A stretch of DNA of 64,000 nucleotides from Candidatus Nomurabacteria bacterium (GTDB lineage: Bacteria > Patescibacteriota > Minisyncoccia > Phycocordibacterales > UBA9973): the NCBI GenBank assembly GCA_016699085.1, contig CP064958.1, positions 540,619-604,618 on the forward strand, written 5' to 3'. The position numbers and the translations under genes are program-made. Shown here piece after piece: positions 1-64,000 of the stretch. Each line of letters opens with the position of its first letter. The stretch's first letter is position 1. A model generated the notes under the pieces. The model saw only the letters and a list, made by a program, of their open reading frames with translations. It searched no databases and was not told where the DNA came from.

Positions 1-143
1 TTCGAGTGACTGCTTCTCAATGTTTGTGACGTAGCCTTTCATATACCTATTGTAGCACAACATAGAGCTCTATAAGTCCAGTGTAGGGAGGAGAATTTTT
101 CCAACCCTACTGGTAGTGAGATAAAAAATGCTAAAATGACTAT

Positions 144-512
144 ATGAAGTCAATCCTCGCTATATGTATTCTTATCGCGTTTGCTACATTTGGTGGATTT
201 GGCATGCTGGCTATAGCGGGAATGGACGGACACCACCATGAGCCAGGCTGTCCTTTTATGCCTGGTGAGCAGGCTATCTGCGACATGAATGCCTCGGACC
301 ATGTTACCGCATGGAAAAATGCGTTTACCGTTCCACTTCCGATGCTCTTCACATACTTCTTACTCGCAGTAGCAGTTTTATTTGTTTGGAAATATTACAG
401 TCCTTCAGACCTCTTTGTTCGGCGACTTCTACCAAGTCGTAGAGATCTTGCATCAATCTCGCTCTACCAAGAATTGTTCTCAGGCGGTATTTTGAACCCT
501 AAAGCCCCTTAA
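144..512 (+). CDS. small membrane protein with His-rich (GHHHEPGCPFMPGE) loop, putative metal-binding; hypothetical
   Basis: ATG ORF with two hydrophobic segments and an HHH/CPxMP-like motif; antisense ORF 140..352 judged spurious. Confidence 0.45.
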   Translation: MKSILAICILIAFATFGGFGMLAIAGMDGHHHEPGCPFMPGEQAICDMNASDHVTAWKNAFTVPLPMLFTYFLLAVAVLFVWKYYSPSDLFVRRLLPSRRDLASISLYQELFSGGILNPKAP

Positions 513-553
513 TATTTTTAAGGATTTTATTAATATTTAATCTTTAAAACATT

Positions 554-964
554 ATGCAAAAAAATACAGCAATTATTATCGCAATCGTTACGCTTGTCGC
601 AGGTCTTGGTATCGGATATCAATTAGGCGGAAGTAGGGGGTCGTTCGAAACAGCCAATCAAAACACTCCAGGTACTCACATGATGCCAAATGGCCAAATG
701 ATGGGTAATGGGGCAAGTATGAGTATGGCAGACATGATGACCAGTATGAATGCAGAGCTAGAAGGGAAGACAGGAGATCTATTCGACCAAGCATTTCTTG
801 CTGAAATGATCGTCCATCACCAAGGTGCGGTAGAGATGGCGGAGCTTGCTCTTACCAATGCCAAGCATCAAGAGCTCAAGGATTTGGCAACCGGAATCAT
901 TTCTGCGCAGAATAAAGAAATTGCAGAAATGAAGTTGTGGCAAACTGATTGGTATAACCAGTAG
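554..964 (+). CDS. DUF305 (ferritin-like) domain protein with Met-rich N-terminal region
   Basis: Motif MIVHHQGAVEMAE typical of DUF305; N-terminal signal/TM; Met-rich stretch MMPNGQMMGNG...MSMADMMTSM resembles Cu-binding Met motifs. Confidence 0.7.
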   Translation: MQKNTAIIIAIVTLVAGLGIGYQLGGSRGSFETANQNTPGTHMMPNGQMMGNGASMSMADMMTSMNAELEGKTGDLFDQAFLAEMIVHHQGAVEMAELALTNAKHQELKDLATGIISAQNKEIAEMKLWQTDWYNQ

Positions 965-1140
965 AAGTGTAATGGGGTCTAAGCTATATCTGAACAAAGC
1001 ACCACAATATATGGTGCTTTGTTTGATGCTCCCTCTGGTGGACAAGTTCAGAACCCTCAATTGGATTCAAATTAAAAGAGATTTAGAGTTTTCTAAAATT
1101 TTTGAGGTATTCCCAATGGTAGCACTTCAGAAATCATAAT

Positions 1141-1178
1141 AAAAAAAAAGACCCGCCCAAGAGCAGGTCTTTTTAAAA
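1141..1178. terminator. bidirectional intrinsic terminator (A-run, GC hairpin agacc..ggtct, T-run)
   Basis: aaaaaaaaagacccgcccaagagcaggtctttttaaaag between convergent genes 554..964 and 1185..1457. Confidence 0.7.
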
Positions 1179-1184
1179 GTCGAT

Positions 1185-1457
1185 TTATAATTTTTCGGCA
1201 ACAACCTTACCTTTCTCGGTCAGATAATAGTACCCTTTGTTGTCTAATTCTCCGAATGAGAAACCAATGAGTTTCATATCCCAGAGGTTGCCACATGGTG
1301 TTCCTGTAAATATTTTTTCTCGTTCATCGAGAGTAATATCTACATCGCCTTTCTTTTTAGTTTCTTTAATAATTTTTTCTTCAGCACTTGAGATTTGAAT
1401 TGATAGTGTACTTTTTATTTGTTTGTGGAGGTTTTTTTCAATTATGATTGTTTTCAT
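1185..1457 (-). CDS. hypothetical protein (90 aa) driven by family-B promoter/leader
   Basis: ATG ORF; conserved leader hairpin ends about 8 nt upstream of the start. Confidence 0.5.
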   Translation of the reverse strand: MKTIIIEKNLHKQIKSTLSIQISSAEEKIIKETKKKGDVDITLDEREKIFTGTPCGNLWDMKLIGFSFGELDNKGYYYLTEKGKVVAEKL

Positions 1458-1571
1458 TTTTTACTTGATTGGTTTCCATAAACCCCAATAAAGGATCTCT
1501 GAAAACCAATCAAATACATGTGAAAGGGCAGTGCTGTTCATATAATACTTATAATATATGTATTTGTCAAA
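1458..1571 (-). promoter_or_regulatory. family-B module: sigma70-like promoter (TTGACA-N17-TATTAT, minus sense) plus conserved 5'-leader hairpin TTGATTGGTTTCC...GGAAACCAATCAA
   Basis: rc of tgtcaa at 1565-1570 and rc of ataata at 1542-1547; inverted repeat ttgattggtttcc / gaaaaccaatcaa at 1467-1513; same module at 4247-4369 and 10506-10627. Confidence 0.65.
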
Positions 1572-1575
1572 CCTT

Positions 1576-1605
1576 GCTCCGAACATGGGTTGACTAAGGA
1601 AACCG
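1576..1605 (+). repeat. family-A-like palindromic element (gctccgaac...ggaaaccg)
   Basis: Shares the CTCCGAAC core with repeats listed below. Confidence 0.5.
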
Positions 1606-1607
1606 AA

Positions 1608-2057
1608 TTAATACACAGTCGGAAACTCAGCAACTGATTCATATTGATACGATGGCGAGGTGTAGTCGGGGAGTGCCTCCTCAAAAGTTTTACGCAGTAC
1701 TAGGTAGGAGTTTTCACCTTTAGTTATCTTAAACCATTGTCCCAACCCAGCTGCATAGCACTGAATCTTGCTGGAACCCGCTACGATATCCGTATCTTCC
1801 TCTGAAGGAAGGATATCATTACAAGAACCATCGACCTCGTCAATTTCTTTTGAAAGCACCTTTCCATTGGCATTCATTGCATCCAAGAAAATTTTAGTAC
1901 CTGGTATACCATCAAGATTTAAAGCGCCTTCTTGATATCGCCATGTAAAAGATACAAGTGGAGCTTGTTTTATAGTAGTAGATTTATATCCCCCTATGCC
2001 TACATAGGTAGCTATAGCTAATATCACAATCACGAGAACTATTGCAATTCTTTTCAT
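1608..2057 (-). CDS. membrane-anchored hypothetical protein
   Basis: ORF with N-terminal TM; the track start at 2081 is TTG, so the ATG at 2057 is preferred. Confidence 0.45.
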   Translation of the reverse strand: MKRIAIVLVIVILAIATYVGIGGYKSTTIKQAPLVSFTWRYQEGALNLDGIPGTKIFLDAMNANGKVLSKEIDEVDGSCNDILPSEEDTDIVAGSSKIQCYAAGLGQWFKITKGENSYLVLRKTFEEALPDYTSPSYQYESVAEFPTVY

Positions 2058-2130
2058 AAAAAAAGTATAGCACAGGTTCAAATTCTTAGTTTTGGCAACA
2101 AAAAAACTTACAGACTAAGAGTACTTAATT

Positions 2131-2178
2131 GTCCGAACCTACTTGTTTATCCTTCAACAGGGGAGGATACTCGGAAAG
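2131..2178 (+). repeat. family-A palindromic element (gtccgaacc...ctcggaaag)
   Basis: Terminal inverted cores ccgaac / ctcgg around a variable centre, upstream of the arsR promoter. Confidence 0.55.
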
Positions 2179-2207
2179 TTTCCAAAACAAATTTAAAATA
2201 AAAGTCA

Positions 2208-2235
2208 TTGACTTTATAAAATACTTTGCTATAAT
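2208..2235 (+). promoter_or_regulatory. sigma70-like promoter TTGACT-N16-TATAAT for the ArsR-family gene
   Basis: ttgactttataaaatactttgctataat located about 25 nt upstream of ATG 2260. Confidence 0.6.
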
Positions 2236-2259
2236 AATTTCAAACAAAAACTAAGCGTT

Positions 2260-2577
2260 ATGGCAGAAAAAAACGGTTTGACCAATGTAAAATTGGTCGC
2301 ATCTATTTTACGTGCTCTCAATCATAAGTTGAGACAGAGCATGATGGAATTAATGGAGAATAAGCCGGGAATCACCGTCACAGAAATATACGCCAAGTTG
2401 CACTTGGAACAGTCTGTGGCATCACAACATCTTGCTATCCTGCGACAGGCGGGAATTGTAAAGATCGAACGAGACAAGAAAATGATTCGCTATTCTTTAA
2501 ACAAGGAGCGAATCAAAGAAATCGATTTGCTGCTTCAAAAAATTGTTGCAGGGCATAAGTCGATAACCAAAGCCTGA
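2260..2577 (+). CDS. ArsR/SmtB-family HTH transcriptional regulator
   Basis: Classic ArsR helix-turn-helix: TVTEIYAKLHLEQSVASQHLAILRQAGIV. Confidence 0.85.
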   Translation: MAEKNGLTNVKLVASILRALNHKLRQSMMELMENKPGITVTEIYAKLHLEQSVASQHLAILRQAGIVKIERDKKMIRYSLNKERIKEIDLLLQKIVAGHKSITKA

Positions 2578-2582
2578 GTCAA

Positions 2583-2612
2583 AAAAGCATCCCAAAATAC
2601 CGGGGTGCTTCT
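2583..2612 (+). terminator. intrinsic terminator after the ArsR gene
   Basis: gcatcccaaaataccggggtgc hairpin followed by ttcttctttt. Confidence 0.5.
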
Positions 2613-2620
2613 TCTTTTGT

Positions 2621-2676
2621 CAGACCTTCACCACATTCACAATGTTCACGTGCTCCGAATGTGAATGTTCGGAGAG
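2621..2676 (+). repeat. family-A element with a short palindromic core (ctccgaa tgtgaatg ttcggag)
   Basis: ccttcaccacattcacaatgttcac module followed by a perfect 7-bp inverted repeat. Confidence 0.65.
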
Positions 2677-2719
2677 TAATAATTGAAACTACTAGTTAAA
2701 CAATAACAGTAAATTACCT

Positions 2720-3169
2720 TTATTTCTCAGCTAACTGCTTTAATGTTTCTAGGGCTTTTGGCCACATACCGTTAAACATATCCTTGTACTCATCTTTCAC
2801 GTTAATGTCTATAATCAATTCAGTTCCACCATCTTTTTCCTTGAACGTGTAGTTTTCAAAATACAACTCATCAGGTCCATAGCTATTTTCCTTGCCCTGC
2901 ATGATTTCACCCGAGTATTTGATAGAAATAAATTCACCTGGTCTGGATTCTTGTATTTTTCCGATCATCCCTGAAATAGTGCCATTTTTTTCCTTGCCTA
3001 AAAACTTAATATCACTTCCTTCATCCCAACCACCTTCAACATATGATTGTGCTGTGGGGTCAGGATTAAAAACTGATGTCCATTGCTTGTATGTTTCTTC
3101 GCCTAGCATTGTGTCCCAAACTTTTTGCTGAGGAGCATTGATATCAATTGTATAGTGTAAATGTTCCAT
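2720..3169 (-). CDS. SRPBCC superfamily protein (AHSA1/Aha1-like START fold)
   Basis: About 150 aa with polyketide-cyclase/Aha1-like pattern (HYTIDINAPQQKVWD...); ArsR-SRPBCC pairs are a known association; track start 3214 is GTG and ATG 3169 is preferred. Confidence 0.65.
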   Translation of the reverse strand: MEHLHYTIDINAPQQKVWDTMLGEETYKQWTSVFNPDPTAQSYVEGGWDEGSDIKFLGKEKNGTISGMIGKIQESRPGEFISIKYSGEIMQGKENSYGPDELYFENYTFKEKDGGTELIIDINVKDEYKDMFNGMWPKALETLKQLAEK

Positions 3170-3237
3170 ATGTGTATTATTGATTATTCTAATAAAGTTA
3201 TTATAACAAAACACCTGCTTTTAACAGATGTGTCTTG

Positions 3238-3296
3238 TTGGCTCCGAACCTGCTCGCCCGACCTCTGGTGGGGAGGATAATCAGAAGAGTTTGGCA
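3238..3296 (+). repeat. family-A element (ggctccgaacc-tgctcgcccgacctctggtgggg-...)
   Basis: Same core and inner cccgacctctggyggg module as copies at 6371, 7471 and 10630. Confidence 0.65.
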
Positions 3297-3304
3297 AGGA
3301 AGTA

Positions 3305-3330
3305 AAAAAACCTGCTGGTGCAGGTTTTAA
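3305..3330 (-). terminator. intrinsic terminator for gene 3350..3805
   Basis: aaaaaaacctgctggtgcaggtttt. Confidence 0.6.
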
Positions 3331-3349
3331 GCTAATCTTTAGCTAATGG

Positions 3350-3805
3350 TTAGTGATAGAGTACTACTTGTGGATCTGCTTTCTCAATTGCGCTGAAGAT
3401 TATTGGAAGATGAGCTTTGTTCCAAAGTTTCTCTTCCAAAGAGAGTGCAATAGGGCCACTGTTCTGTATTTTGTTTAAGCAGCTCTGAAGTGTACTGATA
3501 TCTTCTATTTCATTCTCTGCATGCAATTTGTAACAGACAATGCCATGGTAAGTATGGTCACTCTTCTTTATTTCAATGATCTCACCAAGTTTTCTCTGTC
3601 TAAAATAATTAAACTCTGGAACTATTTTAGTTTTAACAAGTAATCCTGCAAAACTACTCACTCCTTTTTTTGCGTAAAATTGGCTGCTTAAATCGTTGTA
3701 TCCTGAGGGTGGGTACATATAGATACCATCTGTATTCAGGAGCACTGCAATGTCATGGCACCTAGTTGTGAGAATTGATTCGAGGGATACGTGTTTGAGT
3801 AGCAT
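3350..3805 (-). CDS. hypothetical protein (151 aa)
   Basis: ATG ORF with its own promoter; no recognisable motif. Confidence 0.45.
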   Translation of the reverse strand: MLLKHVSLESILTTRCHDIAVLLNTDGIYMYPPSGYNDLSSQFYAKKGVSSFAGLLVKTKIVPEFNYFRQRKLGEIIEIKKSDHTYHGIVCYKLHAENEIEDISTLQSCLNKIQNSGPIALSLEEKLWNKAHLPIIFSAIEKADPQVVLYH

Positions 3806-3849
3806 AGCTTTATTTATTGATTAGGAATGTGAAAAAACTATCTGGATAT

Positions 3850-3878
3850 ATACTACAATATCATTTTATTTAGTCAAC
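3850..3878 (-). promoter_or_regulatory. promoter TTGACT-N17-TAGTAT (minus sense) for gene 3350..3805
   Basis: rc of agtcaa at 3873-3878 and rc of atacta at 3850-3855. Confidence 0.55.
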
Positions 3879-3881
3879 TCA

Positions 3882-3913
3882 TGCTCCAAGCTTGGGAGGA
3901 TATTCGGAAGGGG
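3882..3913 (+). repeat. family-A element (gctccaagcttgggaggatattcggaagggg)
   Basis: Abuts the -35 box of the promoter above. Confidence 0.55.
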
Positions 3914-3967
3914 ATGGTAAAAATAAAAAGCCAACTAAATGAGTTGGCTTCTCTAATCATTTCCTTC

Positions 3968-4246
3968 TCAACAAAAAAGAAATTCCTTACACTTGTCTCT
4001 AACGGCTCTACAATGACTCATTTGTTTTAAGGTAGTGATAATTTCTAAATTTGGCTTATCTTTTTTGAGCAAAATGTTGACTGCGAAAAGAGCTTCTTCA
4101 TCTGAATATTCATTATTTTTAGCCTTAGCTATCTTATATAGTTCATCATCGGACATTTTTTTGATTTGCCTTTTCTTCTGTTCATTTTGTACTTCAGTGG
4201 CAAGATTTTTTAGCTCTTCATCAGTCATGGTTTTTGTTTCTTTCAT
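3968..4246 (-). CDS. hypothetical Lys/Glu-rich protein (92 aa), family-B leader
   Basis: Preferred start ATG at 4246 (MKETK...), because the upstream 66 nt are the conserved leader hairpin; the track ORF extends to 4312. Confidence 0.4.
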   Translation of the reverse strand: MKETKTMTDEELKNLATEVQNEQKKRQIKKMSDDELYKIAKAKNNEYSDEEALFAVNILLKKDKPNLEIITTLKQMSHCRAVRDKCKEFLFC

Positions 4247-4369
4247 TTTATTACGTATTGAATTGGTTCCCACAAAAGCCAGAAGCTTCTCTGGAAACCA
4301 ATCAAATACCATGTGAAAGGGCAGTGCTGTTCTCTACATTACTACGATATTGTTTTTTGTCAAACCTTC
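4247..4369 (-). promoter_or_regulatory. family-B promoter (TTGACA-N17-TAATGT) plus leader hairpin
   Basis: tttgtcaaa at 4355-4363; leader ttggttcc...ggaaaccaatcaa at 4263-4305. Confidence 0.55.
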
Positions 4370-4392
4370 CTTCGGACATGTCTCTTCCTGCC

Positions 4393-4505
4393 AGGTTCAC
4401 AACATACACAACGTTCACTTGACTCCGAACTTGGGACGATGCTCCCGATTTATTAAATTGTACTCAATTTGTTTAAATCGCAGTCCTGTTAAGGGTTCGG
4501 AAAGA
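4393..4505 (+). repeat. family-A long variant (ccttcacaacatacacaacgttcac + gactccgaac...gatttattaaattgtactcaatttgtttaaatcgcag...gggttcggaaag)
   Basis: Near-identical 110-nt copy at 8300-8411 and a mosaic copy at 6371-6497. Confidence 0.75.
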
Positions 4506-4544
4506 GTTTGATAGAAAATTAAAAAGACCAACACTCGGTTGGTC

Positions 4545-4868
4545 TTAAATCAGACTCGGATCATTCTTGAACAAAAAAGGTTTTCTCTTTTCAATAAATT
4601 GGATAATCAGTAAGCATAAGACTCCCATAAGTGCGTTATACCAAATACAATCTACTGAATAAGCGTTGCTTTTTATTTTGAAAAGCCAAACAAAAATTGC
4701 TGAAATAGAGGTGCCAAAGAAAAACTGACTAAGGAGCTCTAATCCCTTAACACGCTTTACTAATAGAGAGACAAGTATTGTTATGACAAATAACAATACT
4801 GTGAAATAAAACCAATGTTCATGACTGTCGTTGCGAAAATGGAAAAGTTCACAGAAGAAATTTTGCAC
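4545..4868 (-). CDS. small integral membrane protein (hypothetical)
   Basis: Two or three TM segments; GTG start. Confidence 0.4.
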   Translation of the reverse strand: MQNFFCELFHFRNDSHEHWFYFTVLLFVITILVSLLVKRVKGLELLSQFFFGTSISAIFVWLFKIKSNAYSVDCIWYNALMGVLCLLIIQFIEKRKPFLFKNDPSLI

Positions 4869-4936
4869 AGCTATTAAGTTTTATAGTGTTAAAGAACTGA
4901 TATTATAATAGCATAAAATATTACAATAGTCAACTA

Positions 4937-4963
4937 TGTTCCGAACGTGGATGTTCGGAAGGG
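4937..4963 (+). repeat. family-A short element (gttccgaacgtggatgttcggaaggg)
   Basis: Perfect inverted cores ttccgaac / gttcggaa next to the -35 box (rc TTGACT) of gene 4545..4868. Confidence 0.6.
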
Positions 4964-4986
4964 TCTATCAAGAAAAGTTAATCACT

Positions 4987-5793
4987 CTATAAAAAGTATT
5001 TATAGGTAAGGAGGATGATTCCGATAAGAGAAAGAGATACAGAAAGGACTTTTGCACTTTTATCTGGTAGCTTATTAAGTATTTTTTTTCCATAGTGTTG
5101 AGCTAATAGTAGGAAGGGGATAACGGTAACTACAAGGATAAGGTCTCTTGCATTAAGATGGTTATGAAATAGAATAATAATTCCAGTTACAAAAAACACT
5201 GAAAGTCCAAGAGTTGAGCCAATTGCTCGCACAGAGACTTCAGAAACTACTGTTCGCAAGTAATTGTTTCTAATATCTGCCCCAGGTAAACCTCCCCCTT
5301 GTAGAAAACCAGAAAATAGTGCAACCATACTAAGCTTTGCTCTGTGCACAGACTCAATTGGTGTTTGGTCTGTTGAAACGTGTCGAAGTGTCTTGTAGAT
5401 AAAATATATTGATGCAATTACAACGACTGCAGCTAAAAGTTTTGCACTCATATATGAAATAAGGGTACCACCTAAGATTGCTCCAATGATTGAGAAGGGC
5501 ATAAGAGCTTTTACAATATCCAGATTCCTCTTTTCAGTAAATGCTTCTTTTCTAAATAAATAGACTCGATGTATACCACTAAAGAAAAAAATAAATGCAC
5601 CAATCCCTATTGCTCTTTGGGGGTCTGTAAAGAACGCAGTTACAGGATTGATAATCATTGATCCAGAAGTTTGAACAACGATGTTTATAAATGTTGTAGC
5701 AATAAGCCAAATATATACAAAAAGATACTCAGAAAGAAAATCTGTTAGTATAGTCATCGGATCACTGTAACATAGTTTTCTGAGAGTGACCAT
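4987..5793 (-). CDS. TauE/SafE (DUF81) family membrane permease
   Basis: Polytopic membrane protein with the GxGGGxxxxP motif (FLQGGGLPGA). Confidence 0.6.
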   Translation of the reverse strand: MVTLRKLCYSDPMTILTDFLSEYLFVYIWLIATTFINIVVQTSGSMIINPVTAFFTDPQRAIGIGAFIFFFSGIHRVYLFRKEAFTEKRNLDIVKALMPFSIIGAILGGTLISYMSAKLLAAVVVIASIYFIYKTLRHVSTDQTPIESVHRAKLSMVALFSGFLQGGGLPGADIRNNYLRTVVSEVSVRAIGSTLGLSVFFVTGIIILFHNHLNARDLILVVTVIPFLLLAQHYGKKILNKLPDKSAKVLSVSLSLIGIILLTYKYFL

Positions 5794-5803
5794 GCAGCTC
5801 TAA

Positions 5804-5858
5804 AACCTTCACAACATACACAACGTTCACTTGCTCCGAACGTGGATGCTCGGAAGAG
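5804..5858 (+). repeat. family-A element (ccttcacaacatacacaacgttcac + gctccgaacgtggatgctcggaagag)
   Basis: Conserved module immediately upstream of ATG 5793. Confidence 0.7.
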
Positions 5859-5909
5859 TATTAGTCAAATAAAATAATAGATTTCGTATGATTATTAAAT
5901 GATTCAAAA

Positions 5910-5945
5910 ACAAAAAAGATACCTGCTCCTACAGATATCTTTTAC
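5910..5945 (-). terminator. intrinsic terminator for gene 5964..6296
   Basis: minus sense aaagatatctgtaggagcaggtatcttttttg. Confidence 0.6.
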
Positions 5946-5963
5946 ATACAAAGTCAGAAGATT

Positions 5964-6296
5964 TTAAACTCCAAGTAATTTTTTAGACTTCAAAATTCCT
6001 TCAGGGTCAAAGGGGGTGTTTAGTTGTCGAACAATCCTTGCTCTTGAAACTTCAAGCTCCACTTCCTTCTCAACTGAATGATTAAGGATTTCACTTTTTA
6101 AATCTGGCACATCGTTCTGCATTTCTATTACTGAAGTAAGTAATTCAAGAAATGTATCCTTGTCGATTGAATGATTTCCAAACTTCCCACAAATAAACCT
6201 AATCGCCCCTAATCGACTTTCGTAAAAATTAGATTGAATATTGTTGATAATTATAGCAACCAACAAGCCATTTTCCGAAATTAAAACGTTTTTCAT
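5964..6296 (-). CDS. hypothetical protein (110 aa)
   Basis: ATG ORF with promoter TTGACT-N16-TAGTAT (rc of 6330-6366). Confidence 0.4.
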   Translation of the reverse strand: MKNVLISENGLLVAIIINNIQSNFYESRLGAIRFICGKFGNHSIDKDTFLELLTSVIEMQNDVPDLKSEILNHSVEKEVELEVSRARIVRQLNTPFDPEGILKSKKLLGV

Positions 6297-6370
6297 ATAT
6301 ATGGGTTTATGTGAAAGTTTGACTTAACAATTTAAACCAATACTACGATATTATTCTATTTAGTCAATGG

Positions 6371-6497
6371 TGCTCCGAACTTGCCTGCCCGACCTCTGGC
6401 GGGGGATGATGCTCCCGATTTATTAGATTGTACTCAATTTGTTTAAATCGCAGTTGATTCAACAGGATCATACTAGGTACACGGAAGGGTTCGGAAA
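6371..6497 (+). repeat. family-A mosaic element (v2 head gctccgaacttgcctgcccgacctctggcggggg joined to v1 tail gatgctcccgatttatta...gggttcggaaaa)
   Basis: Chimeric structure shows the repeat units are modular. Confidence 0.75.
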
Positions 6498-6505
6498 ATT
6501 TTAAA

Positions 6506-7042
6506 TTAACTATTCGCTAGAAACCAAGTTATCTCTTCACTGACACTGGCAAACAAATCATCAAGTTCTTTACTTACACCTCTACACGCATTCGCAACTT
6601 TTTTTACACCTTCAAATCTTTCCAGCCTTTCCTCCTTACTCATTAGTGTATTCTTGGCATCTAATTCACCTCCAGAAATTTGATCCGCAATCTTTATCCG
6701 TCGTACCGACTCACTTTCTTTAGAAATTTTTTCTGCCTGTATTGCTTTTCTTTCACCCACAGGAAGATTTTTCCATTCAGGAGAATCAGTTAAACCATTC
6801 ACCATGGTTGCAATATGTTTACCAAATTCTCTCTCGATATCTTCTATCGTTACACCAGTATCTTCCACAGTGTCATGCAGCCAGGCTGCAGCAATCTCTT
6901 CTTCACTGCCTCCTGATAACTGTACTAGACTAGCAACTCTTTGAAGATGAAAATAATATGGTGTTTTGAATGCATCACTTTCGGTGTGATTTTTGTGAGC
7001 TTCTTTGGCAAACTGCTTTGCTTTTTCGATAAGTGTAGTCAT
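6506..7042 (-). CDS. stand-alone HD-domain (p)ppGpp hydrolase (small alarmone hydrolase, Mesh1/SpoT-hydrolase-like)
   Basis: HD motifs YYFHLQRVA...AAWLHDTVEDT...IEREFG are paralogous to the N-terminal hydrolase domain of the RelA/SpoT gene at 49063..50583. Confidence 0.7.
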   Translation of the reverse strand: MTTLIEKAKQFAKEAHKNHTESDAFKTPYYFHLQRVASLVQLSGGSEEEIAAAWLHDTVEDTGVTIEDIEREFGKHIATMVNGLTDSPEWKNLPVGERKAIQAEKISKESESVRRIKIADQISGGELDAKNTLMSKEERLERFEGVKKVANACRGVSKELDDLFASVSEEITWFLANS

Positions 7043-7059
7043 TAGTAGATTATAGAAAG

Positions 7060-7431
7060 TTAATTTCGATAGATCTCAATTCGTATTCCATCTGGGTCAT
7101 CAAGCCAGATGTATTCATTACCAAATTTGCCTAGTTTTATTTCACTGTGTTCTATATCAACTTCAGAAAGAAGTTTTTGAAATTGTTTTAGTTCATCTAT
7201 TGTTTTTACACCAAAGCCAATATGGTTCATGCCAATACTATCCTTATCGTACTCTCTATCCGAAACATCTTTTGGACTTAGCTTGAAAAACAATCTGGTC
7301 TCTCCAACCTTATACACGACCATGTGTTCATCATGAATAATCGGTTTAGGCAGGAATTTTGAGTAAAACTCTGCAGTCCTACTTATATCTCTAACTATTA
7401 AAGACATGTGATCAATAAATGCTGGTTGCAT
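7060..7431 (-). CDS. VOC (glyoxalase/bleomycin-resistance/dioxygenase) family protein
   Basis: IDHMSLIVRDI...NHIGFGV...IWLDDPDGIRIEI pattern. Confidence 0.75.
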   Translation of the reverse strand: MQPAFIDHMSLIVRDISRTAEFYSKFLPKPIIHDEHMVVYKVGETRLFFKLSPKDVSDREYDKDSIGMNHIGFGVKTIDELKQFQKLLSEVDIEHSEIKLGKFGNEYIWLDDPDGIRIEIYRN

Positions 7432-7470
7432 GGTTGGATTATAGCAGATTGAGAAAGCTTATCTCCTGCA

Positions 7471-7548
7471 AACCTTCACAACATACACAACGTTCACAGG
7501 CTGCGAACTTGCCTGCCCGTCCTCTGGCGGGGGATGATGTTCGGAAGA
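7471..7548 (+). repeat. family-A element (ccttcacaacatacacaacgttcac + gctgcgaacttgcctgcccgtcctctggcgggggatgatgttcggaagaa)
   Basis: Lies in the divergent promoter region between 7060..7431(-) and 7642..8244(+). Confidence 0.7.
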
Positions 7549-7641
7549 ATTTATTGATATAGTTATATTGACAATTTAATTTAAAAATGTTACTATTTCA
7601 CTAGTAAATAAGTTCATTAAATCACATAAACTAATAACATA

Positions 7642-8244
7642 ATGAAAAAAGCTATTCAACCTCAAGGGTTTGGTGAAGGACTAACTGTCCCGATGCCTAA
7701 AATCTGGGTATCAGATGATGACATGATTGACCAAAAGGTTGGAATTCACATGTGTGAATTCCATGAAGATTGTGATCCTGCTCCAGGATGGAAGAGAAAA
7801 GATGTAAGTATGACTGGGAATTGTAACTGTCACCTTAAAGGAACAACAGTGACAATAACTGGTCTGAAAGCAACCAGTCGTGCCACCTTTTATCGTTCCA
7901 CCTGTTACACGATTGCTGAAGATAAAAACCTTATTCATGAATCTGAATTTTCATCTGAAAAAGAAGACTCAGCAGGGGTTTCGGGCTATGTACTGGAAAA
8001 TGAAAAGGGTCAGTTACTTACTGCTGCGTATACATATACCTCAGCTATTAAACAGCCTCTGTTTGGATATGTATTCAATACTGGTCTTCTTAAGATCATG
8101 TTAAAAAACGGACTTGCAGTAGGTAATCCTATTAAGGCCTGGCCTGTAAAATGTAAAAACAATGAGGGTAGCAAAAGATCCTTAAATGGATCATCCCTCA
8201 CATGGCAGGAATTAGCAAATGTTATTTTAGTGAAAAAGAAATAA
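7642..8244 (+). CDS. hypothetical Cys/His-containing protein (200 aa)
   Basis: ATG ORF preceded by TTGACA-N17-TACTAT. Confidence 0.45.
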   Translation: MKKAIQPQGFGEGLTVPMPKIWVSDDDMIDQKVGIHMCEFHEDCDPAPGWKRKDVSMTGNCNCHLKGTTVTITGLKATSRATFYRSTCYTIAEDKNLIHESEFSSEKEDSAGVSGYVLENEKGQLLTAAYTYTSAIKQPLFGYVFNTGLLKIMLKNGLAVGNPIKAWPVKCKNNEGSKRSLNGSSLTWQELANVILVKKK

Positions 8245-8299
8245 TAAAGAAAAGATTGTTTAAGCCAAACCGAAAGGGGAGGCTTTTTCTTTTCCCCCA

Positions 8300-8411
8300 C
8301 ACCTTCACAACATACACAACGTTCACTTGACTCCGAACTTGGGACGATGCTCCCGATTTATTAAATTGTACTCAATTTGTTTAAATCGCAGTCCTGTTAA
8401 GGGTTCGGAAA
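8300..8411 (+). repeat. family-A long variant, near-identical to 4393-4505
   Basis: More than 100 nt identical; preceded by the ggctttttcttttcccc element. Confidence 0.8.
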
Positions 8412-8465
8412 TCCTTGTTTGACACGGTATTGAGTGTATAGTAGGTTTAGTAAAATTATACTGAC

Positions 8466-9137
8466 ATGAAATACATCGATTTAACTCATACACTTTCATC
8501 ACCTATCCCAAGCTGGGATGGAGATTGTTGCTTTACTGCTCCTATTGTTTACGATTATAAGGATTCAAAAGAACCCAATCTATTCCGTATCCATAGAATC
8601 GAGGCAAAAGCTGGTTGTGGTACGCATATGGACGCTCCTGCACACTGTATTCCTGGTGGGAAGACTATCGATACCCTCGATCTTGATACTCTCTTAGTTG
8701 ATTGTATTGTTATCGACATCTCTGAATCTGCACATGAAAAGTATGTTGCTGGTTTAGATTGTATTGAAACTTTTGAGAGGGAACACGGCAAAGTGCCAGT
8801 AGGAAGCTTCGTGATTTTCTATACTGGTTGGGACAAGTATTGGGATGATAAAGAAAAATATCGCAACAATCTAAACTTCCCAAGTATTAGTGAAGATGTT
8901 GCCAAGTTTCTTATTGAGAGAAATGTTTCTGGTGTTGGTATTGATACCTTGTCACCAGATGCAGTCGGTAATGATTTTCCAGTACACCGCGTAATGCTTG
9001 GGGCAGGAAAGTACATTGTTGAAAATGTTGCAAATGCAGGGATGTTGCCTGCAACTGGTGCAAAAATTTCTGTCATGCCAATAAAGATAAAAGATGGCAC
9101 AGAAGCACCAATACGACTTGTCGCTCAGATTCAGTAA
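8466..9137 (+). CDS. cyclase-family protein / kynurenine (aryl)formamidase-like
   Basis: HxGTHxDxPxH motif (GCGTHMDAPAHC) of PF04199. Confidence 0.75.
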   Translation: MKYIDLTHTLSSPIPSWDGDCCFTAPIVYDYKDSKEPNLFRIHRIEAKAGCGTHMDAPAHCIPGGKTIDTLDLDTLLVDCIVIDISESAHEKYVAGLDCIETFEREHGKVPVGSFVIFYTGWDKYWDDKEKYRNNLNFPSISEDVAKFLIERNVSGVGIDTLSPDAVGNDFPVHRVMLGAGKYIVENVANAGMLPATGAKISVMPIKIKDGTEAPIRLVAQIQ

Positions 9138-9184
9138 GGCTTCTTTTAAAAGATCTCTCAAATGGGATCTTTTTCTTTTCCCCA

Positions 9185-9242
9185 GACCTTCACCACATGC
9201 ACAACATTCACTAGCTCCGAACTTGGGATGTTTGGAGGGTGG
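9185..9242 (+). repeat. family-A element (ccttcaccacatgcacaacattcac + gctccgaacttgggatgtttggagggtgg)
   Basis: Diverged copy. Confidence 0.6.
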
Positions 9243-9298
9243 AGCATAATATTGACAATAGTGCATATATAGTATATAATATATAAAAATTTAAGAGT

Positions 9299-9604
9299 AT
9301 GAAAAAGCACTATTTCTTTGTCACAGCTGATTTCAAATTTAGGAAAAAATATGTTAACACACAATATGATTCCCATCCAACTGATGTGTGGAGGTTTGAT
9401 CAGAAAGAGACCTACATGATTGAGCAAAAAAAAGATGAAACGGATGAAATTTTCTTCCCAGCTCTAAAAAAGTATATTACCGATGCTTTGGATGCATATG
9501 CGGATTCGTGGCTTGCTCAAAGTAATTCAAAAGTACCGCAAGATAGTGGGTGGCAATGGGCAAAAGACAGTGTTAGCTTGATAACCTTTTCAAAGTTAAA
9601 CTAA
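9299..9604 (+). CDS. hypothetical protein (101 aa)
   Basis: ATG ORF. Confidence 0.4.
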   Translation: MKKHYFFVTADFKFRKKYVNTQYDSHPTDVWRFDQKETYMIEQKKDETDEIFFPALKKYITDALDAYADSWLAQSNSKVPQDSGWQWAKDSVSLITFSKLN

Positions 9605-9648
9605 CATCTGAGTGTTGTGAGAAGTCTTGCATTATAGGCAAGGCTTTT

Positions 9649-9679
9649 TCTTTTCCCCAGACCTTCACAACGTTCACTT
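9649..9679 (+). repeat. family-A head (ccccagaccttcacaacgttcacttg) truncated by the 176-bp repeat
   Basis: Element interrupted exactly where ggctcgggaggtaggg begins. Confidence 0.6.
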
Positions 9680-9855
9680 GGCTCGGGAGGTAGGGTGATC
9701 TTTCGTTACACGAACAGTAGACCTTTTTGAAATGTTCAGAATATATTCTTCACATTTAGCAAAAAGCTTTTCGATCCCTACACGAAAGCCAAGCAGTTGG
9801 CTTTCTCTCCCTCGCCACAAAAACTAAAAACCCCCGAAGGGGTCTAAAGTTTTTG
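9680..9855 (+). repeat. 176-bp direct repeat copy 1, starting with a 16-nt copy of the tRNA-Asn 3' end (ggctcgggaggtaggg)
   Basis: Copy 2 at 11657-11832 lies exactly 1977 bp away; contains hairpins gaaagccaagcagttggctttc and ccccgaagggg and an inverted tRNA T-arm fragment ttcgatccctac. Confidence 0.85.
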
Positions 9856-9886
9856 GGCTCCGAACTTGGGATGATGTTCGAATGAA
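9856..9886 (+). repeat. family-A core (gggctccgaacttgggatgatgttcgaatg) directly after repeat copy 1
   Basis: Sits in the position that the tRNA body occupies after copy 2. Confidence 0.55.
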
Positions 9887-9950
9887 TATAATGAGGAAAT
9901 AAAAAAGCCCTTTATATCACTAAATGAGAAAGGGCTTTAATAAGTGAAAA

Positions 9951-10505
9951 TCAAAGTTTATTTATTTCGTTTGCAATCTCTAAAAGTTTAGGATCGTTAG
10001 TTTTACAAAGAAAAAATAATTGCTCATAATTTTCTGGTGTAGTAGGATTCTGAGCTTTTAATTTTTCAAGGATTTTAGTTGTTAAATTAAACCACTCGGC
10101 CTCAAGTCTTTTTTCAAGAAGAGAGGCTTTTGCACCCCATCCCATTTTTGAAGAGTCTTCATAGACGTTTTTTATCAGTCTAACTTGATCTAGATCATCT
10201 TCTTTTTTGATATTTGCAAGAAGTTTATTAAACGCAATATACATTTGAAGACAGATGAGATCTTTTATTTCCTGAGAAGCTACACTAACCTTTTCGCCAC
10301 TATAACCAAATGCATTTACACCATAATAAAGACTTATGTAATGTTTTAGTTCTCTGCATTTTGCTAGCACAGCTTTAGTTTCTTCAAGATCCCATTCCCA
10401 AATGTGGATACTATTAGCTTTGCTAACTAGATTTTCAATTGGAGAATCAAGAATGATTTCCATCTTTGTTGCACCTTGTCCCTGTGCTTTTTTAAAGAGT
10501 TGCAT
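9951..10505 (-). CDS. hypothetical protein (184 aa), family-B leader
   Basis: Preferred start ATG 10505 (MQLFKK...) placed after the conserved leader; the track start 10568 is TTG. Confidence 0.45.
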   Translation of the reverse strand: MQLFKKAQGQGATKMEIILDSPIENLVSKANSIHIWEWDLEETKAVLAKCRELKHYISLYYGVNAFGYSGEKVSVASQEIKDLICLQMYIAFNKLLANIKKEDDLDQVRLIKNVYEDSSKMGWGAKASLLEKRLEAEWFNLTTKILEKLKAQNPTTPENYEQLFFLCKTNDPKLLEIANEINKL

Positions 10506-10627
10506 AATTTTGTGTTTATTTGATTGGTTTCCACAAAAGCCATTTATGCTCCTCTGAAAACCAATCAAATACTATGTGAAAGGGCCGTACTGCTTATACA
10601 ATACTGTAATATCTTAATTTGTCAAAT
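10506..10627 (-). promoter_or_regulatory. family-B promoter (rc tttgtcaaa) plus leader hairpin tttgattggtttcc...gaaaaccaatcaa
   Basis: Third copy of the module. Confidence 0.6.
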
Positions 10628-10629
10628 TT

Positions 10630-10680
10630 TGCTCCGAACTTGCTTGCCCGACCTCTGGCGGGGGATGATGTTCGGAAGAG
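10630..10680 (+). repeat. family-A element (gctccgaacttgcttgcccgacctctggcgggggatgatgttcggaagag)
   Basis: Same variant as at 6371 and 7495. Confidence 0.7.
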
Positions 10681-10705
10681 TTTAAAAAAATGTTAATGTA
10701 TACTC

Positions 10706-11599
10706 ATGAACTCTAACCTCGCCCCAGAAATATTTCGCAAACGCCTTATTATTGAAGGGAAATACACGGTTGAAATAAAAGAGGAGCAATTTGTCACTGA
10801 TTTCCTCTCTGATCTCTCTAGAGAGCTTGGAATGACAATTATTGCTGGCCCATTTATTTCGAGTGCCACAGGTAAGTCGGTACCCCTTCATGATGGTTAT
10901 GAAGGTTCACTTGTGTGGGCAGAATCAGGAGCAAACACATATATTTGGACACGTTCGAAATTCTGCACCGTTGATATTTATTCATGCAAGGAATTTGATT
11001 CAGAAAAAGCAATCAGTTTTATAAAAGAACGATTTGGCATTATAGAATTTTCATATTTTGAATTACCAGACCCTATGGCTTCAAAGCAAGATTCTCGAAT
11101 CGTATTACGACAAAGTGAAAATAAGGGGAACGGTGTTTTTGCCAATAAGGCAATACCTCAAGGAACAGTCGTTTCTTATGTGGATGGACAGATTCACTAC
11201 GCTCAAAAAGAATCTGAAGTATATGTGCATGCTTCAAATCACGCAGTTCCTTTTCATAAATATTTTTATAGAAATGGCTTCAACACAGACGCAGTCAAAT
11301 TAAATCACTCGTGTGAACCAAATTGCTATGTAAAAGATTTATTTTTCGTGACAACCATGCGAGATATACAAGCTGGGGAAGAACTTACATACTGTTATGG
11401 GCTTTTCTGTAACTCTGATTGGGAAAATCCCGAAGGTGTGTGTCATTGTGGTTCTAAAGAATGTCTTGGAAAAATTCTGCCATGGAGAGAGCTCCCTCAA
11501 GACTTTAAGATTAAATACTTTGACTACACCGCTGATTGGATTTTGTTTGATGAAATAAAGAATAAAGGACTTCTTGAAGAACTAAAGAAAAGCATTTAG
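10706..11599 (+). CDS. fusion protein: N-terminal pyruvoyl-type S-adenosylmethionine decarboxylase-like domain (SpeH/AdoMetDC fold) plus C-terminal SET-domain lysine methyltransferase with post-SET Cys cluster
   Basis: SET: GNGVFA, NHSCEPNC, GEELTYCYG, CHCGSKEC. N-terminal: LVWAESGANTYIWTRSKFCTVDIYSCKEFD aligns to the AdoMetDC VVIAESHLTIHTWPE...AVDVFTCGD pattern including the ES self-cleavage site. Confidence 0.75.
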   Translation: MNSNLAPEIFRKRLIIEGKYTVEIKEEQFVTDFLSDLSRELGMTIIAGPFISSATGKSVPLHDGYEGSLVWAESGANTYIWTRSKFCTVDIYSCKEFDSEKAISFIKERFGIIEFSYFELPDPMASKQDSRIVLRQSENKGNGVFANKAIPQGTVVSYVDGQIHYAQKESEVYVHASNHAVPFHKYFYRNGFNTDAVKLNHSCEPNCYVKDLFFVTTMRDIQAGEELTYCYGLFCNSDWENPEGVCHCGSKECLGKILPWRELPQDFKIKYFDYTADWILFDEIKNKGLLEELKKSI

Positions 11600-11656
11600 G
11601 TTAGAATTTCTAAAAAGGTAACAAAAAATCACCTTGTTTTGAAAGGTGATTTTTCT

Positions 11657-11832
11657 GGCTCGGGAGGTAGGGTGATCTTTCGTTACACGAACAGTAGACC
11701 TTTTTGAAATGTTCAGAATATATTCTTCACATTTAGCAAAAAGCTTTTCGATCCCTACACGAAAGCCAAGCAGTTGGCTTTCTCTCCCTCGCCACAAAAA
11801 CTAAAAACCCCCGAAGGGGTCTAAAGTTTTTG
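11657..11832 (+). repeat. 176-bp direct repeat copy 2, abutting tRNA-Asn
   Basis: Identical to 9680-9855 as far as I can read. Confidence 0.85.
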
Positions 11833-11834
11833 GG

Positions 11835-11906
11835 CTCGGGAGGTAGGGATCGAACCTACGACCAACCGCTTAACAGGCGGTCGCTCTACCGCTGAGCTAC
11901 TCCCGA
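11835..11906 (-). tRNA. tRNA-Asn (GTT)
   Basis: Cloverleaf read by hand: acceptor TCGGGAG/CTCCCGA, anticodon loop CTGTTAA, T-loop TTCGATC. Confidence 0.85.
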
Positions 11907-12065
11907 ATCTATTTAAAGAAGGCTGTTTCGGCATCCTCTGCCTTCTCTACTCTTTAACCACTGAATAATTTTCTAACATTCTCATATAAGAATGTGCAAT
12001 TATCCTAGCAAAATTAGGCATAAAAAGCAAAAACAGGCATATATGCCTGTTTACTGTTAATTTCC

Positions 12066-12530
12066 TCATTGATAGTAGTCCTGCCCATTTATCCTGTAGC
12101 CATATTGTGTTACAACCTGACCAGTACTTAAAGTCACCGATCTTGAAATTGGTACTGCTTCTACGGCGTTCTCAGTCTTCTTAGTTTGTTGAGAAATATC
12201 TGATATGACTAGGTAGACTATTCCCACCGTCTGTAGTACATCATTTACAGTTCTCATTATTCGAATACCTTGCCCTCTGTCTGAATAGAAATAGCCAGTA
12301 GGGGTCATGTACCTCCTGTCGTTTCCATAGATCGATTGATTAGGAGTCCAATTCGGGTACTGATTTCTGTGTACTGTTTGTCCACTATTGGTATTCCAAC
12401 AGTTTCCATACATTTGTGAATTGGCAGGGTAATTCAATGGAGTATAGTTTGGAGGCGTCATGTTGTACTGTGCATTGACAGCATGTGCCATAAAGCTCAG
12501 TAAGGCTGTAATTACAATGAACGTTTTCAT
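12066..12530 (-). CDS. secreted N/Q/Y-rich hypothetical protein with signal peptide
   Basis: MKTFIVITALLSFMAHAVNA signal; low-complexity composition. Confidence 0.5.
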   Translation of the reverse strand: MKTFIVITALLSFMAHAVNAQYNMTPPNYTPLNYPANSQMYGNCWNTNSGQTVHRNQYPNWTPNQSIYGNDRRYMTPTGYFYSDRGQGIRIMRTVNDVLQTVGIVYLVISDISQQTKKTENAVEAVPISRSVTLSTGQVVTQYGYRINGQDYYQ

Positions 12531-12660
12531 AGTAGATGATTTTCTTCATTGAACCACTTTTGTGCATATACTGCAATGGGTGGAGGTTAATAATCCAATT
12601 CCTCAACATTCGTATATTTGCTATACTTATAGTAAGCATTATCACTAACTATTTACGCTT

Positions 12661-13047
12661 ATGCTTACAGTCAATATAAAAGCAACGAATATCGAACTAA
12701 CAGATGCCATCAAAGACTACGCTGAAAGAAAATTAAATAGTCTCGATAAATTCATGCATTCAGAGGCTGAAAATATGCATGTAGAAATCGGTAAAATTAG
12801 CAATCATCATAAACAAGGGGAAGTATACAAAGCAGAAGTGAACTTAAGTATTGGCGGCAAGAAATTTTATGCTATAGCTGAGAAAGAGGATCTCTATGCA
12901 GCGATCGATGAAGTGAGAGAAGACATTGTTCGACAGCTGACTGAGAACAAAGAGCGAAGTGTGACGTTGTTCCGCCGAGGAGCAAGAAGTGTCAAGAAAA
13001 TGATGAAGGGCATTTCAAAGAGAAATCCATTTACGTCGAAGTATTAA
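12661..13047 (+). CDS. hpf: ribosome hibernation-promoting factor (HPF/RaiA/YfiA family)
   Basis: N-terminal NIELTDAIKDYAERKL pattern and length typical of HPF. Confidence 0.8.
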   Translation: MLTVNIKATNIELTDAIKDYAERKLNSLDKFMHSEAENMHVEIGKISNHHKQGEVYKAEVNLSIGGKKFYAIAEKEDLYAAIDEVREDIVRQLTENKERSVTLFRRGARSVKKMMKGISKRNPFTSKY

Positions 13048-13077
13048 CTAGTAAATAGAAAATAGTTAATAGAAAGC

Positions 13078-13533
13078 ATGGAGACTCAAATTGAATTTAG
13101 AAAGGCAACGATTGCTGATGTGGAACGCTATATAGAGATAGAAAAAACAGCAATTGGTAAGAAAATATATTTAATCACCACTGATCCCGAGGAAGTGCGA
13201 GATGTAATAGAAACAAATGAAATTTTCTTTATATATGTAGATAATCTACTTGCTGGACGTGTTGCATACGAAATAAAAAATAAAAATGAAGTGTATCTGA
13301 GTGATTTAATTATACTACCTGAATTTCAAGGCCTGGGCATTGCTCGGAAAGCAGCTCTATTTCAATTGGATCAAACAAAAGAATATAACTACGTTTGGTT
13401 TGTGACACATCCGCATAATAATAAAATTCTCACTCTCTATTTATCTCTTGGATTCACTATCGAGTCTTGGAAAGATAATTATTTTGGTGACGGGGAACCA
13501 AGGTTGGTACTTGCTCGTACGAAATCTTCATAA
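13078..13533 (+). CDS. GNAT-family N-acetyltransferase
   Basis: Acetyl-CoA motif region LIILPEFQGLGIARKA. Confidence 0.6.
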   Translation: METQIEFRKATIADVERYIEIEKTAIGKKIYLITTDPEEVRDVIETNEIFFIYVDNLLAGRVAYEIKNKNEVYLSDLIILPEFQGLGIARKAALFQLDQTKEYNYVWFVTHPHNNKILTLYLSLGFTIESWKDNYFGDGEPRLVLARTKSS

Positions 13534-14360
13534 CGAACTTCCTTTTTGCCTTCGGGAATTACTTTCTGTATTTTAAACATACCATCTTCGTACATCGCAT
13601 CAGTGATTTTTACGCGCTTATTATTTTTATCCATAAAATAAATTCCTGGCCAGCCATAATACGCACGATATTTTCTCCACAGGACACTTGGGAGCTCAAC
13701 TCCCAAGTCTACGAGGCCATCTTCCTTTTTGATTTTCTTAGTGAAGGTTGCTTTGGTGTGATCCTGTTCTGTCAGAATAATTTTTCCGAGAATGTATTCT
13801 GGAATTATTTTACTTAACATTTCACCACCATGACAGAAAAGTTCATTACCAAGATCATTTGCCCGCTCATTACCAGTTAGTATTCGTTCGTCTTGGAACA
13901 TTATTGGTCCATGGTCGACTTTTGCATCAAGTTTAATAATACTTACTCCTGTTTTTATATCACCAGCAAGTATTGGTCCAACGACTGGCGCAGTGCCACG
14001 GTAGAGTGGCAAGAGCGATGGATGAATGTTGAGTGTGCCAAATGTGGGCATAGTGAGTAATTTCTCTGGCAAAATTTTGCCATAGGCAGCGACGATGCCG
14101 AGCTCAAAGTTCAAAGTTGAAAGTTCGGCAAAAAATGCATCATCAATTTTTGCAGGTTCGAGGACTGGTATATGGTGAGCTAACCCCCAAACTTTTGTAG
14201 GTGATGGTGAGAGAACTTGGTGTCTGCCGACTGGTTTGTCAGGCGAGGTAACAATGGCGGTCGGTAGATATCCATGTTTGGATAATCCTTCAAGTGCACT
14301 CACAGCCAAGTCCGGTGTGCCAAAAAATACGAATGATGGTTTTTGATTCTGGCTTGCCAT
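13479..14360 (-). CDS. fmt: methionyl-tRNA formyltransferase
   Basis: FVFFGTPDLAV...LNIHPSLLPLYRGTAPV. Confidence 0.9.
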   Translation of the reverse strand: MASQNQKPSFVFFGTPDLAVSALEGLSKHGYLPTAIVTSPDKPVGRHQVLSPSPTKVWGLAHHIPVLEPAKIDDAFFAELSTLNFELGIVAAYGKILPEKLLTMPTFGTLNIHPSLLPLYRGTAPVVGPILAGDIKTGVSIIKLDAKVDHGPIMFQDERILTGNERANDLGNELFCHGGEMLSKIIPEYILGKIILTEQDHTKATFTKKIKKEDGLVDLGVELPSVLWRKYRAYYGWPGIYFMDKNNKRVKITDAMYEDGMFKIQKVIPEGKKEVRYEDFVRASTNLGSPSPK

Positions 14361-14365
14361 TAGAA

Positions 14366-14914
14366 TTATTCAGTTTCCTCGTTATGTTTTGGAAGAATTT
14401 CTTCAATATTTTTTGCATGGTCAATGAAGAGTATGCCATCGAGGTGATCCATTTCATGTTGGAAAATTTGTGCCAAGAGTCCACCGCCACCACGAGTAAA
14501 CTTCTTGCCATATCTATCGTAGGCCTCAATCGTGGCATTCTTGGCACGTTTGGTGTCACCATAGAGCCATCTGACTGATAGACAGCCCTCTGGAGCAGTA
14601 ACTTTTTGCTTAGACATTTTGACAAATGTCGGATTGATACAGATAAGGTCATCGGGCCAGCCAGCCTTGGGTTCCTTGATAGGGCCTTTGGCTTTGAGAA
14701 AGTTTTTGTCAAAAATTTTACCAGAGACAATAAAGATACGCAGTGGTAATCCGATCTGCGGTGCAGCAATAGCGACACCATCATCTTCCGCGTGGAGTGC
14801 AGTTTGCATGTCGCGTATATAGCCTTCGAATTTTTTTGTGCCGATGTCAGAGAGGGATACTTCTTTAGCTTTTTTTCGAAGGATCGGATTGTCGGATTGG
14901 AGAATCGTAACCAT
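14366..14914 (-). CDS. def: peptide deformylase
   Basis: GIAIAAPQIGL, EGCLSV and QHEMDHLDG motifs. Confidence 0.9.
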   Translation of the reverse strand: MVTILQSDNPILRKKAKEVSLSDIGTKKFEGYIRDMQTALHAEDDGVAIAAPQIGLPLRIFIVSGKIFDKNFLKAKGPIKEPKAGWPDDLICINPTFVKMSKQKVTAPEGCLSVRWLYGDTKRAKNATIEAYDRYGKKFTRGGGGLLAQIFQHEMDHLDGILFIDHAKNIEEILPKHNEETE

Positions 14915-14924
14915 AGTTTGTAGA

Positions 14925-16229
14925 CTACTTCATTTCCTTGACGTATTCGAGTAGCTTGTCGAGTTTGATTGTTTCTTGGCTTCGGGTACGCATGTCACGG
15001 ACGATGACGGATTTCTCAAGTGCTTCTTTTTGTCCGAAGATAAGTGCGTGCGGGATTTCTAATTTCTCAGCAATAGCGAGCTGCTGTGAAAGACTATCTT
15101 TCGAAAGTGATTGCGCGATCGGGATATGAGCTTTGCGGAGAATTTCAATGACGTTGAGACTTTGGAGTTTTGCATCAGTGCCGAGTTGGATGAAGTACAT
15201 TTTAGGTTTCTTGATAATGCGTGGTGTGAGTTTCTTGTACCATGGAGAGCCGACAATGCGGTCAACGCCGATCGACATACCGACTGCAGGTACATCTTTC
15301 TTGCTGCCTAATTGTTTAGCGAGATAATCATAACGTCCACCACTTGCAATCGTAAGAGCATTGCCGTTCTCATCTGCTTCAGGTTGGATTATTTCAAATA
15401 CAGTTCGTGTGTAGTAGGAAAGACCTCGAACGAGAAGTTTGTTAATCGTATATGGAATACCCATGCCTTCAAGGTATTCGAGTACTTCTTTGAAATGTTT
15501 CTTGCAGTCGTGACAGAGATAGGCTACAGCATCAGGAGCGTTTTGGTTGATTTCCTTAGTCTTTTCTTCTTTAGAATCTAAGATCCGTAGTGGATTGGTC
15601 TTGAGCCGTTCACGATCAACAGGCGGCAAATTAGCCATGTATTTTTTGTAGTAATTCGTAAGTTCACGGATATACGTGTTTCGGCATTCTTTATCCCCTA
15701 TAGAATTAATATCGACAGAAAGATTTGTAGCCCCTGCTTCTTCGAGTATGGTCATCGTTGTCTTTATAGCGAGCGCATCCATGATAGCTTTGTCACTGCC
15801 TAGTATATCAGCGTCAAATTGCCAAAACTGTCGGTAGCGACCTTTCTGTGGGTTATCGTGACGAAAAACTGGACCGTATTGGTAGTACATGACAGGCTGT
15901 GGCATGTTTTGCATACCGTGTTCGATATAGACACGCATAAGAGATGCAGTATGTTCTGGTCGCATAGCGAGTTTGTCACCACCGCGTGTGCGGAGTGTGT
16001 ACATTTCTTTGTCGATAATATCAGTGCCAACGCCGATCGTCGAAGTGAAGACTTCTTCGTTTTCAAGGATTGGTGTTTCTATTGGTTTGAAGCCATAGTA
16101 GATAGCGACTTCTTGTGCTTTTTCGAAAAATCCCTGGAAGAGGTAGTACTCTTCATCTTTGATATCACGCATGCCTTTGACGCTCATGGGCGCTTCTTTT
16201 TTAACTTTTTTTGCTTGTGGTGTAGACAT
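14925..16229 (-). CDS. hisS: histidyl-tRNA synthetase
   Basis: Class II aaRS motifs (FRHDNPQKGRYRQFWQFD and others). Confidence 0.9.
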   Translation of the reverse strand: MSTPQAKKVKKEAPMSVKGMRDIKDEEYYLFQGFFEKAQEVAIYYGFKPIETPILENEEVFTSTIGVGTDIIDKEMYTLRTRGGDKLAMRPEHTASLMRVYIEHGMQNMPQPVMYYQYGPVFRHDNPQKGRYRQFWQFDADILGSDKAIMDALAIKTTMTILEEAGATNLSVDINSIGDKECRNTYIRELTNYYKKYMANLPPVDRERLKTNPLRILDSKEEKTKEINQNAPDAVAYLCHDCKKHFKEVLEYLEGMGIPYTINKLLVRGLSYYTRTVFEIIQPEADENGNALTIASGGRYDYLAKQLGSKKDVPAVGMSIGVDRIVGSPWYKKLTPRIIKKPKMYFIQLGTDAKLQSLNVIEILRKAHIPIAQSLSKDSLSQQLAIAEKLEIPHALIFGQKEALEKSVIVRDMRTRSQETIKLDKLLEYVKEMK

Positions 16230-16247
16230 AGAGATTACTGAATAGTA

Positions 16248-16844
16248 TTAATAGCTGTCGTAGCTTCCTGGGAGCGCTGAAATTTCTTTGATGGGGAAGA
16301 GTCTGAGAAATGCTCTTCCAACGATGAGATCTTTTTTGACACTACCCCAAATACGTGAATCTGAACTTGCCGGTCGATTGTCGCCCATAACATAGTATTC
16401 ATCTTGACCTAATATTTTTGTTTGTGCAATTTGATTGTGCATGTTGTTGACAACATATGGTTCGCTTAGAGTAAAGCCATCAGGGTGTTCACTATTTTTT
16501 ATCACAATCGTAGTATCACCTTTGACCTCAACTGTTTCATTTGGAAGTCCTATTACTCGCTTGATGAAATATTTCGTCGTATCTTTTGGATAATGGAAAA
16601 TAACGACGTCCCCTCGTGCAGGCTCGCCTAAATGGTACGAAAGTTCATCAACGATTAAATATTCGCCATCATGGAATGTTGGTACCATCGATGTACCCGA
16701 AACAATAAATGGTTGTGCCACCCATGTTCGGATCGGTATAACTATCAAAAGTGCAATGATACCAAAACGAACTACATCCCAAATACTTTCTTTTTTTGTT
16801 GGTTGAGGTATCGTCGTAGTCTCAGTACTGTTTTCATTTTGCAT
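16248..16844 (-). CDS. lepB: signal peptidase I
   Basis: SGTSMVPTF and GDNRPASSDSR boxes. Confidence 0.85.
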   Translation of the reverse strand: MQNENSTETTTIPQPTKKESIWDVVRFGIIALLIVIPIRTWVAQPFIVSGTSMVPTFHDGEYLIVDELSYHLGEPARGDVVIFHYPKDTTKYFIKRVIGLPNETVEVKGDTTIVIKNSEHPDGFTLSEPYVVNNMHNQIAQTKILGQDEYYVMGDNRPASSDSRIWGSVKKDLIVGRAFLRLFPIKEISALPGSYDSY

Positions 16845-16950
16845 GCGATGATTGTACTACGAATATGTTGTTGACACAAAGGCTCGTTTGATGGTCTTTT
16901 TTAAAAACACGAATAATTTGCTGATGCAAATTTTCTTTGCTCGCGCCGTC

Positions 16951-17096
16951 GCGCTGCGCAGAGTCTTTAAAAAAGATCATCTGCACTCGCTTGCAATAAG
17001 AGTCGCGCTGCGCAGAGTCTTTAAAAAAGATCATCTGCACTCGCTGTGATGACAAAATTTCTGCGCAAGGTCTTTTAAAACACCATCTTCATTCGC
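16951..17096. repeat. 54-bp tandem direct repeat (2 full copies plus 1 degenerate) with palindrome ctgcgcag; GC-rich
   Basis: gcgctgcgcagagtctttaaaaaagatcatctgcactcgct at 16951 and 17005; the preceding 17-mer gctcgcgccgtcgcgct is identical to the tRNA-Lys-linked element at about 32965; the track ORFs 16834..17055 and 16852..17049 are repeat artefacts. Confidence 0.8.
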
Positions 17097-17140
17097 ATCC
17101 TACACTTTCTACTTTCCACTTTTTACTCTATACTAGCTCT

Positions 17141-17731
17141 ATGTTTATTATCGTCGGACTTGGCAATCCAGGTGAAGAATATACGAAGACTCGTCATAAT
17201 ACTGGCAGGCAAGTATTAGAAATGATTGCCAAGAAATTGGCTTTTTCGCCATGGAAAGAAGATCTCAAGACAAAGTCCCTCATAGCAGAGGGGAAGATAG
17301 GTAAAACTAAGGTAGTCTTTGTGCTTCCGAACAATTTCATGAATAATTCTGGCAAGAGTGTTACGCCGTTTGTGAAAGTTAAAAAAGATCTTGAATCGCT
17401 TGTTGTGCTGTATGATGACCTGGATATTCCTATCGGCAGTATCAAAATTTCTCATAATCGAAGTGCTGGCGGGCATAATGGGCTTGGCTCTATTATCAAA
17501 GCGGTTAAATCAGAAGCATTCGCTCGTATACGTATCGGCATTACACCGACAACCCCTGGTGGAAAATTGAAGCGTCCCACTGGCGAGAAGCCGGTTATTG
17601 ATTTCCTTATGAAAGATTTTCGTGAGCCAGAATATGCTGAACTAAAAAAAGTCGCGAAGAAAATTACCGAAGCACTCGACGTGATGCTTAATGAAGGTCG
17701 ACCGAAAGCTATGAGTATGTTTAATAATTAA
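17141..17731 (+). CDS. pth: peptidyl-tRNA hydrolase
   Basis: IIVGLGNPG...HNTG...VLPNNFMNNSG. Confidence 0.9.
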   Translation: MFIIVGLGNPGEEYTKTRHNTGRQVLEMIAKKLAFSPWKEDLKTKSLIAEGKIGKTKVVFVLPNNFMNNSGKSVTPFVKVKKDLESLVVLYDDLDIPIGSIKISHNRSAGGHNGLGSIIKAVKSEAFARIRIGITPTTPGGKLKRPTGEKPVIDFLMKDFREPEYAELKKVAKKITEALDVMLNEGRPKAMSMFNN

Positions 17732-17878
17732 AATTATACCTAGTACAACTTATGTTCTTACCGCGGAACTCGCTCGACTAAAGTCGAGCTCAAACAGTCC
17801 TCAATAAGTACATTGACCTACTGGGTCGTTTCGGAAAAAATATTGCGTATAAAATTAACACCACTGATATTTAATTGT

Positions 17879-18622
17879 ATGTCTCAAGAATCTCTCTATA
17901 TATATGGCAAGCATCCAGTTGAAGAGCTGCTTACAAGTGATCCTAAACGTATCTCAAAGTTTTTTGTTAAAGAGGGAATTGATGCCCAATTTTTTAACAT
18001 AGTAAAAGCTGCGTCAACCAAACATCGCATTCCGATCGCTCATGTAGATCAAAGGAAATTAGACGAACTTGCAGGAGATGGTATACATCAGGGTATTGTT
18101 GCACTTGTTACCGACGTGCCGTACCTTGAGCTTAAGGAATGGCTCAAAACAATAGATATCACTACGAATCCTTGCTGTGTACTTCTCGATGAAATTGAAG
18201 ATCCGCATAATGTTGGTGCCATTGTGAGAAGTGTGGCTGCATTTGGGGCAAGTGGTATCATATTGGGCAAGCATAGACAGGCGCAGGTAACGGGTACTGT
18301 TGTCAAAGCTTCAGCTGGTACGATCGATAAGATTGCACTTATTCGTACAACAAATACGAATGATGCCATAGAAAAATTGAAAGAAAAAAAGTTCTGGATC
18401 GTTGGGCTTGCAGGTGAGGGCGCGACAACACTTAGAGACCTCGATATGCATATGCCTTTATGTTTCGTTATCGGTAGCGAAGAGCATGGTATTCGTGAAA
18501 AAACTCGCGAGCATTGTGATTTCTTGGCTTCTATCCCTATGCACAATAATGTTGAATCATTGAATGCATCTGTCTCAGCAGCAGTCGCGCTCTATGAATG
18601 GCAGCGGCAAGCAAAAAAATAA
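17879..18622 (+). CDS. rlmB: SpoU/TrmH-family 23S rRNA 2'-O-methyltransferase (RlmB-like)
   Basis: YGKHPVEELL...EDPHNVGAIVRS...GSEEHGI...ESLNASVSAAVALYE; the track start 17813 is TTG and ATG 17879 is preferred. Confidence 0.7.
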   Translation: MSQESLYIYGKHPVEELLTSDPKRISKFFVKEGIDAQFFNIVKAASTKHRIPIAHVDQRKLDELAGDGIHQGIVALVTDVPYLELKEWLKTIDITTNPCCVLLDEIEDPHNVGAIVRSVAAFGASGIILGKHRQAQVTGTVVKASAGTIDKIALIRTTNTNDAIEKLKEKKFWIVGLAGEGATTLRDLDMHMPLCFVIGSEEHGIREKTREHCDFLASIPMHNNVESLNASVSAAVALYEWQRQAKK

Positions 18623-18652
18623 ACTGTCCACAGTGTGGACAGTTTATTTTTT
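18621..18652. terminator. bidirectional intrinsic terminator (aaactgtccacagtgtggacagtttatttttt)
   Basis: Perfect 10-bp stem followed by a T-run, between convergent rlmB and rpsA. Confidence 0.85.
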
Positions 18653-18659
18653 ATTGTTT

Positions 18660-19776
18660 TTATTTCTTCTCCTCCAAATACGCTAGTGTCATGCGTTGAT
18701 CTTTTGGTTCAAAGAGTGTGACTTGGAAATTGTAGGTCTTACCAAGTTCAAGTGTCTCGCGGAGCTTTGCTTCAGAACCAAAGAGCGAATTGTGGACAAG
18801 TCCAGCAACGCCTTCTTTGATTGAGACGAGCGCGCCATGGCGATTGAATTTAATAATGACACCTTTGATAATATCGCCTTTCTTCAATTTGCCTTCAAAT
18901 TCTTTCCATGGATTTTCTTTAAGTGCTTTGATTGAGAGAGAGATTTTACCTTCTTTGATTTCGATTACTTTAGCTTTCACAGGATCACCTATCTTATACA
19001 TACTGCGCAAGTCTTCGATAAGTCCCCAATCGATTTCAGAAATATGAACAAGTCCTTCAAGTCCTTCTTCGATCTTCAAAAAGACACCGAAATCAACAAT
19101 GCCGGCCACCGTAGTGTCGAGCTCATCTCCGATATTGTATTTGCCAATAATTTCTTTGCGTTCCTCTGGATTGTTATCTTTTTCTGAGAAAATGAGTTTA
19201 CCTTCTTTTGGTAGTGCTGAGATCATAATGACAGAGAGTTTCTTGCCAACGAGTTTCTTGAGTTCGCGAAGAATTTTCTCTTTATCACTGTCTTCAACAC
19301 GAGGGTAGTGTTCAGGTTTAAGTTGTGAAGCAGGAAGGAAACCTTGGATGCCTTGCCATTCTAAGATAAGACCACCTTTGTTGGCTTCCTTGACCATAAT
19401 TTCAAGCAATGATTTTTCGCTGATTGCACGTTCTGCGTCACTCCAGATAAGAGCTTGTTTTGCTTCTTTGAGGGACAGTTCAATATAGCCATTGTCATTT
19501 TCTGATTCGACAACTTTCGCTTTGATAGCGTCGCCGATATTGATTTTCTTGATGATATCGCGTGCATTGATAAACTCACGTCCATAAATAATACCCGTAC
19601 CATACGGTGCGAGATCGATATAAACTGATGCTTTTTCAACAGCGATAACTGGTCCTTCGACAAGTGCGTCTACTTCAGGTCGAAGTGCTGCGCCATCGAG
19701 CAATGCTTTTGTTCCAGTTAATTTCTCCGGTACTTCTTTGTCTTTCTTTGTATCGTCTGATTTTACTTTCGGCATA
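18660..19776 (-). CDS. rpsA: 30S ribosomal protein S1 (four S1 domains)
   Basis: Repeated S1 motifs (GxV..I...GAFV-like); preferred ATG at 19776 (MPKVK), whereas the track start 19862 is GTG. Confidence 0.8.
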
Positions 19777-19977
19777 TAAATAAAAAATCCGCCGCAGCGG
19801 AAAAACTCCAACTTCGAGTATGGGTATTTTGGGTTGTTTCTCCCAAAAGGGTTATTCCACACTTCACGTAAAGCCTCTCGACTTCACGGCTGCTAATGTG
19901 GAGACTGTACCACAACACATGGAAATGCACAAGCAATTTTTATTTGAAATACAACGAATTTCTGGTACACTACAAAA

Positions 19978-20610
19978 GTGATTATTACCTATTACGGCAA
20001 ACAATTTTTCAAAGTGCAGCAAGGAGATCTAACGATTGCGCTTAATCCTATAGCAAAAGAAAGTGACTACAAAGGCACTGCCGCTCGCTTTGGTGCTGAT
20101 ATTGTACTTTCAACACTCCATCATCCAGATTACAATGGTCTTGAGACAGTGACGTACGGTGAACGGGAGCCTTTTATCGTTGACGGTCCTGGAGACTTTG
20201 AGGTAAAGAATGTATTCATCAAAGGTGCCATGACCAAGACATTGTTAGACAAGAAAGAGTATATCAATACAGTCTACTCATTTATTGTTGATGGTATTAC
20301 GGTTGTTTTTTTGGGTGGTATACAAGACTTAAGTCCAGAGGCTAAAGAACTCATTACAGATGCCGATATACTATTCGTTCCAGTCGGTGAGCCATTTGTG
20401 GCACCAGGGGCAGCGTATAAACTAGCTGTATCACTCGAATCAAGTATTGTTATCCCTATGGATTTTGGAAGCATGCAATCTGGTGAGCTTAAACAGTTCC
20501 TCAAAGAAGGCGGTGCAGAAAAAGTGACTGAAATTGATAAACTAACTATCAAGAAGAAAGATTTAGAAGGCAAAGTTGGAGAGATCGTATTACTATCATA
20601 TGGAGCATAA
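19978..20610 (+). CDS. metallo-beta-lactamase-fold hydrolase (UPF0173-like)
   Basis: N-terminal ITYYG...; GTG start; the HxHxDH motif is degenerate. Confidence 0.45.
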   Translation: MIITYYGKQFFKVQQGDLTIALNPIAKESDYKGTAARFGADIVLSTLHHPDYNGLETVTYGEREPFIVDGPGDFEVKNVFIKGAMTKTLLDKKEYINTVYSFIVDGITVVFLGGIQDLSPEAKELITDADILFVPVGEPFVAPGAAYKLAVSLESSIVIPMDFGSMQSGELKQFLKEGGAEKVTEIDKLTIKKKDLEGKVGEIVLLSYGA

Positions 20611-20612
20611 TT

Positions 20613-20891
20613 ATGTACCATCGCTTACTTACAACATTACATCAAAAACCAGAACACGTACGACAAAAAATTGCTCTTGTTAGTGCGATTTGTGTGACTG
20701 CTGTTATCGCTCTTGTTTGGATTAGTACGTTTCGCATTCATCCAGTATCGTCTTCTGCTGCGACTGCAATCAAACCACTCCTGCTCTTGAAAGAAGGTTT
20801 TGTCGGCATGCTACATACATCAGGATCAGGACTTGCAAATATTAAAGCCGGCTTTGATCAGCAATCACAACTAATTGTTCCAGGTAATTAA
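20613..20891 (+). CDS. small membrane protein (hypothetical)
   Basis: Single TM ORF upstream of gyrA. Confidence 0.35.
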
Positions 20892-20896
20892 TTCAT

Positions 20897-23362
20897 ATGG
20901 CAAAGAAAACTAATGAACCAATAGTTCCCGAACTTGCACCGCGACAAAGCGTGGTGGCGATGAATATTACGACAGAAATGAAAGATTCTTTCATTAGTTA
21001 CGCCATGTCGGTTATTACTGACAGAGCCCTGCCGGACGTCAGAGATGGGCTCAAGCCTGTGCATCGACGTATTCTCTATTCCATGCATGAAAATGGCCAT
21101 ACAGCGAGTGCGCGAACGGTCAAATCTTCCCGCATTGTGGGAGACGTGCTCGGTAAGTATCATCCTCACGGCGACGCATCTGTCTATGATGCTATGGTTA
21201 CGATGACACAGGAATTTTCTACGAGGTACCCACTCATTATTGGTCAGGGTAACTTTGGTACGATTGATGGTGATAATGCTGCTGCTATGCGTTATACAGA
21301 AGCTAAAATGTCACGAATTTCAGGTGAGCTCTTGCGGGATTTAGATAAAGAGACAGTAGATTTCAGGCCAAACTATGACAATACGCGCAAAGAACCAGTT
21401 GTGTTACCGACGGCCGTACCTAATTTGTTATTGAATGGAACTCTGGGAATTGCTGTTGGTATGGCGACAAGCATTCCGCCGCATCATTTGGGCGAAGTCA
21501 TCGATGCAACATTGCATTTGATTGATTCACCAGAAGCAACTACAGAAGATTTGGTTACCTATATCAAAGGCCCAGACTTTCCAACCGGTGGTGTTATTTT
21601 TGATCAAAAGGAAATTTTACGTGCCTATGCAACTGGCCGCGGTGGTGTGGTAACTCGTGGTGAAGCTGAAATTACAGAACAAAAATCTGGTCAAGCACAG
21701 ATCGTGATTACATCACTACCGTATCGAGTCAACAAAGCAGACCTTATTATGCATATGGCAGATTTGATTCGTGAGAAGAAACTCGAAGGCATCAAAGATG
21801 TTCGTGATCTTTCAACCCGCGATATACGTGTGGTGATCGATTTGAAAAATGGCATTCACCCACAGAAAGTATTGAACTTTTTATACAAACATACACAGCT
21901 TGAGAATACATTCCATTTCAATATTGTGGCTCTGGTTGATGGCGTACCGCAGACGTTATCCTTGAAATCATTGCTAACAGAATTTATCGCTCATCGCGAT
22001 ATTGTGGTTCGCAAACGTAGTGCCTATGATCTTCGCAAAGCCCAAGAGCGAGAACATATCCTGTTGGGTCTTAAAAAAGCGCTTGATCATATCGATAAGG
22101 TTATTTCAGTTATTCGTGCATCAAAAGATACAGCAATTGCTCGAGAAAATTTGATGAAAGAGTTCAAATTCTCAGAACTTCAGGCAATCGCAATCTTAGA
22201 GATGAAATTGCAAAAGCTTGCTGGACTCGAAAGAAAAAATGTTGAACTTGAGCTCAAAGAGAAACAAGAATTAATTGCATTTTTGACAGATCTTTTAGCA
22301 CATCCAAAAAAGATTATGGCAGTTGTTGCCAAAGAATTAGCAGAAATCAAAGATAAATATGCGGATGAGCGCCGGACAAAAGTCATCAAAGGTGGCGTCA
22401 AAGCAATAAGCGATGAAGATCTAATTCCAGAGAAAGAATCAGTCTTAGTTTTTACTGAAGGTGGTTATGTCAAACGCACTGACCCCGTAGAATATCGTAG
22501 CCAAAAGCGTGGTGGAGTCGGTGTCATAGATCTCGAAACCAAAGAAGAAGATTTCGTTACGATGCTTTTAAATACCAACACGCACAGTGATCTTTTATTC
22601 TTTACGAATTTAGGTAAAGCCTACCAGATCAAGATGTATGACATTCCCGAAGGACGCAAAGCAACCAAAGGCAAATCAATTATGAATTTCTTGTCGCTTA
22701 GTAGTGATGAGCGAGTCATGTCAATATTACCTGTCGGTAAAGCTGAAAAAGGTAAAGAACAATATCTGATGCTCGTCACAGCTGGTGGTACGGCCAAGAA
22801 AATGGCGTATTCACAATTCAAAGAAGTCAGACGCAGTGGTATCATTGCTATCAGACTAGATAAAGATGACTCACTTAAAACTGCCCTCCTTATTGAGCGA
22901 GGGGATGAAGTCATGCTCGCTACTCGCGGTGGACAATCAATCCGCTTTAAAGAAAGTGATATTCGTGAAATGGGGAGAACGGCTGGAGGTGTACGGGCGA
23001 TGAAGCTCAGCAAGACTGATACGCTCGTAGGAGTTGATGTTATCAAAAAAGATACCGCTAAAGATGCAGCACTGCTCGTCATGAGTGCCAATGGTCTCGG
23101 TAAGAAAACCAAGTTATCTGAATACAAAGTCCAGAACCGTGGTGGCTCCGGCATCAAGACCGCCAAGATAACTCCAAAGACTGGTCCACTCATTGTTGCT
23201 AAAATAATTACTATCGAAGAAGAATTAATCGCTATGTCAAAGAAAGGTCAGGTACTCCGCACTGAACTCAAATCAATTCCATCGCTCGGACGACAAACTC
23301 AAGGTGTTACTATTATGAAACTTCGCGCAGGGGATGGTATTGCATCGCTGACATGTTTCTAG
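20897..23362 (+). CDS. gyrA: DNA gyrase subunit A
   Basis: Quinolone-resistance-determining region region and GyrA box present. Confidence 0.95.
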
Positions 23363-23381
23363 AATATTTTATTAATTAAAT

Positions 23382-23479
23382 GAAATGTACCAAATTAAAA
23401 ATTTCGAACCGAACACTGTCTGAGTCCCGTCTTACGGGACGAGTTTGAGAGGAGAGAAATTTTTAATTTGGTACATTTT
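23382..23479. repeat. 98-nt structure: perfect 24-bp inverted repeat (gaaatgtaccaaattaaaaatttc / rc) enclosing the internal hairpin gtcccgtcttacgggac
   Basis: Fills the gyrA-methyltransferase intergenic region; could be a terminator, a structured RNA or a miniature IR element. Confidence 0.8.
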
Positions 23480-23493
23480 CTAACTTAGCGTAT

Positions 23494-24021
23494 ATGGAAT
23501 TCATTGACCCAGCCTCAACAATAAAATATCTCGAATTAGCTGATACGATGCATGTGGCTGACATGGGATCAGGTTCAGGTCACTACACAATCGCCCTTGC
23601 GAACATCGTCAAAGCGGGCAAGGTGTACTCCTTTGAAGTGCAAAAAGAAGTATTGGAGCGATTGCGCCATGAACTTCAAAGTCTCCATATTACAAATGTT
23701 GAATGCCTATGGGTTAATATGGAGAAAATGAATAGCACGAAACTTGCTGACAATTCACTCGATGCTGCGGTAGTCTCAAATGTGCTTTTCCAGATTGAAG
23801 ATACGTTTACCTTTATGAAAGAAATTGGGCGAATCATTAAGCCTGGGGGTAAAGTACTCTTTATTGACTGGTCGGATTCTTTTGGTGGCATGGGACCAAA
23901 GAGTGATGCAGTCATTACCAAAGACAAAGCGATTGCATTATTTGCCCAAGTCGGTTTTAGTGTCGGCAACGATGTTCCATGCGGATCGCATCATTACGGC
24001 GTACTATTTCGCAAGCAATAA
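23494..24021 (+). CDS. class I SAM-dependent methyltransferase
   Basis: VADMGSGSGHYT motif I and following motifs. Confidence 0.75.
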   Translation: MEFIDPASTIKYLELADTMHVADMGSGSGHYTIALANIVKAGKVYSFEVQKEVLERLRHELQSLHITNVECLWVNMEKMNSTKLADNSLDAAVVSNVLFQIEDTFTFMKEIGRIIKPGGKVLFIDWSDSFGGMGPKSDAVITKDKAIALFAQVGFSVGNDVPCGSHHYGVLFRKQ

Positions 24022-24117
24022 ACTGAGTTAGTAGATTCTCTTTACAAAAAGTACTATACTAGTAGTATACATTTTTAGCATAACGACAAATGTATACGTT
24101 GTCATACCTAAAATTGC

Positions 24118-25419
24118 ATGAATAATTTTCAAATTGGTCTGTCGATTACTTTTGTTGTTGCTTTTGTTGTTGCTGTAGCAATTTTTGCTGGAATTATTAA
24201 AGTTCCCACAAAGGCAAGCAAGGCTGTTGGTGGTGCTGAGGGTCAAGTCGTCATGTGGGGAACACTCGATGGTGGTGTATTAGCAAAGCCCCTTGAGGAT
24301 TTTAATTTCAAAAAGCCGTATAACGTCAAATACGTCAAGAAAAATATTGAGACTTTGGACCAAGAATTACTCGAAGCACTAGCCTCTGGCAAGGGTCCTG
24401 ATCTTGTCCTCATGCCATCTGAACTTCTCTGGCACTTCAAAGATAAAGCGTACATGATTCCCTACACTGGCTATAGTGAGCGATCGTATCTAGATACCTT
24501 TATACCTGAGGCAAATATGTACCTCTTTAAAGATGGAATATTGGCACTACCGTTTAGGATTGATCCCTTGGTGTTGTATTACAATCGGGATTACTTTACC
24601 AACGCTGGTATAGTCAATTATCCACGAACATGGACTGATGTCATTACTGATGTACCGTTACTTACCAACAAAGATGCCAATGGCAATATTATCCGCAGTG
24701 CTATCGCGCTCGGAACGTTTGGTAATACAACACATGCCAAAGCAATCATGTCAACACTACTTTTCCAAGCTGGGAATCCAATCATGAGTTATGACAGAAA
24801 TGAGGATACAATCAATCCAACATTCAAAGGTAATTTTTCTGGTAAAGCATCAGAAGATGCGCTAGCCTTTTACCAAAGTTTTGCGAACCCAGCTGTTAGT
24901 AATTATTCTTGGAATGCTGTTTTCCCGAATGCACGTGATGCGTTCGTGGCTGGTGATGTTGCGATGTATATAGGATACGCGAGTGAGCTCACATCACTGC
25001 ATGATAAAAATCCAAATCTTAATTTTGACGTCGTCACTATTCCTCAGACAGCGGAAGGTGATACGAAGGCAACCTATGGCAATCTCGAAGGGCTTATGGT
25101 GATGAACTCATCTCGAAATCTTACAACAGCCTATGTTGTAGCGGCGCTTCTTACGGGAAAAGATTTTATGAATACGATTATTCCAAATTTGCTACTACCA
25201 CCAGTGCGTCGTGATTTGTTGGCTGAGCGTCCTACTGATCCGGCGCTTCTTGTGTTCTATACTGCAGCATTGAACGCTCGAGGGTGGATAGATCCAAATA
25301 CCAAAGAAACTGATGCGATTTTTGCAAAAATGCTTCAGGATATTACAACTGGCATAGCAACACCCGCACAAGTGTTGACTGATGCGCAAGCTACATTATC
25401 TTTATATCTAGGTAAATAA
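24118..25419 (+). CDS. membrane-anchored extracellular solute-binding protein (family 1 ABC substrate-binding-protein-like); no cognate permease or ATPase nearby
   Basis: GKGPDLVL...DPLVLYYNRDYF pattern; N-terminal TM anchor. Confidence 0.65.
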   Translation: MNNFQIGLSITFVVAFVVAVAIFAGIIKVPTKASKAVGGAEGQVVMWGTLDGGVLAKPLEDFNFKKPYNVKYVKKNIETLDQELLEALASGKGPDLVLMPSELLWHFKDKAYMIPYTGYSERSYLDTFIPEANMYLFKDGILALPFRIDPLVLYYNRDYFTNAGIVNYPRTWTDVITDVPLLTNKDANGNIIRSAIALGTFGNTTHAKAIMSTLLFQAGNPIMSYDRNEDTINPTFKGNFSGKASEDALAFYQSFANPAVSNYSWNAVFPNARDAFVAGDVAMYIGYASELTSLHDKNPNLNFDVVTIPQTAEGDTKATYGNLEGLMVMNSSRNLTTAYVVAALLTGKDFMNTIIPNLLLPPVRRDLLAERPTDPALLVFYTAALNARGWIDPNTKETDAIFAKMLQDITTGIATPAQVLTDAQATLSLYLGK

Positions 25420-25422
25420 TAT

Positions 25423-25836
25423 ATGAAACTAAAACACCTCCTTGTTACGCTTATGTTCGCTGCTTCTTTCGTTGCAGTGCCAGTTTTTGCAGAACCTACG
25501 TATGATGCTTCGAAAGGTCTCGTGCCGTGTGGGGGCTACAACCCGGACGGGAGCGAGCAGGCAATGTGTACCTTTACTGACATTATGATTTTGATTAATA
25601 CCGTCATTAATTTCTTGATTTTTACATTAGCTCTACCGATAGCGGCCATCGTCTTTGCATGGGCAGGATTTATATTTATTACTGAAGGCTCAAATCAATC
25701 CAAACGCACACAAGCAAAAAATATGATGATAAACGTAGTTATCGGCCTGGTGCTGGCGCTTGCATCATGGCTCATCGTGAAGACGATCTTGGTGTCATTA
25801 GGAGTTAAAATTAATTTCCTTGGTATAGAAATGTAA
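25423..25836 (+). CDS. pilin-like two-TM small protein, paralog 1 (TrbC/VirB2 or T4SS-pilin-like architecture)
   Basis: Signal peptide, Cys pair, TM1, basic loop NQSKRTQAK, TM2 IGLVLALASW. Confidence 0.45.
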   Translation: MKLKHLLVTLMFAASFVAVPVFAEPTYDASKGLVPCGGYNPDGSEQAMCTFTDIMILINTVINFLIFTLALPIAAIVFAWAGFIFITEGSNQSKRTQAKNMMINVVIGLVLALASWLIVKTILVSLGVKINFLGIEM

Positions 25837-25845
25837 GGTATACTT

Positions 25846-26241
25846 ATGTATATGAAAAAACTTCTTAGTTCGATTGTAGTGATTGTAATACCGGTGCTCT
25901 TTGTTATGGGACTTGCGAGTATTGTCTATGCACTCGATGCTACATCAACTGAAAGCATTAGTCTCGATATAAATATTGCAAACCCGCTCAGTTCTGAAAT
26001 TGATACATTGCCAGCATTCGTCGAGGAAATACTTCGTATTGTGCTTAAGATTGGTATACCGATCGTCGTTATATTTATCATTTATGCTGGCTTCCTTTTT
26101 GTGACAGCTACAGGCAATGCAGAGAAACTAAAGACTGCTAAAGCTACATTGCTGTATACACTCGTAGGTTCTGCGATCCTATTAGGTGCGTGGGTTATTG
26201 CGGAAGCTATCCAAGGCACTATTAACCAGCTCGGCGCGTAA
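25846..26241 (+). CDS. pilin-like paralog 2
   Basis: Same architecture; loop NAEKLKTAK; TM2 LVGSAILLGAW. Confidence 0.45.
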   Translation: MYMKKLLSSIVVIVIPVLFVMGLASIVYALDATSTESISLDINIANPLSSEIDTLPAFVEEILRIVLKIGIPIVVIFIIYAGFLFVTATGNAEKLKTAKATLLYTLVGSAILLGAWVIAEAIQGTINQLGA

Positions 26242-26242
26242 T

Positions 26243-26605
26243 ATGCTAGATCTATTTGCTAAAACTGCCTTCGCTGATCTAACTGGCGGCAAAGCTGCTG
26301 TAACAGCTTCGTTTTGTCCCGCTAGTATCAAGACTGTCGCTGACTTTCTTAATTTCTTTACTTGCCTTATTAGCAAATCAGTTATACCGCTTTTGATCGC
26401 AGCCGCACTCATTTGTTTCATCTGGGGTATCCTTACATTTATTTTACATGCTGATGATGAGACCAAGCGCAAAGAAGGCAAGTTGTTTATTATGTGGGGC
26501 ATTATTGGGCTCTTTGTTATGGTCTCGATTTGGGGATTGGTGAATATTTTGGTTAATACGTTTGGTACAGCTAACGTTATTCCACTACTACCGACGAATT
26601 ATTAG
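26243..26605 (+). CDS. pilin-like paralog 3
   Basis: ATG 26243 lies right after the stop of paralog 2; loop DDETKRKEGK; TM2 IIGLFVMVSIWGLV. Confidence 0.45.
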   Translation: MLDLFAKTAFADLTGGKAAVTASFCPASIKTVADFLNFFTCLISKSVIPLLIAAALICFIWGILTFILHADDETKRKEGKLFIMWGIIGLFVMVSIWGLVNILVNTFGTANVIPLLPTNY

Positions 26606-26705
26606 TTGTGTTTTAAGCATGCTCTAGTATACTTAATCCATATACAGCTTATCTCATCCTGGTCGGAGAGAAGGCAATTATTAATAAAATTTAGGAACTG
26701 TTTTT

Positions 26706-27008
26706 ATGACAATTACATCAGTCTTACTTAAAATTGGAGGTATATTAAATGTTATCATTCCAATATTGATCACCTTAGGTGTTATCTACTTTATCTGGGG
26801 TGTTATCAAATACGTTACAGCGAAAGATGAAGAGCAGCAGAAAGAAGGCCGCACAACCATAGTTTCTGGTATCGTCGGACTCTTTGTTATCGTAGCGATT
26901 TGGGGTCTTGTTGGCATTCTTCAGAATACACTTTTTGGCGGAGCAACTAATAACCAGCTCAACACGAACCAAATTCCTTGTATTCCAGGAACAGGTGGTA
27001 ACTGCTAA
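26706..27008 (+). CDS. pilin-like paralog 4
   Basis: Loop DEEQQKEGR; TM2 IVGLFVIVAIWGLV. Confidence 0.45.
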   Translation: MTITSVLLKIGGILNVIIPILITLGVIYFIWGVIKYVTAKDEEQQKEGRTTIVSGIVGLFVIVAIWGLVGILQNTLFGGATNNQLNTNQIPCIPGTGGNC

Positions 27009-27009
27009 T

Positions 27010-27327
27010 ATGTTTCTTGATCTCATCAAGAGGGCATATGCAGCGGGTCCAATCGAGAGTTCTGTTGATTCGCTCCTAGCGAAAATCAATAAAGTCATAT
27101 TGAATCCACTCATCATTCTCATGTTCGCTGTTGCGCTGGTCTACTTCATGTATGGTGTCGTTGAATTTCTCGCGAACTCAACCAGTGAAGATGCTAGGAA
27201 AACAGGCAAGGCTCACATGCTCTACGGAGTTATCGGTATGTTCATTATGATTGCGGTGTATGCGATTATGAATATTATCGTGAACACACTCGGAGTCACG
27301 AATATCAATATTCCAAATCCACGTTAG
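27010..27327 (+). CDS. pilin-like paralog 5
   Basis: ATG 27010; loop SEDARKTGK; TM2 VIGMFIMIAVYAIM. Confidence 0.45.
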   Translation: MFLDLIKRAYAAGPIESSVDSLLAKINKVILNPLIILMFAVALVYFMYGVVEFLANSTSEDARKTGKAHMLYGVIGMFIMIAVYAIMNIIVNTLGVTNINIPNPR

Positions 27328-27344
27328 ATATTGCATGGTATAGA

Positions 27345-27385
27345 AATAAAAAAAGCCGCTCTCAGAAATGAGGGGCGGCTTTTGC
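27345..27385. terminator. bidirectional intrinsic terminator (aaaaaaagccgctc...gaggggcggcttttg)
   Basis: GC-rich stem flanked by an A-run and a T-run. Confidence 0.8.
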
Positions 27386-27402
27386 TGTAATAAAAATTCT
27401 TT

Positions 27403-27918
27403 TTAATGGGGGAATAATGGTGTCCATGTACCTGGACTTACACGAAGTTTAACCGTGTTGTTGTCTGCGCTATCCTCAAAAGGAGTCACGAAGCCAAGTA
27501 CATATGCACCAGCAGCTCCTGCAGCTTTAGCTTGGTCATATGCCATTTGCATTGCCTGAATTGGCTGCGATCCATCATCACTCAACCTTACTGTAAATAC
27601 CGGCCATGGATTATTTGAAATTGAAGACTGTAATAATCCAAGCACGCTGGCATTTAACGGCCACACATTTACGTTCCACGTATCTCCCCAAGGGCGTGGT
27701 GCGCTTGTTGAAATATATACATAAAATTGTGCTGGTTGATTAATACTGAATGCACAGGAGATCTTTCCTGTATAGTCATGAGTATAGAACCACTCACCGT
27801 TTGGTGAAGTGTTCGGGGCTACCTCTCCACCTATTCCAAACAGCTCGCTGCCTTTCGTGCAGCTTGCAAATGATAATGTAACAAAAACAAAAGTAAGAAT
27901 TTTTATTGAATTTTTCAT
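27403..27918 (-). CDS. secreted lipoprotein (hypothetical)
   Basis: MKNSIKILTFVFVTLSFASC signal plus lipobox. Confidence 0.5.
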   Translation of the reverse strand: MKNSIKILTFVFVTLSFASCTKGSELFGIGGEVAPNTSPNGEWFYTHDYTGKISCAFSINQPAQFYVYISTSAPRPWGDTWNVNVWPLNASVLGLLQSSISNNPWPVFTVRLSDDGSQPIQAMQMAYDQAKAAGAAGAYVLGFVTPFEDSADNNTVKLRVSPGTWTPLFPH

Positions 27919-28118
27919 AGTGTATGGTTTTTTTGAAAGGTTTAGAATGAATGATTCTAGGCACAAAGATGTGCTCACAATCATTCACTCAAACCAAAAC
28001 CAAACTACGAAGTAATGAACCTTTCTGATATAAGTATAGCATATACAACTATAAATGTCAAGTAGCTGTGATATCTAAAATGCTTTATAAAATAAGGCTT
28101 ATTTGCTAGGATAGGAGA

Positions 28119-28805
28119 GTGAAATTAACTATTCTCATCCCTTGCTTCAATGAAGAAAGAACTATCGCAACAGTTCTCGAAAGGGTAAAAAAGGCTCCGA
28201 TTGGGGATGTAACAAAAGAAATTATCGTAATTGATGATGGTTCGACAGATAAGACCAGAGATATTCTTTTGAGCTATCAAGATGATGCAGTAATCCAAGT
28301 CGTACATCATGCGGTAAATGAAGGCAAAGGCAAATCAATACGTACAGGACTTGAGATCGCAACAGGGGATATTGTTTTGATCCAAGATGCAGATCTTGAG
28401 TATGATCCCAACGAGTATATGAAACTTTTGGAACCGATGCTTCATACTAACGCACCTGTTGTATATGGTTCGAGATATATGACCCCTCTATCAAAAAATC
28501 TTCGACCTTGGGGAACAGGATTTATTACAGAGGTAACTAATGTGTTGTATGGCTCAAAACTTACTGATGAACCGACATGCTACAAATTATTTACAAGAGA
28601 AGTAATCAAAAATATTACATTTGAAACATCTGGTTTTGCGTTTTGTCCAGAAGTAACAGCAAAAATCCTAAGAAAGCATATATCTATCGTTGAAGTACCG
28701 ATAACATATCATCGCCGTACTAAAAGTGAAGGCAAGAAGTTATCGTGGTTTCGAGATGGTTTTGGTGCATTGTGGACACTTATAAAGTATCGAATTGTTG
28801 ACTAA
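28119..28805 (+). CDS. family-2 glycosyltransferase (polyprenyl-phosphate sugar synthase, Dpm1/GtrB/ArnC-like)
   Basis: ILIPCFNEE...VIDDGSTD...DADL...motifs; GTG start. Confidence 0.8.
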   Translation: MKLTILIPCFNEERTIATVLERVKKAPIGDVTKEIIVIDDGSTDKTRDILLSYQDDAVIQVVHHAVNEGKGKSIRTGLEIATGDIVLIQDADLEYDPNEYMKLLEPMLHTNAPVVYGSRYMTPLSKNLRPWGTGFITEVTNVLYGSKLTDEPTCYKLFTREVIKNITFETSGFAFCPEVTAKILRKHISIVEVPITYHRRTKSEGKKLSWFRDGFGALWTLIKYRIVD

Positions 28806-28936
28806 ACAGAAAATAATTTTCGGCGTGGATTTTTAAGAAGACGGATATTTTCTTGCTAGAAAATTCCTCGTACTCGGCTCGCCAGCCTCACAAGCATCTT
28901 AAAAATCCACACCTCAACAATAAGTATCGACTTATA

Positions 28937-30601
28937 TTATTTAAGGCTATACACTCGGACATTGGGGAATGTCGCGTCTTCGAATACTTTAGTAAATCTG
29001 GGGTCATTTTCCAAAAGCTTTTGAAATGTTGGCTTGTTTTTATTTTGTAAGAAATAACGCGTATCAATAAAGACAAATTGGGTCTTTATTGTATCTTGTA
29101 GGAATGCGTATGCATCTTCGCCTTGGCTGCATGTTGGTTCACCACAGATAAGCTCACCAGAGTTTAGGTGGAGCATTTTATAATATAGTGTCTCATCATG
29201 CATATAGGTAAATGTCGGATCAAGGCCGCTGGTGTACTGAAGTGTTGGGTTAAAGAAAAAGAGTCCCGTAAACATACCAAATCGTGGTGTGTAGATGATT
29301 GATCCTGGGATTACATGAGTTTGCAGGTATTCGCTCGCACCCTTGTACATAAGGTAGCTCGGTGCCTTTCTCTCTGTACGGATCATGCTGGTGGTTTGAG
29401 CGACAAATATAAGTGCCATAAAAAGGAATGCCAGTATTCTAAACTTTTTTGCATGGTCGATGAACATTCTGTATAAGACACGTAGTAAGTCTTGGAATTT
29501 ATGATGTATAGCAGTGACTTCGTATATATCCTGTTTAAGGATCGGTATATACAAAGTGATAGTTGTCAGTACATATAGTAATGCAAAAGGAAATGCGTAT
29601 TCAATCGTGCGTTCAACAACAAAAAATCCAATAACGAACGAACTAGCCAGGCAAAATAAAAACCACGTTGTAAAAGATACTACTCGTTTGCCGCGAGTGA
29701 AAAGTATGTAGAGTGTTGTCAGGAAGCATATAGCAAACAATGCTACCCAATATTCGTGGGCAATATTGCCTAGTGCATTGCCAAGTTCTGCTGGTTGACC
29801 TGGGGTATCGGTAAATATCGTTCTATAAATCGTGAGTATATGCACCAGGTAGCCATTGTACAGGTACTGGAGCGAATCTGGTCGGGTAGCTATACCGACG
29901 GCAAGTGCTGCAAAAGAGATAAGTAGTGGTTTTATTGATACAAGAAAAGATTGCTTGCCATGATAGAAAAGTGACGCAAGGAAATAAATTCCTGGTGGGA
30001 TAAGAATTAAAAATGAGGCAGAATAAAAGAATGGAAATAGAAAAATGGATAGAAATAACCAGGTGTATCTCTGCCTTACTAAGCAGGCAAAGACGATAAG
30101 CATAAAGATAATCGAAATCGTATGCGGCCGCTCTAATAAAATACGGAAGCTAAAAATATGTGAAACAGCAAAAAGGAGAATCGTCCCTATGAGTGCAGTT
30201 GGGATTTTGCTGAGTCTGCTATTGATTAAAAACAGACATCTGGAAATCACTAAGTAAAACGTCAGGAATAGTAATCCGTTAATGAGTGAATGATATATTT
30301 TATCTCCAATTATGAGCGCCTGGTAGTTATCTCCTTGGAAAAGGAATGTAAAAGGTGCCATGGTGACGTGATAGAGCGCATAGAGATTAACAGGCTTATC
30401 GGAAAGGGTAGAGAATACTGGCATCAGTATCGTTTCGTTACTCCAGATACTTGCAGAACGCATCGCATGATAGTACGGATCATCGGCAGATGATAGTGAG
30501 AAGGATTGGAGGCGAATACAGAGTGTAAAGAGAAAGAAAAAGAGAAATACAGCTAGCGGAAAGAACTTTTGATATTTCGTAAGGTTATGAGATATAGCCA
30601 T
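28937..30601 (-). CDS. large polytopic membrane protein, putative GT-C-fold glycosyltransferase (ArnT/PMT/YfhO-like)
   Basis: About 12 TM segments plus a C-terminal soluble domain, next to a GT2 gene; ATG 30601 preferred over the TTG track start. Confidence 0.45.
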   Translation of the reverse strand: MAISHNLTKYQKFFPLAVFLFFFLFTLCIRLQSFSLSSADDPYYHAMRSASIWSNETILMPVFSTLSDKPVNLYALYHVTMAPFTFLFQGDNYQALIIGDKIYHSLINGLLFLTFYLVISRCLFLINSRLSKIPTALIGTILLFAVSHIFSFRILLERPHTISIIFMLIVFACLVRQRYTWLFLSIFLFPFFYSASFLILIPPGIYFLASLFYHGKQSFLVSIKPLLISFAALAVGIATRPDSLQYLYNGYLVHILTIYRTIFTDTPGQPAELGNALGNIAHEYWVALFAICFLTTLYILFTRGKRVVSFTTWFLFCLASSFVIGFFVVERTIEYAFPFALLYVLTTITLYIPILKQDIYEVTAIHHKFQDLLRVLYRMFIDHAKKFRILAFLFMALIFVAQTTSMIRTERKAPSYLMYKGASEYLQTHVIPGSIIYTPRFGMFTGLFFFNPTLQYTSGLDPTFTYMHDETLYYKMLHLNSGELICGEPTCSQGEDAYAFLQDTIKTQFVFIDTRYFLQNKNKPTFQKLLENDPRFTKVFEDATFPNVRVYSLK

Positions 30602-30782
30602 ATCCCATAATAGCCCAAAAACCTTTATTTCCAATCTATTATTGACAAATAGGTATATTTATGATATTATGTTGTCTATATAGGTACTTTGACAAAGGTT
30701 GCATGTAATCAGTTTTGTCTGTCTCAAAAAGTAACAGAGATTGATAAACCTGATTACATTTCTAACCTAAAATAAAAAATAC

Positions 30783-31916
30783 ATGAAAAATCAAATCCTG
30801 TTTTTCTTTTTGTTGATTGTAATTCTTACTTCATGCAATAAAAAAAATGATACATCAGCAGATGGATCAACGTTTGTTATTTCTGAAAGAAACAGCAAAT
30901 GGGCAATTCATAAAGCAACTGATTCTGGTGTATATCGATATGATAGGGTTTATGATTTATACCTGAATGAAAATATGGATAAAACAATTCACCAGAATGC
31001 AATCGTAAAAAAACGAGATGCATATCCAACAAATTCCGATTATTTTTTTGTCACTGAAATTGCTGACCCAAAAACTTGGAAATCAATGTATGGGTTAGTT
31101 ATTGACGACGAAGTTCTATTTGAACCGGGTCAATTTGACTCGTATGAGTTATTGGATGCAAAAGAAAACGGCGTTTTTATCAGAACAAAAAAAGGCACGG
31201 CGTATAGTGTGTATGATATTTATGGAGAGATCATAGTGCCTGCCACTGACAGTCTCCCGGATATTGCACGTTGGCAGGAGAGTGCTTTTATTGTTAATTC
31301 GACAAAAGGAAAGTTAGTCTACACATTCAGTGGACAATATAAATTTGGTCCATACGAAAATATATATTTTACTGATGGGTGTCTTAATTGGAGAAACAAA
31401 AATATCGCTGGACTCATTGATTTGAGAAATAATAATAATGCCTTCTCAATTGAAGATAATGATAAAGATATGACGTTTTATCGATATGATGGTCGAGGGA
31501 AATTTTTCCTTATCTCAAAAGAGAAAAGTAGTATGTGGGGAATTGTAGATAAAAAAGGTAAAATTATTATTTCACCAAATAATACTGGGAGGCGTTGTTT
31601 TGTTACAGACAGTATAGTTGCGTATATTGAAAAAAACTTTCTTACATATTGTACTCTGTATAATGGGCAATGCTACTCAACTGATATTAAAGTTAGTTCA
31701 GTTGGGGATAAGGCGCAAGATGGGCTCTTTACAGTAGCCTTTGACAATAAGACAGGTGTCTTTGATTTTAAGTCAAAAAAATTACTTCTTCCCATGGAGT
31801 ATATAAGGGTGGATATTAATGAGAAAAACATTGAATGTAAGAAAAGTGTTGACGATGCGAAATGGGGAGTATTTGATTTTTCAGGAAAATTCATTATGTT
31901 TGACTACGTTTATTAA
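30783..31916 (+). CDS. WG-repeat lipoprotein
   Basis: Lipobox LTSC; repeated (K/M)WG(I/V)(V/F)D..GK.I(I/M) units (SMWGIVDKKGKIII, KWGVFDFSGKFIM and others). Confidence 0.6.
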   Translation: MKNQILFFFLLIVILTSCNKKNDTSADGSTFVISERNSKWAIHKATDSGVYRYDRVYDLYLNENMDKTIHQNAIVKKRDAYPTNSDYFFVTEIADPKTWKSMYGLVIDDEVLFEPGQFDSYELLDAKENGVFIRTKKGTAYSVYDIYGEIIVPATDSLPDIARWQESAFIVNSTKGKLVYTFSGQYKFGPYENIYFTDGCLNWRNKNIAGLIDLRNNNNAFSIEDNDKDMTFYRYDGRGKFFLISKEKSSMWGIVDKKGKIIISPNNTGRRCFVTDSIVAYIEKNFLTYCTLYNGQCYSTDIKVSSVGDKAQDGLFTVAFDNKTGVFDFKSKKLLLPMEYIRVDINEKNIECKKSVDDAKWGVFDFSGKFIMFDYVY

Positions 31917-32033
31917 GAAGTTAGTAAGTGAACAGATCCTATGCATTCATGCATGGGATTTTTTATATCTGGTCCTTAACTTTTAATCAAAAATAAGCTA
32001 TGATGCAAAAGCTATTCAATATATTGGATACAT

Positions 32034-32120
32034 GCCGGGATGGCGAAATTGGCAGACGCACTTGCCTTAGGAGCAAGCGAGAGTAATCTCATGGAGGTTC
32101 AAGTCCTCTTCCCGGCACCA
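32034..32120 (+). tRNA. tRNA-Leu (TAG)
   Basis: Acceptor GCCGGGA/TCCCGGC, anticodon loop CTTAGGA, long variable arm, CCA encoded. Confidence 0.85.
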
Positions 32121-32122
32121 AC

Positions 32123-32194
32123 GGCCTAGTCGCCAAGTGGTAAGGCAAGAGTCTGCAAAACTCTTATACGGCGGTCCGATTCCGCCCTAGGCCT
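32123..32194 (+). tRNA. tRNA-Cys (GCA)
   Basis: Acceptor GGCCTAG/CTAGGCC, anticodon loop CTGCAAA. Confidence 0.8.
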
Positions 32195-32213
32195 CCGTTT
32201 TGATATTTAACAT

Positions 32214-32297
32214 GCCCGGGTGACGGAATTGGTAGACGTAGGGGACTTAAAATCCCCAGACAGCAATGTCGTGCGGGTTCGATTCCCGCCCTGGGCA
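32214..32297 (+). tRNA. tRNA-Leu (TAA)
   Basis: Anticodon loop CTTAAAA, long variable arm. Confidence 0.85.
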
Positions 32298-32300
32298 CAT

Positions 32301-32852
32301 TTATATTTCATAGATATACAACGTATGGTATCCGCGAGGCAATGAATATTTTTTTGTCTCGATCGGGGCGAGATCTTTAAACTTAAAGTCACATGAGACG
32401 ATACGAGTGCCAGGCTTGAGTTCCTGCCTTAGTTTAGGTAGCAATGCATCCATAACTTTTGGTAAGAGGTACATAAAAATATGTGTGGCATTATGAATAT
32501 CTACGTTAAAAAAATCTCCGTGGATGAGTGTTAGATTTCTCTTTGACCAAAAGGTATTCCAAAACTTTGCAGTGTAGTAGGGAAGGTCTGCCCACTCAAC
32601 ACCGACCGTATGGATAGTTTTGTTTCTTTTCATAGCGTAGCGAAGCGCTCGGCTGTCGCCACAACCGAGGTCATACAGGATGGCATCCGGAGACAAATGT
32701 AATTCCTCGTAAATATAGGGGAGCATTTTCTCTGGAACTGGCAGAAATGGGACCTTGGTTTTGGCTTTGCCTCGAATAAGCATAATGAGCGCTATGAGCT
32801 CAAAGAGGATAGTGATGATGAGGAGAGTAAGGAAAATATAGTAGAGGGTCAT
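32301..32852 (-). CDS. class I SAM-dependent methyltransferase with N-terminal TM anchor
   Basis: ILYDLGCGDSRALRYA motif I; ATG 32852 preferred; the longer track ORF runs into the tRNA-Lys-linked element. Confidence 0.6.
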   Translation of the reverse strand: MTLYYIFLTLLIITILFELIALIMLIRGKAKTKVPFLPVPEKMLPYIYEELHLSPDAILYDLGCGDSRALRYAMKRNKTIHTVGVEWADLPYYTAKFWNTFWSKRNLTLIHGDFFNVDIHNATHIFMYLLPKVMDALLPKLRQELKPGTRIVSCDFKFKDLAPIETKKYSLPRGYHTLYIYEI

Positions 32853-32930
32853 GAGATGATTTTTGAAATTAATACTTGCGACCCCGCCTCGGCACCGACG
32901 TGCCTGCGGCTCGCACAAGTCCATCTTTGT

Positions 32931-33016
32931 GGTCAGGAATAGTTTTCTACTGAAAACTTTCCCGACCCTGGCTCGCGCCGTCGCGCTCCGCCTCGCACAA
33001 AGTGCCCCGCACTTTG
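32931..33016 (-). repeat. tRNA-linked conserved element, copy at tRNA-Lys (hairpin ggtcaggaatagttttctactgaaaactttcccgacc plus GC module ctcgcgccgtcgcgctccgcctcg)
   Basis: Same family as 45911-46036, 47705-47837 and 61421-61566; the most diverged copy. Confidence 0.7.
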
Positions 33017-33089
33017 TGCGCCCGGTAGGAATCGAACCTACGACAATCTCCTTAAGAGGGAGCTGCTCTACCAACTGAGCTACGGGCGC
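33017..33089 (-). tRNA. tRNA-Lys (CTT)
   Basis: Acceptor GCGCCCG/CGGGCGC, anticodon loop CTCTTAA. Confidence 0.85.
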
Positions 33090-33152
33090 AAATATTCTAA
33101 TTACGAATTAGGAATGCAAAATCAGTATACCGAAAATTATAACAAAATCCAG

Positions 33153-33491
33153 TTATCGGTCTTTGTCACCAAGTAGAAGCTCATCAATCTTCTGCCGGTT
33201 GATTTCACCACCATCAATCATGGCATCCAAATAGGGGATGGAATGAGTTCGCATATGTTCCATAAGGTATGTTCGAAGTTCGCCTAAGTTGCGCTTGATA
33301 AAATCAAGCACTTGTTCGCGTTTAGAATCAGGAAGAACTGAAAGTAGTATTGTCGCACTTTTTTCATCCTGTGAGACGATCACTCTCGTTACTGAAACCA
33401 ACGCATCTCTGTTACTGATAGTTTCAATAAATGTTGCTGCAAGTTCTCTAATAAGTTCTTCTATTCGATCGTGTCGGTGTGGATTATTCAT
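33153..33491 (-). CDS. rbfA: ribosome-binding factor A
   Basis: RIEELIRELAATFI...VSVTRV pattern. Confidence 0.85.
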   Translation of the reverse strand: MNNPHRHDRIEELIRELAATFIETISNRDALVSVTRVIVSQDEKSATILLSVLPDSKREQVLDFIKRNLGELRTYLMEHMRTHSIPYLDAMIDGGEINRQKIDELLLGDKDR

Positions 33492-34989
33492 AGATAGTTA
33501 CAAAGGTTTCAAGTATGTCGCCAGCTGAGATTTCAACTTTTGATTCAATCAAAATGCCGCACTCGACGCCTTCGATTACTTCTTTTACTTTTGCTCTGCC
33601 TTGCTCGATGCCGACAATATTACCTTTGCCGATTTCGAAATCACGGCGAAGAATTCTTACTGTTCCGCCATCGACAATTTTACCTTCGGTAACCTTACCG
33701 CCAACGACTTGTTTTTCTTTTGTCTTACTGAAGCATTTAATAATTTTAAGTCGTCCAGTGACCGAGAGTACCTCCTTGCGGGGTTTACGTTTCTCCGCTT
33801 CTTCCTTTAGGAAATCATTCATATGGTAAATAACATCAAATAATTTGATGGTGACGCCAGTTTTCTCATTCAAGTCACGTGCGCGTGGATCTAGTTTCGT
33901 ATTAAAGCCAAGAATTATTGTGGTTGGATCAGAGCCCGCGAGTCTAATATCGTTCTCGCCGATTGATCCGACTGTACTATCAAGAATTTTAAATTTCACT
34001 TCTTCGAGTTCGAGTTTTTTCAATTCTTTAACTACTGCTTCACTTGCACCTTGGACATCTGTTTTAATAATTATCGGAATAGTGACTGTGCCTACGGGAA
34101 CACTATAGGCATCAGGTACAATCTTTTGATTGTTGGCGCAAAAATTTTGTACGCATGCATCAGCTTCTTTTTTAGTAGCAAAGGTCGCAAAGACACTACC
34201 AGCAGGTGGTAGCTCAGAAAATCCTGCAATAGCAATAGGAGATGATACTGTTGCACTATCGATGCTCTTGCCCGTATAGTCTTCGAAAATTCGAACAGGC
34301 GCACTTGCTTTGTCTGCAACAATAAAGCTTCCGCGTGTTACGGTGCCATTTTTAATGATGAGAGTAGATGATATGCCGCGCTTGCGATCAAGATGAGACT
34401 CGATAATCACACCAACGCCTGGGAGGGTTGGATCGGCACGCAATTCTTTTACTTCTGCAACGAGGAGTATGGTATCGAGAAGTTCAGGTATGCCATCGCC
34501 TGTTTTAGCTGATATAGGAACGACTGGTACATCACCGCCATAGCCTTCGAGGTAAATACCTTTTTCCGCTAAATCAATTTTTACTTTTTCAATATTGGCA
34601 CCTGGCTTATCGATTTTATTAATAGCGACGATGAGTGACAATTTACTTTCGGAAATAGTTTGCCAAGCTTCTACTGTTTGTGCTTTGACAGAGTCTTCTG
34701 CTGAGACGACGAGTATGGCAATGTCTGCGGCGATCGCACCACGTTCGCGCATTTTGGTGAATGCTTCATGACCTGGTGTATCTAGAAAGGTAATTTTTTT
34801 ATCTTTGCCTTCATGCTTCTGGATAACTTCGTAGGCAGATAAATGTTGAGTAATGCCTCCGGCTTCACCTGCGGTACTGTTCGACTTCCGAATAAAATCA
34901 AGCAAGGTTGATTTGCCGTGGTCGATATGTCCCATGACAACGACAACAGGGGGACGCTCTATGCTTGTAGGTGTAGTTGCATTTTTCAT
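33484..34989 (-). CDS. infB: translation initiation factor IF-2 (short form)
   Basis: G domain GHIDHGKSTLLD, DTPGHEAF, NKIDK. Confidence 0.9.
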   Translation of the reverse strand: MKNATTPTSIERPPVVVVMGHIDHGKSTLLDFIRKSNSTAGEAGGITQHLSAYEVIQKHEGKDKKITFLDTPGHEAFTKMRERGAIAADIAILVVSAEDSVKAQTVEAWQTISESKLSLIVAINKIDKPGANIEKVKIDLAEKGIYLEGYGGDVPVVPISAKTGDGIPELLDTILLVAEVKELRADPTLPGVGVIIESHLDRKRGISSTLIIKNGTVTRGSFIVADKASAPVRIFEDYTGKSIDSATVSSPIAIAGFSELPPAGSVFATFATKKEADACVQNFCANNQKIVPDAYSVPVGTVTIPIIIKTDVQGASEAVVKELKKLELEEVKFKILDSTVGSIGENDIRLAGSDPTTIILGFNTKLDPRARDLNEKTGVTIKLFDVIYHMNDFLKEEAEKRKPRKEVLSVTGRLKIIKCFSKTKEKQVVGGKVTEGKIVDGGTVRILRRDFEIGKGNIVGIEQGRAKVKEVIEGVECGILIESKVEISAGDILETFVTIYE

Positions 34990-35450
34990 TATTGTTTACT
35001 GTTGGTTATTGCGTTTGTAACAACTGTACTCTCTTCGTCAGTAAGTTCATACGTTGATTCGCCGCGTACAATTGGTTTTGCGAATACACTCATTCGCTCT
35101 CGTGCATAGAGACTCGAAAGTACAATGCCATCGCCGTGTTCATCTGTTAGTGCAATCGCAAAACTTTGATTACTACCAGCATCAGGAAAAGGATTAAATC
35201 GAGTCATGGAAACGCCACGAATTGCTGTCGCGAGCTTGTGGTTAATCGTTGAGAGCTCTCCCTTTATCTGTTTGTTTTCGGATCGTATTTGGCTAATTTC
35301 TTGATTGAGTGCATTGATCTGTCCTTCGAGAGATTGTCCATCTTTACCGCGGAAAAACTTGGCTAGCCTGCGGTGGGTGTGTATAGTAAAAACAGCGAGT
35401 GCGATCGCAAGTAAAATGACTAATATGACGACAATAGTGATTGATTGCAT
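34989..35450 (-). CDS. DUF4446-like membrane-anchored protein
   Basis: N-terminal TM plus coiled coil, and RFNPFPDAGSNQSFAIALTDEHGDGIVLSSL pattern. Confidence 0.5.
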   Translation of the reverse strand: MQSITIVVILVILLAIALAVFTIHTHRRLAKFFRGKDGQSLEGQINALNQEISQIRSENKQIKGELSTINHKLATAIRGVSMTRFNPFPDAGSNQSFAIALTDEHGDGIVLSSLYARERMSVFAKPIVRGESTYELTDEESTVVTNAITNSKQ

Positions 35451-35489
35451 TGAGACAGAGATTATATACTATAAATCGACTTTCGTAAA

Positions 35490-36704
35490 ATGAAAAAAAA
35501 CACTAATAAAAAAAATAAGAGGATATATCTTGACCATGCATCGAGCACTCCGATAGATACATCGGTGTACAATATTCTCACAAAAACGACGAAGACGTTC
35601 TTCGGTAACCCGAGTGCGCTCTACCTTGAAGGACAACAGGCAAAAAAACTGATTGAAGATTCAACAGCAAGTATAGCGAGACTTTTCGACATCCATGCAG
35701 ATGAAATTATTTTTACAAGCGGCGGCACAGAAAGCGATACGCTTGCAATCCAGGGAGTCGTTCGGGGAATTATGACTGACGTTGCCTGGAAAAACCGTCG
35801 GCCACATATACTAGTAAGTGCAATTGAACATGTGGCTGTTTTAGAGACAGTGAAGCAGTTTACAAAGCAGGGGATTGACGTGACGTTGTTGTCGGTGACA
35901 AGCGAAGGTATTGTTGAACCAAAAAGTATTCGGCAGGCAATAACACCTGAGACGATTTTAGTTTCAATCATGTATGCAAACAATGAAATCGGCACTATAC
36001 AACCAATTCGCGAAATTGCAAAAGAAATACGCCATGCAAGAAAGAAAAATAAAAGCTCATATCCATATTTCCATACAGATGCAGCCCAGGCAATCAATTA
36101 TTTGCCAATTCGTATTCCTGCGCTCGGCATTGATATGCTAACCGCAAGCAGCTCAAAGCTATACGGACCAAAAGGTATTGGTATGCTCTATATAAAAAGA
36201 GGAGTTCTCGTTACTCCTATTTTATTTGGCGGTGATCAACAACAGGGATTGCGGCCTGGCACAGAAAGTGCACCGCTGATTGCTGCATTTGCTAAAGCGC
36301 TCGAAATAACAGAGAAAATAAAAGAAAAAGAAACGCTGCGATTGCTGGTACTTAAAAAATTTTTAACATTAGAACTCTTGCGAGCTTTCCCATCCATGCG
36401 TAGTAATGGAAGTAGTGAGGTGAGCTTGCCAAATATTCTCAATGTTACATTCCCGGGATTTACTAGTGAACTTTTGGTCATAGAACTAGACGCAAAAGGT
36501 ATTTCAGTTTCTGCAAAGAGTGCTTGCAAATCTGATGACCCTGAAATCTCTCATGTGCTCGCTGCTATTGGTAAAAATACTCACGATGAGGGAAGTATAC
36601 GCATAGCAATGGGCAGATCAACAACAAAAAATGAGCTGATACATTTTATTGCGTCACTTAAAACAATTTTTGCAAAATATAATACTGTACGTAAAAAATC
36701 CTAA
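35490..36704 (+). CDS. cysteine desulfurase (class V aminotransferase, IscS/NifS-like)
   Basis: SGGTESDTLAI, PLP-lysine region SSSKLYGPKGIG. Confidence 0.85.
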   Translation: MKKNTNKKNKRIYLDHASSTPIDTSVYNILTKTTKTFFGNPSALYLEGQQAKKLIEDSTASIARLFDIHADEIIFTSGGTESDTLAIQGVVRGIMTDVAWKNRRPHILVSAIEHVAVLETVKQFTKQGIDVTLLSVTSEGIVEPKSIRQAITPETILVSIMYANNEIGTIQPIREIAKEIRHARKKNKSSYPYFHTDAAQAINYLPIRIPALGIDMLTASSSKLYGPKGIGMLYIKRGVLVTPILFGGDQQQGLRPGTESAPLIAAFAKALEITEKIKEKETLRLLVLKKFLTLELLRAFPSMRSNGSSEVSLPNILNVTFPGFTSELLVIELDAKGISVSAKSACKSDDPEISHVLAAIGKNTHDEGSIRIAMGRSTTKNELIHFIASLKTIFAKYNTVRKKS

Positions 36705-36720
36705 ATGCTATACTTTTAGT

Positions 36721-37470
36721 ATGAATATTGAAGACTTAACAAAAACACAACTTGTCTTCCTCTTGCTTCTCATCACGTTTGTTACTTCGATTGCGACTAC
36801 CATAGCGACCTATACGCTTTTAGGCACAACACCAGCATCAGTTACAAGTGTTATCAATCGTGTTATTGAGCGAACAATAGAGAAAAATCCAATTGAGGAT
36901 ACAGTAACACCTGTGCAGTCAGTTTTGGTGAGTGAGCAAGATAAATTACTTGCTGTTATTGCAAAATATAAAAATGCAGTAGTCACAGTTGCTTCATCTG
37001 TCAACACAGATTCGTATACAGGGACTGTACTCGATACACAAGGTCATGTCGCGATGGTTGATGTACTTAACTTCACTAACCCTTTTACTGTATCAATCAA
37101 CAAAGAAATATATGATACGACATATGTACGGACCGAAGGAGATTTGGCACTGTATAGAATATTACCAAAGCCAGGCATAGCATTTACATTTGTGCCACTG
37201 CCAATTACTAGTTCACGGTCACCACAAATTGGGGAAGTTGTACTTTTCTTGGGACCTCAAGGTACATTTATTAATAAAGGTACAGTGACAAAAATTATAG
37301 GCGAAAATAGTTCTCAAGCATTTGAAACAACGGTCCCGTTGACCACTGAGCTTACTGGATTGCCGATATTTGGACTCGATGGGAAATTATTAGGGTTTGT
37401 TGATCATGACGCTTTACATATGCCTATAATTCAAAATCCAAGTAAGCTCACTGAACTGTTGCAACCATAG
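36721..37470 (+). CDS. membrane-anchored trypsin-like (S1C/HtrA-like) domain protein, possibly catalytically degenerate
   Basis: His (TQGHVAMV) and Asp (DLALYRI) regions are present, but the GNSGGP serine box is replaced by TGLPIFGLDG. Confidence 0.4.
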   Translation: MNIEDLTKTQLVFLLLLITFVTSIATTIATYTLLGTTPASVTSVINRVIERTIEKNPIEDTVTPVQSVLVSEQDKLLAVIAKYKNAVVTVASSVNTDSYTGTVLDTQGHVAMVDVLNFTNPFTVSINKEIYDTTYVRTEGDLALYRILPKPGIAFTFVPLPITSSRSPQIGEVVLFLGPQGTFINKGTVTKIIGENSSQAFETTVPLTTELTGLPIFGLDGKLLGFVDHDALHMPIIQNPSKLTELLQP

Positions 37471-37546
37471 GCATTGACAAAATATTATAAAGTTTCATAA
37501 TGTAGATTCAGTCATTAATACTTGACGCATTCGTTATACTATACAT

Positions 37547-40240
37547 ATGCAACCATTCAATAATTTCACAACAAAAGCCAAAGAAGCCATACGCAAAGCT
37601 CATGAGCTGGCAATCGAGCGTGGGCAAAATCACGTTAACTCGATTCACTTATTGACCGCACTTGTGTTACAAGAAGAGTCAATGGTTATTTCTGTGCTTG
37701 ACCGACTCGAAGTAGATACGGTTCTCCTTACTGATTCATTGCTCGAATCGATAGAATCTGCTGAGTCACGTACTACAGTTTCACCTTCGTATCAAATATT
37801 TCTTACCCCTGATTTGGCCCAAGTGATCGAGCACTCAAGTAAAATTGCGCAGTATCTTAAAGATGAATTTGTTTCAACTGAGCACTTACTCGTTGCGATA
37901 CTCGAAGTACCATCTGAAGCAAAAGAAATCATCAGTAAGTTTCGAATTACTAAAGAGCAAATACTTAAAGTACTCGAAGAGTTTAGAGCAAATAATATTA
38001 CTGATGCTGAGACGCCAAAGAAATTCCGTGTCCTAACTAAATTTACAAGAAATCTCACTAAGCTTGCACGCGAAGATAAGCTGGATCCTGTGATTGGTCG
38101 TGATACGGAAATCATGCGCATTATGCAGATTCTTTCTCGTCGTACAAAAAATAATCCAATACTCATCGGTGAGGCAGGTACCGGCAAGACCGCTGTTGTT
38201 GAGGGGCTTGCACTTCGAATCACAAAAGGTGAGGTGCCAGAATCTTTAAAAGATAAAGAACTTGTTTCGCTTGATCTGGGGTCACTCTTGGCTGGTACTA
38301 AATATCGGGGAGAATTTGAAGAGCGTCTCAAAGCTATTATGAAAGAGATCGAGCGTTCTGACGGCAAGATAATTTTATTTGTCGACGAAATTCACACAAT
38401 AGTTGGTGCAGGATCAACTGAAGGATCGCTCGATGCAGCAAATATGTTAAAGCCGGCACTTGCTCGGGGGGAACTCAGAGCTATCGGAGCAACAACACTG
38501 AAGGAATATCAGAAGCATATCGAAAAAGATCCAGCACTCGCACGACGATTCCAACCAGTCTTTATTGATGAGCCATCACCTGAGGATGCTATTGCAATAT
38601 TGCGTGGGCTCAAGGAAAAGTATGAGTTATATCATGGCGTTAGAATTACAGACGATGCAATTATCGCAGCTGTCCAGCTTTCGTCGCGCTATATAACCAA
38701 TCGCTACTTGCCTGATAAGGCAGTTGATCTGATCGATGAAGCATCATCGGCACTGCGGATCGCACTTGAGAACAAGCCACCACTACTCGAAGAGGCGCAT
38801 CGGAAAATTATGCGACTTGAAATAGAAAAAGAAGCGCTTAAAAAAGAGCTTGAAGTTCATGAGTCAGATAAAGCTACCAAAGCTCGTGTCAAAATCATCG
38901 ACAAGGAAATTGCTAATCTTAAAGAAAAGACTCGGGAACTTGAACTCAAGTGGCAAAATGAAAAGGAGACGGTTACTGAAATCAGGAGTATTAAGAAAGA
39001 ATTAGAGGCACTTCGCCTCGAAGCTGAGTCTGCAGAAGTGCGAGCTGACCTAGGGCGTGCTGCAGAGATACGCTATGGCAAAATTCCAACACTGCAAAAG
39101 GAGCTTGAAACCAAATCAAATCGTTTGAAAAAATTGCAAAAATCACGCCGAATTCTAAAGGAAGAAATAATTGAAGAGGATATTGCTGAAGTGGTATCAC
39201 GCTGGACTGGCATACCACTTGTAAAAATGCTCGAAGAAGAACGTACTAAGCTTGCGCGCATGGAAGCTGAACTTAAAAAGCGCGTGGTTGGGCAAGATGA
39301 AGCTATCAAAAAGATCGCTGATGTTGTGAGACGTTCACGGGCTGGGATCGCCGATCCAAATCGTCCTATCGGATCCTTTATATTTTTGGGCCCGACAGGT
39401 GTGGGAAAGACAGAGCTAACTAAAGCATTGGCTCAGTTTATGTTCAATGATGATAAAGCGCTTATTAGGATTGATATGAGTGAATATATGGAACGGCATA
39501 GTATATCGAAATTGCTAGGCTCTCCTCCAGGATATGTTGGCTACGATGAATCTGGACAACTAACTGAAGCCATCCGTCATCGCCCATACTCAGTGATACT
39601 TTTTGATGAAATTGAAAAGGCACATCCAGAAGTCTTCAATATACTTCTCCAGGTCTTGGATGAAGGTCGTATGACTGACGGAAAGGGAAGAGTGGTAAAC
39701 TTCAAAAATGCGATTATTATATTGACCTCTAATAGCGGATCAAACTTTATCGATAAAATGGAATCAATGGGCTTTACCGCCAAAGATACTCAAGCTGAAT
39801 ACGCTTCTATGAAAGAGCGCGTACTAGAAAGTCTCAAAGATTACTTCCGCCCAGAATTTCTAAATCGACTCGATGAAGTGATTGTCTTTGATGTGTTATC
39901 TCCAGAAGTTATCCGACAAATCGTCACGATTCGAGTACAGCTGGTGATCGAGCGGTTGGGGCAAAAAGAAATTAAATTAGAATTAAGTGATGCGGCATAT
40001 ATGTATCTCGCTAAAGAAGGATACAATCCCCACTATGGTGCGCGCCCACTCAATCGTCTCATCCAGACGAAGATTTTGAGTCCTGTTGCAATGCATATCA
40101 TCGAAGGTGGCGTTGGGAAAGGTGATGCCGTTATTGTCGATGTTAAAGACAATGAGCTTACAATTGAAACTAAGAAAATGAAAAGTAAAGCAAGGATTAA
40201 AAGTTCGATTCAAATGAGAAATTCAGAGCAAACAGTATAA
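37547..40240 (+). CDS. clpB: ATP-dependent chaperone ClpB
   Basis: Two AAA+ modules, a coiled-coil middle domain, and N-domain repeats. Confidence 0.95.
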
Positions 40241-40276
40241 AAACGAAAACACCCAAATGGGTGTTTTCGTTTTTAT
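40240..40276 (+). terminator. intrinsic terminator after clpB
   Basis: aaaacgaaaacacccaaatgggtgttttcgtttttat. Confidence 0.85.
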
Positions 40277-40316
40277 ACTTGTAGACTTCTCTATTAAGAA
40301 ACTGTAGAATTGGCAC

Positions 40317-41705
40317 ATGGAAGGAAGAAAAGCACCATCATTAATCGAGACAAAAAAGGGGACTAGGCCCAAGCCAGAGGATGCATATGGCGAAAATCAG
40401 GTAATTAGCAAATATCCTAAAAAACGTGAGGAAGGCAATAGCAGCATAGAAGAAATTCGTGAGTTGCTTGCCCAAGGTGTCGACCGAATTGTGGTGCATG
40501 GTAATACCAAGGAGCTCCTAGGTGGACAGAAACATTTAATCTCGGAGCCTGATCTTGATGTTTTGGGGGCAACGTACTTGCTTAATACACTTACCAAAAA
40601 TGGCAAACCGCTTGTCTCGTATAATATGGGAGATCTGAATCGCGATGGAGCCTATAGTGAAATTGTCCCTAAAGGATCAAAAGCTATTAATCCTACACAA
40701 CGTGGTGAAGTGATTGTGCATATTGATACTGGAGAGGAATCATTTTCTGTAGAAACTCAAAATGGCACTAAAACTATATATATTGACCACCATGGCAAAG
40801 AGAAAGAAAAACGTCCAACATCTGCAACAAGCATTATGGCGGAAGTGTTAGGCCATTCAGATACCTGGAGAGAAAAGCCGTGGCTCAACAACTTCGTCAA
40901 ATTTGTTAATGCAGCTGATAACCTGTCATATGTTGATGATATGCGAGATGGTAAAAGAATGTTTAATGAGGGATCGTTTCAAAGTGCGTGGCCAAAATCT
41001 CTCTATGCTTTGTATAAAGAATTACCTTTCGATATGATCCTCAAGCTTTTTGAGGAGAAACGAGATCCATGGAAACCGTTTACAGAGGATGAACTTACAG
41101 GAAAAGATAAAAACTTTCTTCTCACGAAAAAAGTCACTAAGAAAGGATGGAAAGCCACCAAAGAAGAAAATGCACTTCTAGCAAAAGATCCTGAGAAAAA
41201 GTCAGATGAAGAGAAAAAGGCAACATTAGCGATATTTAAAGATATATATGAAATTAAAACTTCAACCATACATGAAGTAGTTAAGACATTACAAGAAACT
41301 GCAAAATATTCAGTTTGGTCTGCCAAAAACGCAGATATCATTGCAAGGCGAGAAGCTATTCGTACTGAAACTAAGGATCTCGGCACTTTTACCTATCATA
41401 ACTATGGTCAGTTACCAGATAAAGATGATCCAAAAAAAATGTATGTTAATACGTTTCCACCATTCGAGTTTGGATTTCTCAGTGCAAAAGCCCTGGGTAA
41501 TGAGACCTTCCTTTCATTTAATCCTAAAAACAGATCTGTGTATGTTAATTCATCGCGAGACCTGATGCCGGTATTTCAGAAACTAGAAAAGGTATGCCCG
41601 GGTCTTAAATTGATCAGAGGTGTCATGATTTTATCGCCCCGGGGTGAGGAGACGTGTCCAGGTCTTACTGAAGCAAAATTTATACAAATATTAGGGCTGA
41701 AATAA
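40317..41705 (+). CDS. hypothetical protein with N-terminal DHH-phosphoesterase-like motifs
   Basis: HGNT...DLDVLGAT and IYIDHHG motifs; the remainder has no recognisable motifs. Confidence 0.35.
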   Translation: MEGRKAPSLIETKKGTRPKPEDAYGENQVISKYPKKREEGNSSIEEIRELLAQGVDRIVVHGNTKELLGGQKHLISEPDLDVLGATYLLNTLTKNGKPLVSYNMGDLNRDGAYSEIVPKGSKAINPTQRGEVIVHIDTGEESFSVETQNGTKTIYIDHHGKEKEKRPTSATSIMAEVLGHSDTWREKPWLNNFVKFVNAADNLSYVDDMRDGKRMFNEGSFQSAWPKSLYALYKELPFDMILKLFEEKRDPWKPFTEDELTGKDKNFLLTKKVTKKGWKATKEENALLAKDPEKKSDEEKKATLAIFKDIYEIKTSTIHEVVKTLQETAKYSVWSAKNADIIARREAIRTETKDLGTFTYHNYGQLPDKDDPKKMYVNTFPPFEFGFLSAKALGNETFLSFNPKNRSVYVNSSRDLMPVFQKLEKVCPGLKLIRGVMILSPRGEETCPGLTEAKFIQILGLK

Positions 41706-41790
41706 AAATTAGGATAAAACTCTTGCCTACATGAGGTATTTATTCGTTGCCGTTAGACAAATATGAAGTTTTAAGTATAATCGATGTATT

Positions 41791-41876
41791 GCGTCGGTGG
41801 TAGAGTGGTCAATTACAACAGACTGTAAATCTGTCGCCTTCGGGCTACGAAGGTTCGAATCCTTCCCGACGCACCA
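41791..41876 (+). tRNA. tRNA-Tyr (GTA)
   Basis: Acceptor GCGTCGG/CCGACGC, anticodon loop CTGTAAA, long variable arm, CCA encoded. Confidence 0.85.
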
Positions 41877-41984
41877 GAATAGAACTTAGCGGTTTCTTCG
41901 AAACCAAGGAATGGGCGTGCCGAAGGCACGCCCATTCTGTTTGCCCTGATTTTACGGGCGGGTAACTGGAAAAAATATCTAAAA

Positions 41985-42794
41985 ATGATAAAGTATGAAT
42001 ACTTTATGGAATCTTTAGATAACCGCAAACCTCTTACTGGCGGAAAGAAAAAAATTGAAGAATACGTCAATCGTATAAAAAACGGAGAATCTAAAGATTC
42101 CATTTTTCAAGGTTTGCCAGAATCATTTATATCTGGTGTCAAAAAAAAACTTGTAGAGCCACCTGATGAAAAAACGAAACAAGAATTAAATGAAATTCCT
42201 TCGCAGTATAAAGGATTAGATTTTGAAATTCTAAAAACACAAAGACGTGAAGCTGATCAAAAAAAGATTGAGGAACTGAGAAAACAATTAGGAGTCACTG
42301 AAGAACACCTAGATAAAAAAAATATTAATTATGATTTACTAAAACCTGAAGAAGTCTTGATAAAACTTGCAGAATATTGTGAGCCCTATATGAGTGCTCC
42401 ACGAGAGGCTGTACAAGATGGTACGTTTGCAGGTGTAGCGAAACTTAAGATTGAAGCAGGAAATATTGTTCTTATTCGCCATGCTGCAGATGAGAATCAT
42501 TTAATTAAGCAAGGAAAAAATGCATCCGCGCAAGAAATGATGGATTCCAGTTTGTTTTCTGGTGGATCCCATGAAGCAGGAGCAGTTCATACCTCCGCAG
42601 ATGTTGAGAATTGGATTGGTAGATATGAGAGATATCCAGTATATGGAGAATTTCGAATACCGGTAAAAGATTTTTTAGATTTGGCAAAAGAAGGTAAAGT
42701 GATTATTGGTAATCTCGGAGAAGCAGAAATTGTAATTTCAGGTGATGTAGCCAAAAAATATCTAACAAAAATTATTGAGAAAGCTAAAGAATAA
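41985..42794 (+). CDS. hypothetical protein (269 aa, Lys-rich)
   Basis: ATG ORF inside the tRNA-Tyr-linked element. Confidence 0.4.
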   Translation: MIKYEYFMESLDNRKPLTGGKKKIEEYVNRIKNGESKDSIFQGLPESFISGVKKKLVEPPDEKTKQELNEIPSQYKGLDFEILKTQRREADQKKIEELRKQLGVTEEHLDKKNINYDLLKPEEVLIKLAEYCEPYMSAPREAVQDGTFAGVAKLKIEAGNIVLIRHAADENHLIKQGKNASAQEMMDSSLFSGGSHEAGAVHTSADVENWIGRYERYPVYGEFRIPVKDFLDLAKEGKVIIGNLGEAEIVISGDVAKKYLTKIIEKAKE

Positions 42795-42800
42795 ATTTTT

Positions 42801-43376
42801 ATGAAAGATGATCTAAGAATAAAACAATTAGAGAAAAAATTTAAGGTCAAAAATATTGGTCTTTTAACTACTGGTCTATTTTTAGAAGATTTCGGTTTAA
42901 CTATACAAATATCAGACGGAATTCTTGATAAAGAAAGTTTGATTGCGCCCTGTATAGTTTTTGAATTATCAAAAAAGCCAAAATTTAGATTTTTGAGTGA
43001 AAATAAATTCCTTAAATCATACCTGACTAAAATTGGCAAAAAGAACATCAAAGAAATGGGTAATCATGAATATATTAATTATATTTTTTCTTCTACAAAA
43101 AACGGTGAAACACGAGAGTATAAAAAATGGAGAGAGAATAATCAGAAGAAAGTTAAATATATTCACTCCCTAATTTCTAAATTTAATAAGAAAAGAAAAA
43201 ATCCAATATTAGAACTTACTCAATTTGAAGATGGTGTTGCACGAATAGATTTTGGAGCTGACGATTCTCTTTTTAATAAAAGACAAAAAATGAGTTTTGT
43301 AAAAAAGAAAAAGCTTTTCGGTGAAATGCTAAATGAGTTTGGCTTATTTTCTACTAATCTGAAAGTACTTAAATAA
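42801..43376 (+). CDS. hypothetical protein (191 aa)
   Basis: ATG ORF inside the tRNA-Tyr-linked element. Confidence 0.4.
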   Translation: MKDDLRIKQLEKKFKVKNIGLLTTGLFLEDFGLTIQISDGILDKESLIAPCIVFELSKKPKFRFLSENKFLKSYLTKIGKKNIKEMGNHEYINYIFSSTKNGETREYKKWRENNQKKVKYIHSLISKFNKKRKNPILELTQFEDGVARIDFGADDSLFNKRQKMSFVKKKKLFGEMLNEFGLFSTNLKVLK

Positions 43377-43838
43377 ATTCAGCCAGTTTTTCTTTTTTAA
43401 TACCCGCCCACCAAAAATCCAAAATGAATCTGCCTCCCATTCCTCCCCAGACTCCTCCTGCGGGGCGGAAGCTTAAACCCCGCCGAATTTCAAAAACCGA
43501 ACTCGCATTTGTATTCGTACACTCCGTCTTTTCCCTTTGGGAAAGCTCTGTGCTTCGCACAGAGGCGCTTCAGTGCACGGATGTCCGATTAGTGTTTGTT
43601 TTGAAAAATTGTTCGAGCTTGGTACAATAGAGACACAAACAAATCCCGAAAGGGATTTTTGTCTTGTGCGTCGAGAGAAAGCCAACTACTTGGCTTTCGT
43701 AAGGATTCGAAAGATTTTTCGTTATCCGTGTATTACGGATCGAAAAATACCTGTGGCAGTCGGCCGAGAAATTCCTTCCCGACGCACAAAAAAATCAATT
43801 ATATCTCATTTACTTGACAGCTTTGCTATACTTGAAAC

Positions 43839-44393
43839 ATGAATACACAAACAGTTATATTTTCTGGAGGATGTTTCTGGTGCACTGAACATGACTTGAG
43901 GGCGCTTACTGGTGTCAACAACGCAATTTCAGGTTATACAGGAGGAAGCGAAAATACAGCAAGGTATAGTGAAGTTGTAAAGGAAACAACAGGGCACAGA
44001 GAGTCAGTTCTGGTGACCTATAATCCCGAAGTAACAAGCTTCAAGAAAATCTGTCAGTTTTTCTTGGACCACATTGATCCAACTGATGCAGGAGGTCAGT
44101 TTGCTGATCGTGGTGAAAGTTACAAAACAGCAATTTACTACGAAAATGAGGAAGAGAAAGCTATTGCAGAAAGTTTACTCAAAGAGCTCGCTGAAAGCGG
44201 TATTTATGACAAAGCGATCGCAGTTGAAGTATTGCCACGACAAGTATTCTACAATGCTGAAGACTATCATCAAGACTATGCTGATAAAAATCCAGGACAT
44301 TATGGTATGTATCGCAAAGGCTCAGGCAGAGAAGACTTTGTGAACCAAGTGTGCCAAATCCGTGATGATAAAAAGGTGCAGTGGAAGGAGTAA
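43839..44393 (+). CDS. msrA: peptide methionine sulfoxide reductase A
   Basis: GGCFWC active-site motif. Confidence 0.9.
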   Translation: MNTQTVIFSGGCFWCTEHDLRALTGVNNAISGYTGGSENTARYSEVVKETTGHRESVLVTYNPEVTSFKKICQFFLDHIDPTDAGGQFADRGESYKTAIYYENEEEKAIAESLLKELAESGIYDKAIAVEVLPRQVFYNAEDYHQDYADKNPGHYGMYRKGSGREDFVNQVCQIRDDKKVQWKE

Positions 44394-44575
44394 AACTAGT
44401 AAATAGCAATAAGTGAGCAGCGAACAGAGTAAGTCAAAGCACTACATGTGCTGTTTTTGAGTTGAGAACGGTTTGAACATCGCAAAGCGAGGTGAGTTTT
44501 CGAAAGGAGAAAACAGTATATTTGGTGCTTCAAATAAGTATTTACAAGGATTTTTTTTCATGCTAAGATACTCCC

Positions 44576-44734
44576 ATGCCGCAAAAACAATTAATTAAGC
44601 TGACCAATAAAGACACAAAAGAGGTCTATTGGACTCGGAAAAACAAGAAGCTCGTGACTCGCAAGATTGAGCTCAAAAAATACAGTAAAAAACTCCGCAA
44701 ACATATCATGTTTAAGGAAGCAAAGAAAAACTAA
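44576..44734 (+). CDS. rpmG: 50S ribosomal protein L33 (non-zinc form), 52 aa; not in the ORF track
   Basis: MPQKQLIKLTNKDTKEVYWTRKNKKLVTRKIELKKYSKKLRKHIMFKEAKKN matches the L33 pattern Y.T.KNK...ELKKY...RKH; followed by terminator aaaaaatcccttaagggatttttt. Confidence 0.75.
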   Translation: MPQKQLIKLTNKDTKEVYWTRKNKKLVTRKIELKKYSKKLRKHIMFKEAKKN

Positions 44735-44754
44735 AAAATCCCTTAAGGGATTTT

Positions 44755-45783
44755 TTAGTTTTCAGTAACTTTTACCTTACAAACAAATATTTTTGGATGT
44801 AAATATGCACCGCTTGCAGTAGGTATTGTAAGATCCAAAATCTCTATGATAGTAAATTTTGATTGCAGTAGCAGTGTGTGCAAAAGAGTATGTTCGGATG
44901 TGTATGCAACTAGTATTCCATTAGGATTTAGAGATCTCTCGCTGTAGTCTAAAAAACATGTATAGAGCTTGTGTAGATCTTCACCTTTGCCGATTTGCAT
45001 ACCAAATGGTAGATCAGAAGTAATAACATCGAAAGTACCTATGGTTGGTGTCGAGTAAATATCCTCAGTTTTAAGAGTAATCTTTTTTAAACTCCCAGCT
45101 TTTTTTATATTTTTTATTGCTTCTGATACAGTTTTTCCATTATTATCAAAACCTACAAGATGTAAGTTTGGATTTATATCTGCCGCTTCGATAAGTAGTG
45201 TTGCACTACCACAAAAGATATTTAGATACGAATGTTGTGAATTTAAATTGCAGAAAGTATTCATTGCATAGGCAATAGTAGGGTTAAGGCCACCTTTTAT
45301 ATTTGCTACTTTATAGTCCCTTAAGGATAGGGGACGCCCACTAAGTCTTACTCCAATTTCCCAAATTGTTCCTATTTTACCTATATAGATTTCTAAATCA
45401 GCATCTTCTGTCTCAGTGATTGTATATGTTTCTGTTATAAATTTTTTTATTGCCTGGATTTCTTTGGTGTCAGAACCTGCACAGCTTAATTTAAATGTTG
45501 TAAATGTATCATTGCTAGTGTTTAAAACAGTTTCAATTAGTTCCCCAAGTATTGATTTATGGTTAGATACATAAAGGGGATTATACTTCGCGTCTTGTTT
45601 AACAAGATAGGCATTCATTACACTTCTAAGGTTAAGCAAATTTCTTGTGTTTTGAATAAAATCAAGATATATCGCATTGTTTGTACTTTTTACAATGGTA
45701 AATTCTGGGTATTGTTTTGTCTCATCGAGGACAACTTCTTTTAATCCTGGAATAAATGTAAGTTTAAGAAAAGTTTGTAGCAT
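44755..45783 (-). CDS. THUMP-domain class I SAM-dependent RNA methyltransferase (RlmL/Trm14-like)
   Basis: NIFCGSATLLIEAA motif I and DLPFG motif IV; ATG 45783 preferred over the GTG track start. Confidence 0.6.
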   Translation of the reverse strand: MLQTFLKLTFIPGLKEVVLDETKQYPEFTIVKSTNNAIYLDFIQNTRNLLNLRSVMNAYLVKQDAKYNPLYVSNHKSILGELIETVLNTSNDTFTTFKLSCAGSDTKEIQAIKKFITETYTITETEDADLEIYIGKIGTIWEIGVRLSGRPLSLRDYKVANIKGGLNPTIAYAMNTFCNLNSQHSYLNIFCGSATLLIEAADINPNLHLVGFDNNGKTVSEAIKNIKKAGSLKKITLKTEDIYSTPTIGTFDVITSDLPFGMQIGKGEDLHKLYTCFLDYSERSLNPNGILVAYTSEHTLLHTLLLQSKFTIIEILDLTIPTASGAYLHPKIFVCKVKVTEN

Positions 45784-45836
45784 TAGTAGGCAAAATAGCA
45801 CAAATAAGCTTACTTTGCTATAGTATTCAAATATTA

Positions 45837-45910
45837 GGGCGATTAGTTTAGTGGTAGAACAGCGGTCTCCAAAACCGCTGGCGGGGGTTCGATTCCCTCA
45901 TCGCCCGCAA
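45837..45910 (+). tRNA. tRNA-Trp (CCA)
   Basis: Acceptor GGGCGAT/ATCGCCC, anticodon loop CTCCAAA. Confidence 0.85.
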
Positions 45911-46036
45911 CTTCGAAGAAGTTATCTTTGGGGGAATCGAAGGCCGGAGCGCACGAAGTCGGTCGAAGACCGGCGCGAGGCGGGGTAGCGGAAATTTTCG
46001 AAGAAAATTATCTGTGACCGATTCCCTCATCGCCCT
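45911..46036 (+). repeat. tRNA-linked conserved element, copy at tRNA-Trp, ending with a duplicate of the tRNA-Trp 3' end (cgattccctcatcgccc)
   Basis: gaatcgaaggccggagcg...acgaggcgggg, hairpin gcggaaattttcgaagaaaattatctgtgacc, then the 17-nt tRNA 3'-end copy. Confidence 0.8.
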
Positions 46037-46045
46037 CAGAATAAA

Positions 46046-46396
46046 ATGAATTTAGACGAAATAAATAAAAAAATAAATCCTAAGAATATTCCTTGGTATT
46101 ATCAGAATCCAACAACCTGGCAAAAAATTCGCTACGTATTTTGCCTTATTTTATTAGTTGCATTTTTTACCATACTCATATGGATTATCATCCAGATCAG
46201 TAAGTATAGTATTCTCTGTAAAAACATGGGCGGGACATACCATCAGACTTGGGGAAAACATCAAAACTATAATCATCCAGATGGTTGCTACCTTGATGAA
46301 TTTCAATATCAGTCAAAACAAGAAGAAATAAATGTACTGACTACAAAATACAAGTCCCATTTTCCATCGCTCAAATTTTATATTCAGCAATTTTAA
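46046..46396 (+). CDS. small membrane protein (hypothetical)
   Basis: One TM; ATG ORF. Confidence 0.4.
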   Translation: MNLDEINKKINPKNIPWYYQNPTTWQKIRYVFCLILLVAFFTILIWIIIQISKYSILCKNMGGTYHQTWGKHQNYNHPDGCYLDEFQYQSKQEEINVLTTKYKSHFPSLKFYIQQF

Positions 46397-47249
46397 ATTT
46401 TCTTGGATCAATCCAATCAATCTCTTTGTTCCTCTTAAACCAAGTCTTTTGCCGCTTGGCATACTGCCAGATTTCTTGCTCAAGTTTCTCCAGCATTTCT
46501 TTTTTGTTTATCTTGCCCTGCAAATATAGTGCAGTATAGCGTACTTCCAAGCCTAGCTCATGCATGCGTTTCCAAGATACACCACTCTCATGGAGTTTCT
46601 TTGCTTCACGTAGCATGCCACTTTTTAATCGGTTTTGAAGTCTGATATGGATTTTTTTCTTTAGAAGTTCATCTGGTACATTAAGTCCAATCCATGTTGT
46701 TTCATATTTGGACAGTCCATGTTTCAAAGGTGGTACTTTGCCAACAGCTTGCACAATTTCAATTGCTCGTATAATTCGAACATTATTATGTCTATCTATT
46801 GTTTTCGCACGGTTGGGGTCAAGCTTTTTCAATAGTACAAAATTTTTCTCAGCAGAATTTAAAGTTAGCTTTTTGCGCAATACTTGGTTTGGTGGGACCT
46901 CTGGCAAGACATTGCCTGAGACGAGTGCATCAATATAAAATCCGGTACCTCCCACAATGATCGGTGTTTTGTCCCTACTTAAAATATCTTGTATTATTTT
47001 TTCTCCAGTCTTTTTGAAATCCGCGACTGTATATGATTTCTTGGGACTAACAATATCGAGCATATGATGGGGGATACCCCGCATCTCTTTTTTAGTGATT
47101 TTACCCGAAAGGAGATTGAGTCCTCTATATACCTGTCTCGAATCCGCAGAAATAATCTCACCTTTGATATTCTTGGCGAGTGTAACTGCAAATGCACTTT
47201 TGCCAGTAGTTGTTGCTCCGACGATGACTATAACTTTGGGTTTTTTCAC
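46371..47249 (-). CDS. miaA: tRNA dimethylallyltransferase
   Basis: P-loop GATTTGKS and DSRQVYRGL; GTG start. Confidence 0.85.
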   Translation of the reverse strand: MKKPKVIVIVGATTTGKSAFAVTLAKNIKGEIISADSRQVYRGLNLLSGKITKKEMRGIPHHMLDIVSPKKSYTVADFKKTGEKIIQDILSRDKTPIIVGGTGFYIDALVSGNVLPEVPPNQVLRKKLTLNSAEKNFVLLKKLDPNRAKTIDRHNNVRIIRAIEIVQAVGKVPPLKHGLSKYETTWIGLNVPDELLKKKIHIRLQNRLKSGMLREAKKLHESGVSWKRMHELGLEVRYTALYLQGKINKKEMLEKLEQEIWQYAKRQKTWFKRNKEIDWIDPRKFKIAEYKI

Positions 47250-47529
47250 ACTCGGAGTATAGTCTTTCGTAATATAGTTGGATACTTGACAAATTTAGAT
47301 AGGTATGATAGGCTTTATTCGAATCAAATTGTATCCAGCATGCAGATCAAAATAGGAAGTTTCATACACTTCCTTTATTTGTTGCCAATGCTGTTGTTGC
47401 CCCCGGTTTTTTTGAAAGTGCCACAGCAATCAATGCCTTACCACCTCCACCAGAGGTTGCGTATGGTTGCTGTTGTACTAAAAACAACAGTATCTCGAAC
47501 ATTGCCCCCTGATCTTTATCGGGGGGCTT

Positions 47530-47704
47530 TTTGTTGTGCCCAGAGACAATCCCCCGCGACTCTCGTTTTGTCGTCACAAGACTCGGTCTGGGCACCAGCT
47601 CGTCTATTTTTGAAGCTTCAAAAATGAGACTCCGCTGTTCGATTCTCTACAGGAGCAAAGCAGTTTGCTCGTTCTCAGGACACAAAAAACGCTATGCTTA
47701 TTTT
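47530..47704. repeat. decayed region with partial tRNA-Leu(CAA) fragments in both orientations (gtgcccagagacaatcc; ggtctgggcaccag; ctgttcgattctctacagg)
   Basis: Several short matches to the tRNA 3' end and T-arm within about 590 bp of non-coding DNA. Confidence 0.55.
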
Positions 47705-47837
47705 GTGCCCAGAGAGAGAATCGGTCACGAGTATTTTTCTACTGAAAAATCTCGCGACCCCGCCTCGTGTCGCCACGCTCCGGCTTTCGATTCTCTTGAC
47801 CATTATAAAAACACTTCAAAAAGAAGTGTTTTTATAA
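47705..47837 (-). repeat. tRNA-linked conserved element, copy at tRNA-Leu(CAA): 19-nt duplicate of the tRNA 3' end, hairpin ggtcacgagtatttttctactgaaaaatctcgcgacc, GC module, then a perfect palindrome cattataaaaacacttc/gaagtgtttttataatg
   Basis: gtgcccagagagagaatcg appears at 47705 and again as the tRNA 3' end at 47840. Confidence 0.85.
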
Positions 47838-47924
47838 TGGTGCCCAGAGAGAGAATCGAACTCTCATGATGTTGCCATCGAAGGATTTTGAGTCCTTTGC
47901 GTCTACCAATTCCGCCATCTGGGC
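47838..47924 (-). tRNA. tRNA-Leu (CAA)
   Basis: Anticodon loop CTCAAAA, long variable arm, CCA encoded. Confidence 0.85.
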
Positions 47925-48016
47925 ATATACTTAAACTAGCTTATACGCTAATACACTTTTTCGCAAATAATAAAACTGCTCTTTTATGAGTTGCAAAAAT
48001 AAGCTATACTCTCTCC

Positions 48017-49066
48017 ATGCAAGGATCATACGAAAAGGCGATTTTTTTTATTGATGTAGAAAAGATTCTGCCGAACCCATTCCAACCCCGTCGCGAATTC
48101 GAAGAAGGTCCACTTCGTGACTTGGCGGACTCTATTCGTCAGTACGGTGTACTCCAACCACTTGTTGTCTCACGTACAGAGAAAGAAACGCCTGAAGGAG
48201 GTCTCACAACCGAATACGAACTTATCGCTGGTGAACGTCGACTGCGAGCATCAAAGCTCGCAGGACTACCACAGGTGCCCGTCATTATTCGTACCGGTGA
48301 TGACTCAATGGCAAAGCTTGAGCTTGCGATCATTGAGAACCTGCAGCGCGAAGATCTCAACGCTGTCGATCGGTCACGTGCGTTTCTTAGACTTCAAGAT
48401 GAATTCAAATTTACCCATGGCCAGATTGGCCAGAAAGTAGGCAAGAGTCGTGAATATGTCTCGAATACGATGCGTTTATTGGCATTACCGCAAGAAATTC
48501 TTGAGGCGCTTTCTCAAGGTAAAATCAGTGAAGGTCATACACGTCCACTGCTTATGCTTTCAGACAAGCCAGAAGAGCAGATGGTACTATTTAAAGAAAT
48601 AGTCTACAAGAAAATGACGGTTCGCGAGGCAGAACGAGCGGCACGGCGGGTTGCGGTTAATAAAATTCGCAATAAAGAATATCTGCCTGATCCAGAAATA
48701 TCTGAAATCGAAACCAGGCTCGAAGAAGCGTTGGGTACTCGAGTTCATATCGAACGTAAAGAAAATGGCGGACATATTACGATTGATTTCTTTACTAACG
48801 ATGACTTGAGGACAATACTCGGCATGATTCATGCAGAAGAAATCAAAGACAAAAATGCCATGCTCGAGAAATTTATTGCTGCCGGCAAAGAAATACCACC
48901 AGAAATTAAATTAGAGGAAAACCCAACACCTGAATCAGAATCAATAGAAACGCCTTTGACTGACGCATTAGCAGCCGAGTCTATCGAACTTGTCGATGAT
49001 CGAGGAACTACAGAAAAAACCGAGGATGATGCTGATCTCTACAGTATCAAGAATTTCTCTATTTAA
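48017..49066 (+). CDS. parB: ParB/Spo0J-family partition protein
   Basis: ParB box YELIAGERRLRASKLAGL and HTH region. Confidence 0.85.
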   Translation: MQGSYEKAIFFIDVEKILPNPFQPRREFEEGPLRDLADSIRQYGVLQPLVVSRTEKETPEGGLTTEYELIAGERRLRASKLAGLPQVPVIIRTGDDSMAKLELAIIENLQREDLNAVDRSRAFLRLQDEFKFTHGQIGQKVGKSREYVSNTMRLLALPQEILEALSQGKISEGHTRPLLMLSDKPEEQMVLFKEIVYKKMTVREAERAARRVAVNKIRNKEYLPDPEISEIETRLEEALGTRVHIERKENGGHITIDFFTNDDLRTILGMIHAEEIKDKNAMLEKFIAAGKEIPPEIKLEENPTPESESIETPLTDALAAESIELVDDRGTTEKTEDDADLYSIKNFSI

Positions 49067-50583
49067 CGTCCAAATGATAAAAACTTGGAAAGTAGGCTGT
49101 GCTCTTTGAGGTACTTTTGTATTTTATTTCGTGCGAGGGTTGTTTTTGCAAACGTAAGCCACTTACTCGATGGTACAGTTTCTTTTTTTACAATTATTTC
49201 GACGATGTCGCTATTTTTAAGCTTTGTTGCAATGGCATTGAACTTGCCATTGATATGCGCACCACTTGCATGATCGCCAATATCAGTATGTACCGCATAG
49301 GCAAAATCAATCACACTTGAATCTTCGGGCAAATCAATAATGTCACCATTTGGGGTAAAGACAAAAACTCGATCTTTGAAGAAGTCCATTTTAAGTGTTT
49401 CAACAAATTTGTTCGTATTCGCAATTTCACGTTGAGCTTCTCGGAGTTCTTCTACCCAAGCATATTGTTTTGTTAGTTTCTTTTTAGTTCGAGATACGGG
49501 TAACTTTTCTTTGTAGGTAAAATGCGAAGCAATACCGTATTCGGCTTGTGCATGCATTGCTTGTGTCCTAATTTGTATTTCCACAACACCGCCGGTGCCA
49601 GTAAAGATAGTGGTATGGAGACTTTTGTATCCATTTGGTTTTGGTGTTGCAATATAATCCTTGATACGTCCCGGTAGAGGCTTCCAGAGGCCGTGTACGA
49701 CACCCAATACTCGATAGCATTCTTCAATATCACTAACAATTATTCGAAGCGCCATAATGTCATATATCTTATCTATATCCATGTCGTATTTCTTGAGTTT
49801 CTTGTACAGAGAGTACAAATGTTTAAGTCGATGATCAATCGTAATGGCAGATACCTCAAGCTTTCTAAGTTCACGCTTCAATGCTCGCTCAACTTCAAGC
49901 ATGTATTTCTCGCTGATTCTAGATTGCTCACCTAAAAGCGCGGTAACTTGTTCGAATTCTTTTGGATATGCATATGGAAATGCTGCGTCTTCAAGCCAGC
50001 CTTTCAATTTACCTATACCCAAGCGATTTGCTAAAGGTGCATAAATCTCAAGTGTTTCAAGCGCGATACGCTCTCGTTTGTCGGGGCGAACATATTCCAG
50101 TGTTCGTACATTATGTAGTCGGTCAGCAAGTTTGATAACAATTACTCGTAAGTCTTCTGCCATCGAAATAAAAAATTTGCGTAGATTTTCAACATTACGT
50201 TCAATGCCGCGGTACTTTACTTTACCAAGTTTTGTAACACCGTTGACGAGGAATAAAATTTCTTTACCGAATTCCCGGTCAATATCTGCTTCGGTTGCTT
50301 GGGTGTCTTCAATCGTGTCGTGAAGCAATCCTGCAGCGACTACTGTCGGACTCATGCCGAGTTCTGCAAGCGTAAGCCCTGTGGCAAAAACATGGTTGAA
50401 GTATGGCTCGCCAGAAGCACGCTTCTGACCTTCGTGGGCAAACTCAGCGAAGTGATATGCTTTGGTTATAAGTTCGCGATCCTTGTGATCAGTAAGTTCA
50501 AGCTTTTGAGTGAGGAGACGGATATGGGGCTTTTGTATTTTATAGGTAGTAGTTTTCATGCGTGTATAGTATAGCGAACGCAT
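49063..50583 (-). CDS. RelA/SpoT-family bifunctional (p)ppGpp synthetase/hydrolase (short form)
   Basis: HD hydrolase, a synthetase domain (RIKDYIATPKPNGYKSLHTT) and a TGS domain. Confidence 0.85.
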   Translation of the reverse strand: MRSLYYTRMKTTTYKIQKPHIRLLTQKLELTDHKDRELITKAYHFAEFAHEGQKRASGEPYFNHVFATGLTLAELGMSPTVVAAGLLHDTIEDTQATEADIDREFGKEILFLVNGVTKLGKVKYRGIERNVENLRKFFISMAEDLRVIVIKLADRLHNVRTLEYVRPDKRERIALETLEIYAPLANRLGIGKLKGWLEDAAFPYAYPKEFEQVTALLGEQSRISEKYMLEVERALKRELRKLEVSAITIDHRLKHLYSLYKKLKKYDMDIDKIYDIMALRIIVSDIEECYRVLGVVHGLWKPLPGRIKDYIATPKPNGYKSLHTTIFTGTGGVVEIQIRTQAMHAQAEYGIASHFTYKEKLPVSRTKKKLTKQYAWVEELREAQREIANTNKFVETLKMDFFKDRVFVFTPNGDIIDLPEDSSVIDFAYAVHTDIGDHASGAHINGKFNAIATKLKNSDIVEIIVKKETVPSSKWLTFAKTTLARNKIQKYLKEHSLLSKFLSFGR

Positions 50584-50691
50584 GGCACGTTGGTCTACTG
50601 CTCATTGTACATTTGACAATTTGACAATATTCGCTAGGATTTGGAAAGATAACATTCTTTCATAAAATCTTTTCCGAAGGAGGGAAATCCT

Positions 50692-51117
50692 ATGAAAAAA
50701 TTCTACGTGACGGTTAAAAGAAACGAAGGAAGAATCGCTTCTGCCATGAGAGTACTCTTTCTTCTTTTTGGAATTTTTATGTACGTGTATTTTCCTTTCT
50801 CACGCCTTTTGTATTGGGTAGCACTTTTAATTGGCATGGTTGTCTTTGCTTCCATTTCAAGGAAAATGTTTGCACCGACATTTACAGAAGAACATGATAT
50901 TTTTGTTGACATCTGTATATTTATTTTTGATGTCGTTATTATTTTAGTTGCACTAAGTGTGGGGTGCTTCTTCAGACATATTCTCAGCCTTAATCACAAC
51001 CTTCCATGGCTTATTTTTGGTATAGATTTTGTCTTTTTATATTTTGATATAAAAGATTGGATACATCAATCAAAAAGGATGCAGTATAAATCATGGGTCA
51101 AGTATCGACCTGGGTAA
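50692..51117 (+). CDS. integral membrane protein (hypothetical)
   Basis: Four hydrophobic segments. Confidence 0.4.
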   Translation: MKKFYVTVKRNEGRIASAMRVLFLLFGIFMYVYFPFSRLLYWVALLIGMVVFASISRKMFAPTFTEEHDIFVDICIFIFDVVIILVALSVGCFFRHILSLNHNLPWLIFGIDFVFLYFDIKDWIHQSKRMQYKSWVKYRPG

Positions 51118-51157
51118 TACAAAACAATATAAAAAAAGTTCCCACATGGGAACTTTT

Positions 51158-53353
51158 CTATTTTTTATTAAGTTTATCGGGTCTATGGTTGGGACACTTA
51201 GTATTACTGCATCGTTCTGGAATCGTTTTGGTGCCTTCCATCATGAGAGAGTCACACATAGTGCAAATATTACCAGTTGGTTTGGCTTTGATGGCATTTT
51301 TGCAATCTGGATAATTTGAGCATGAATAAAATATCCCAAATCTGCCCCGGCGCTCCATCATTTCACCTTTCTTGCACGTTGGGCAAGCAACACCAGTCAT
51401 CTTTTTTTTCCTCTCTTCTTCGTCCTCCTTTATGAATTTACATTTTGGATATCTTGAACAGGAGACAAACATACCGAAGCGACCTTCGCGTGTTACTAAT
51501 TTGCCGCCTTGCTTCTCCCCGCAAAGTGGGCACATTTCTCCAGTTTCTTTTGGTCCCTCCATAACCTTGCCTTCAATAGTTCGTGCTCCTTCGCAATCAG
51601 GATAGCGCGAACAAGACATGAACTTGCCATTCTTACCGAGTTTGATAATCATATCAGCGTTGCATGTCGGGCATTTAAATTCTTCTGGTGCATCACCAAG
51701 TGTTGTTAGTTTATCCATTTTTTCTTTGGACTTCACTTCTTTGGTAAATGGACCATAAAAATCTTTAAGAGTTTTTACATATTCGCGTTCACCCCGAGAA
51801 ATTTCATCGAGTTCATCTTCGAGTTCGGCTGTAAAAGTATCGCTTATATAGTGTTCGAAGTTTTTCTCAAGAAAACTTGATACGACATCGCCTGTATCGG
51901 TAGGGAAAAGTGTTCGGCCTTCTTTGGTAACGTACCCGCGCTCTTCGAGTGTGCGCATGATTGATGCATAGGTTGACGGTCGACCGATGCCTCGAGCTTC
52001 GAGCTCTTTGACGAGTCCTGCTTCAGTGTAGCGGTTGGGTGGCTCGGTCGCTTTTTCTTTGCTCGTTAAATCTGTGAGCTTGAGTATTTCCCCCTCATGC
52101 ACTTCTGGTAGTTCTACGTCATCACCTCGTGATGCAACATCAGCTATAAGCCAGCCAGGGAAAAGCACTCGAGACCCATTGGCAGAGAATTCAGGAATCG
52201 TATCGTTACCATCTACCATTGCAGAAATTTTAGTCTTCAAAAGTTTGGCGTCAGTCATCTGTGAAGAAATAGTTCTCTCCCAAATGAGTTTATACAATTT
52301 GCCTTGCTCGTCATTGGCGCCTTCGCTCATATGTTCCGGATGTGTTGGTCGGATTGCCTCATGTGCCTCCTGCGCATTTTTACTTTTTGTTTTGTAGGTT
52401 CTAACTTCTAGATATTCTTTGCCATATTTTTTCACAATAATATCTGTGATTTGTGATTGGGCAGTTTGTGCCAAGTTTGTACTGTCGGTACGCATATAGG
52501 TAATATGACCAGCCTCATAGAGTTTCTGGGCAACTTGCATGGTACGTGATGGTGAAAAACCAAGACGTGTACTTGCAGTCTGTTGTAGTGTAGATGTAGT
52601 AAATGGTGCTCGAGGTGAACGTTTCTGTTCAGAGGCTTTTACACCACTTACTTTCCATGTGCCAGCTTTGCCTTCTTTTAGTATTTTTTCTACTACTTTT
52701 TCATCTCGTGGCTCAACGCTACAAATGAGTGTAAGCATGTCCTTTTTCTTTGTTTCGAAAATGCCTTGCAGTGTCCAATATTTCTCTGGGATAAATGCTC
52801 TAATTTCGCGTTCGCGTTCCATAATGATACGGAGCGCAGGTGATTGGACGCGTCCCGCAGAAAGTCCATAGCGGACTTTTTTCCAGATAAGACCTGACAA
52901 ATCATACCCAACCAGTCGATCAAGTACTCGGCGTGCTTCTTGGGCTTTGACTAAGTTGCCATCAATTTTTCGTGGATGTAGTAATGCCTCTTCAATCGCT
53001 TCTTTTGTTATTTCGTGGAACGCGACTCGCTGTATTGGTGCTTTTACTTTCTTATCTTCATGCAATAACTCTCCGATATGCCATGAGATGGCTTCACCTT
53101 CGCGGTCCGGATCAGTTGCAAGCATGATTTCTTTGGCAGTATGTGCCAGACTGCGAAGTTCGTTAACAATTTTTTCTTTACCTTTTGAAATTTCATAGTT
53201 GGGTACAAAGCCAGCTTCGATATTGATTGCTTTCTTATTTGATTTTGGCAGGTCACGAATATGTCCAACTGAAGCACGCACTGTATAGCTGCCGCCTAAA
53301 TATTTTTCTATTGTCTTGGCTTTTGAAGGGGATTCGACAATTAATAGTTTCAT
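51158..53353 (-). CDS. topA: DNA topoisomerase I with C-terminal zinc ribbons
   Basis: TOPRIM plus active-site Tyr region, and several CxxC...CxxC modules. Confidence 0.95.
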   Translation of the reverse strand: MKLLIVESPSKAKTIEKYLGGSYTVRASVGHIRDLPKSNKKAINIEAGFVPNYEISKGKEKIVNELRSLAHTAKEIMLATDPDREGEAISWHIGELLHEDKKVKAPIQRVAFHEITKEAIEEALLHPRKIDGNLVKAQEARRVLDRLVGYDLSGLIWKKVRYGLSAGRVQSPALRIIMEREREIRAFIPEKYWTLQGIFETKKKDMLTLICSVEPRDEKVVEKILKEGKAGTWKVSGVKASEQKRSPRAPFTTSTLQQTASTRLGFSPSRTMQVAQKLYEAGHITYMRTDSTNLAQTAQSQITDIIVKKYGKEYLEVRTYKTKSKNAQEAHEAIRPTHPEHMSEGANDEQGKLYKLIWERTISSQMTDAKLLKTKISAMVDGNDTIPEFSANGSRVLFPGWLIADVASRGDDVELPEVHEGEILKLTDLTSKEKATEPPNRYTEAGLVKELEARGIGRPSTYASIMRTLEERGYVTKEGRTLFPTDTGDVVSSFLEKNFEHYISDTFTAELEDELDEISRGEREYVKTLKDFYGPFTKEVKSKEKMDKLTTLGDAPEEFKCPTCNADMIIKLGKNGKFMSCSRYPDCEGARTIEGKVMEGPKETGEMCPLCGEKQGGKLVTREGRFGMFVSCSRYPKCKFIKEDEEERKKKMTGVACPTCKKGEMMERRGRFGIFYSCSNYPDCKNAIKAKPTGNICTMCDSLMMEGTKTIPERCSNTKCPNHRPDKLNKK

Positions 53354-53587
53354 ATGACCTTAACTAATACTATAGTTTCTTTTTTAAAGCAAATAAAAAC
53401 CACCGATAACTGCTTATCGGTGGAGACGCTCATCTTTTCATGTATCATTCAGGGGTGTTGTGTTTCATCCATGCTCAGTATCCGACGTGATTAGCACTTT
53501 GTGCTCGAATCCGGGATAAAGACAAATCTGAACTAGCACATCATAGAGCTATCTAAGATAAGTATACCATTTTCTGCAATATACTAT

Positions 53588-54439
53588 TTAGCACCTGCGG
53601 ATTTCACCGAGTTCTTCTTTGATAAGTCCTTTGATTTCAAGTATTGAGATAGTTGCATTGGCTTCGTGAATTGGCTTTTCAAGTAGTCTTAAAAGTTCAT
53701 CTTTTGGTATTGGTTCGCGCAGAAGGTCTAATATTTGTAATTCTTCTATAGAGCAATCAATGAGCTCTCGTGAGACATCTGCATTTTCCGTAGGTTCAAA
53801 CCCAAGCAATTCCAAAAGCTGTGAAGCATTTGTTATAGGGGTGGCGCCAAGTCGGATGAGCATATGAGTTCCAGCAGAAAGTTCTGAAAAAATTGACCCA
53901 GGCACAGCGCCGATATCACGGTTATATTCGGTGGCAAGCTTAGAGGTAATAAGGGTGCCGGATTTTTCTTGCGCCTCAATAATAAGTACCGCTTTGGCAA
54001 TACCAGCCATTAAGCGGTTGCGCTTTGGGAATGTCCACATCGCTGCTTTGGTGTCTGGTTCAAATTCCGAAATGAGCGCACCACCCGAAGTGACTATTTT
54101 TTCAGCCAATGCACGATTACTCGCCGGATATAGATTTTTTGGATTAAGTCCAGAGCCCGGGAAGGCTACAGTCGTAAGACCACTATCTATGGCCTTACGG
54201 TGTGCAATACTATCAATGCCAAGTGCTAGTCCTGATACAATGACGATAGGGTATCCTCGTAATCCTTCAATTAATTTTTCACACACATCTCTGCCGTAAC
54301 TTGTATGTTTTCGTGAACCGACAATAGTTAAGTATACGGATCCAGGTTTGGGTAGGGTCCCGATGCAATAGAGCTTCTTTGGTGGTTGAGGGATTTCAAG
54401 AAGCTGCTTAGGTATCTCGTTTTCCTCTAGAAGTTTCAT
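53588..54439 (-). CDS. dprA: DNA-processing protein DprA (Smf)
   Basis: Rossmann-like GIDSIAHRKAI core. Confidence 0.85.
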   Translation of the reverse strand: MKLLEENEIPKQLLEIPQPPKKLYCIGTLPKPGSVYLTIVGSRKHTSYGRDVCEKLIEGLRGYPIVIVSGLALGIDSIAHRKAIDSGLTTVAFPGSGLNPKNLYPASNRALAEKIVTSGGALISEFEPDTKAAMWTFPKRNRLMAGIAKAVLIIEAQEKSGTLITSKLATEYNRDIGAVPGSIFSELSAGTHMLIRLGATPITNASQLLELLGFEPTENADVSRELIDCSIEELQILDLLREPIPKDELLRLLEKPIHEANATISILEIKGLIKEELGEIRRC

Positions 54440-54486
54440 ACGCTATGACATTTGTCCATTTTAGCATTTTTTTGTATACTCGAGCC

Positions 54487-55770
54487 ATGCTAGATATCAA
54501 GTTTATAAAAGAGAATAAAGATATTGTCACAGCAGCTATAAAGAATAAGAATATTAAGGCGCCTATTGACCTTGATCGACTTTTCGTTTTATACGATGAA
54601 CGCCAAGCAAAGAGAACTCAACTGGATGAGCTAAATCAAAAAAGAAACCTGGCCGCTGGAGAGCGAAACATTGAAGAGGGGAAAAGATTAAAAGAAGAAT
54701 CCACAGAGATTGAAACAGCATTTGAAGCTATCAATAAAGAATTTATGGCGATGATGCTTTTAATCCCAAATATACCATCACCTGATACTCCTGTCGGACC
54801 AGATGAAAGCGGAAATGTAGTTATTAGAAAATGGGGAGAGCCTAAGGTTTTTGATTTTACTCCCAAGGAACATTTTGAACTTGGGAAAGCATTAGACGTA
54901 ATCGATAATGAGACTGCTGGGGAAGTAGCTGGTGCAAGATTTACGTATCTTAAAGGTGATCTTGCGTTGATGCAATTTGCGTTAATTCAGTATGCATTTT
55001 CTGTACTCACCAATAAAACAATTCTTGAGCAAATCGCACGTACTGCAAATATTGATATCGCGATTACGGCGTTTATGCCGATCATTCCGCCTGTGTTTAT
55101 AAAACCTGCAGTTTTTAATCGTATGGCTCGACTTGAACCAAGAGATGAGCGGTATTATATTCCAAGCGATGATCTTTTTCTTATTGGCAGTGCTGAACAT
55201 ACAATTGGACCAATACACATGGACCAAATTATTGAGGAAAAGGATTTGCCAAAACGTTATGTTGGTTACTCAACAGCATTTCGAAGGGAGGCAGGGACTT
55301 ATGGAAAAGATACAAAAGGCATATTGCGAATGCATCAATTTGATAAGATCGAAATGGAAACCTTCTGTCTACCAGAACGTTCAATGGTGGAACAAGATTT
55401 TATTGTTGCAATTCAAGAATATTTAATGCAGCAACTTCAATTACCATATCAAGTTATTTTAATTTGTACTGGTGATATGGGTGCTCCAGATTATCGTCAG
55501 CTGGATATAGAAACTTGGCTTCCTGGTCAAAATAAATATCGAGAAACTCAAACGGCAGATCTCATGGGAAGTTATCAGGCACGAAGGTTAAATACTCGTG
55601 TTCGAAGAATAGATGGGAAAGTAGAGCCAGTGCATATGAATGATGCTACTGCATTTGCAATTGGTCGTACTCTTATTGCAATTATGGAAAATTACCAACA
55701 AGCTGATGGATCAATCAAAGTACCAGATGTCCTGAAACTATATCTCGGGAAAGATAGCATTACACACTAG
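54487..55770 (+). CDS. serS: seryl-tRNA synthetase
   Basis: N-terminal coiled coil plus class II motifs; ATG 54487. Confidence 0.9.
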   Translation: MLDIKFIKENKDIVTAAIKNKNIKAPIDLDRLFVLYDERQAKRTQLDELNQKRNLAAGERNIEEGKRLKEESTEIETAFEAINKEFMAMMLLIPNIPSPDTPVGPDESGNVVIRKWGEPKVFDFTPKEHFELGKALDVIDNETAGEVAGARFTYLKGDLALMQFALIQYAFSVLTNKTILEQIARTANIDIAITAFMPIIPPVFIKPAVFNRMARLEPRDERYYIPSDDLFLIGSAEHTIGPIHMDQIIEEKDLPKRYVGYSTAFRREAGTYGKDTKGILRMHQFDKIEMETFCLPERSMVEQDFIVAIQEYLMQQLQLPYQVILICTGDMGAPDYRQLDIETWLPGQNKYRETQTADLMGSYQARRLNTRVRRIDGKVEPVHMNDATAFAIGRTLIAIMENYQQADGSIKVPDVLKLYLGKDSITH

Positions 55771-55779
55771 GAAAAGCTC

Positions 55780-56670
55780 ATGGAAATAAATCGAGCACCA
55801 ATAAAACCCTCGCATATTGTACGACGAGAACGGCGCTTGAAATTCCGCAAGCGTATATTGATAGTTTTTTTAACCCTCGTGTTTTTAGGTGGTCTTATTT
55901 ATTCCACCCATGCACGATTTATGAGGATTGAAACAATTACAATTGAAGGAAATCGCGTCGTTGATACAAGAGAAGTTAATCGTTTACTTGAAGCAAGTAT
56001 TGATGGCAATATGATCTTTGTTTTTCCTAAAAATAATATTTTTTTAGTAGGAACACATAGCTTAGAAAATACAATATTACGTGATTTTCCAAGAATTGAA
56101 ATGGTTAGTATTACGAAACATTTTTTCCACGAACTCAAGGTGTCAATCACAGAACGTAAAGGAACATACCTATGGTGTGGTGCACTACTTAGTAATGATT
56201 CACAAGAAAATACTTCTTGTTACTTTGTCGATGATGCAGGGTATATATTCTCTCCGTCCCCATATTTTTCTGGTGGCGCATATTTTAAATTTTATGGGGG
56301 ACTCGACACAAATGAGATCGCAAATCCCGTTGGTGCATATATCTTAGAAGAAGACACATTTGCATCACTAGTACATTTTACCGATCAAATTTTGACATTA
56401 GGATTTGAGAGTGAGGCACTTGAAATCGAGGAAAATGGTACATATAGCATTTTACTGAGCAAGAATTCAGATAAGCAAGAATCAAACACAAAAATTATTT
56501 TCACAAAGGATAATACACTAGATGATATATATAAGAATTTAGTTACAGCATTATCATCTGTTGATTTCAAGCGTGAGGTTCGGGATAATCGTGATCGCTT
56601 ATTATATATTGATCTACGATTTACGAATAAAATTTATTATAAATTTGCTCCTGCAACCGCTTCATTCTAA
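55780..56670 (+). CDS. FtsQ/DivIB-like cell-division protein (TM plus POTRA)
   Basis: IETITIEGNRVV...FPRIEMVSITKHFFHELKVSITERK resembles the POTRA-domain pattern. Confidence 0.5.
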   Translation: MEINRAPIKPSHIVRRERRLKFRKRILIVFLTLVFLGGLIYSTHARFMRIETITIEGNRVVDTREVNRLLEASIDGNMIFVFPKNNIFLVGTHSLENTILRDFPRIEMVSITKHFFHELKVSITERKGTYLWCGALLSNDSQENTSCYFVDDAGYIFSPSPYFSGGAYFKFYGGLDTNEIANPVGAYILEEDTFASLVHFTDQILTLGFESEALEIEENGTYSILLSKNSDKQESNTKIIFTKDNTLDDIYKNLVTALSSVDFKREVRDNRDRLLYIDLRFTNKIYYKFAPATASF

Positions 56671-56671
56671 T

Positions 56672-57682
56672 ATGGCTTCATTTTGGAATAGTCTACCCAA
56701 GCCCTTCTTTGCCCTTGCACCTATGGCGGATGTTACGGACGCAGCATTTCGAAGTATAATTGCAAAATATTCTAATCATGGTACTCCCGATGGGGGCCCC
56801 GATGTTTTTTGGACTGAGTTTGTTTCTGCTGATGGTCTCATGAGTCAAGGCAGGGAAGTATTGAAAAGAGATTTAATTTTTAGTGATAATGAACGTCCAA
56901 TAGTTGCGCAGCTTTTTGGTTCTAATCCTGAAGTTATGGAAGGTGCAGCAAGGCTCTGTATGGAGCTTGGATTTGATGGTATCGACATCAATATGGGTTG
57001 TCCAGATAAATCTATTGAGAAACAAGGATCCGGAGCAGCCATGATACAAAATCCTGAACAAGCTAAAGCTGTTATTGTTGCAGCGAAACGTGGGGCACCA
57101 ACGCTACCAGTATCAGTTAAAACAAGGGTTGGCTATAACAAGGTCATACTCGATGATTGGTTGCCCCAACTACTTCGTTGCGATCTTGCTGCTATTACTG
57201 TTCATGCGCGGACTCGCAAAGAAATGTCGAGTGTGCCGGCGCGTTGGGAACACGTAAAAGAAGCTGTAGAAATTAGAAATGCTATAGGGGCAGAGACGCT
57301 CATTATTGGGAACGGCGATGTTAAAAATATTGAAGATGCAAAACAAAAAGCATTTGAAACCAATTGCGATGGTGTGATGTTGGGGAGAGCAATTTTTGGC
57401 AACCCATGGTTGTTTGCCCAATCGAGAAATAATCAAGACAGTGTGCAAGGTATTTTATTAGAAGAGCGATTGCTAGTTATGGTTGAACATACAAAACTTT
57501 TTGAAGAATTACTCGGTGATATCAAAAGTTTCGCGATTATGAAAAAACACTTCAAGTCTTATATTGGAAGTTTTGAAGGCGCTAAGGAGTTTCGAATGCA
57601 GCTTATGGATGAAGCCAAAAACAGCCATGATGTAGAGAAGATTGTGGATAACTTTCTTGCTGTGCACAAGAATCTGTTATAA
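56672..57682 (+). CDS. tRNA-dihydrouridine synthase (Dus family)
   Basis: ALAPMADVTD...IDINMGCP FMN/active-site motifs; ATG 56672. Confidence 0.85.
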   Translation: MASFWNSLPKPFFALAPMADVTDAAFRSIIAKYSNHGTPDGGPDVFWTEFVSADGLMSQGREVLKRDLIFSDNERPIVAQLFGSNPEVMEGAARLCMELGFDGIDINMGCPDKSIEKQGSGAAMIQNPEQAKAVIVAAKRGAPTLPVSVKTRVGYNKVILDDWLPQLLRCDLAAITVHARTRKEMSSVPARWEHVKEAVEIRNAIGAETLIIGNGDVKNIEDAKQKAFETNCDGVMLGRAIFGNPWLFAQSRNNQDSVQGILLEERLLVMVEHTKLFEELLGDIKSFAIMKKHFKSYIGSFEGAKEFRMQLMDEAKNSHDVEKIVDNFLAVHKNLL

Positions 57683-57746
57683 TGCATTCTGATGAGTCAA
57701 AAGAAAAAGCAAAGATGTTTTTTGTCGACCATTTTTGTTGTTTCGC

Positions 57747-57782
57747 AAAAACACCCCGCTATCGCGGGGTGTTTTTGTTTTA
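57747..57782 (+). terminator. intrinsic terminator after the dus gene
   Basis: aaaaacaccccgctatcgcggggtgtttttgtttt. Confidence 0.85.
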
Positions 57783-57865
57783 TCACTTCTTATGCATTAT
57801 TAAAAACTATTTGAAATAATCAGTTTTTTTGTTTTATTCCCATATGCGCTATACTCTCATTATCT

Positions 57866-58900
57866 ATGCAAGAACTGACTCTCTATCGTAAATATCGCCC
57901 ACAGAAATTTGATGAAGTTATGGGGCAGGAACATATTGTAAAAGTTCTATCTGCTTCGATAAAAAGTGGCAAGATTGCTCATGCCTATCTCTTCTGTGGT
58001 GGTCGAGGCACCGGCAAGACAACGATTGCAAGAATCTTGGCAAAAGAGCTCGGTACCAATGAAAATGATATTTATGAAATCGATGCTGCGTCCAATAATG
58101 GCGTTGATGATATTCGCGAGCTTCGTGAAGGCGTATCGACGCTACCGTTTGATTCAAAGTATAAGATTTATATTCTTGATGAAGTGCACATGCTTTCGAA
58201 AGGTGCATTTAATGCATTACTGAAAACACTCGAAGAGCCGCCACAGCATGCCTTGTTTATGCTTGCAACAACAGAGATTGAGAAAGTACCTGAGACGATT
58301 ATTTCTCGCTGCCAAGTGTTTACGTTAAAAAAGCCGAACGAAGCGATGCTCAAAGAAATAGTGAAAAATACTGCCAAGAAGGAAGGGTATACATTGGCTG
58401 ATGGATCTCTTGGGCTTATTGCAACACTCGGTGATGGGTCATTTCGTGATACGTTAGGTATACTGCAGAAAGTAATCAGCTACTCAAAAGATACTAAAAT
58501 TAATGAAGCAGAAGTTGCATTGATAACTGGTGCGCCACGGAGTGAATTAGTGAATGACTTTATCACAATGCTTGCAACGAGAGATATTGCTGGTGGCTTT
58601 GCAACTATCCAAGAAGCAGTGAAAGCTAATATTGATATTAAAATATATTTGAAACTTATACTTGCAAAGCTCCGCTTTGCACTGGTGCTTCGGTATGCAC
58701 CTAGTATGAAGCCATTGCTCGCAGAATCAGTTTCGGAAAGCGACCTGATATTTCTAGAAAAATTAATTAAAGATAAGCCTGATACAATAACCTCTAAGTC
58801 CCTGGAAGTGCTTCTGGCAACGTCTCAAAAACTTCGATACGCGTTTATTCCAAATCTACCTCTTGAGCTCGCACTCGTTGAAATTATTGAGGGAAAATAA
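57866..58900 (+). CDS. dnaX: DNA polymerase III subunit gamma/tau (short)
   Basis: YRPQKF...GGRGTGKTT...DEVHML...SRCQ. Confidence 0.85.
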   Translation: MQELTLYRKYRPQKFDEVMGQEHIVKVLSASIKSGKIAHAYLFCGGRGTGKTTIARILAKELGTNENDIYEIDAASNNGVDDIRELREGVSTLPFDSKYKIYILDEVHMLSKGAFNALLKTLEEPPQHALFMLATTEIEKVPETIISRCQVFTLKKPNEAMLKEIVKNTAKKEGYTLADGSLGLIATLGDGSFRDTLGILQKVISYSKDTKINEAEVALITGAPRSELVNDFITMLATRDIAGGFATIQEAVKANIDIKIYLKLILAKLRFALVLRYAPSMKPLLAESVSESDLIFLEKLIKDKPDTITSKSLEVLLATSQKLRYAFIPNLPLELALVEIIEGK

Positions 58901-58932
58901 AATCTCAAGCAACTTGTGCTTGAGATTCGTGC

Positions 58933-59616
58933 TTAAGATGATGTGGCTACCTGGAGGATTCTCTCCTTTATTTTAGAGAGTAATATTTCAGGCTTATGCA
59001 TTAGCCAATAAAAAGGAAGCTCAATGACAACATCCTTTTTACTTTTCATCATCAGGCGCAAATAATATTCCAGATCACACGGCTCATTTTTCAAAAAATA
59101 TGATAGTTCAGACCACGATCTGGTTTGGAAATGAAGCACTCTTGTTATTCTTTTCCCCAGTACCTGATGTAAGAAATCTTCTTTTTTGTAGCGAGTACAT
59201 TTGAATTCCTTAATGTGTTGTGTATCGAGTACAAGTCCATGAGGATGATGTAGAAAATAATCAAAATTTCCATTTACCGGTGAAACTTCTACGAGACTTA
59301 TTGGATCTGTTGCAATGTCTATTCTCATTGCATTAGGGAAAAATGATTCAAATAAATAAAGTGTGTAGTCAACTTCATTTTGATTTCGGAAAAAAATATC
59401 CGCAATTAGGTCCCATTTTTTCTTAGGATCTCTAAAACTTCCCTTATACGCTACAACTAGGTCTTTGGGATAATTGCGCAAAACATCAAAATGAATTCCT
59501 CTGGCAGGCACAAGTTGGAGTCCGTCAAGCTTTGCATCTTTTCGTATTACTTCGATTTGTTGAATTTTTCTTGGCCAAAGTGTCAAAGTCGATATGTAGA
59601 TTTTTGGAATGTACAT
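58933..59616 (-). CDS. hypothetical protein (227 aa)
   Basis: ATG ORF. Confidence 0.4.
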   Translation of the reverse strand: MYIPKIYISTLTLWPRKIQQIEVIRKDAKLDGLQLVPARGIHFDVLRNYPKDLVVAYKGSFRDPKKKWDLIADIFFRNQNEVDYTLYLFESFFPNAMRIDIATDPISLVEVSPVNGNFDYFLHHPHGLVLDTQHIKEFKCTRYKKEDFLHQVLGKRITRVLHFQTRSWSELSYFLKNEPCDLEYYLRLMMKSKKDVVIELPFYWLMHKPEILLSKIKERILQVATSS

Positions 59617-59661
59617 TTTTACCTCCTGTTTTTTTCAATTTACATTGTATTTTAAATTTTG

Positions 59662-59946
59662 TCAATCAATTGTATATTTTATTTTGTTATTTTTGATTAT
59701 AGTTAGCTTATCCTTTCGACTTAATTTTTTTAATTCAGCTTCTCGATGGCGAGCTTCATTGTATGTCGCAAAGACTTCCTTGTATTGTAATGTGACAGGC
59801 CGTCTAATCTTTGTATAATGAGCACCAGATTTCAAATTATTATGGGCATACAGCCTCTTGGTAAGATTATTCGTTGACCCTATATAGAAAGTAGCATCAC
59901 TGCATTTTAAAATGTAGGTGAAGTATGCTTGGTGTGCAGTTTTCAT
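59662..59946 (-). CDS. GIY-YIG nuclease-family protein (UPF0213-like)
   Basis: YILKCSDATFYIGSTNNLTKRLYAHN... Confidence 0.8.
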   Translation of the reverse strand: MKTAHQAYFTYILKCSDATFYIGSTNNLTKRLYAHNNLKSGAHYTKIRRPVTLQYKEVFATYNEARHREAELKKLSRKDKLTIIKNNKIKYTID

Positions 59947-59947
59947 T

Positions 59948-60688
59948 TTATTTTCCGCTTATTGTGAGACTTTCAACCATTTTCTTGAGATCATCTCCAA
60001 ATGCTCTAACAGGAACTGCCGTTATGCCTTTATTTATATACTGTTCCATATCACCACTGAAGTTATTTTCCAATTCTTCAAGCTCTGGTGAGTCAAAATA
60101 GGGAATAAAACTCATGTATGCTTGAAGTACAGTAAGACCAGTGGATTGGTTTTTCGGGATGAAAAATGTGTATTGTGTTCGAGATTCGGTATTGAGTCTG
60201 CTAGCTTCGGGATTATGTATTCCTGATAGTCCAGATGGAGTTGTTATAGAAAAAAGTCTGAAAGATGAAAGTATTTCTGGGGCCACTTCTCCTGTGGCAA
60301 TTTTCAAAAGAAAATCATCTCCACAATCATTTTTGTTTTGTGGTTCAAGCTCATACATTCTAATGCCACTGCGGATAAAACTCTCTGAATTTTCAAGTTG
60401 TACATCTGGAAATACATATTCAAAGTCAAAGACATTCAAGGTGTCAGCTGTACGATAAGTGTCTTCCTCAGGACAATTTTTGTTACCCTCATTGAGACTA
60501 ATAGAGCCCCAGCTTTTAGGAAAAATAAATTCTAATCCGTACTCTGAAATTTTATATGTTACATATTCTTGTGATTCTGAAATATGTGTCGCATCAGGCT
60601 TGTTGATTGTTTCGTTTTTAATCGAAACAATCAATGCGATACCAACTAATGCAATGATGCCAAGAGCAATAAGATGCGATCTATTCAT
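59948..60688 (-). CDS. membrane-anchored hypothetical protein
   Basis: N-terminal TM. Confidence 0.4.
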   Translation of the reverse strand: MNRSHLIALGIIALVGIALIVSIKNETINKPDATHISESQEYVTYKISEYGLEFIFPKSWGSISLNEGNKNCPEEDTYRTADTLNVFDFEYVFPDVQLENSESFIRSGIRMYELEPQNKNDCGDDFLLKIATGEVAPEILSSFRLFSITTPSGLSGIHNPEASRLNTESRTQYTFFIPKNQSTGLTVLQAYMSFIPYFDSPELEELENNFSGDMEQYINKGITAVPVRAFGDDLKKMVESLTISGK

Positions 60689-60740
60689 ATGAATAGTATA
60701 GCAAATAGATTAATCTTTTTATCTTGATTCGCTTAACAGT

Positions 60741-61352
60741 TTATTGTGTCGCAATACATTGTGATTCGGCCAAATCTTTTTTAATTAGAGTAGTCAAATC
60801 TAGGCTTACTTTCGTATGTATTATTGCGTCAAAACCATCAGATATATAGCTACTTGCTTCGGGACAATTTTCTGGAGTTACTGGAAGAGTTGTTGGATTC
60901 CAGTAGGTAAGCACATCTGCCTCTGCTACAACTGGTTTTTTATATAAATCCTCGTACACTTTTTTACGAGAATTTAAGTCATATATTTTTAAACCTCGAT
61001 CAGGGCCAGTGCCGCTATCTAATACAAGGAAATTATTAGTGAAAAGCATAAAATATTCGGCATACTCATTCTTCACTTCAAAGTCATTTGTGCCTACTGT
61101 ATATGAACATTCAAATTTCTCATTTTCATCTGTCTTAAACTTTACTAAAATATCTGAACCAGCGTCAAGATTTGAATTTTTTTGAATAGCAAAATATTTT
61201 GAATTCTCAAAACATTTATTTAAATTAGGTGTATTAGTAGTAGCAAGTTGTGCAGGTTGAATATTATTTTTGTCGTATATATATATTCCGTAACAAATCG
61301 CTAAAATTGTTACAATTATTATTGAAATAATGAGGCCTTTTTGTTTGTTCAT
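60741..61352 (-). CDS. membrane-anchored hypothetical protein
   Basis: N-terminal TM. Confidence 0.4.
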   Translation of the reverse strand: MNKQKGLIISIIIVTILAICYGIYIYDKNNIQPAQLATTNTPNLNKCFENSKYFAIQKNSNLDAGSDILVKFKTDENEKFECSYTVGTNDFEVKNEYAEYFMLFTNNFLVLDSGTGPDRGLKIYDLNSRKKVYEDLYKKPVVAEADVLTYWNPTTLPVTPENCPEASSYISDGFDAIIHTKVSLDLTTLIKKDLAESQCIATQ

Positions 61353-61420
61353 GCGTATGAGTAATTAATAATAAACTAAACTTAGTAAACTCAACAAGCA
61401 AATGACGCTTCGCTTGACTT

Positions 61421-61566
61421 GCTGGGGGACAGGGATTCGGTCACAGGTATTTTTCTACTGAAAAATCTCGCGACCCTGCCTCGCACCGTCGTGCTCCGGC
61501 TTTCGAATCCCAACCCGCCCCATCGATGCAAATTTGCAATAGAAGTATCTATACAAATTTCCATTG
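61421..61566 (-). repeat. tRNA-linked conserved element, copy at tRNA-Gln: 19-nt duplicate of the tRNA 3' end (gctgggggacagggattcg), hairpin gtcacaggtatttttctactgaaaaatctcgcgacc, GC module ctgcctcgcaccgtcgtgctccggctttcgaatcc
   Basis: Duplicate of 61564-61582; the track ORF 61391..61705 is spurious. Confidence 0.85.
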
Positions 61567-61637
61567 CTGGGGGACAGGGATTCGAACCCCGATTAAAGGC
61601 TTCAAAGGCCTCTGTCCTACCATTAGACGATCCCCCA
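61567..61637 (-). tRNA. tRNA-Gln (TTG)
   Basis: Acceptor TGGGGGA/TCCCCCA, anticodon loop CTTTGAA. Confidence 0.8.
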
Positions 61638-61822
61638 ATGTATGTATCTTCGGGCCAATAGAGTGGTAGTAGGCAGAAGATTTGCTTGACGAATTGAGAA
61701 TACACTATTTTTCTTTCTCTTACAATAAATAGATGTATCTCTAAGGTTGCATTGCCTTTGCATATAGTGATTTTCCCCAGAAAATCTTACGTTTTACATG
61801 GTATACTTAAGGAACTATATCT

Positions 61823-64000
61823 ATGCATTTTCTTCAACACTTTTTTAAAAGACGCAAAGAGTCTGAACAGGCCCATCTTGATGATATTTTTTTTGATGAA
61901 AAGAATACAGTTTTGTCTTTAAAAGAGAAAGTTTGGACGATTACCCTAAGCTACAATCGAATCAAGTCATTTTTACGGCAGCATGAATGGCCACTTTTTT
62001 ATATTACAATCACGATTGTTGTCTTTGTTATTCTCGGTAGTTCCATGAGGAGTCAAGCCTCTGTTGCGCAGTTATATGCTACTTCATGTCTTGGAGGCTG
62101 GCAGAATACTAAAAATGCAGAAAATGCACCCGATGTTGCCGATAGAAATAATCTTTCACTTTTCTCAAAAGCAAACTCTGCATTCCTCGATAGTGCGAGT
62201 GGACAAATGTACTGTGGAGGATTTATCGGTGAATTTCCTGAAGCATCAATTCCAAATCAAATTAATGTTAAGTTTTCCTTATCAGTAGATACAGGCGATG
62301 TCCTTCATACAATAAATGAAGTTCCACAAAATGTTTCGCCGATTGACGCCTCACTAAATGGAACTGGCGACACTATACAAATACTTGAAGATATTAGTAC
62401 AACAAATACAGAAGATACAAATGTCCCAAGTGATGTTGAGATTGTGCCAGAACCTCAGGCGATTGAAGAGCCTGCTGCACCAAGTGAAGAAGTCCCTGTC
62501 GTGCCACCATCTCCAGAACTCGGTGCATTTCTTTTTAGAAATCTTTTTGCTAGGGCTCTTGCAGAAGATACTGTGCCTGAGTCTGTAGTACCATCTGAGC
62601 CACCTGTTTCAGATGTTATTCCAGAAACCAACAATGAATCTTTAGTAGAGGTAATACCTATTGAAACGCCATCAGATGTCGAGCCAGTGCCTGAAGTGTC
62701 AAATAGTGAGGAACAAGTTCTTGAGGTGTCCAATACTGAACAGATAATAGATGCGACTATAACCGCAGAAGAAGTAAGCAAAGCGGGAGACATATCATCT
62801 TCTGGATCATCTGCTGCAACATCTAACGTGCAGGAGTCAGTACTGAAAGTTGCGTACACCTTAAATGGTGTAGATTGGAAACCGCTTGGTTTTATTACTT
62901 GGAATACTTGGAAAGATGCTAGCTTCTCAATTCCATTGTCAGAAGCAAGCACATGGGGCGATATTGCAAAAATCCAAATAAGCATCGAGAGTGTTCCGAG
63001 TATTGATGAGCCACCAATTATCTATGTGGATAGTGTCTACATTGAAGTCGGGTATGATGAAATCAATGAATCAGATAATCATCCAGTCATTAAAATTATT
63101 GATCGATCCCTCAACCCGATTTCTGGAGAAACAAATTTCACGACTAATGATGCTGTTATTTTTGATGTCGTAGAACCTAATTTCACTAATGAGGAGATTA
63201 CACGTCTTATTCAAGAAGGCAAAGTTGAAGTGCTCCATGAAAAAGAAAATATATTTGGAGATGAGACATTTTCAGATGAGTTACTTCCGTCAGAAAGCTT
63301 AGATTCATTAAAGGAAGTTATTCAGCCTGCTATTGATGGAATAACTACTGAGGCCAATAACCAGTCTGATGAAAATGCTATAAATGACTTACAAATTATA
63401 GAAGGTGCTCCGCCTGAATCTTCTGAGCAAAGCATGGTACATGCCACCCCACTTAGTTTACTTCGTACTAGTAACACTAGAAAAGATTTTTTTTCGTTTA
63501 GTCCAAACGTTGCAATTGCAGCATCAATATATAACCAACCGCTTGATGTTGTTGTTTTAGATACTGATGGCAAGCCTACTGAAATTGCTGTAACAGTAAC
63601 AAATGTAGAAGTAGACGGTATCTTTAAGCGCCACATTAGTATCGAAAAACCTGAACGAAGATTTCGTCCAGGTAAATACACATTACGTATTGGGATTCAT
63701 ACACAAAATGCTGTCATTCAGTCAGATCAGGATTTTACATGGGGAGTGCTGGCTATTAACATAGATCGTTCAATTGAATTACCAGGCAAAGACGCATATA
63801 TCCAAATGGGCGTATTGAATGATCTGGGTCATACAATATGTAATGCCGTACTTACTCTTGATATAAAAAGTCCAAGTGGAATTGTGACGCATTTTGATAC
63901 GAGCGATGACAGTATTGTATCAGCAGATGAATGTGGCCCCGATAATATAACTGAAGTTCCAGATTACTTTAGTCACTATGTAGTTCCGGAAGAGATTGGT
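61823..64000 (+). CDS. large membrane-anchored surface protein with acidic Pro/Glu/Ser-rich linker, truncated at the window end (at least 726 aa); not in the ORF track
   Basis: Hand translation from ATG 61823 found no stop before the window end; TM segment WPLFYITITIVVFVILG; antisense track ORFs 62455..62985 and 63322..63681 are spurious. Confidence 0.55.
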   Translation, partial: MHFLQHFFKRRKESEQAHLDDIFFDEKNTVLSLKEKVWTITLSYNRIKSFLRQHEWPLFYITITIVVFVILGSSMRSQASVAQLYATSCLGGWQNTKNAENAPDVADRNNLSLFSKANSAFLDSASGQMYCGGFIGEFPEASIPNQINVKFSLSVDTGDVLHTINEVPQNVSPIDASLNGTGDTIQILEDISTTNTEDTNVPSDVEIVPEPQAIEEPAAPSEEVPVVPPSPELGAFLFRNLFARALAEDTVPESVVPSEPPVSDVIPETNNESLVEVIPIETPSDVEPVPEVSNSEEQVLEVSNTEQIIDATITAEEVSKAGDISSSGSSAATSNVQESVLKVAYTLNGVDWKPLGFITWNTWKDASFSIPLSEASTWGDIAKIQISIESVPSIDEPPIIYVDSVYIEVGYDEINESDNHPVIKIIDRSLNPISGETNFTTNDAVIFDVVEPNFTNEEITRLIQEGKVEVLHEKENIFGDETFSDELLPSESLDSLKEVIQPAIDGITTEANNQSDENAINDLQIIEGAPPESSEQSMVHATPLSLLRTSNTRKDFFSFSPNVAIAASIYNQPLDVVVLDTDGKPTEIAVTVTNVEVDGIFKRHISIEKPERRFRPGKYTLRIGIHTQNAVIQSDQDFTWGVLAINIDRSIELPGKDAYIQMGVLNDLGHTICNAVLTLDIKSPSGIVTHFDTSDDSIVSADECGPDNITEVPDYFSHYVVPEEIG

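Follow-up and report, generated by a model that had tools for sequence, protein, structure and literature searches.

Integrative elements that target tRNA genes, such as genomic islands, CIMEs and the tycheposons of Prochlorococcus, enter the 3' part of the tRNA and restore the gene with a copy of their own. Their far end is bounded by a partial tRNA copy, repeated entries push older elements outward to decay, and empty sites are found in relatives. In the T-loop class of integrase sites the identity begins in the T-loop. Other elements encode a strand complementary to their target, as in the EBS-IBS pairing of group II introns and the bridge RNAs of IS110. Tycheposon islands contain scattered partial tRNAs (bioRxiv 10.1101/2020.12.28.424599).

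Here we describe a family of small units that shares the entry point, the restored gene, the distal partial copy and the outward displacement with these elements, and for which the relatives L136 (tRNA-Tyr) and L144 (tRNA-Leu) provide empty sites. The family differs from them in that the members examined have no tyrosine recombinase and the units are as small as 93-145 bp. A further difference lies in the arm, a conserved fold with covariation that includes the target's complement, and in the occurrence of matched sets for many tRNAs in one small genome. Little is understood of how Patescibacteria, whose genomes are very small, acquire genes. In the window, by which we mean the whole 64,000-nucleotide stretch analysed, very small self-contained insertions that rebuild the tRNA are present at six of the nine tRNA genes; accessory genes are housed in some of them, and the filled sites differ among close relatives. 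The family is widespread in Patescibacteria and previously undescribed. A description of the module was not found in the literature, and a paper on group I introns in Patescibacteria tRNAs concerns position 35/36 of the anticodon loop, unrelated to the module.

A two-layered insertion in tRNA-Tyr

The 1,913 bp that separate two copies of TCCTTCCCGACGCAC were inserted into the 3' part of tRNA-Tyr (Table 1). The preliminary description had placed a 15-17-nt repeat at 43773-43788; the repeat is real and starts at 43773, but its exact length is 15 nt, not 16-17 (18 of 20 nt when extended). The window contains just these two matches to TCCTTCCCGACGCAC, even allowing two mismatches, and two or more matches occurred in none of 100 shuffles; the repeat is not random. 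In the relative L136, whose neighbour protein is 88% identical, tRNA-Tyr reads GCAC followed directly by AAAAGAAATTA, with msrA 55 nt on, so the 1,913 bp are a discrete insertion. The comparison with relatives that had been proposed, of whether msrA lies directly after tRNA-Tyr, thus has a positive answer, and the idea that a copy of the tRNA-Tyr 3' end bounds an insertion is borne out. The empty sites could, alternatively, be read as precise loss instead of gain.

The 3' portion of tRNA-Tyr in the window, from about the T-loop on, is derived from the insertion. The incoming DNA supplied its own tRNA 3' end, now GCACCA with the CCA encoded, together with a trailer that holds a 13-bp GC-rich hairpin, and because it brought this copy the tRNA gene was kept intact, as recognised by ARAGORN and the Rfam tRNA model. 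In L136 the empty-site tRNA-Tyr ends in GCAC followed by AAAAG and does not encode CCA. The original 3' end, the original trailer and msrA were displaced downstream. The flank of the distal copy, AAAAAAATCAATTA, resembles the empty-site trailer AAAAGAAATTA as well as the upstream region of msrA in L146, where tRNA-Tyr has the opposite orientation to that in the window. An exact-protein look-up of msrA returned matches from the same genome only.

Table 1. Features of the tRNA-Tyr insertion and other members of the module family in the window.
Feature	Position	Strand	Remarks
tRNA-Asn, two type-2 arms	9680-11830	-	182 nt each, 100% identical, 1977 bp apart
tRNA-Lys, two tandem modules	32847-33015	-	tRNA-end-abutting class, repeat CACAAAG; 82.2 and 20.9 bits
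tRNA-Tyr (GTA)	41791-41876	+	ARAGORN; Rfam tRNA 62.4 bits
Identity block TCCTTCCCGACGCAC, proximal	41860-41874	+	attL-like
Left inverted repeat of nested unit	41885-41966	+	degenerate, outer-truncated; from alignments to L137 left repeat
13-bp GC-rich hairpin GAATGGGCGTGCC-GAA-GGCACGCCCATTC, then TGTTT	41909-41937	+	new trailer 3' of tRNA-Tyr
Gene 1, 269 aa	41985-42794	+	NCBI start 42006, giving 262 aa
Gene 2, 191 aa	42801-43376	+	lysine-rich; homologues 66-89% identity
Right inverted repeat of nested unit	43385-43636	+	GC-rich; UUCG and GAAA tetraloop hairpins; conserved in L137, L139
Terminator-like hairpin AAATCCC-GAAA-GGGATTT	43641-43658	+	start of the miniature element's own arm
Anti-acceptor segment (..GTGCGTCGAGA)	43659-43676	+	complementary to acceptor 3' strand of distal copy
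Conserved 5' hairpin GAAAGCCAA-CTAC-TTGGCTTTC	43677-43698	+	27/28 nt common to both tRNA-Asn arms
Anti-T segment AAGGATTCGAA	43701-43711	+	reverse complement of tRNA-Tyr T-loop and 3' T-stem; 11 nt, 100%
Central hairpin (ATTTTTCG...CGAAAAAT), then ACCTGTG	43714-43755	+	corresponds to P3 of type-1 module
Identity block, distal copy	43773-43787	+	displaced original tRNA-Tyr 3' end; original trailer, then msrA
msrA	43839-44393		Pfam PMSR E = 3.7e-54
tRNA-Trp type-1 element	45909-46035	+	17-nt repeat; 70.6 bits
tRNA-Leu(CAA) type-1 element, 135 bp, cargo-less	47705-47837	-	19-nt repeat; R1 93.3 bits
tRNA-Gln type-1 element	61421-61565	-	19-21-nt repeat; 93.1 bits

The insertion consists of two layers, a miniature recombinase-less element and a two-gene unit nested in it, which sits between the new tRNA-Tyr end and the terminator and arm of the miniature element. 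A non-coding right arm of about 400 bp had been proposed. The region 43377-43788 is indeed non-coding and GC-rich (0.45-0.51, vs 0.24-0.28 in the second gene), but some 250 nt of it, the right inverted repeat, belong to the nested unit, and the att-like right arm at tRNA-Tyr is 43659-43787. The terminator-like hairpin before it occupies the same position as the terminator hairpin in L146, where tRNA-Tyr carries a cargo-less homologue of the miniature element. Within the arm the anti-acceptor and anti-T segments, with the conserved hairpin between them, complement the tRNA 3' strand and pair with the displaced copy; the 18-nt anti-acceptor segment is 83% complementary to 43777-43794. The stem of the 5' hairpin covaries and its loop AACTnCTT is conserved, both in relatives and across the CPR, and the central hairpin shows compensatory changes in L146, L144 and the tRNA-Asn arms. 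The preliminary description had overlooked this conserved, covarying fold and its strand complementary to the tRNA 3' end. Open reading frames of 52-101 aa exist in the arm, but the pattern of conservation, with its indels and tetraloop hairpins, is at the DNA level, and we rejected a coding role.

The motifs said to be common to the tRNA-Asn and tRNA-Gln elements are found there: a 27/28-nt match to GAGAGAAAGCCAACTnCTTGGCTTTCGT occurs twice downstream of tRNA-Asn, at 9782-9809 and at 11759-11786, and GAAAAATACCTGTG is exact at 61442-61455, downstream of tRNA-Gln. The suggested kinship of these elements holds, and they belong to one family. We also considered whether the tRNA-Tyr and tRNA-Asn arms are decayed type-1 modules; they are not, as their type-2 architecture recurs with compensatory changes in L146 and L144.

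The two genes of the preliminary description are present, but they are not cargo still carried by an att-bounded element. They form a separate unit with inverted repeats of about 300 nt, which in L137 (arms 307-609 and 3094-3395, 97-100% complementary) has no adjacent tRNA; in L142 the inverted repeats are 55 nt long and 100% complementary. The unit resembles a TIR transposon or MITE in these terminal inverted repeats. A clear target duplication is not apparent at its ends in L137, and neither gene matches transposase families. The window copy has a complete repeat on the right side only. This repeat is the reverse complement of the left repeat in L137 and carries an outward promoter-like site at 43601-43628 (TTGAAA-16-TACAAT, with TG upstream). 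The inner motif of the left repeat, ACGGGCGGGTA, corresponds to TACCCGCCC at 43400-43411, and since the left repeat is truncated the nested unit is probably immobile now.

The homology searches that had been suggested found homologues of both genes. The protein of gene 1 with the long start is not on record in an exact-protein look-up. Its N-terminal ~120 residues are common to a polymorphic family of CPR proteins, and its C-terminal ~120 residues look like an ADP-ribosyltransferase in the AlphaFold2 model (pLDDT 85.6). In a Foldseek search of the PDB the top 13 matches all had the ADP-ribosyltransferase fold, the best with a marginal E-value of 9.6e-3 and a probability of 0.96. The predicted fold is similar to those of cholera toxin A1, Scabin, pierisin and Tpt1, and the candidate Arg, H-T-S and E-x-E motifs of the R-S-E (cholera-toxin-like) toxins fall on the corresponding strands of the model. 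Among the close homologues aligned (P0002-P0017) these residues, R165, H201-T-S203 and E246-x-E248, are retained, apart from isolated replacements in the two that diverge most. All structural E-values are marginal (at least 9.6e-3) and there is no sequence-profile match. The conserved N-terminus, the swappable C-termini and the small partner gene that follows recall polymorphic toxin loci. Gene 2 is always downstream of a relative of gene 1 and is the conserved partner of this polymorphic family; in contrast to such loci it tracks the N-terminus and not the toxin-like domain, and is therefore not a typical immunity gene. Its model (pLDDT 87.9) matches no fold in the PDB, so the idea of a serine recombinase or invertase, prompted by its length of ~190 aa and its place inside inverted repeats, was rejected. 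Gene 2 has no match in Pfam, PADLOC, PHROG or NCBIfam, and both cargo proteins gave nothing usable against these and PDB sequence profiles.

A module family downstream of tRNA genes

Five of the nine tRNA genes in the window are followed on the same strand by a copy of their own 3' end. At three of these, Asn, Tyr and Leu, an exact inverted T-arm copy of at least 11 nt lies between the tRNA and the repeat; at tRNA-Gln this copy is 10 nt long, and at tRNA-Trp the closing helix is visible in the fold and in the model alignment. The model R1 added tRNA-Lys, so that the family is present after six of the nine. The tRNA-Asn arms flank two other genes (1.8 kb), and tandem module copies occur at Leu, Lys and Asn. 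In the class that abuts the tRNA end the module starts exactly at the discriminator. The 135-bp unit at tRNA-Leu is absent from L144, a relative with 90% identity in which the trailer AAAATAAGCATAGCGTTTTT follows the tRNA directly, and the small units are thus themselves gained or lost precisely. At tRNA-Trp there is a type-1 module in the window vs a type-2 module in L144.

Modules are abundant in this Nomurabacteria genome and are found in dozens of Patescibacteria genomes, including Saccharibacteria, Paceibacterota and Kaiserbacteria. A same-strand tRNA end lies within 300 nt upstream of 45 of 67 modules, covering 13 amino-acid types, vs about 3% expected from tRNA density, and in most cases the module is 14-122 nt downstream of the tRNA. 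Units measure 93-240 bp and those of 93-175 bp contain no ORF; the larger elements hold small unrelated genes. Many copies are present per genome, some of them decayed. The left boundary of the identity is fixed, between GTGAC and C56. Most units have a terminator hairpin between the tRNA and the module, which argues against obligatory co-transcription, and a conserved promoter for the modules was not seen. Of 64 next genes, 44 share the strand of the module and 20 lie on the opposite one; with this split, and with distances of -17 to 1022 nt, a role as 5' leader of the next gene was rejected.

The type-1 module folds into a three-way junction made of a closing helix, two covarying hairpins and an invariant G.U pair. 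Across 32 sequences 90.8% of the cells are paired in this fold, vs 32-45% when it is slid, and there are 176 double-sided changes vs 53.7 +/- 6 in shuffles, none of 500 of which reached the observed number. The pair 48-76 is G.U in 32/32 sequences and 50-74 is G-C or G.U, which assigns the fold to the tRNA-sense strand. The closing helix pairs an element segment, which varies with the target tRNA, to the displaced tRNA copy; 8/8 of its pairs change on both sides, in step with the target tRNA. Most modules have a complementary pair X:X'. Tandem G.A pairs replace Watson-Crick pairs beside the junction, the loops GACG and AGCA are conserved, and permuted 'open' forms with a local 5' hairpin occur.

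No protein family recurs beside the module in 75 loci (the maximum was 6 loci), and the idea of a consistently linked protein was rejected. The absence of an integrase at tRNA-Tyr, as already proposed, agrees with our searches: none was recognisable in Pfam, PADLOC, PHROG and NCBIfam scans of the cargo proteins or in an ORF motif scan of the window, the latter a weak test, and none was seen in the long element of L050. Rfam 15 returned tRNAs only across the whole window at the gathering threshold, and the modules matched no family at E <= 5 (whole window) or E <= 10 (small regions). A search of IMG/VR with the core pattern gave 7 matches, all in GC-rich coding sequence and attributable to chance, and the whole 1.9 kb as query had no match in phage and plasmid collections.

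Possible roles of the module

Our best guess, to which we give a probability of about one half, is that these elements are non-autonomous and that a folded single-stranded att site allows them to be mobilised in trans. An enzyme encoded elsewhere would move the element. Its mobile form would be single-stranded, since whole units of 93-145 bp are too small for double-stranded circles. The fold would recreate a double-stranded copy of the target site beside a conserved recognition core, in the manner of integron attC sites and of the attP hairpin of the CTX phage. Recombination would fall within the identity block, from C56 of the T-loop to the 3' end, and new copies would enter beside the tRNA, pushing the older ones outward to decay. 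More tentatively, the three-way-junction module may represent a new class of Patescibacteria mobile element, an 'addressable' unit of 90-175 nt that can be re-addressed to many tRNAs. The closing helix would specify the tRNA 3' end, and the module would serve a host enzyme as a folded single-stranded att site, or else direct its own insertion as a catalytic or guide RNA.

A serious rival to the DNA-site reading, which we consider possible if somewhat doubtful, is that the module is a functional RNA tied to tRNA genes. It may be a ribozyme that cleaves itself or acts in processing, a small RNA that RNase Z releases and that pairs with tRNA 3' ends, or the guide of an RNA-guided recombinase, and the insertions and repeats would be how this RNA gene spreads or arises. 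The strong covariation, the invariant G.U pair, the alternation of G-C and G.U on the tRNA-sense strand and the tandem G.A pairs beside the junction speak for RNA, and these last three features are met more typically where RNA structure is under selection than in DNA sites; the core is also more conserved across Patescibacteria lineages than is usual for att sites. The conserved GACG and AGCA loops and the permuted open forms, which recall small ribozyme classes, point the same way, as do the strand of the module, always that of the tRNA and mostly 14-122 nt downstream, and the abutting class that begins exactly at the discriminator. A target-complementary element strand has parallels in EBS-IBS pairing and bridge RNAs. 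However, a unit has its own terminator hairpin between tRNA and module with no conserved promoter seen, a genome holds many copies, some of them decayed, the 75 loci show no adjacent protein partner, Rfam families do not match, and the strand of the next gene is inconsistent (44 same, 20 opposite).

It is unlikely that the small units are CIME-like deletion remnants of prophages or integrative elements that encoded an integrase, with the module an attP arm left beside attR, even though the anatomy is classical for tRNA-targeting elements (a rebuilt tRNA, a distal partial copy, tandem accretion with the newest proximal) and the identity block has the T-loop start known from one class of integrase sites. 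No integrase or fragment of one was seen in the larger elements examined or as a recurrent neighbour in the 75 loci. Where the 135-bp Leu unit lies, a relative with 90% identity has a clean empty site; integration and near-total internal deletion would have had to follow each other quickly, and to do so at six of nine tRNAs with the same end product. Moreover, attP arms are not known to retain covarying hairpins, and neither the core-pattern matches in IMG/VR, which are chance coding sequence, nor the phage and plasmid collections supply a source. Quite unlikely, in our view, is spread with no dedicated machinery, by natural transformation and homologous recombination through tRNAs, flanks or resident modules after a rare origin by replication errors. 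The identical 182-nt tRNA-Asn arms flanking 1.8 kb are what a single crossover with a one-arm circle would leave, and tRNA genes are near-identical among relatives, yet such recombination does not explain how anti-T segment, anti-acceptor segment and repeat came to match at 13 or more tRNA types, why the identity has a fixed left boundary, or why the core is conserved across Patescibacteria.

Were the module to serve an unknown recombination system as its recognition site or guide, this would account for the accessory genes that gather beside Patescibacteria tRNAs. It would also offer a compact site with a target defined through base pairing, and add one more conserved structured nucleic acid to those outside Rfam. 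Annotators should note that a partial tRNA copy or a GC-rich 'intergenic' block in a CPR genome is often an element of this family.

Relation to other described systems

Like integron cassettes with their attC sites and the CTX attP hairpin, the modules are small units without a recombinase, in which complementary segments of one strand would rebuild the duplex of the site with a structure between them; they also form tandem arrays with the newest unit nearest the target, and cargo, where present, is short. In contrast to the variable structure of those systems, the modules have a core of conserved sequence between the complementary segments, the target is the T-loop and 3' end of a tRNA rather than attI or dif, and single-strandedness is deduced here solely from unit size and fold. 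The integron platform of IntI, adjacent attI and Pc is absent; the targets are many tRNA genes and there is no conserved adjacent protein.

With group II introns (EBS-IBS), the bridge RNA of IS110, the seekRNA of IS1111 and the omega RNA of TnpB, the modules share a non-coding end segment that matches or complements the flanking target and changes with it. The modules have no adjacent reverse transcriptase, IS110 recombinase or TnpB, their architecture differs, and both target-related segments pair with each other. For an IS110 or IS1111 element a DEDD/Tnp recombinase gene would be expected inside, whereas the 93-175 bp module units contain no ORF and have no recurrent neighbours. MITEs, REP/BIME, Correia and BOX elements are likewise short, multi-copy, structured, non-autonomous and intergenic. 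The module family differs from these in having neither fixed terminal inverted repeats nor a fixed-length target duplication, and in having a tRNA-specific address and conservation throughout the superphylum.

The tRNA-Tyr insertion and its empty site

[quoted passage not shown] No further copy turns up in the 64 kb even at two mismatches, and none of 100 dinucleotide-preserving shuffles held two matches; with the flanks included, 18 of 20 nt match. The preliminary description had a copy of this tRNA end bounding 1.9 kb with two hypothetical genes, and both the repeat, exact over 15 nt, and the two ORFs are present. The right arm of roughly 400 bp that it described is indeed non-coding, over 414 nt (G+C 0.45-0.51 vs 0.24-0.28 in ORF2), but includes the right repeat of a second element. 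The motifs it had seen in common with the tRNA-Asn and tRNA-Gln elements were recovered: 27 of 28 nt of GAGAGAAAGCCAACTACTTGGCTTTCGT, from the Tyr arm, are found again downstream of tRNA-Asn, at 9782-9809 and 11759-11786, and GAAAAATACCTGTG recurs at 61442-61455 downstream of tRNA-Gln.

It had also proposed asking whether msrA directly follows tRNA-Tyr in relatives, and in one it does. In L136, a metagenome contig whose neighbouring protein shares 88% identity with the DHH-family protein of the window, tRNA-Tyr has the same promoter and is followed by TCCTTCCCGGCGCAC up to the junction and AAAAGAAATTATAACC beyond it, with the msrA start codon 55 nt on. In the window the distal copy continues from GCAC into AAAAAAATCAATTATATC, resembling this empty-site trailer, whereas the proximal copy continues from GCAC into CAGAATAG, which does not; the distal copy is therefore the original tRNA-Tyr end. 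That end encodes no CCA, and the CCA-encoding end now used by tRNA-Tyr came with the insertion. Whether gained in the window or precisely lost in L136, the 1,913 bp behave as a discrete repeat-bounded unit. The locus exists in three states, empty in L136, with a cargo-less type-2 unit in the related contig L146, and in the 1.9-kb form of the window. In L146 (4187-4534) the tRNA, its promoter and the cargo-less unit are inverted between the same neighbours, the DHH protein gene and msrA, and the msrA-side breakpoint is the junction that follows the distal repeat in the window.

Features of the tRNA-Tyr locus and of related tRNA sites in the window
Feature	Position	Strand	Details
tRNA-Tyr (GTA)	41791-41876	+	ARAGORN, Rfam; 15-nt repeat 1.9 kb downstream
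Left repeat remnant	41885-41966		degenerate inner ~80 nt only
Gene 1	41985-42794		269 aa; ORF between repeat copies
Gene 2	42801-43376		191 aa; ORF between repeat copies
Right inverted repeat homologue	43385-43636
Outward promoter-like site	43601-43628		TTGAAA-16-TACAAT with upstream TG; within right repeat
msrA	from 43839		after distal repeat copy; Pfam PMSR, E = 3.7e-54
tRNA-Asn repeat			16 nt, two copies, about 175 nt and 2.15 kb downstream
tRNA-Asn type-2 arms	9680-11830	-	two, each 182 nt, 100% identical, 1977 bp apart
tRNA-Trp repeat			17 nt, 129 nt downstream
tRNA-Trp module	45929-46032		type 1
tRNA-Leu-CAA repeat			19 nt, with 11-nt second copy, 135 nt downstream
tRNA-Gln repeat			19 nt, 145 nt downstream
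tRNA-Lys modules	32847-33015	-	two in tandem, abutting the tRNA
Degenerate module	16894-17090	-	38 bits; no adjacent tRNA
Degenerate module	28824-28908	-	29 bits; no adjacent tRNA

The nested two-gene unit and its proteins

The locus had been read as an att-bounded family member still carrying cargo. The insertion, the lack of an integrase and the family membership stand, but the genes belong to a nested second element. Homologues of gene 2 (66-89% identity) each follow a protein of 409 or 663 aa that shares only its N-terminal ~120 aa with gene 1. In contig L137 the pair is bounded by inverted repeats of ~300 nt, 97-100% complementary (307-609 and 3094-3395), with no tRNA nearby, and the same repeats run up to the contig end in L142 (225-279 and 2150-2204). 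This unit, in L137 and also L142, combines a polymorphic protein with a 191-aa lysine-rich partner and has outward promoter-like sites at both outer ends; we found no recognisable transposase and no clear target duplication. In the window the two-gene unit is flanked on one side by the new tRNA end (GCACCAGAA) and on the other by a terminator hairpin (43641-43658) that is the start of the miniature element's arm, and in L146 the homologous arm directly follows the tRNA. The most economical history is that the miniature element came first, its spacer then receiving the two-gene unit, which was truncated later. In another CPR genome (L129, 4906-5948) a 56%-identical gene 1 homologue starts 23 nt after tRNA-Thr with no flanking repeat, and a weak module match lies on the opposite strand (4756-4837).

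The suggested homology searches on the two proteins gave homologues of both, but no match in Pfam, PADLOC, PHROGs, NCBIfam or PDB sequence profiles. AlphaFold2 modelled the two proteins with confidence, at a pLDDT of 85.6 (gene 1) and 87.9 (gene 2). The top 13 Foldseek PDB matches to the C-terminal ~120 aa of gene 1 all have the ADP-ribosyltransferase fold, the best being cholera toxin A1 (E = 9.6e-3, probability 0.96) and others Scabin, pierisin, a guanine-specific transferase and Tpt1. R165, H-T-S (201-203) and E-x-E (246-248) lie on predicted strands and are kept across the close homologues in the alignment (P0002-P0017), apart from isolated substitutions in the most divergent two. The model is suggestive of an ADP-ribosyltransferase, without establishing one. 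Gene 2 had no structural match in Foldseek PDB, and its family is small (27 representatives at E <= 1e-3), without Pfam annotation. A conserved N-terminus and swappable C-termini followed by a partner gene recall polymorphic effector loci; here, however, the partner tracks the N-terminus and not the toxin-like domain.

The folded module at tRNA 3' ends

Five of the nine window tRNAs are followed, on the same strand, by a copy of their own 3' end, and a covariance model adds tRNA-Lys, giving six with a family member. Between tRNA and repeat, an exact inverted copy of the T-loop and 3' T-stem (anti-T, at least 11 nt) is present at Asn, Tyr and Leu; that of tRNA-Gln is 10 nt (gggattcgaa), and at tRNA-Trp the closing helix is visible in the fold and the model alignment. 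The Gln, Trp and Leu arms share the order anti-T, GAAA, GCCGGAGC-hairpin-GCGAGGC, GG, GGTCGCG-hairpin-CGTGAC and a tRNA copy beginning at T-loop C56. Folded alone, they form a three-way junction closed by anti-T and tRNA copy (z = -2.4 to -4.5). Across 32 aligned 'short-type' copies (89 nt), 90.8% of cells are paired vs 32-45% with the partners slid, and 176 double-sided changes compare with 53.7 +/- 6 in shuffles (0/500 as high), with such changes at all 8 closing-helix pairs. Pair 48-76 is an invariant G.U and pair 50-74 is G-C in 17 sequences and G.U in 15; these wobbles place the fold on the tRNA-sense strand. The three closing pairs beside the junction are Watson-Crick (TCG vs CGA) or tandem G.A (GAG vs CGA).

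The arms at Tyr and Asn belong to type 2, with the order terminator hairpin, anti-acceptor, conserved hairpin with AACTnCTT loop, anti-T, covarying hairpin, ACCTGYG and tRNA copy. At tRNA-Tyr the arm segment 43659-43676 shows 83% complementarity to 43777-43794, and 43701-43711 is 100% complementary to the T-arm; the two together base-pair with the greater part of the displaced tRNA 3' strand, the conserved hairpin branching out between them. The arrangement recurs with compensatory changes at tRNA-Tyr in L146 and tRNA-Trp in L144, another relative, and the upstream anti-acceptor and conserved hairpin also accompany many type-1 copies of other genomes. In a second insertion class, such as the window's tRNA-Lys, the module abuts the tRNA and the repeat consists of just CAC and a few bases of the trailer. 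We found no resembling family in Rfam 15 and no prior description in the literature searched; the module family is undescribed in these libraries.

Several window copies show further peculiarities. The repeat at tRNA-Lys is only CACAAAG, and in the first of the two modules there a compensatory change has turned the GCC/GGC helix, invariant elsewhere, into GGC/GCC. The tRNA-Asn arm pair looks like a single-crossover (Campbell-type) duplication. Between its arms lie a 205-aa unknown protein and a 297-aa protein whose N-terminus is weakly S-adenosylmethionine-decarboxylase-like (PHROG E = 6.5e-7; NCBIfam E = 3.2e-6, below the NCBIfam cut-off) and whose NHSCEPN motif recalls SET domains by eye only. 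The degenerate copy at 16894-17090 is a short tandem array within a divergent intergenic region. Three of the four strong type-1 copies (Gln, Leu and Lys, not Trp) and locus L009 have a P3 loop of AGTA, where almost all other genomes have AGCA, which suggests that the copies spread within the genome or co-evolved with a partner specific to the lineage.

Distribution, turnover and possible mechanism

Scanning one genome per species with a pattern gave at least 120 stretches. Among the low-GC-genome matches listed, most are from Patescibacteria (Saccharibacteria, Paceibacterota, Kaiserbacteria, Zambryskibacteria and others) with the same architecture; matches in high-GC genomes were chance coding matches. 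At Patescibacteria loci with enough upstream sequence, 45 of 67 modules have a same-strand tRNA end within 300 nt upstream, mostly at 14-122 nt and from 13 amino-acid types, against a chance expectation of ~3% (149 tRNAs per 801 kb, both strands, in the loci examined). In 44 cases the gene that follows lies on the same strand and in 20 on the opposite one, at widely varying distances, so we rejected the module as its leader. No protein family recurs beside the module, the commonest appearing at 6 of 75 loci. Some loci (L012, L103, L057) have three copies of the tRNA 3' end, or a module after a cluster of several tRNAs, which points to repeated entries at one site.

The small units have turned over recently. 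Contigs L144-L146, related to the window through a methyltransferase of 90% identity, include three of its tRNAs. There AAAATAAGCATAGCGTTTTT directly follows tRNA-Leu(CAA), whereas in the window it follows a second copy of TCTGGGCAC exactly 135 bp further. These 135 bp are therefore a discretely inserted type-1 unit, complete with a CCA, terminator hairpin, anti-T and core of its own; beyond it, both genomes have an older module. At tRNA-Trp the window has type 1 with a perfect 17-nt repeat and the relative type 2 with a decayed one (L144, 9745-9880), so modules are replaced at a given tRNA on short timescales. The newest units adjoin the tRNA, with older ones decaying outward, an order also described for tycheposon islands (bioRxiv 10.1101/2020.12.28.424599).

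Placement is site-specific and scar-free within the T-loop-to-3'-end block of tRNA genes, and the element bears the strand complementary to that block. The module core is conserved and covarying, no enzyme is linked to it, and units accrete in tandem. That small units are deletion remnants is improbable, and spread by homologous recombination only is very improbable; each explains parts of the data, but neither accounts for the matched tRNA-specific helices and the conserved core. Three features are RNA-like and weigh against the single-stranded reading that we favour: the invariant G.U, the substitutions by G.A, and how deeply the sequence is conserved. They could indicate a ribozyme, processed small RNA or guide RNA, which we consider rather unlikely. 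Each unit has a terminator between tRNA and module, which argues against a need for co-transcription.

We favour a single-stranded intermediate, since whole units of 93-145 bp are too small for double-stranded circles and the single-strand fold is conserved. The closing helix would rebuild the target duplex beside the recognition core, and a recombinase may be supplied in trans. The tRNA-Tyr locus belongs with the integrative elements that target tRNA genes, as a new variant among them, and the module family deserves direct experimental work. Rebuilding a target duplex through a single-strand fold is also the logic of integron attC sites and of the attP hairpin of CTX phage.
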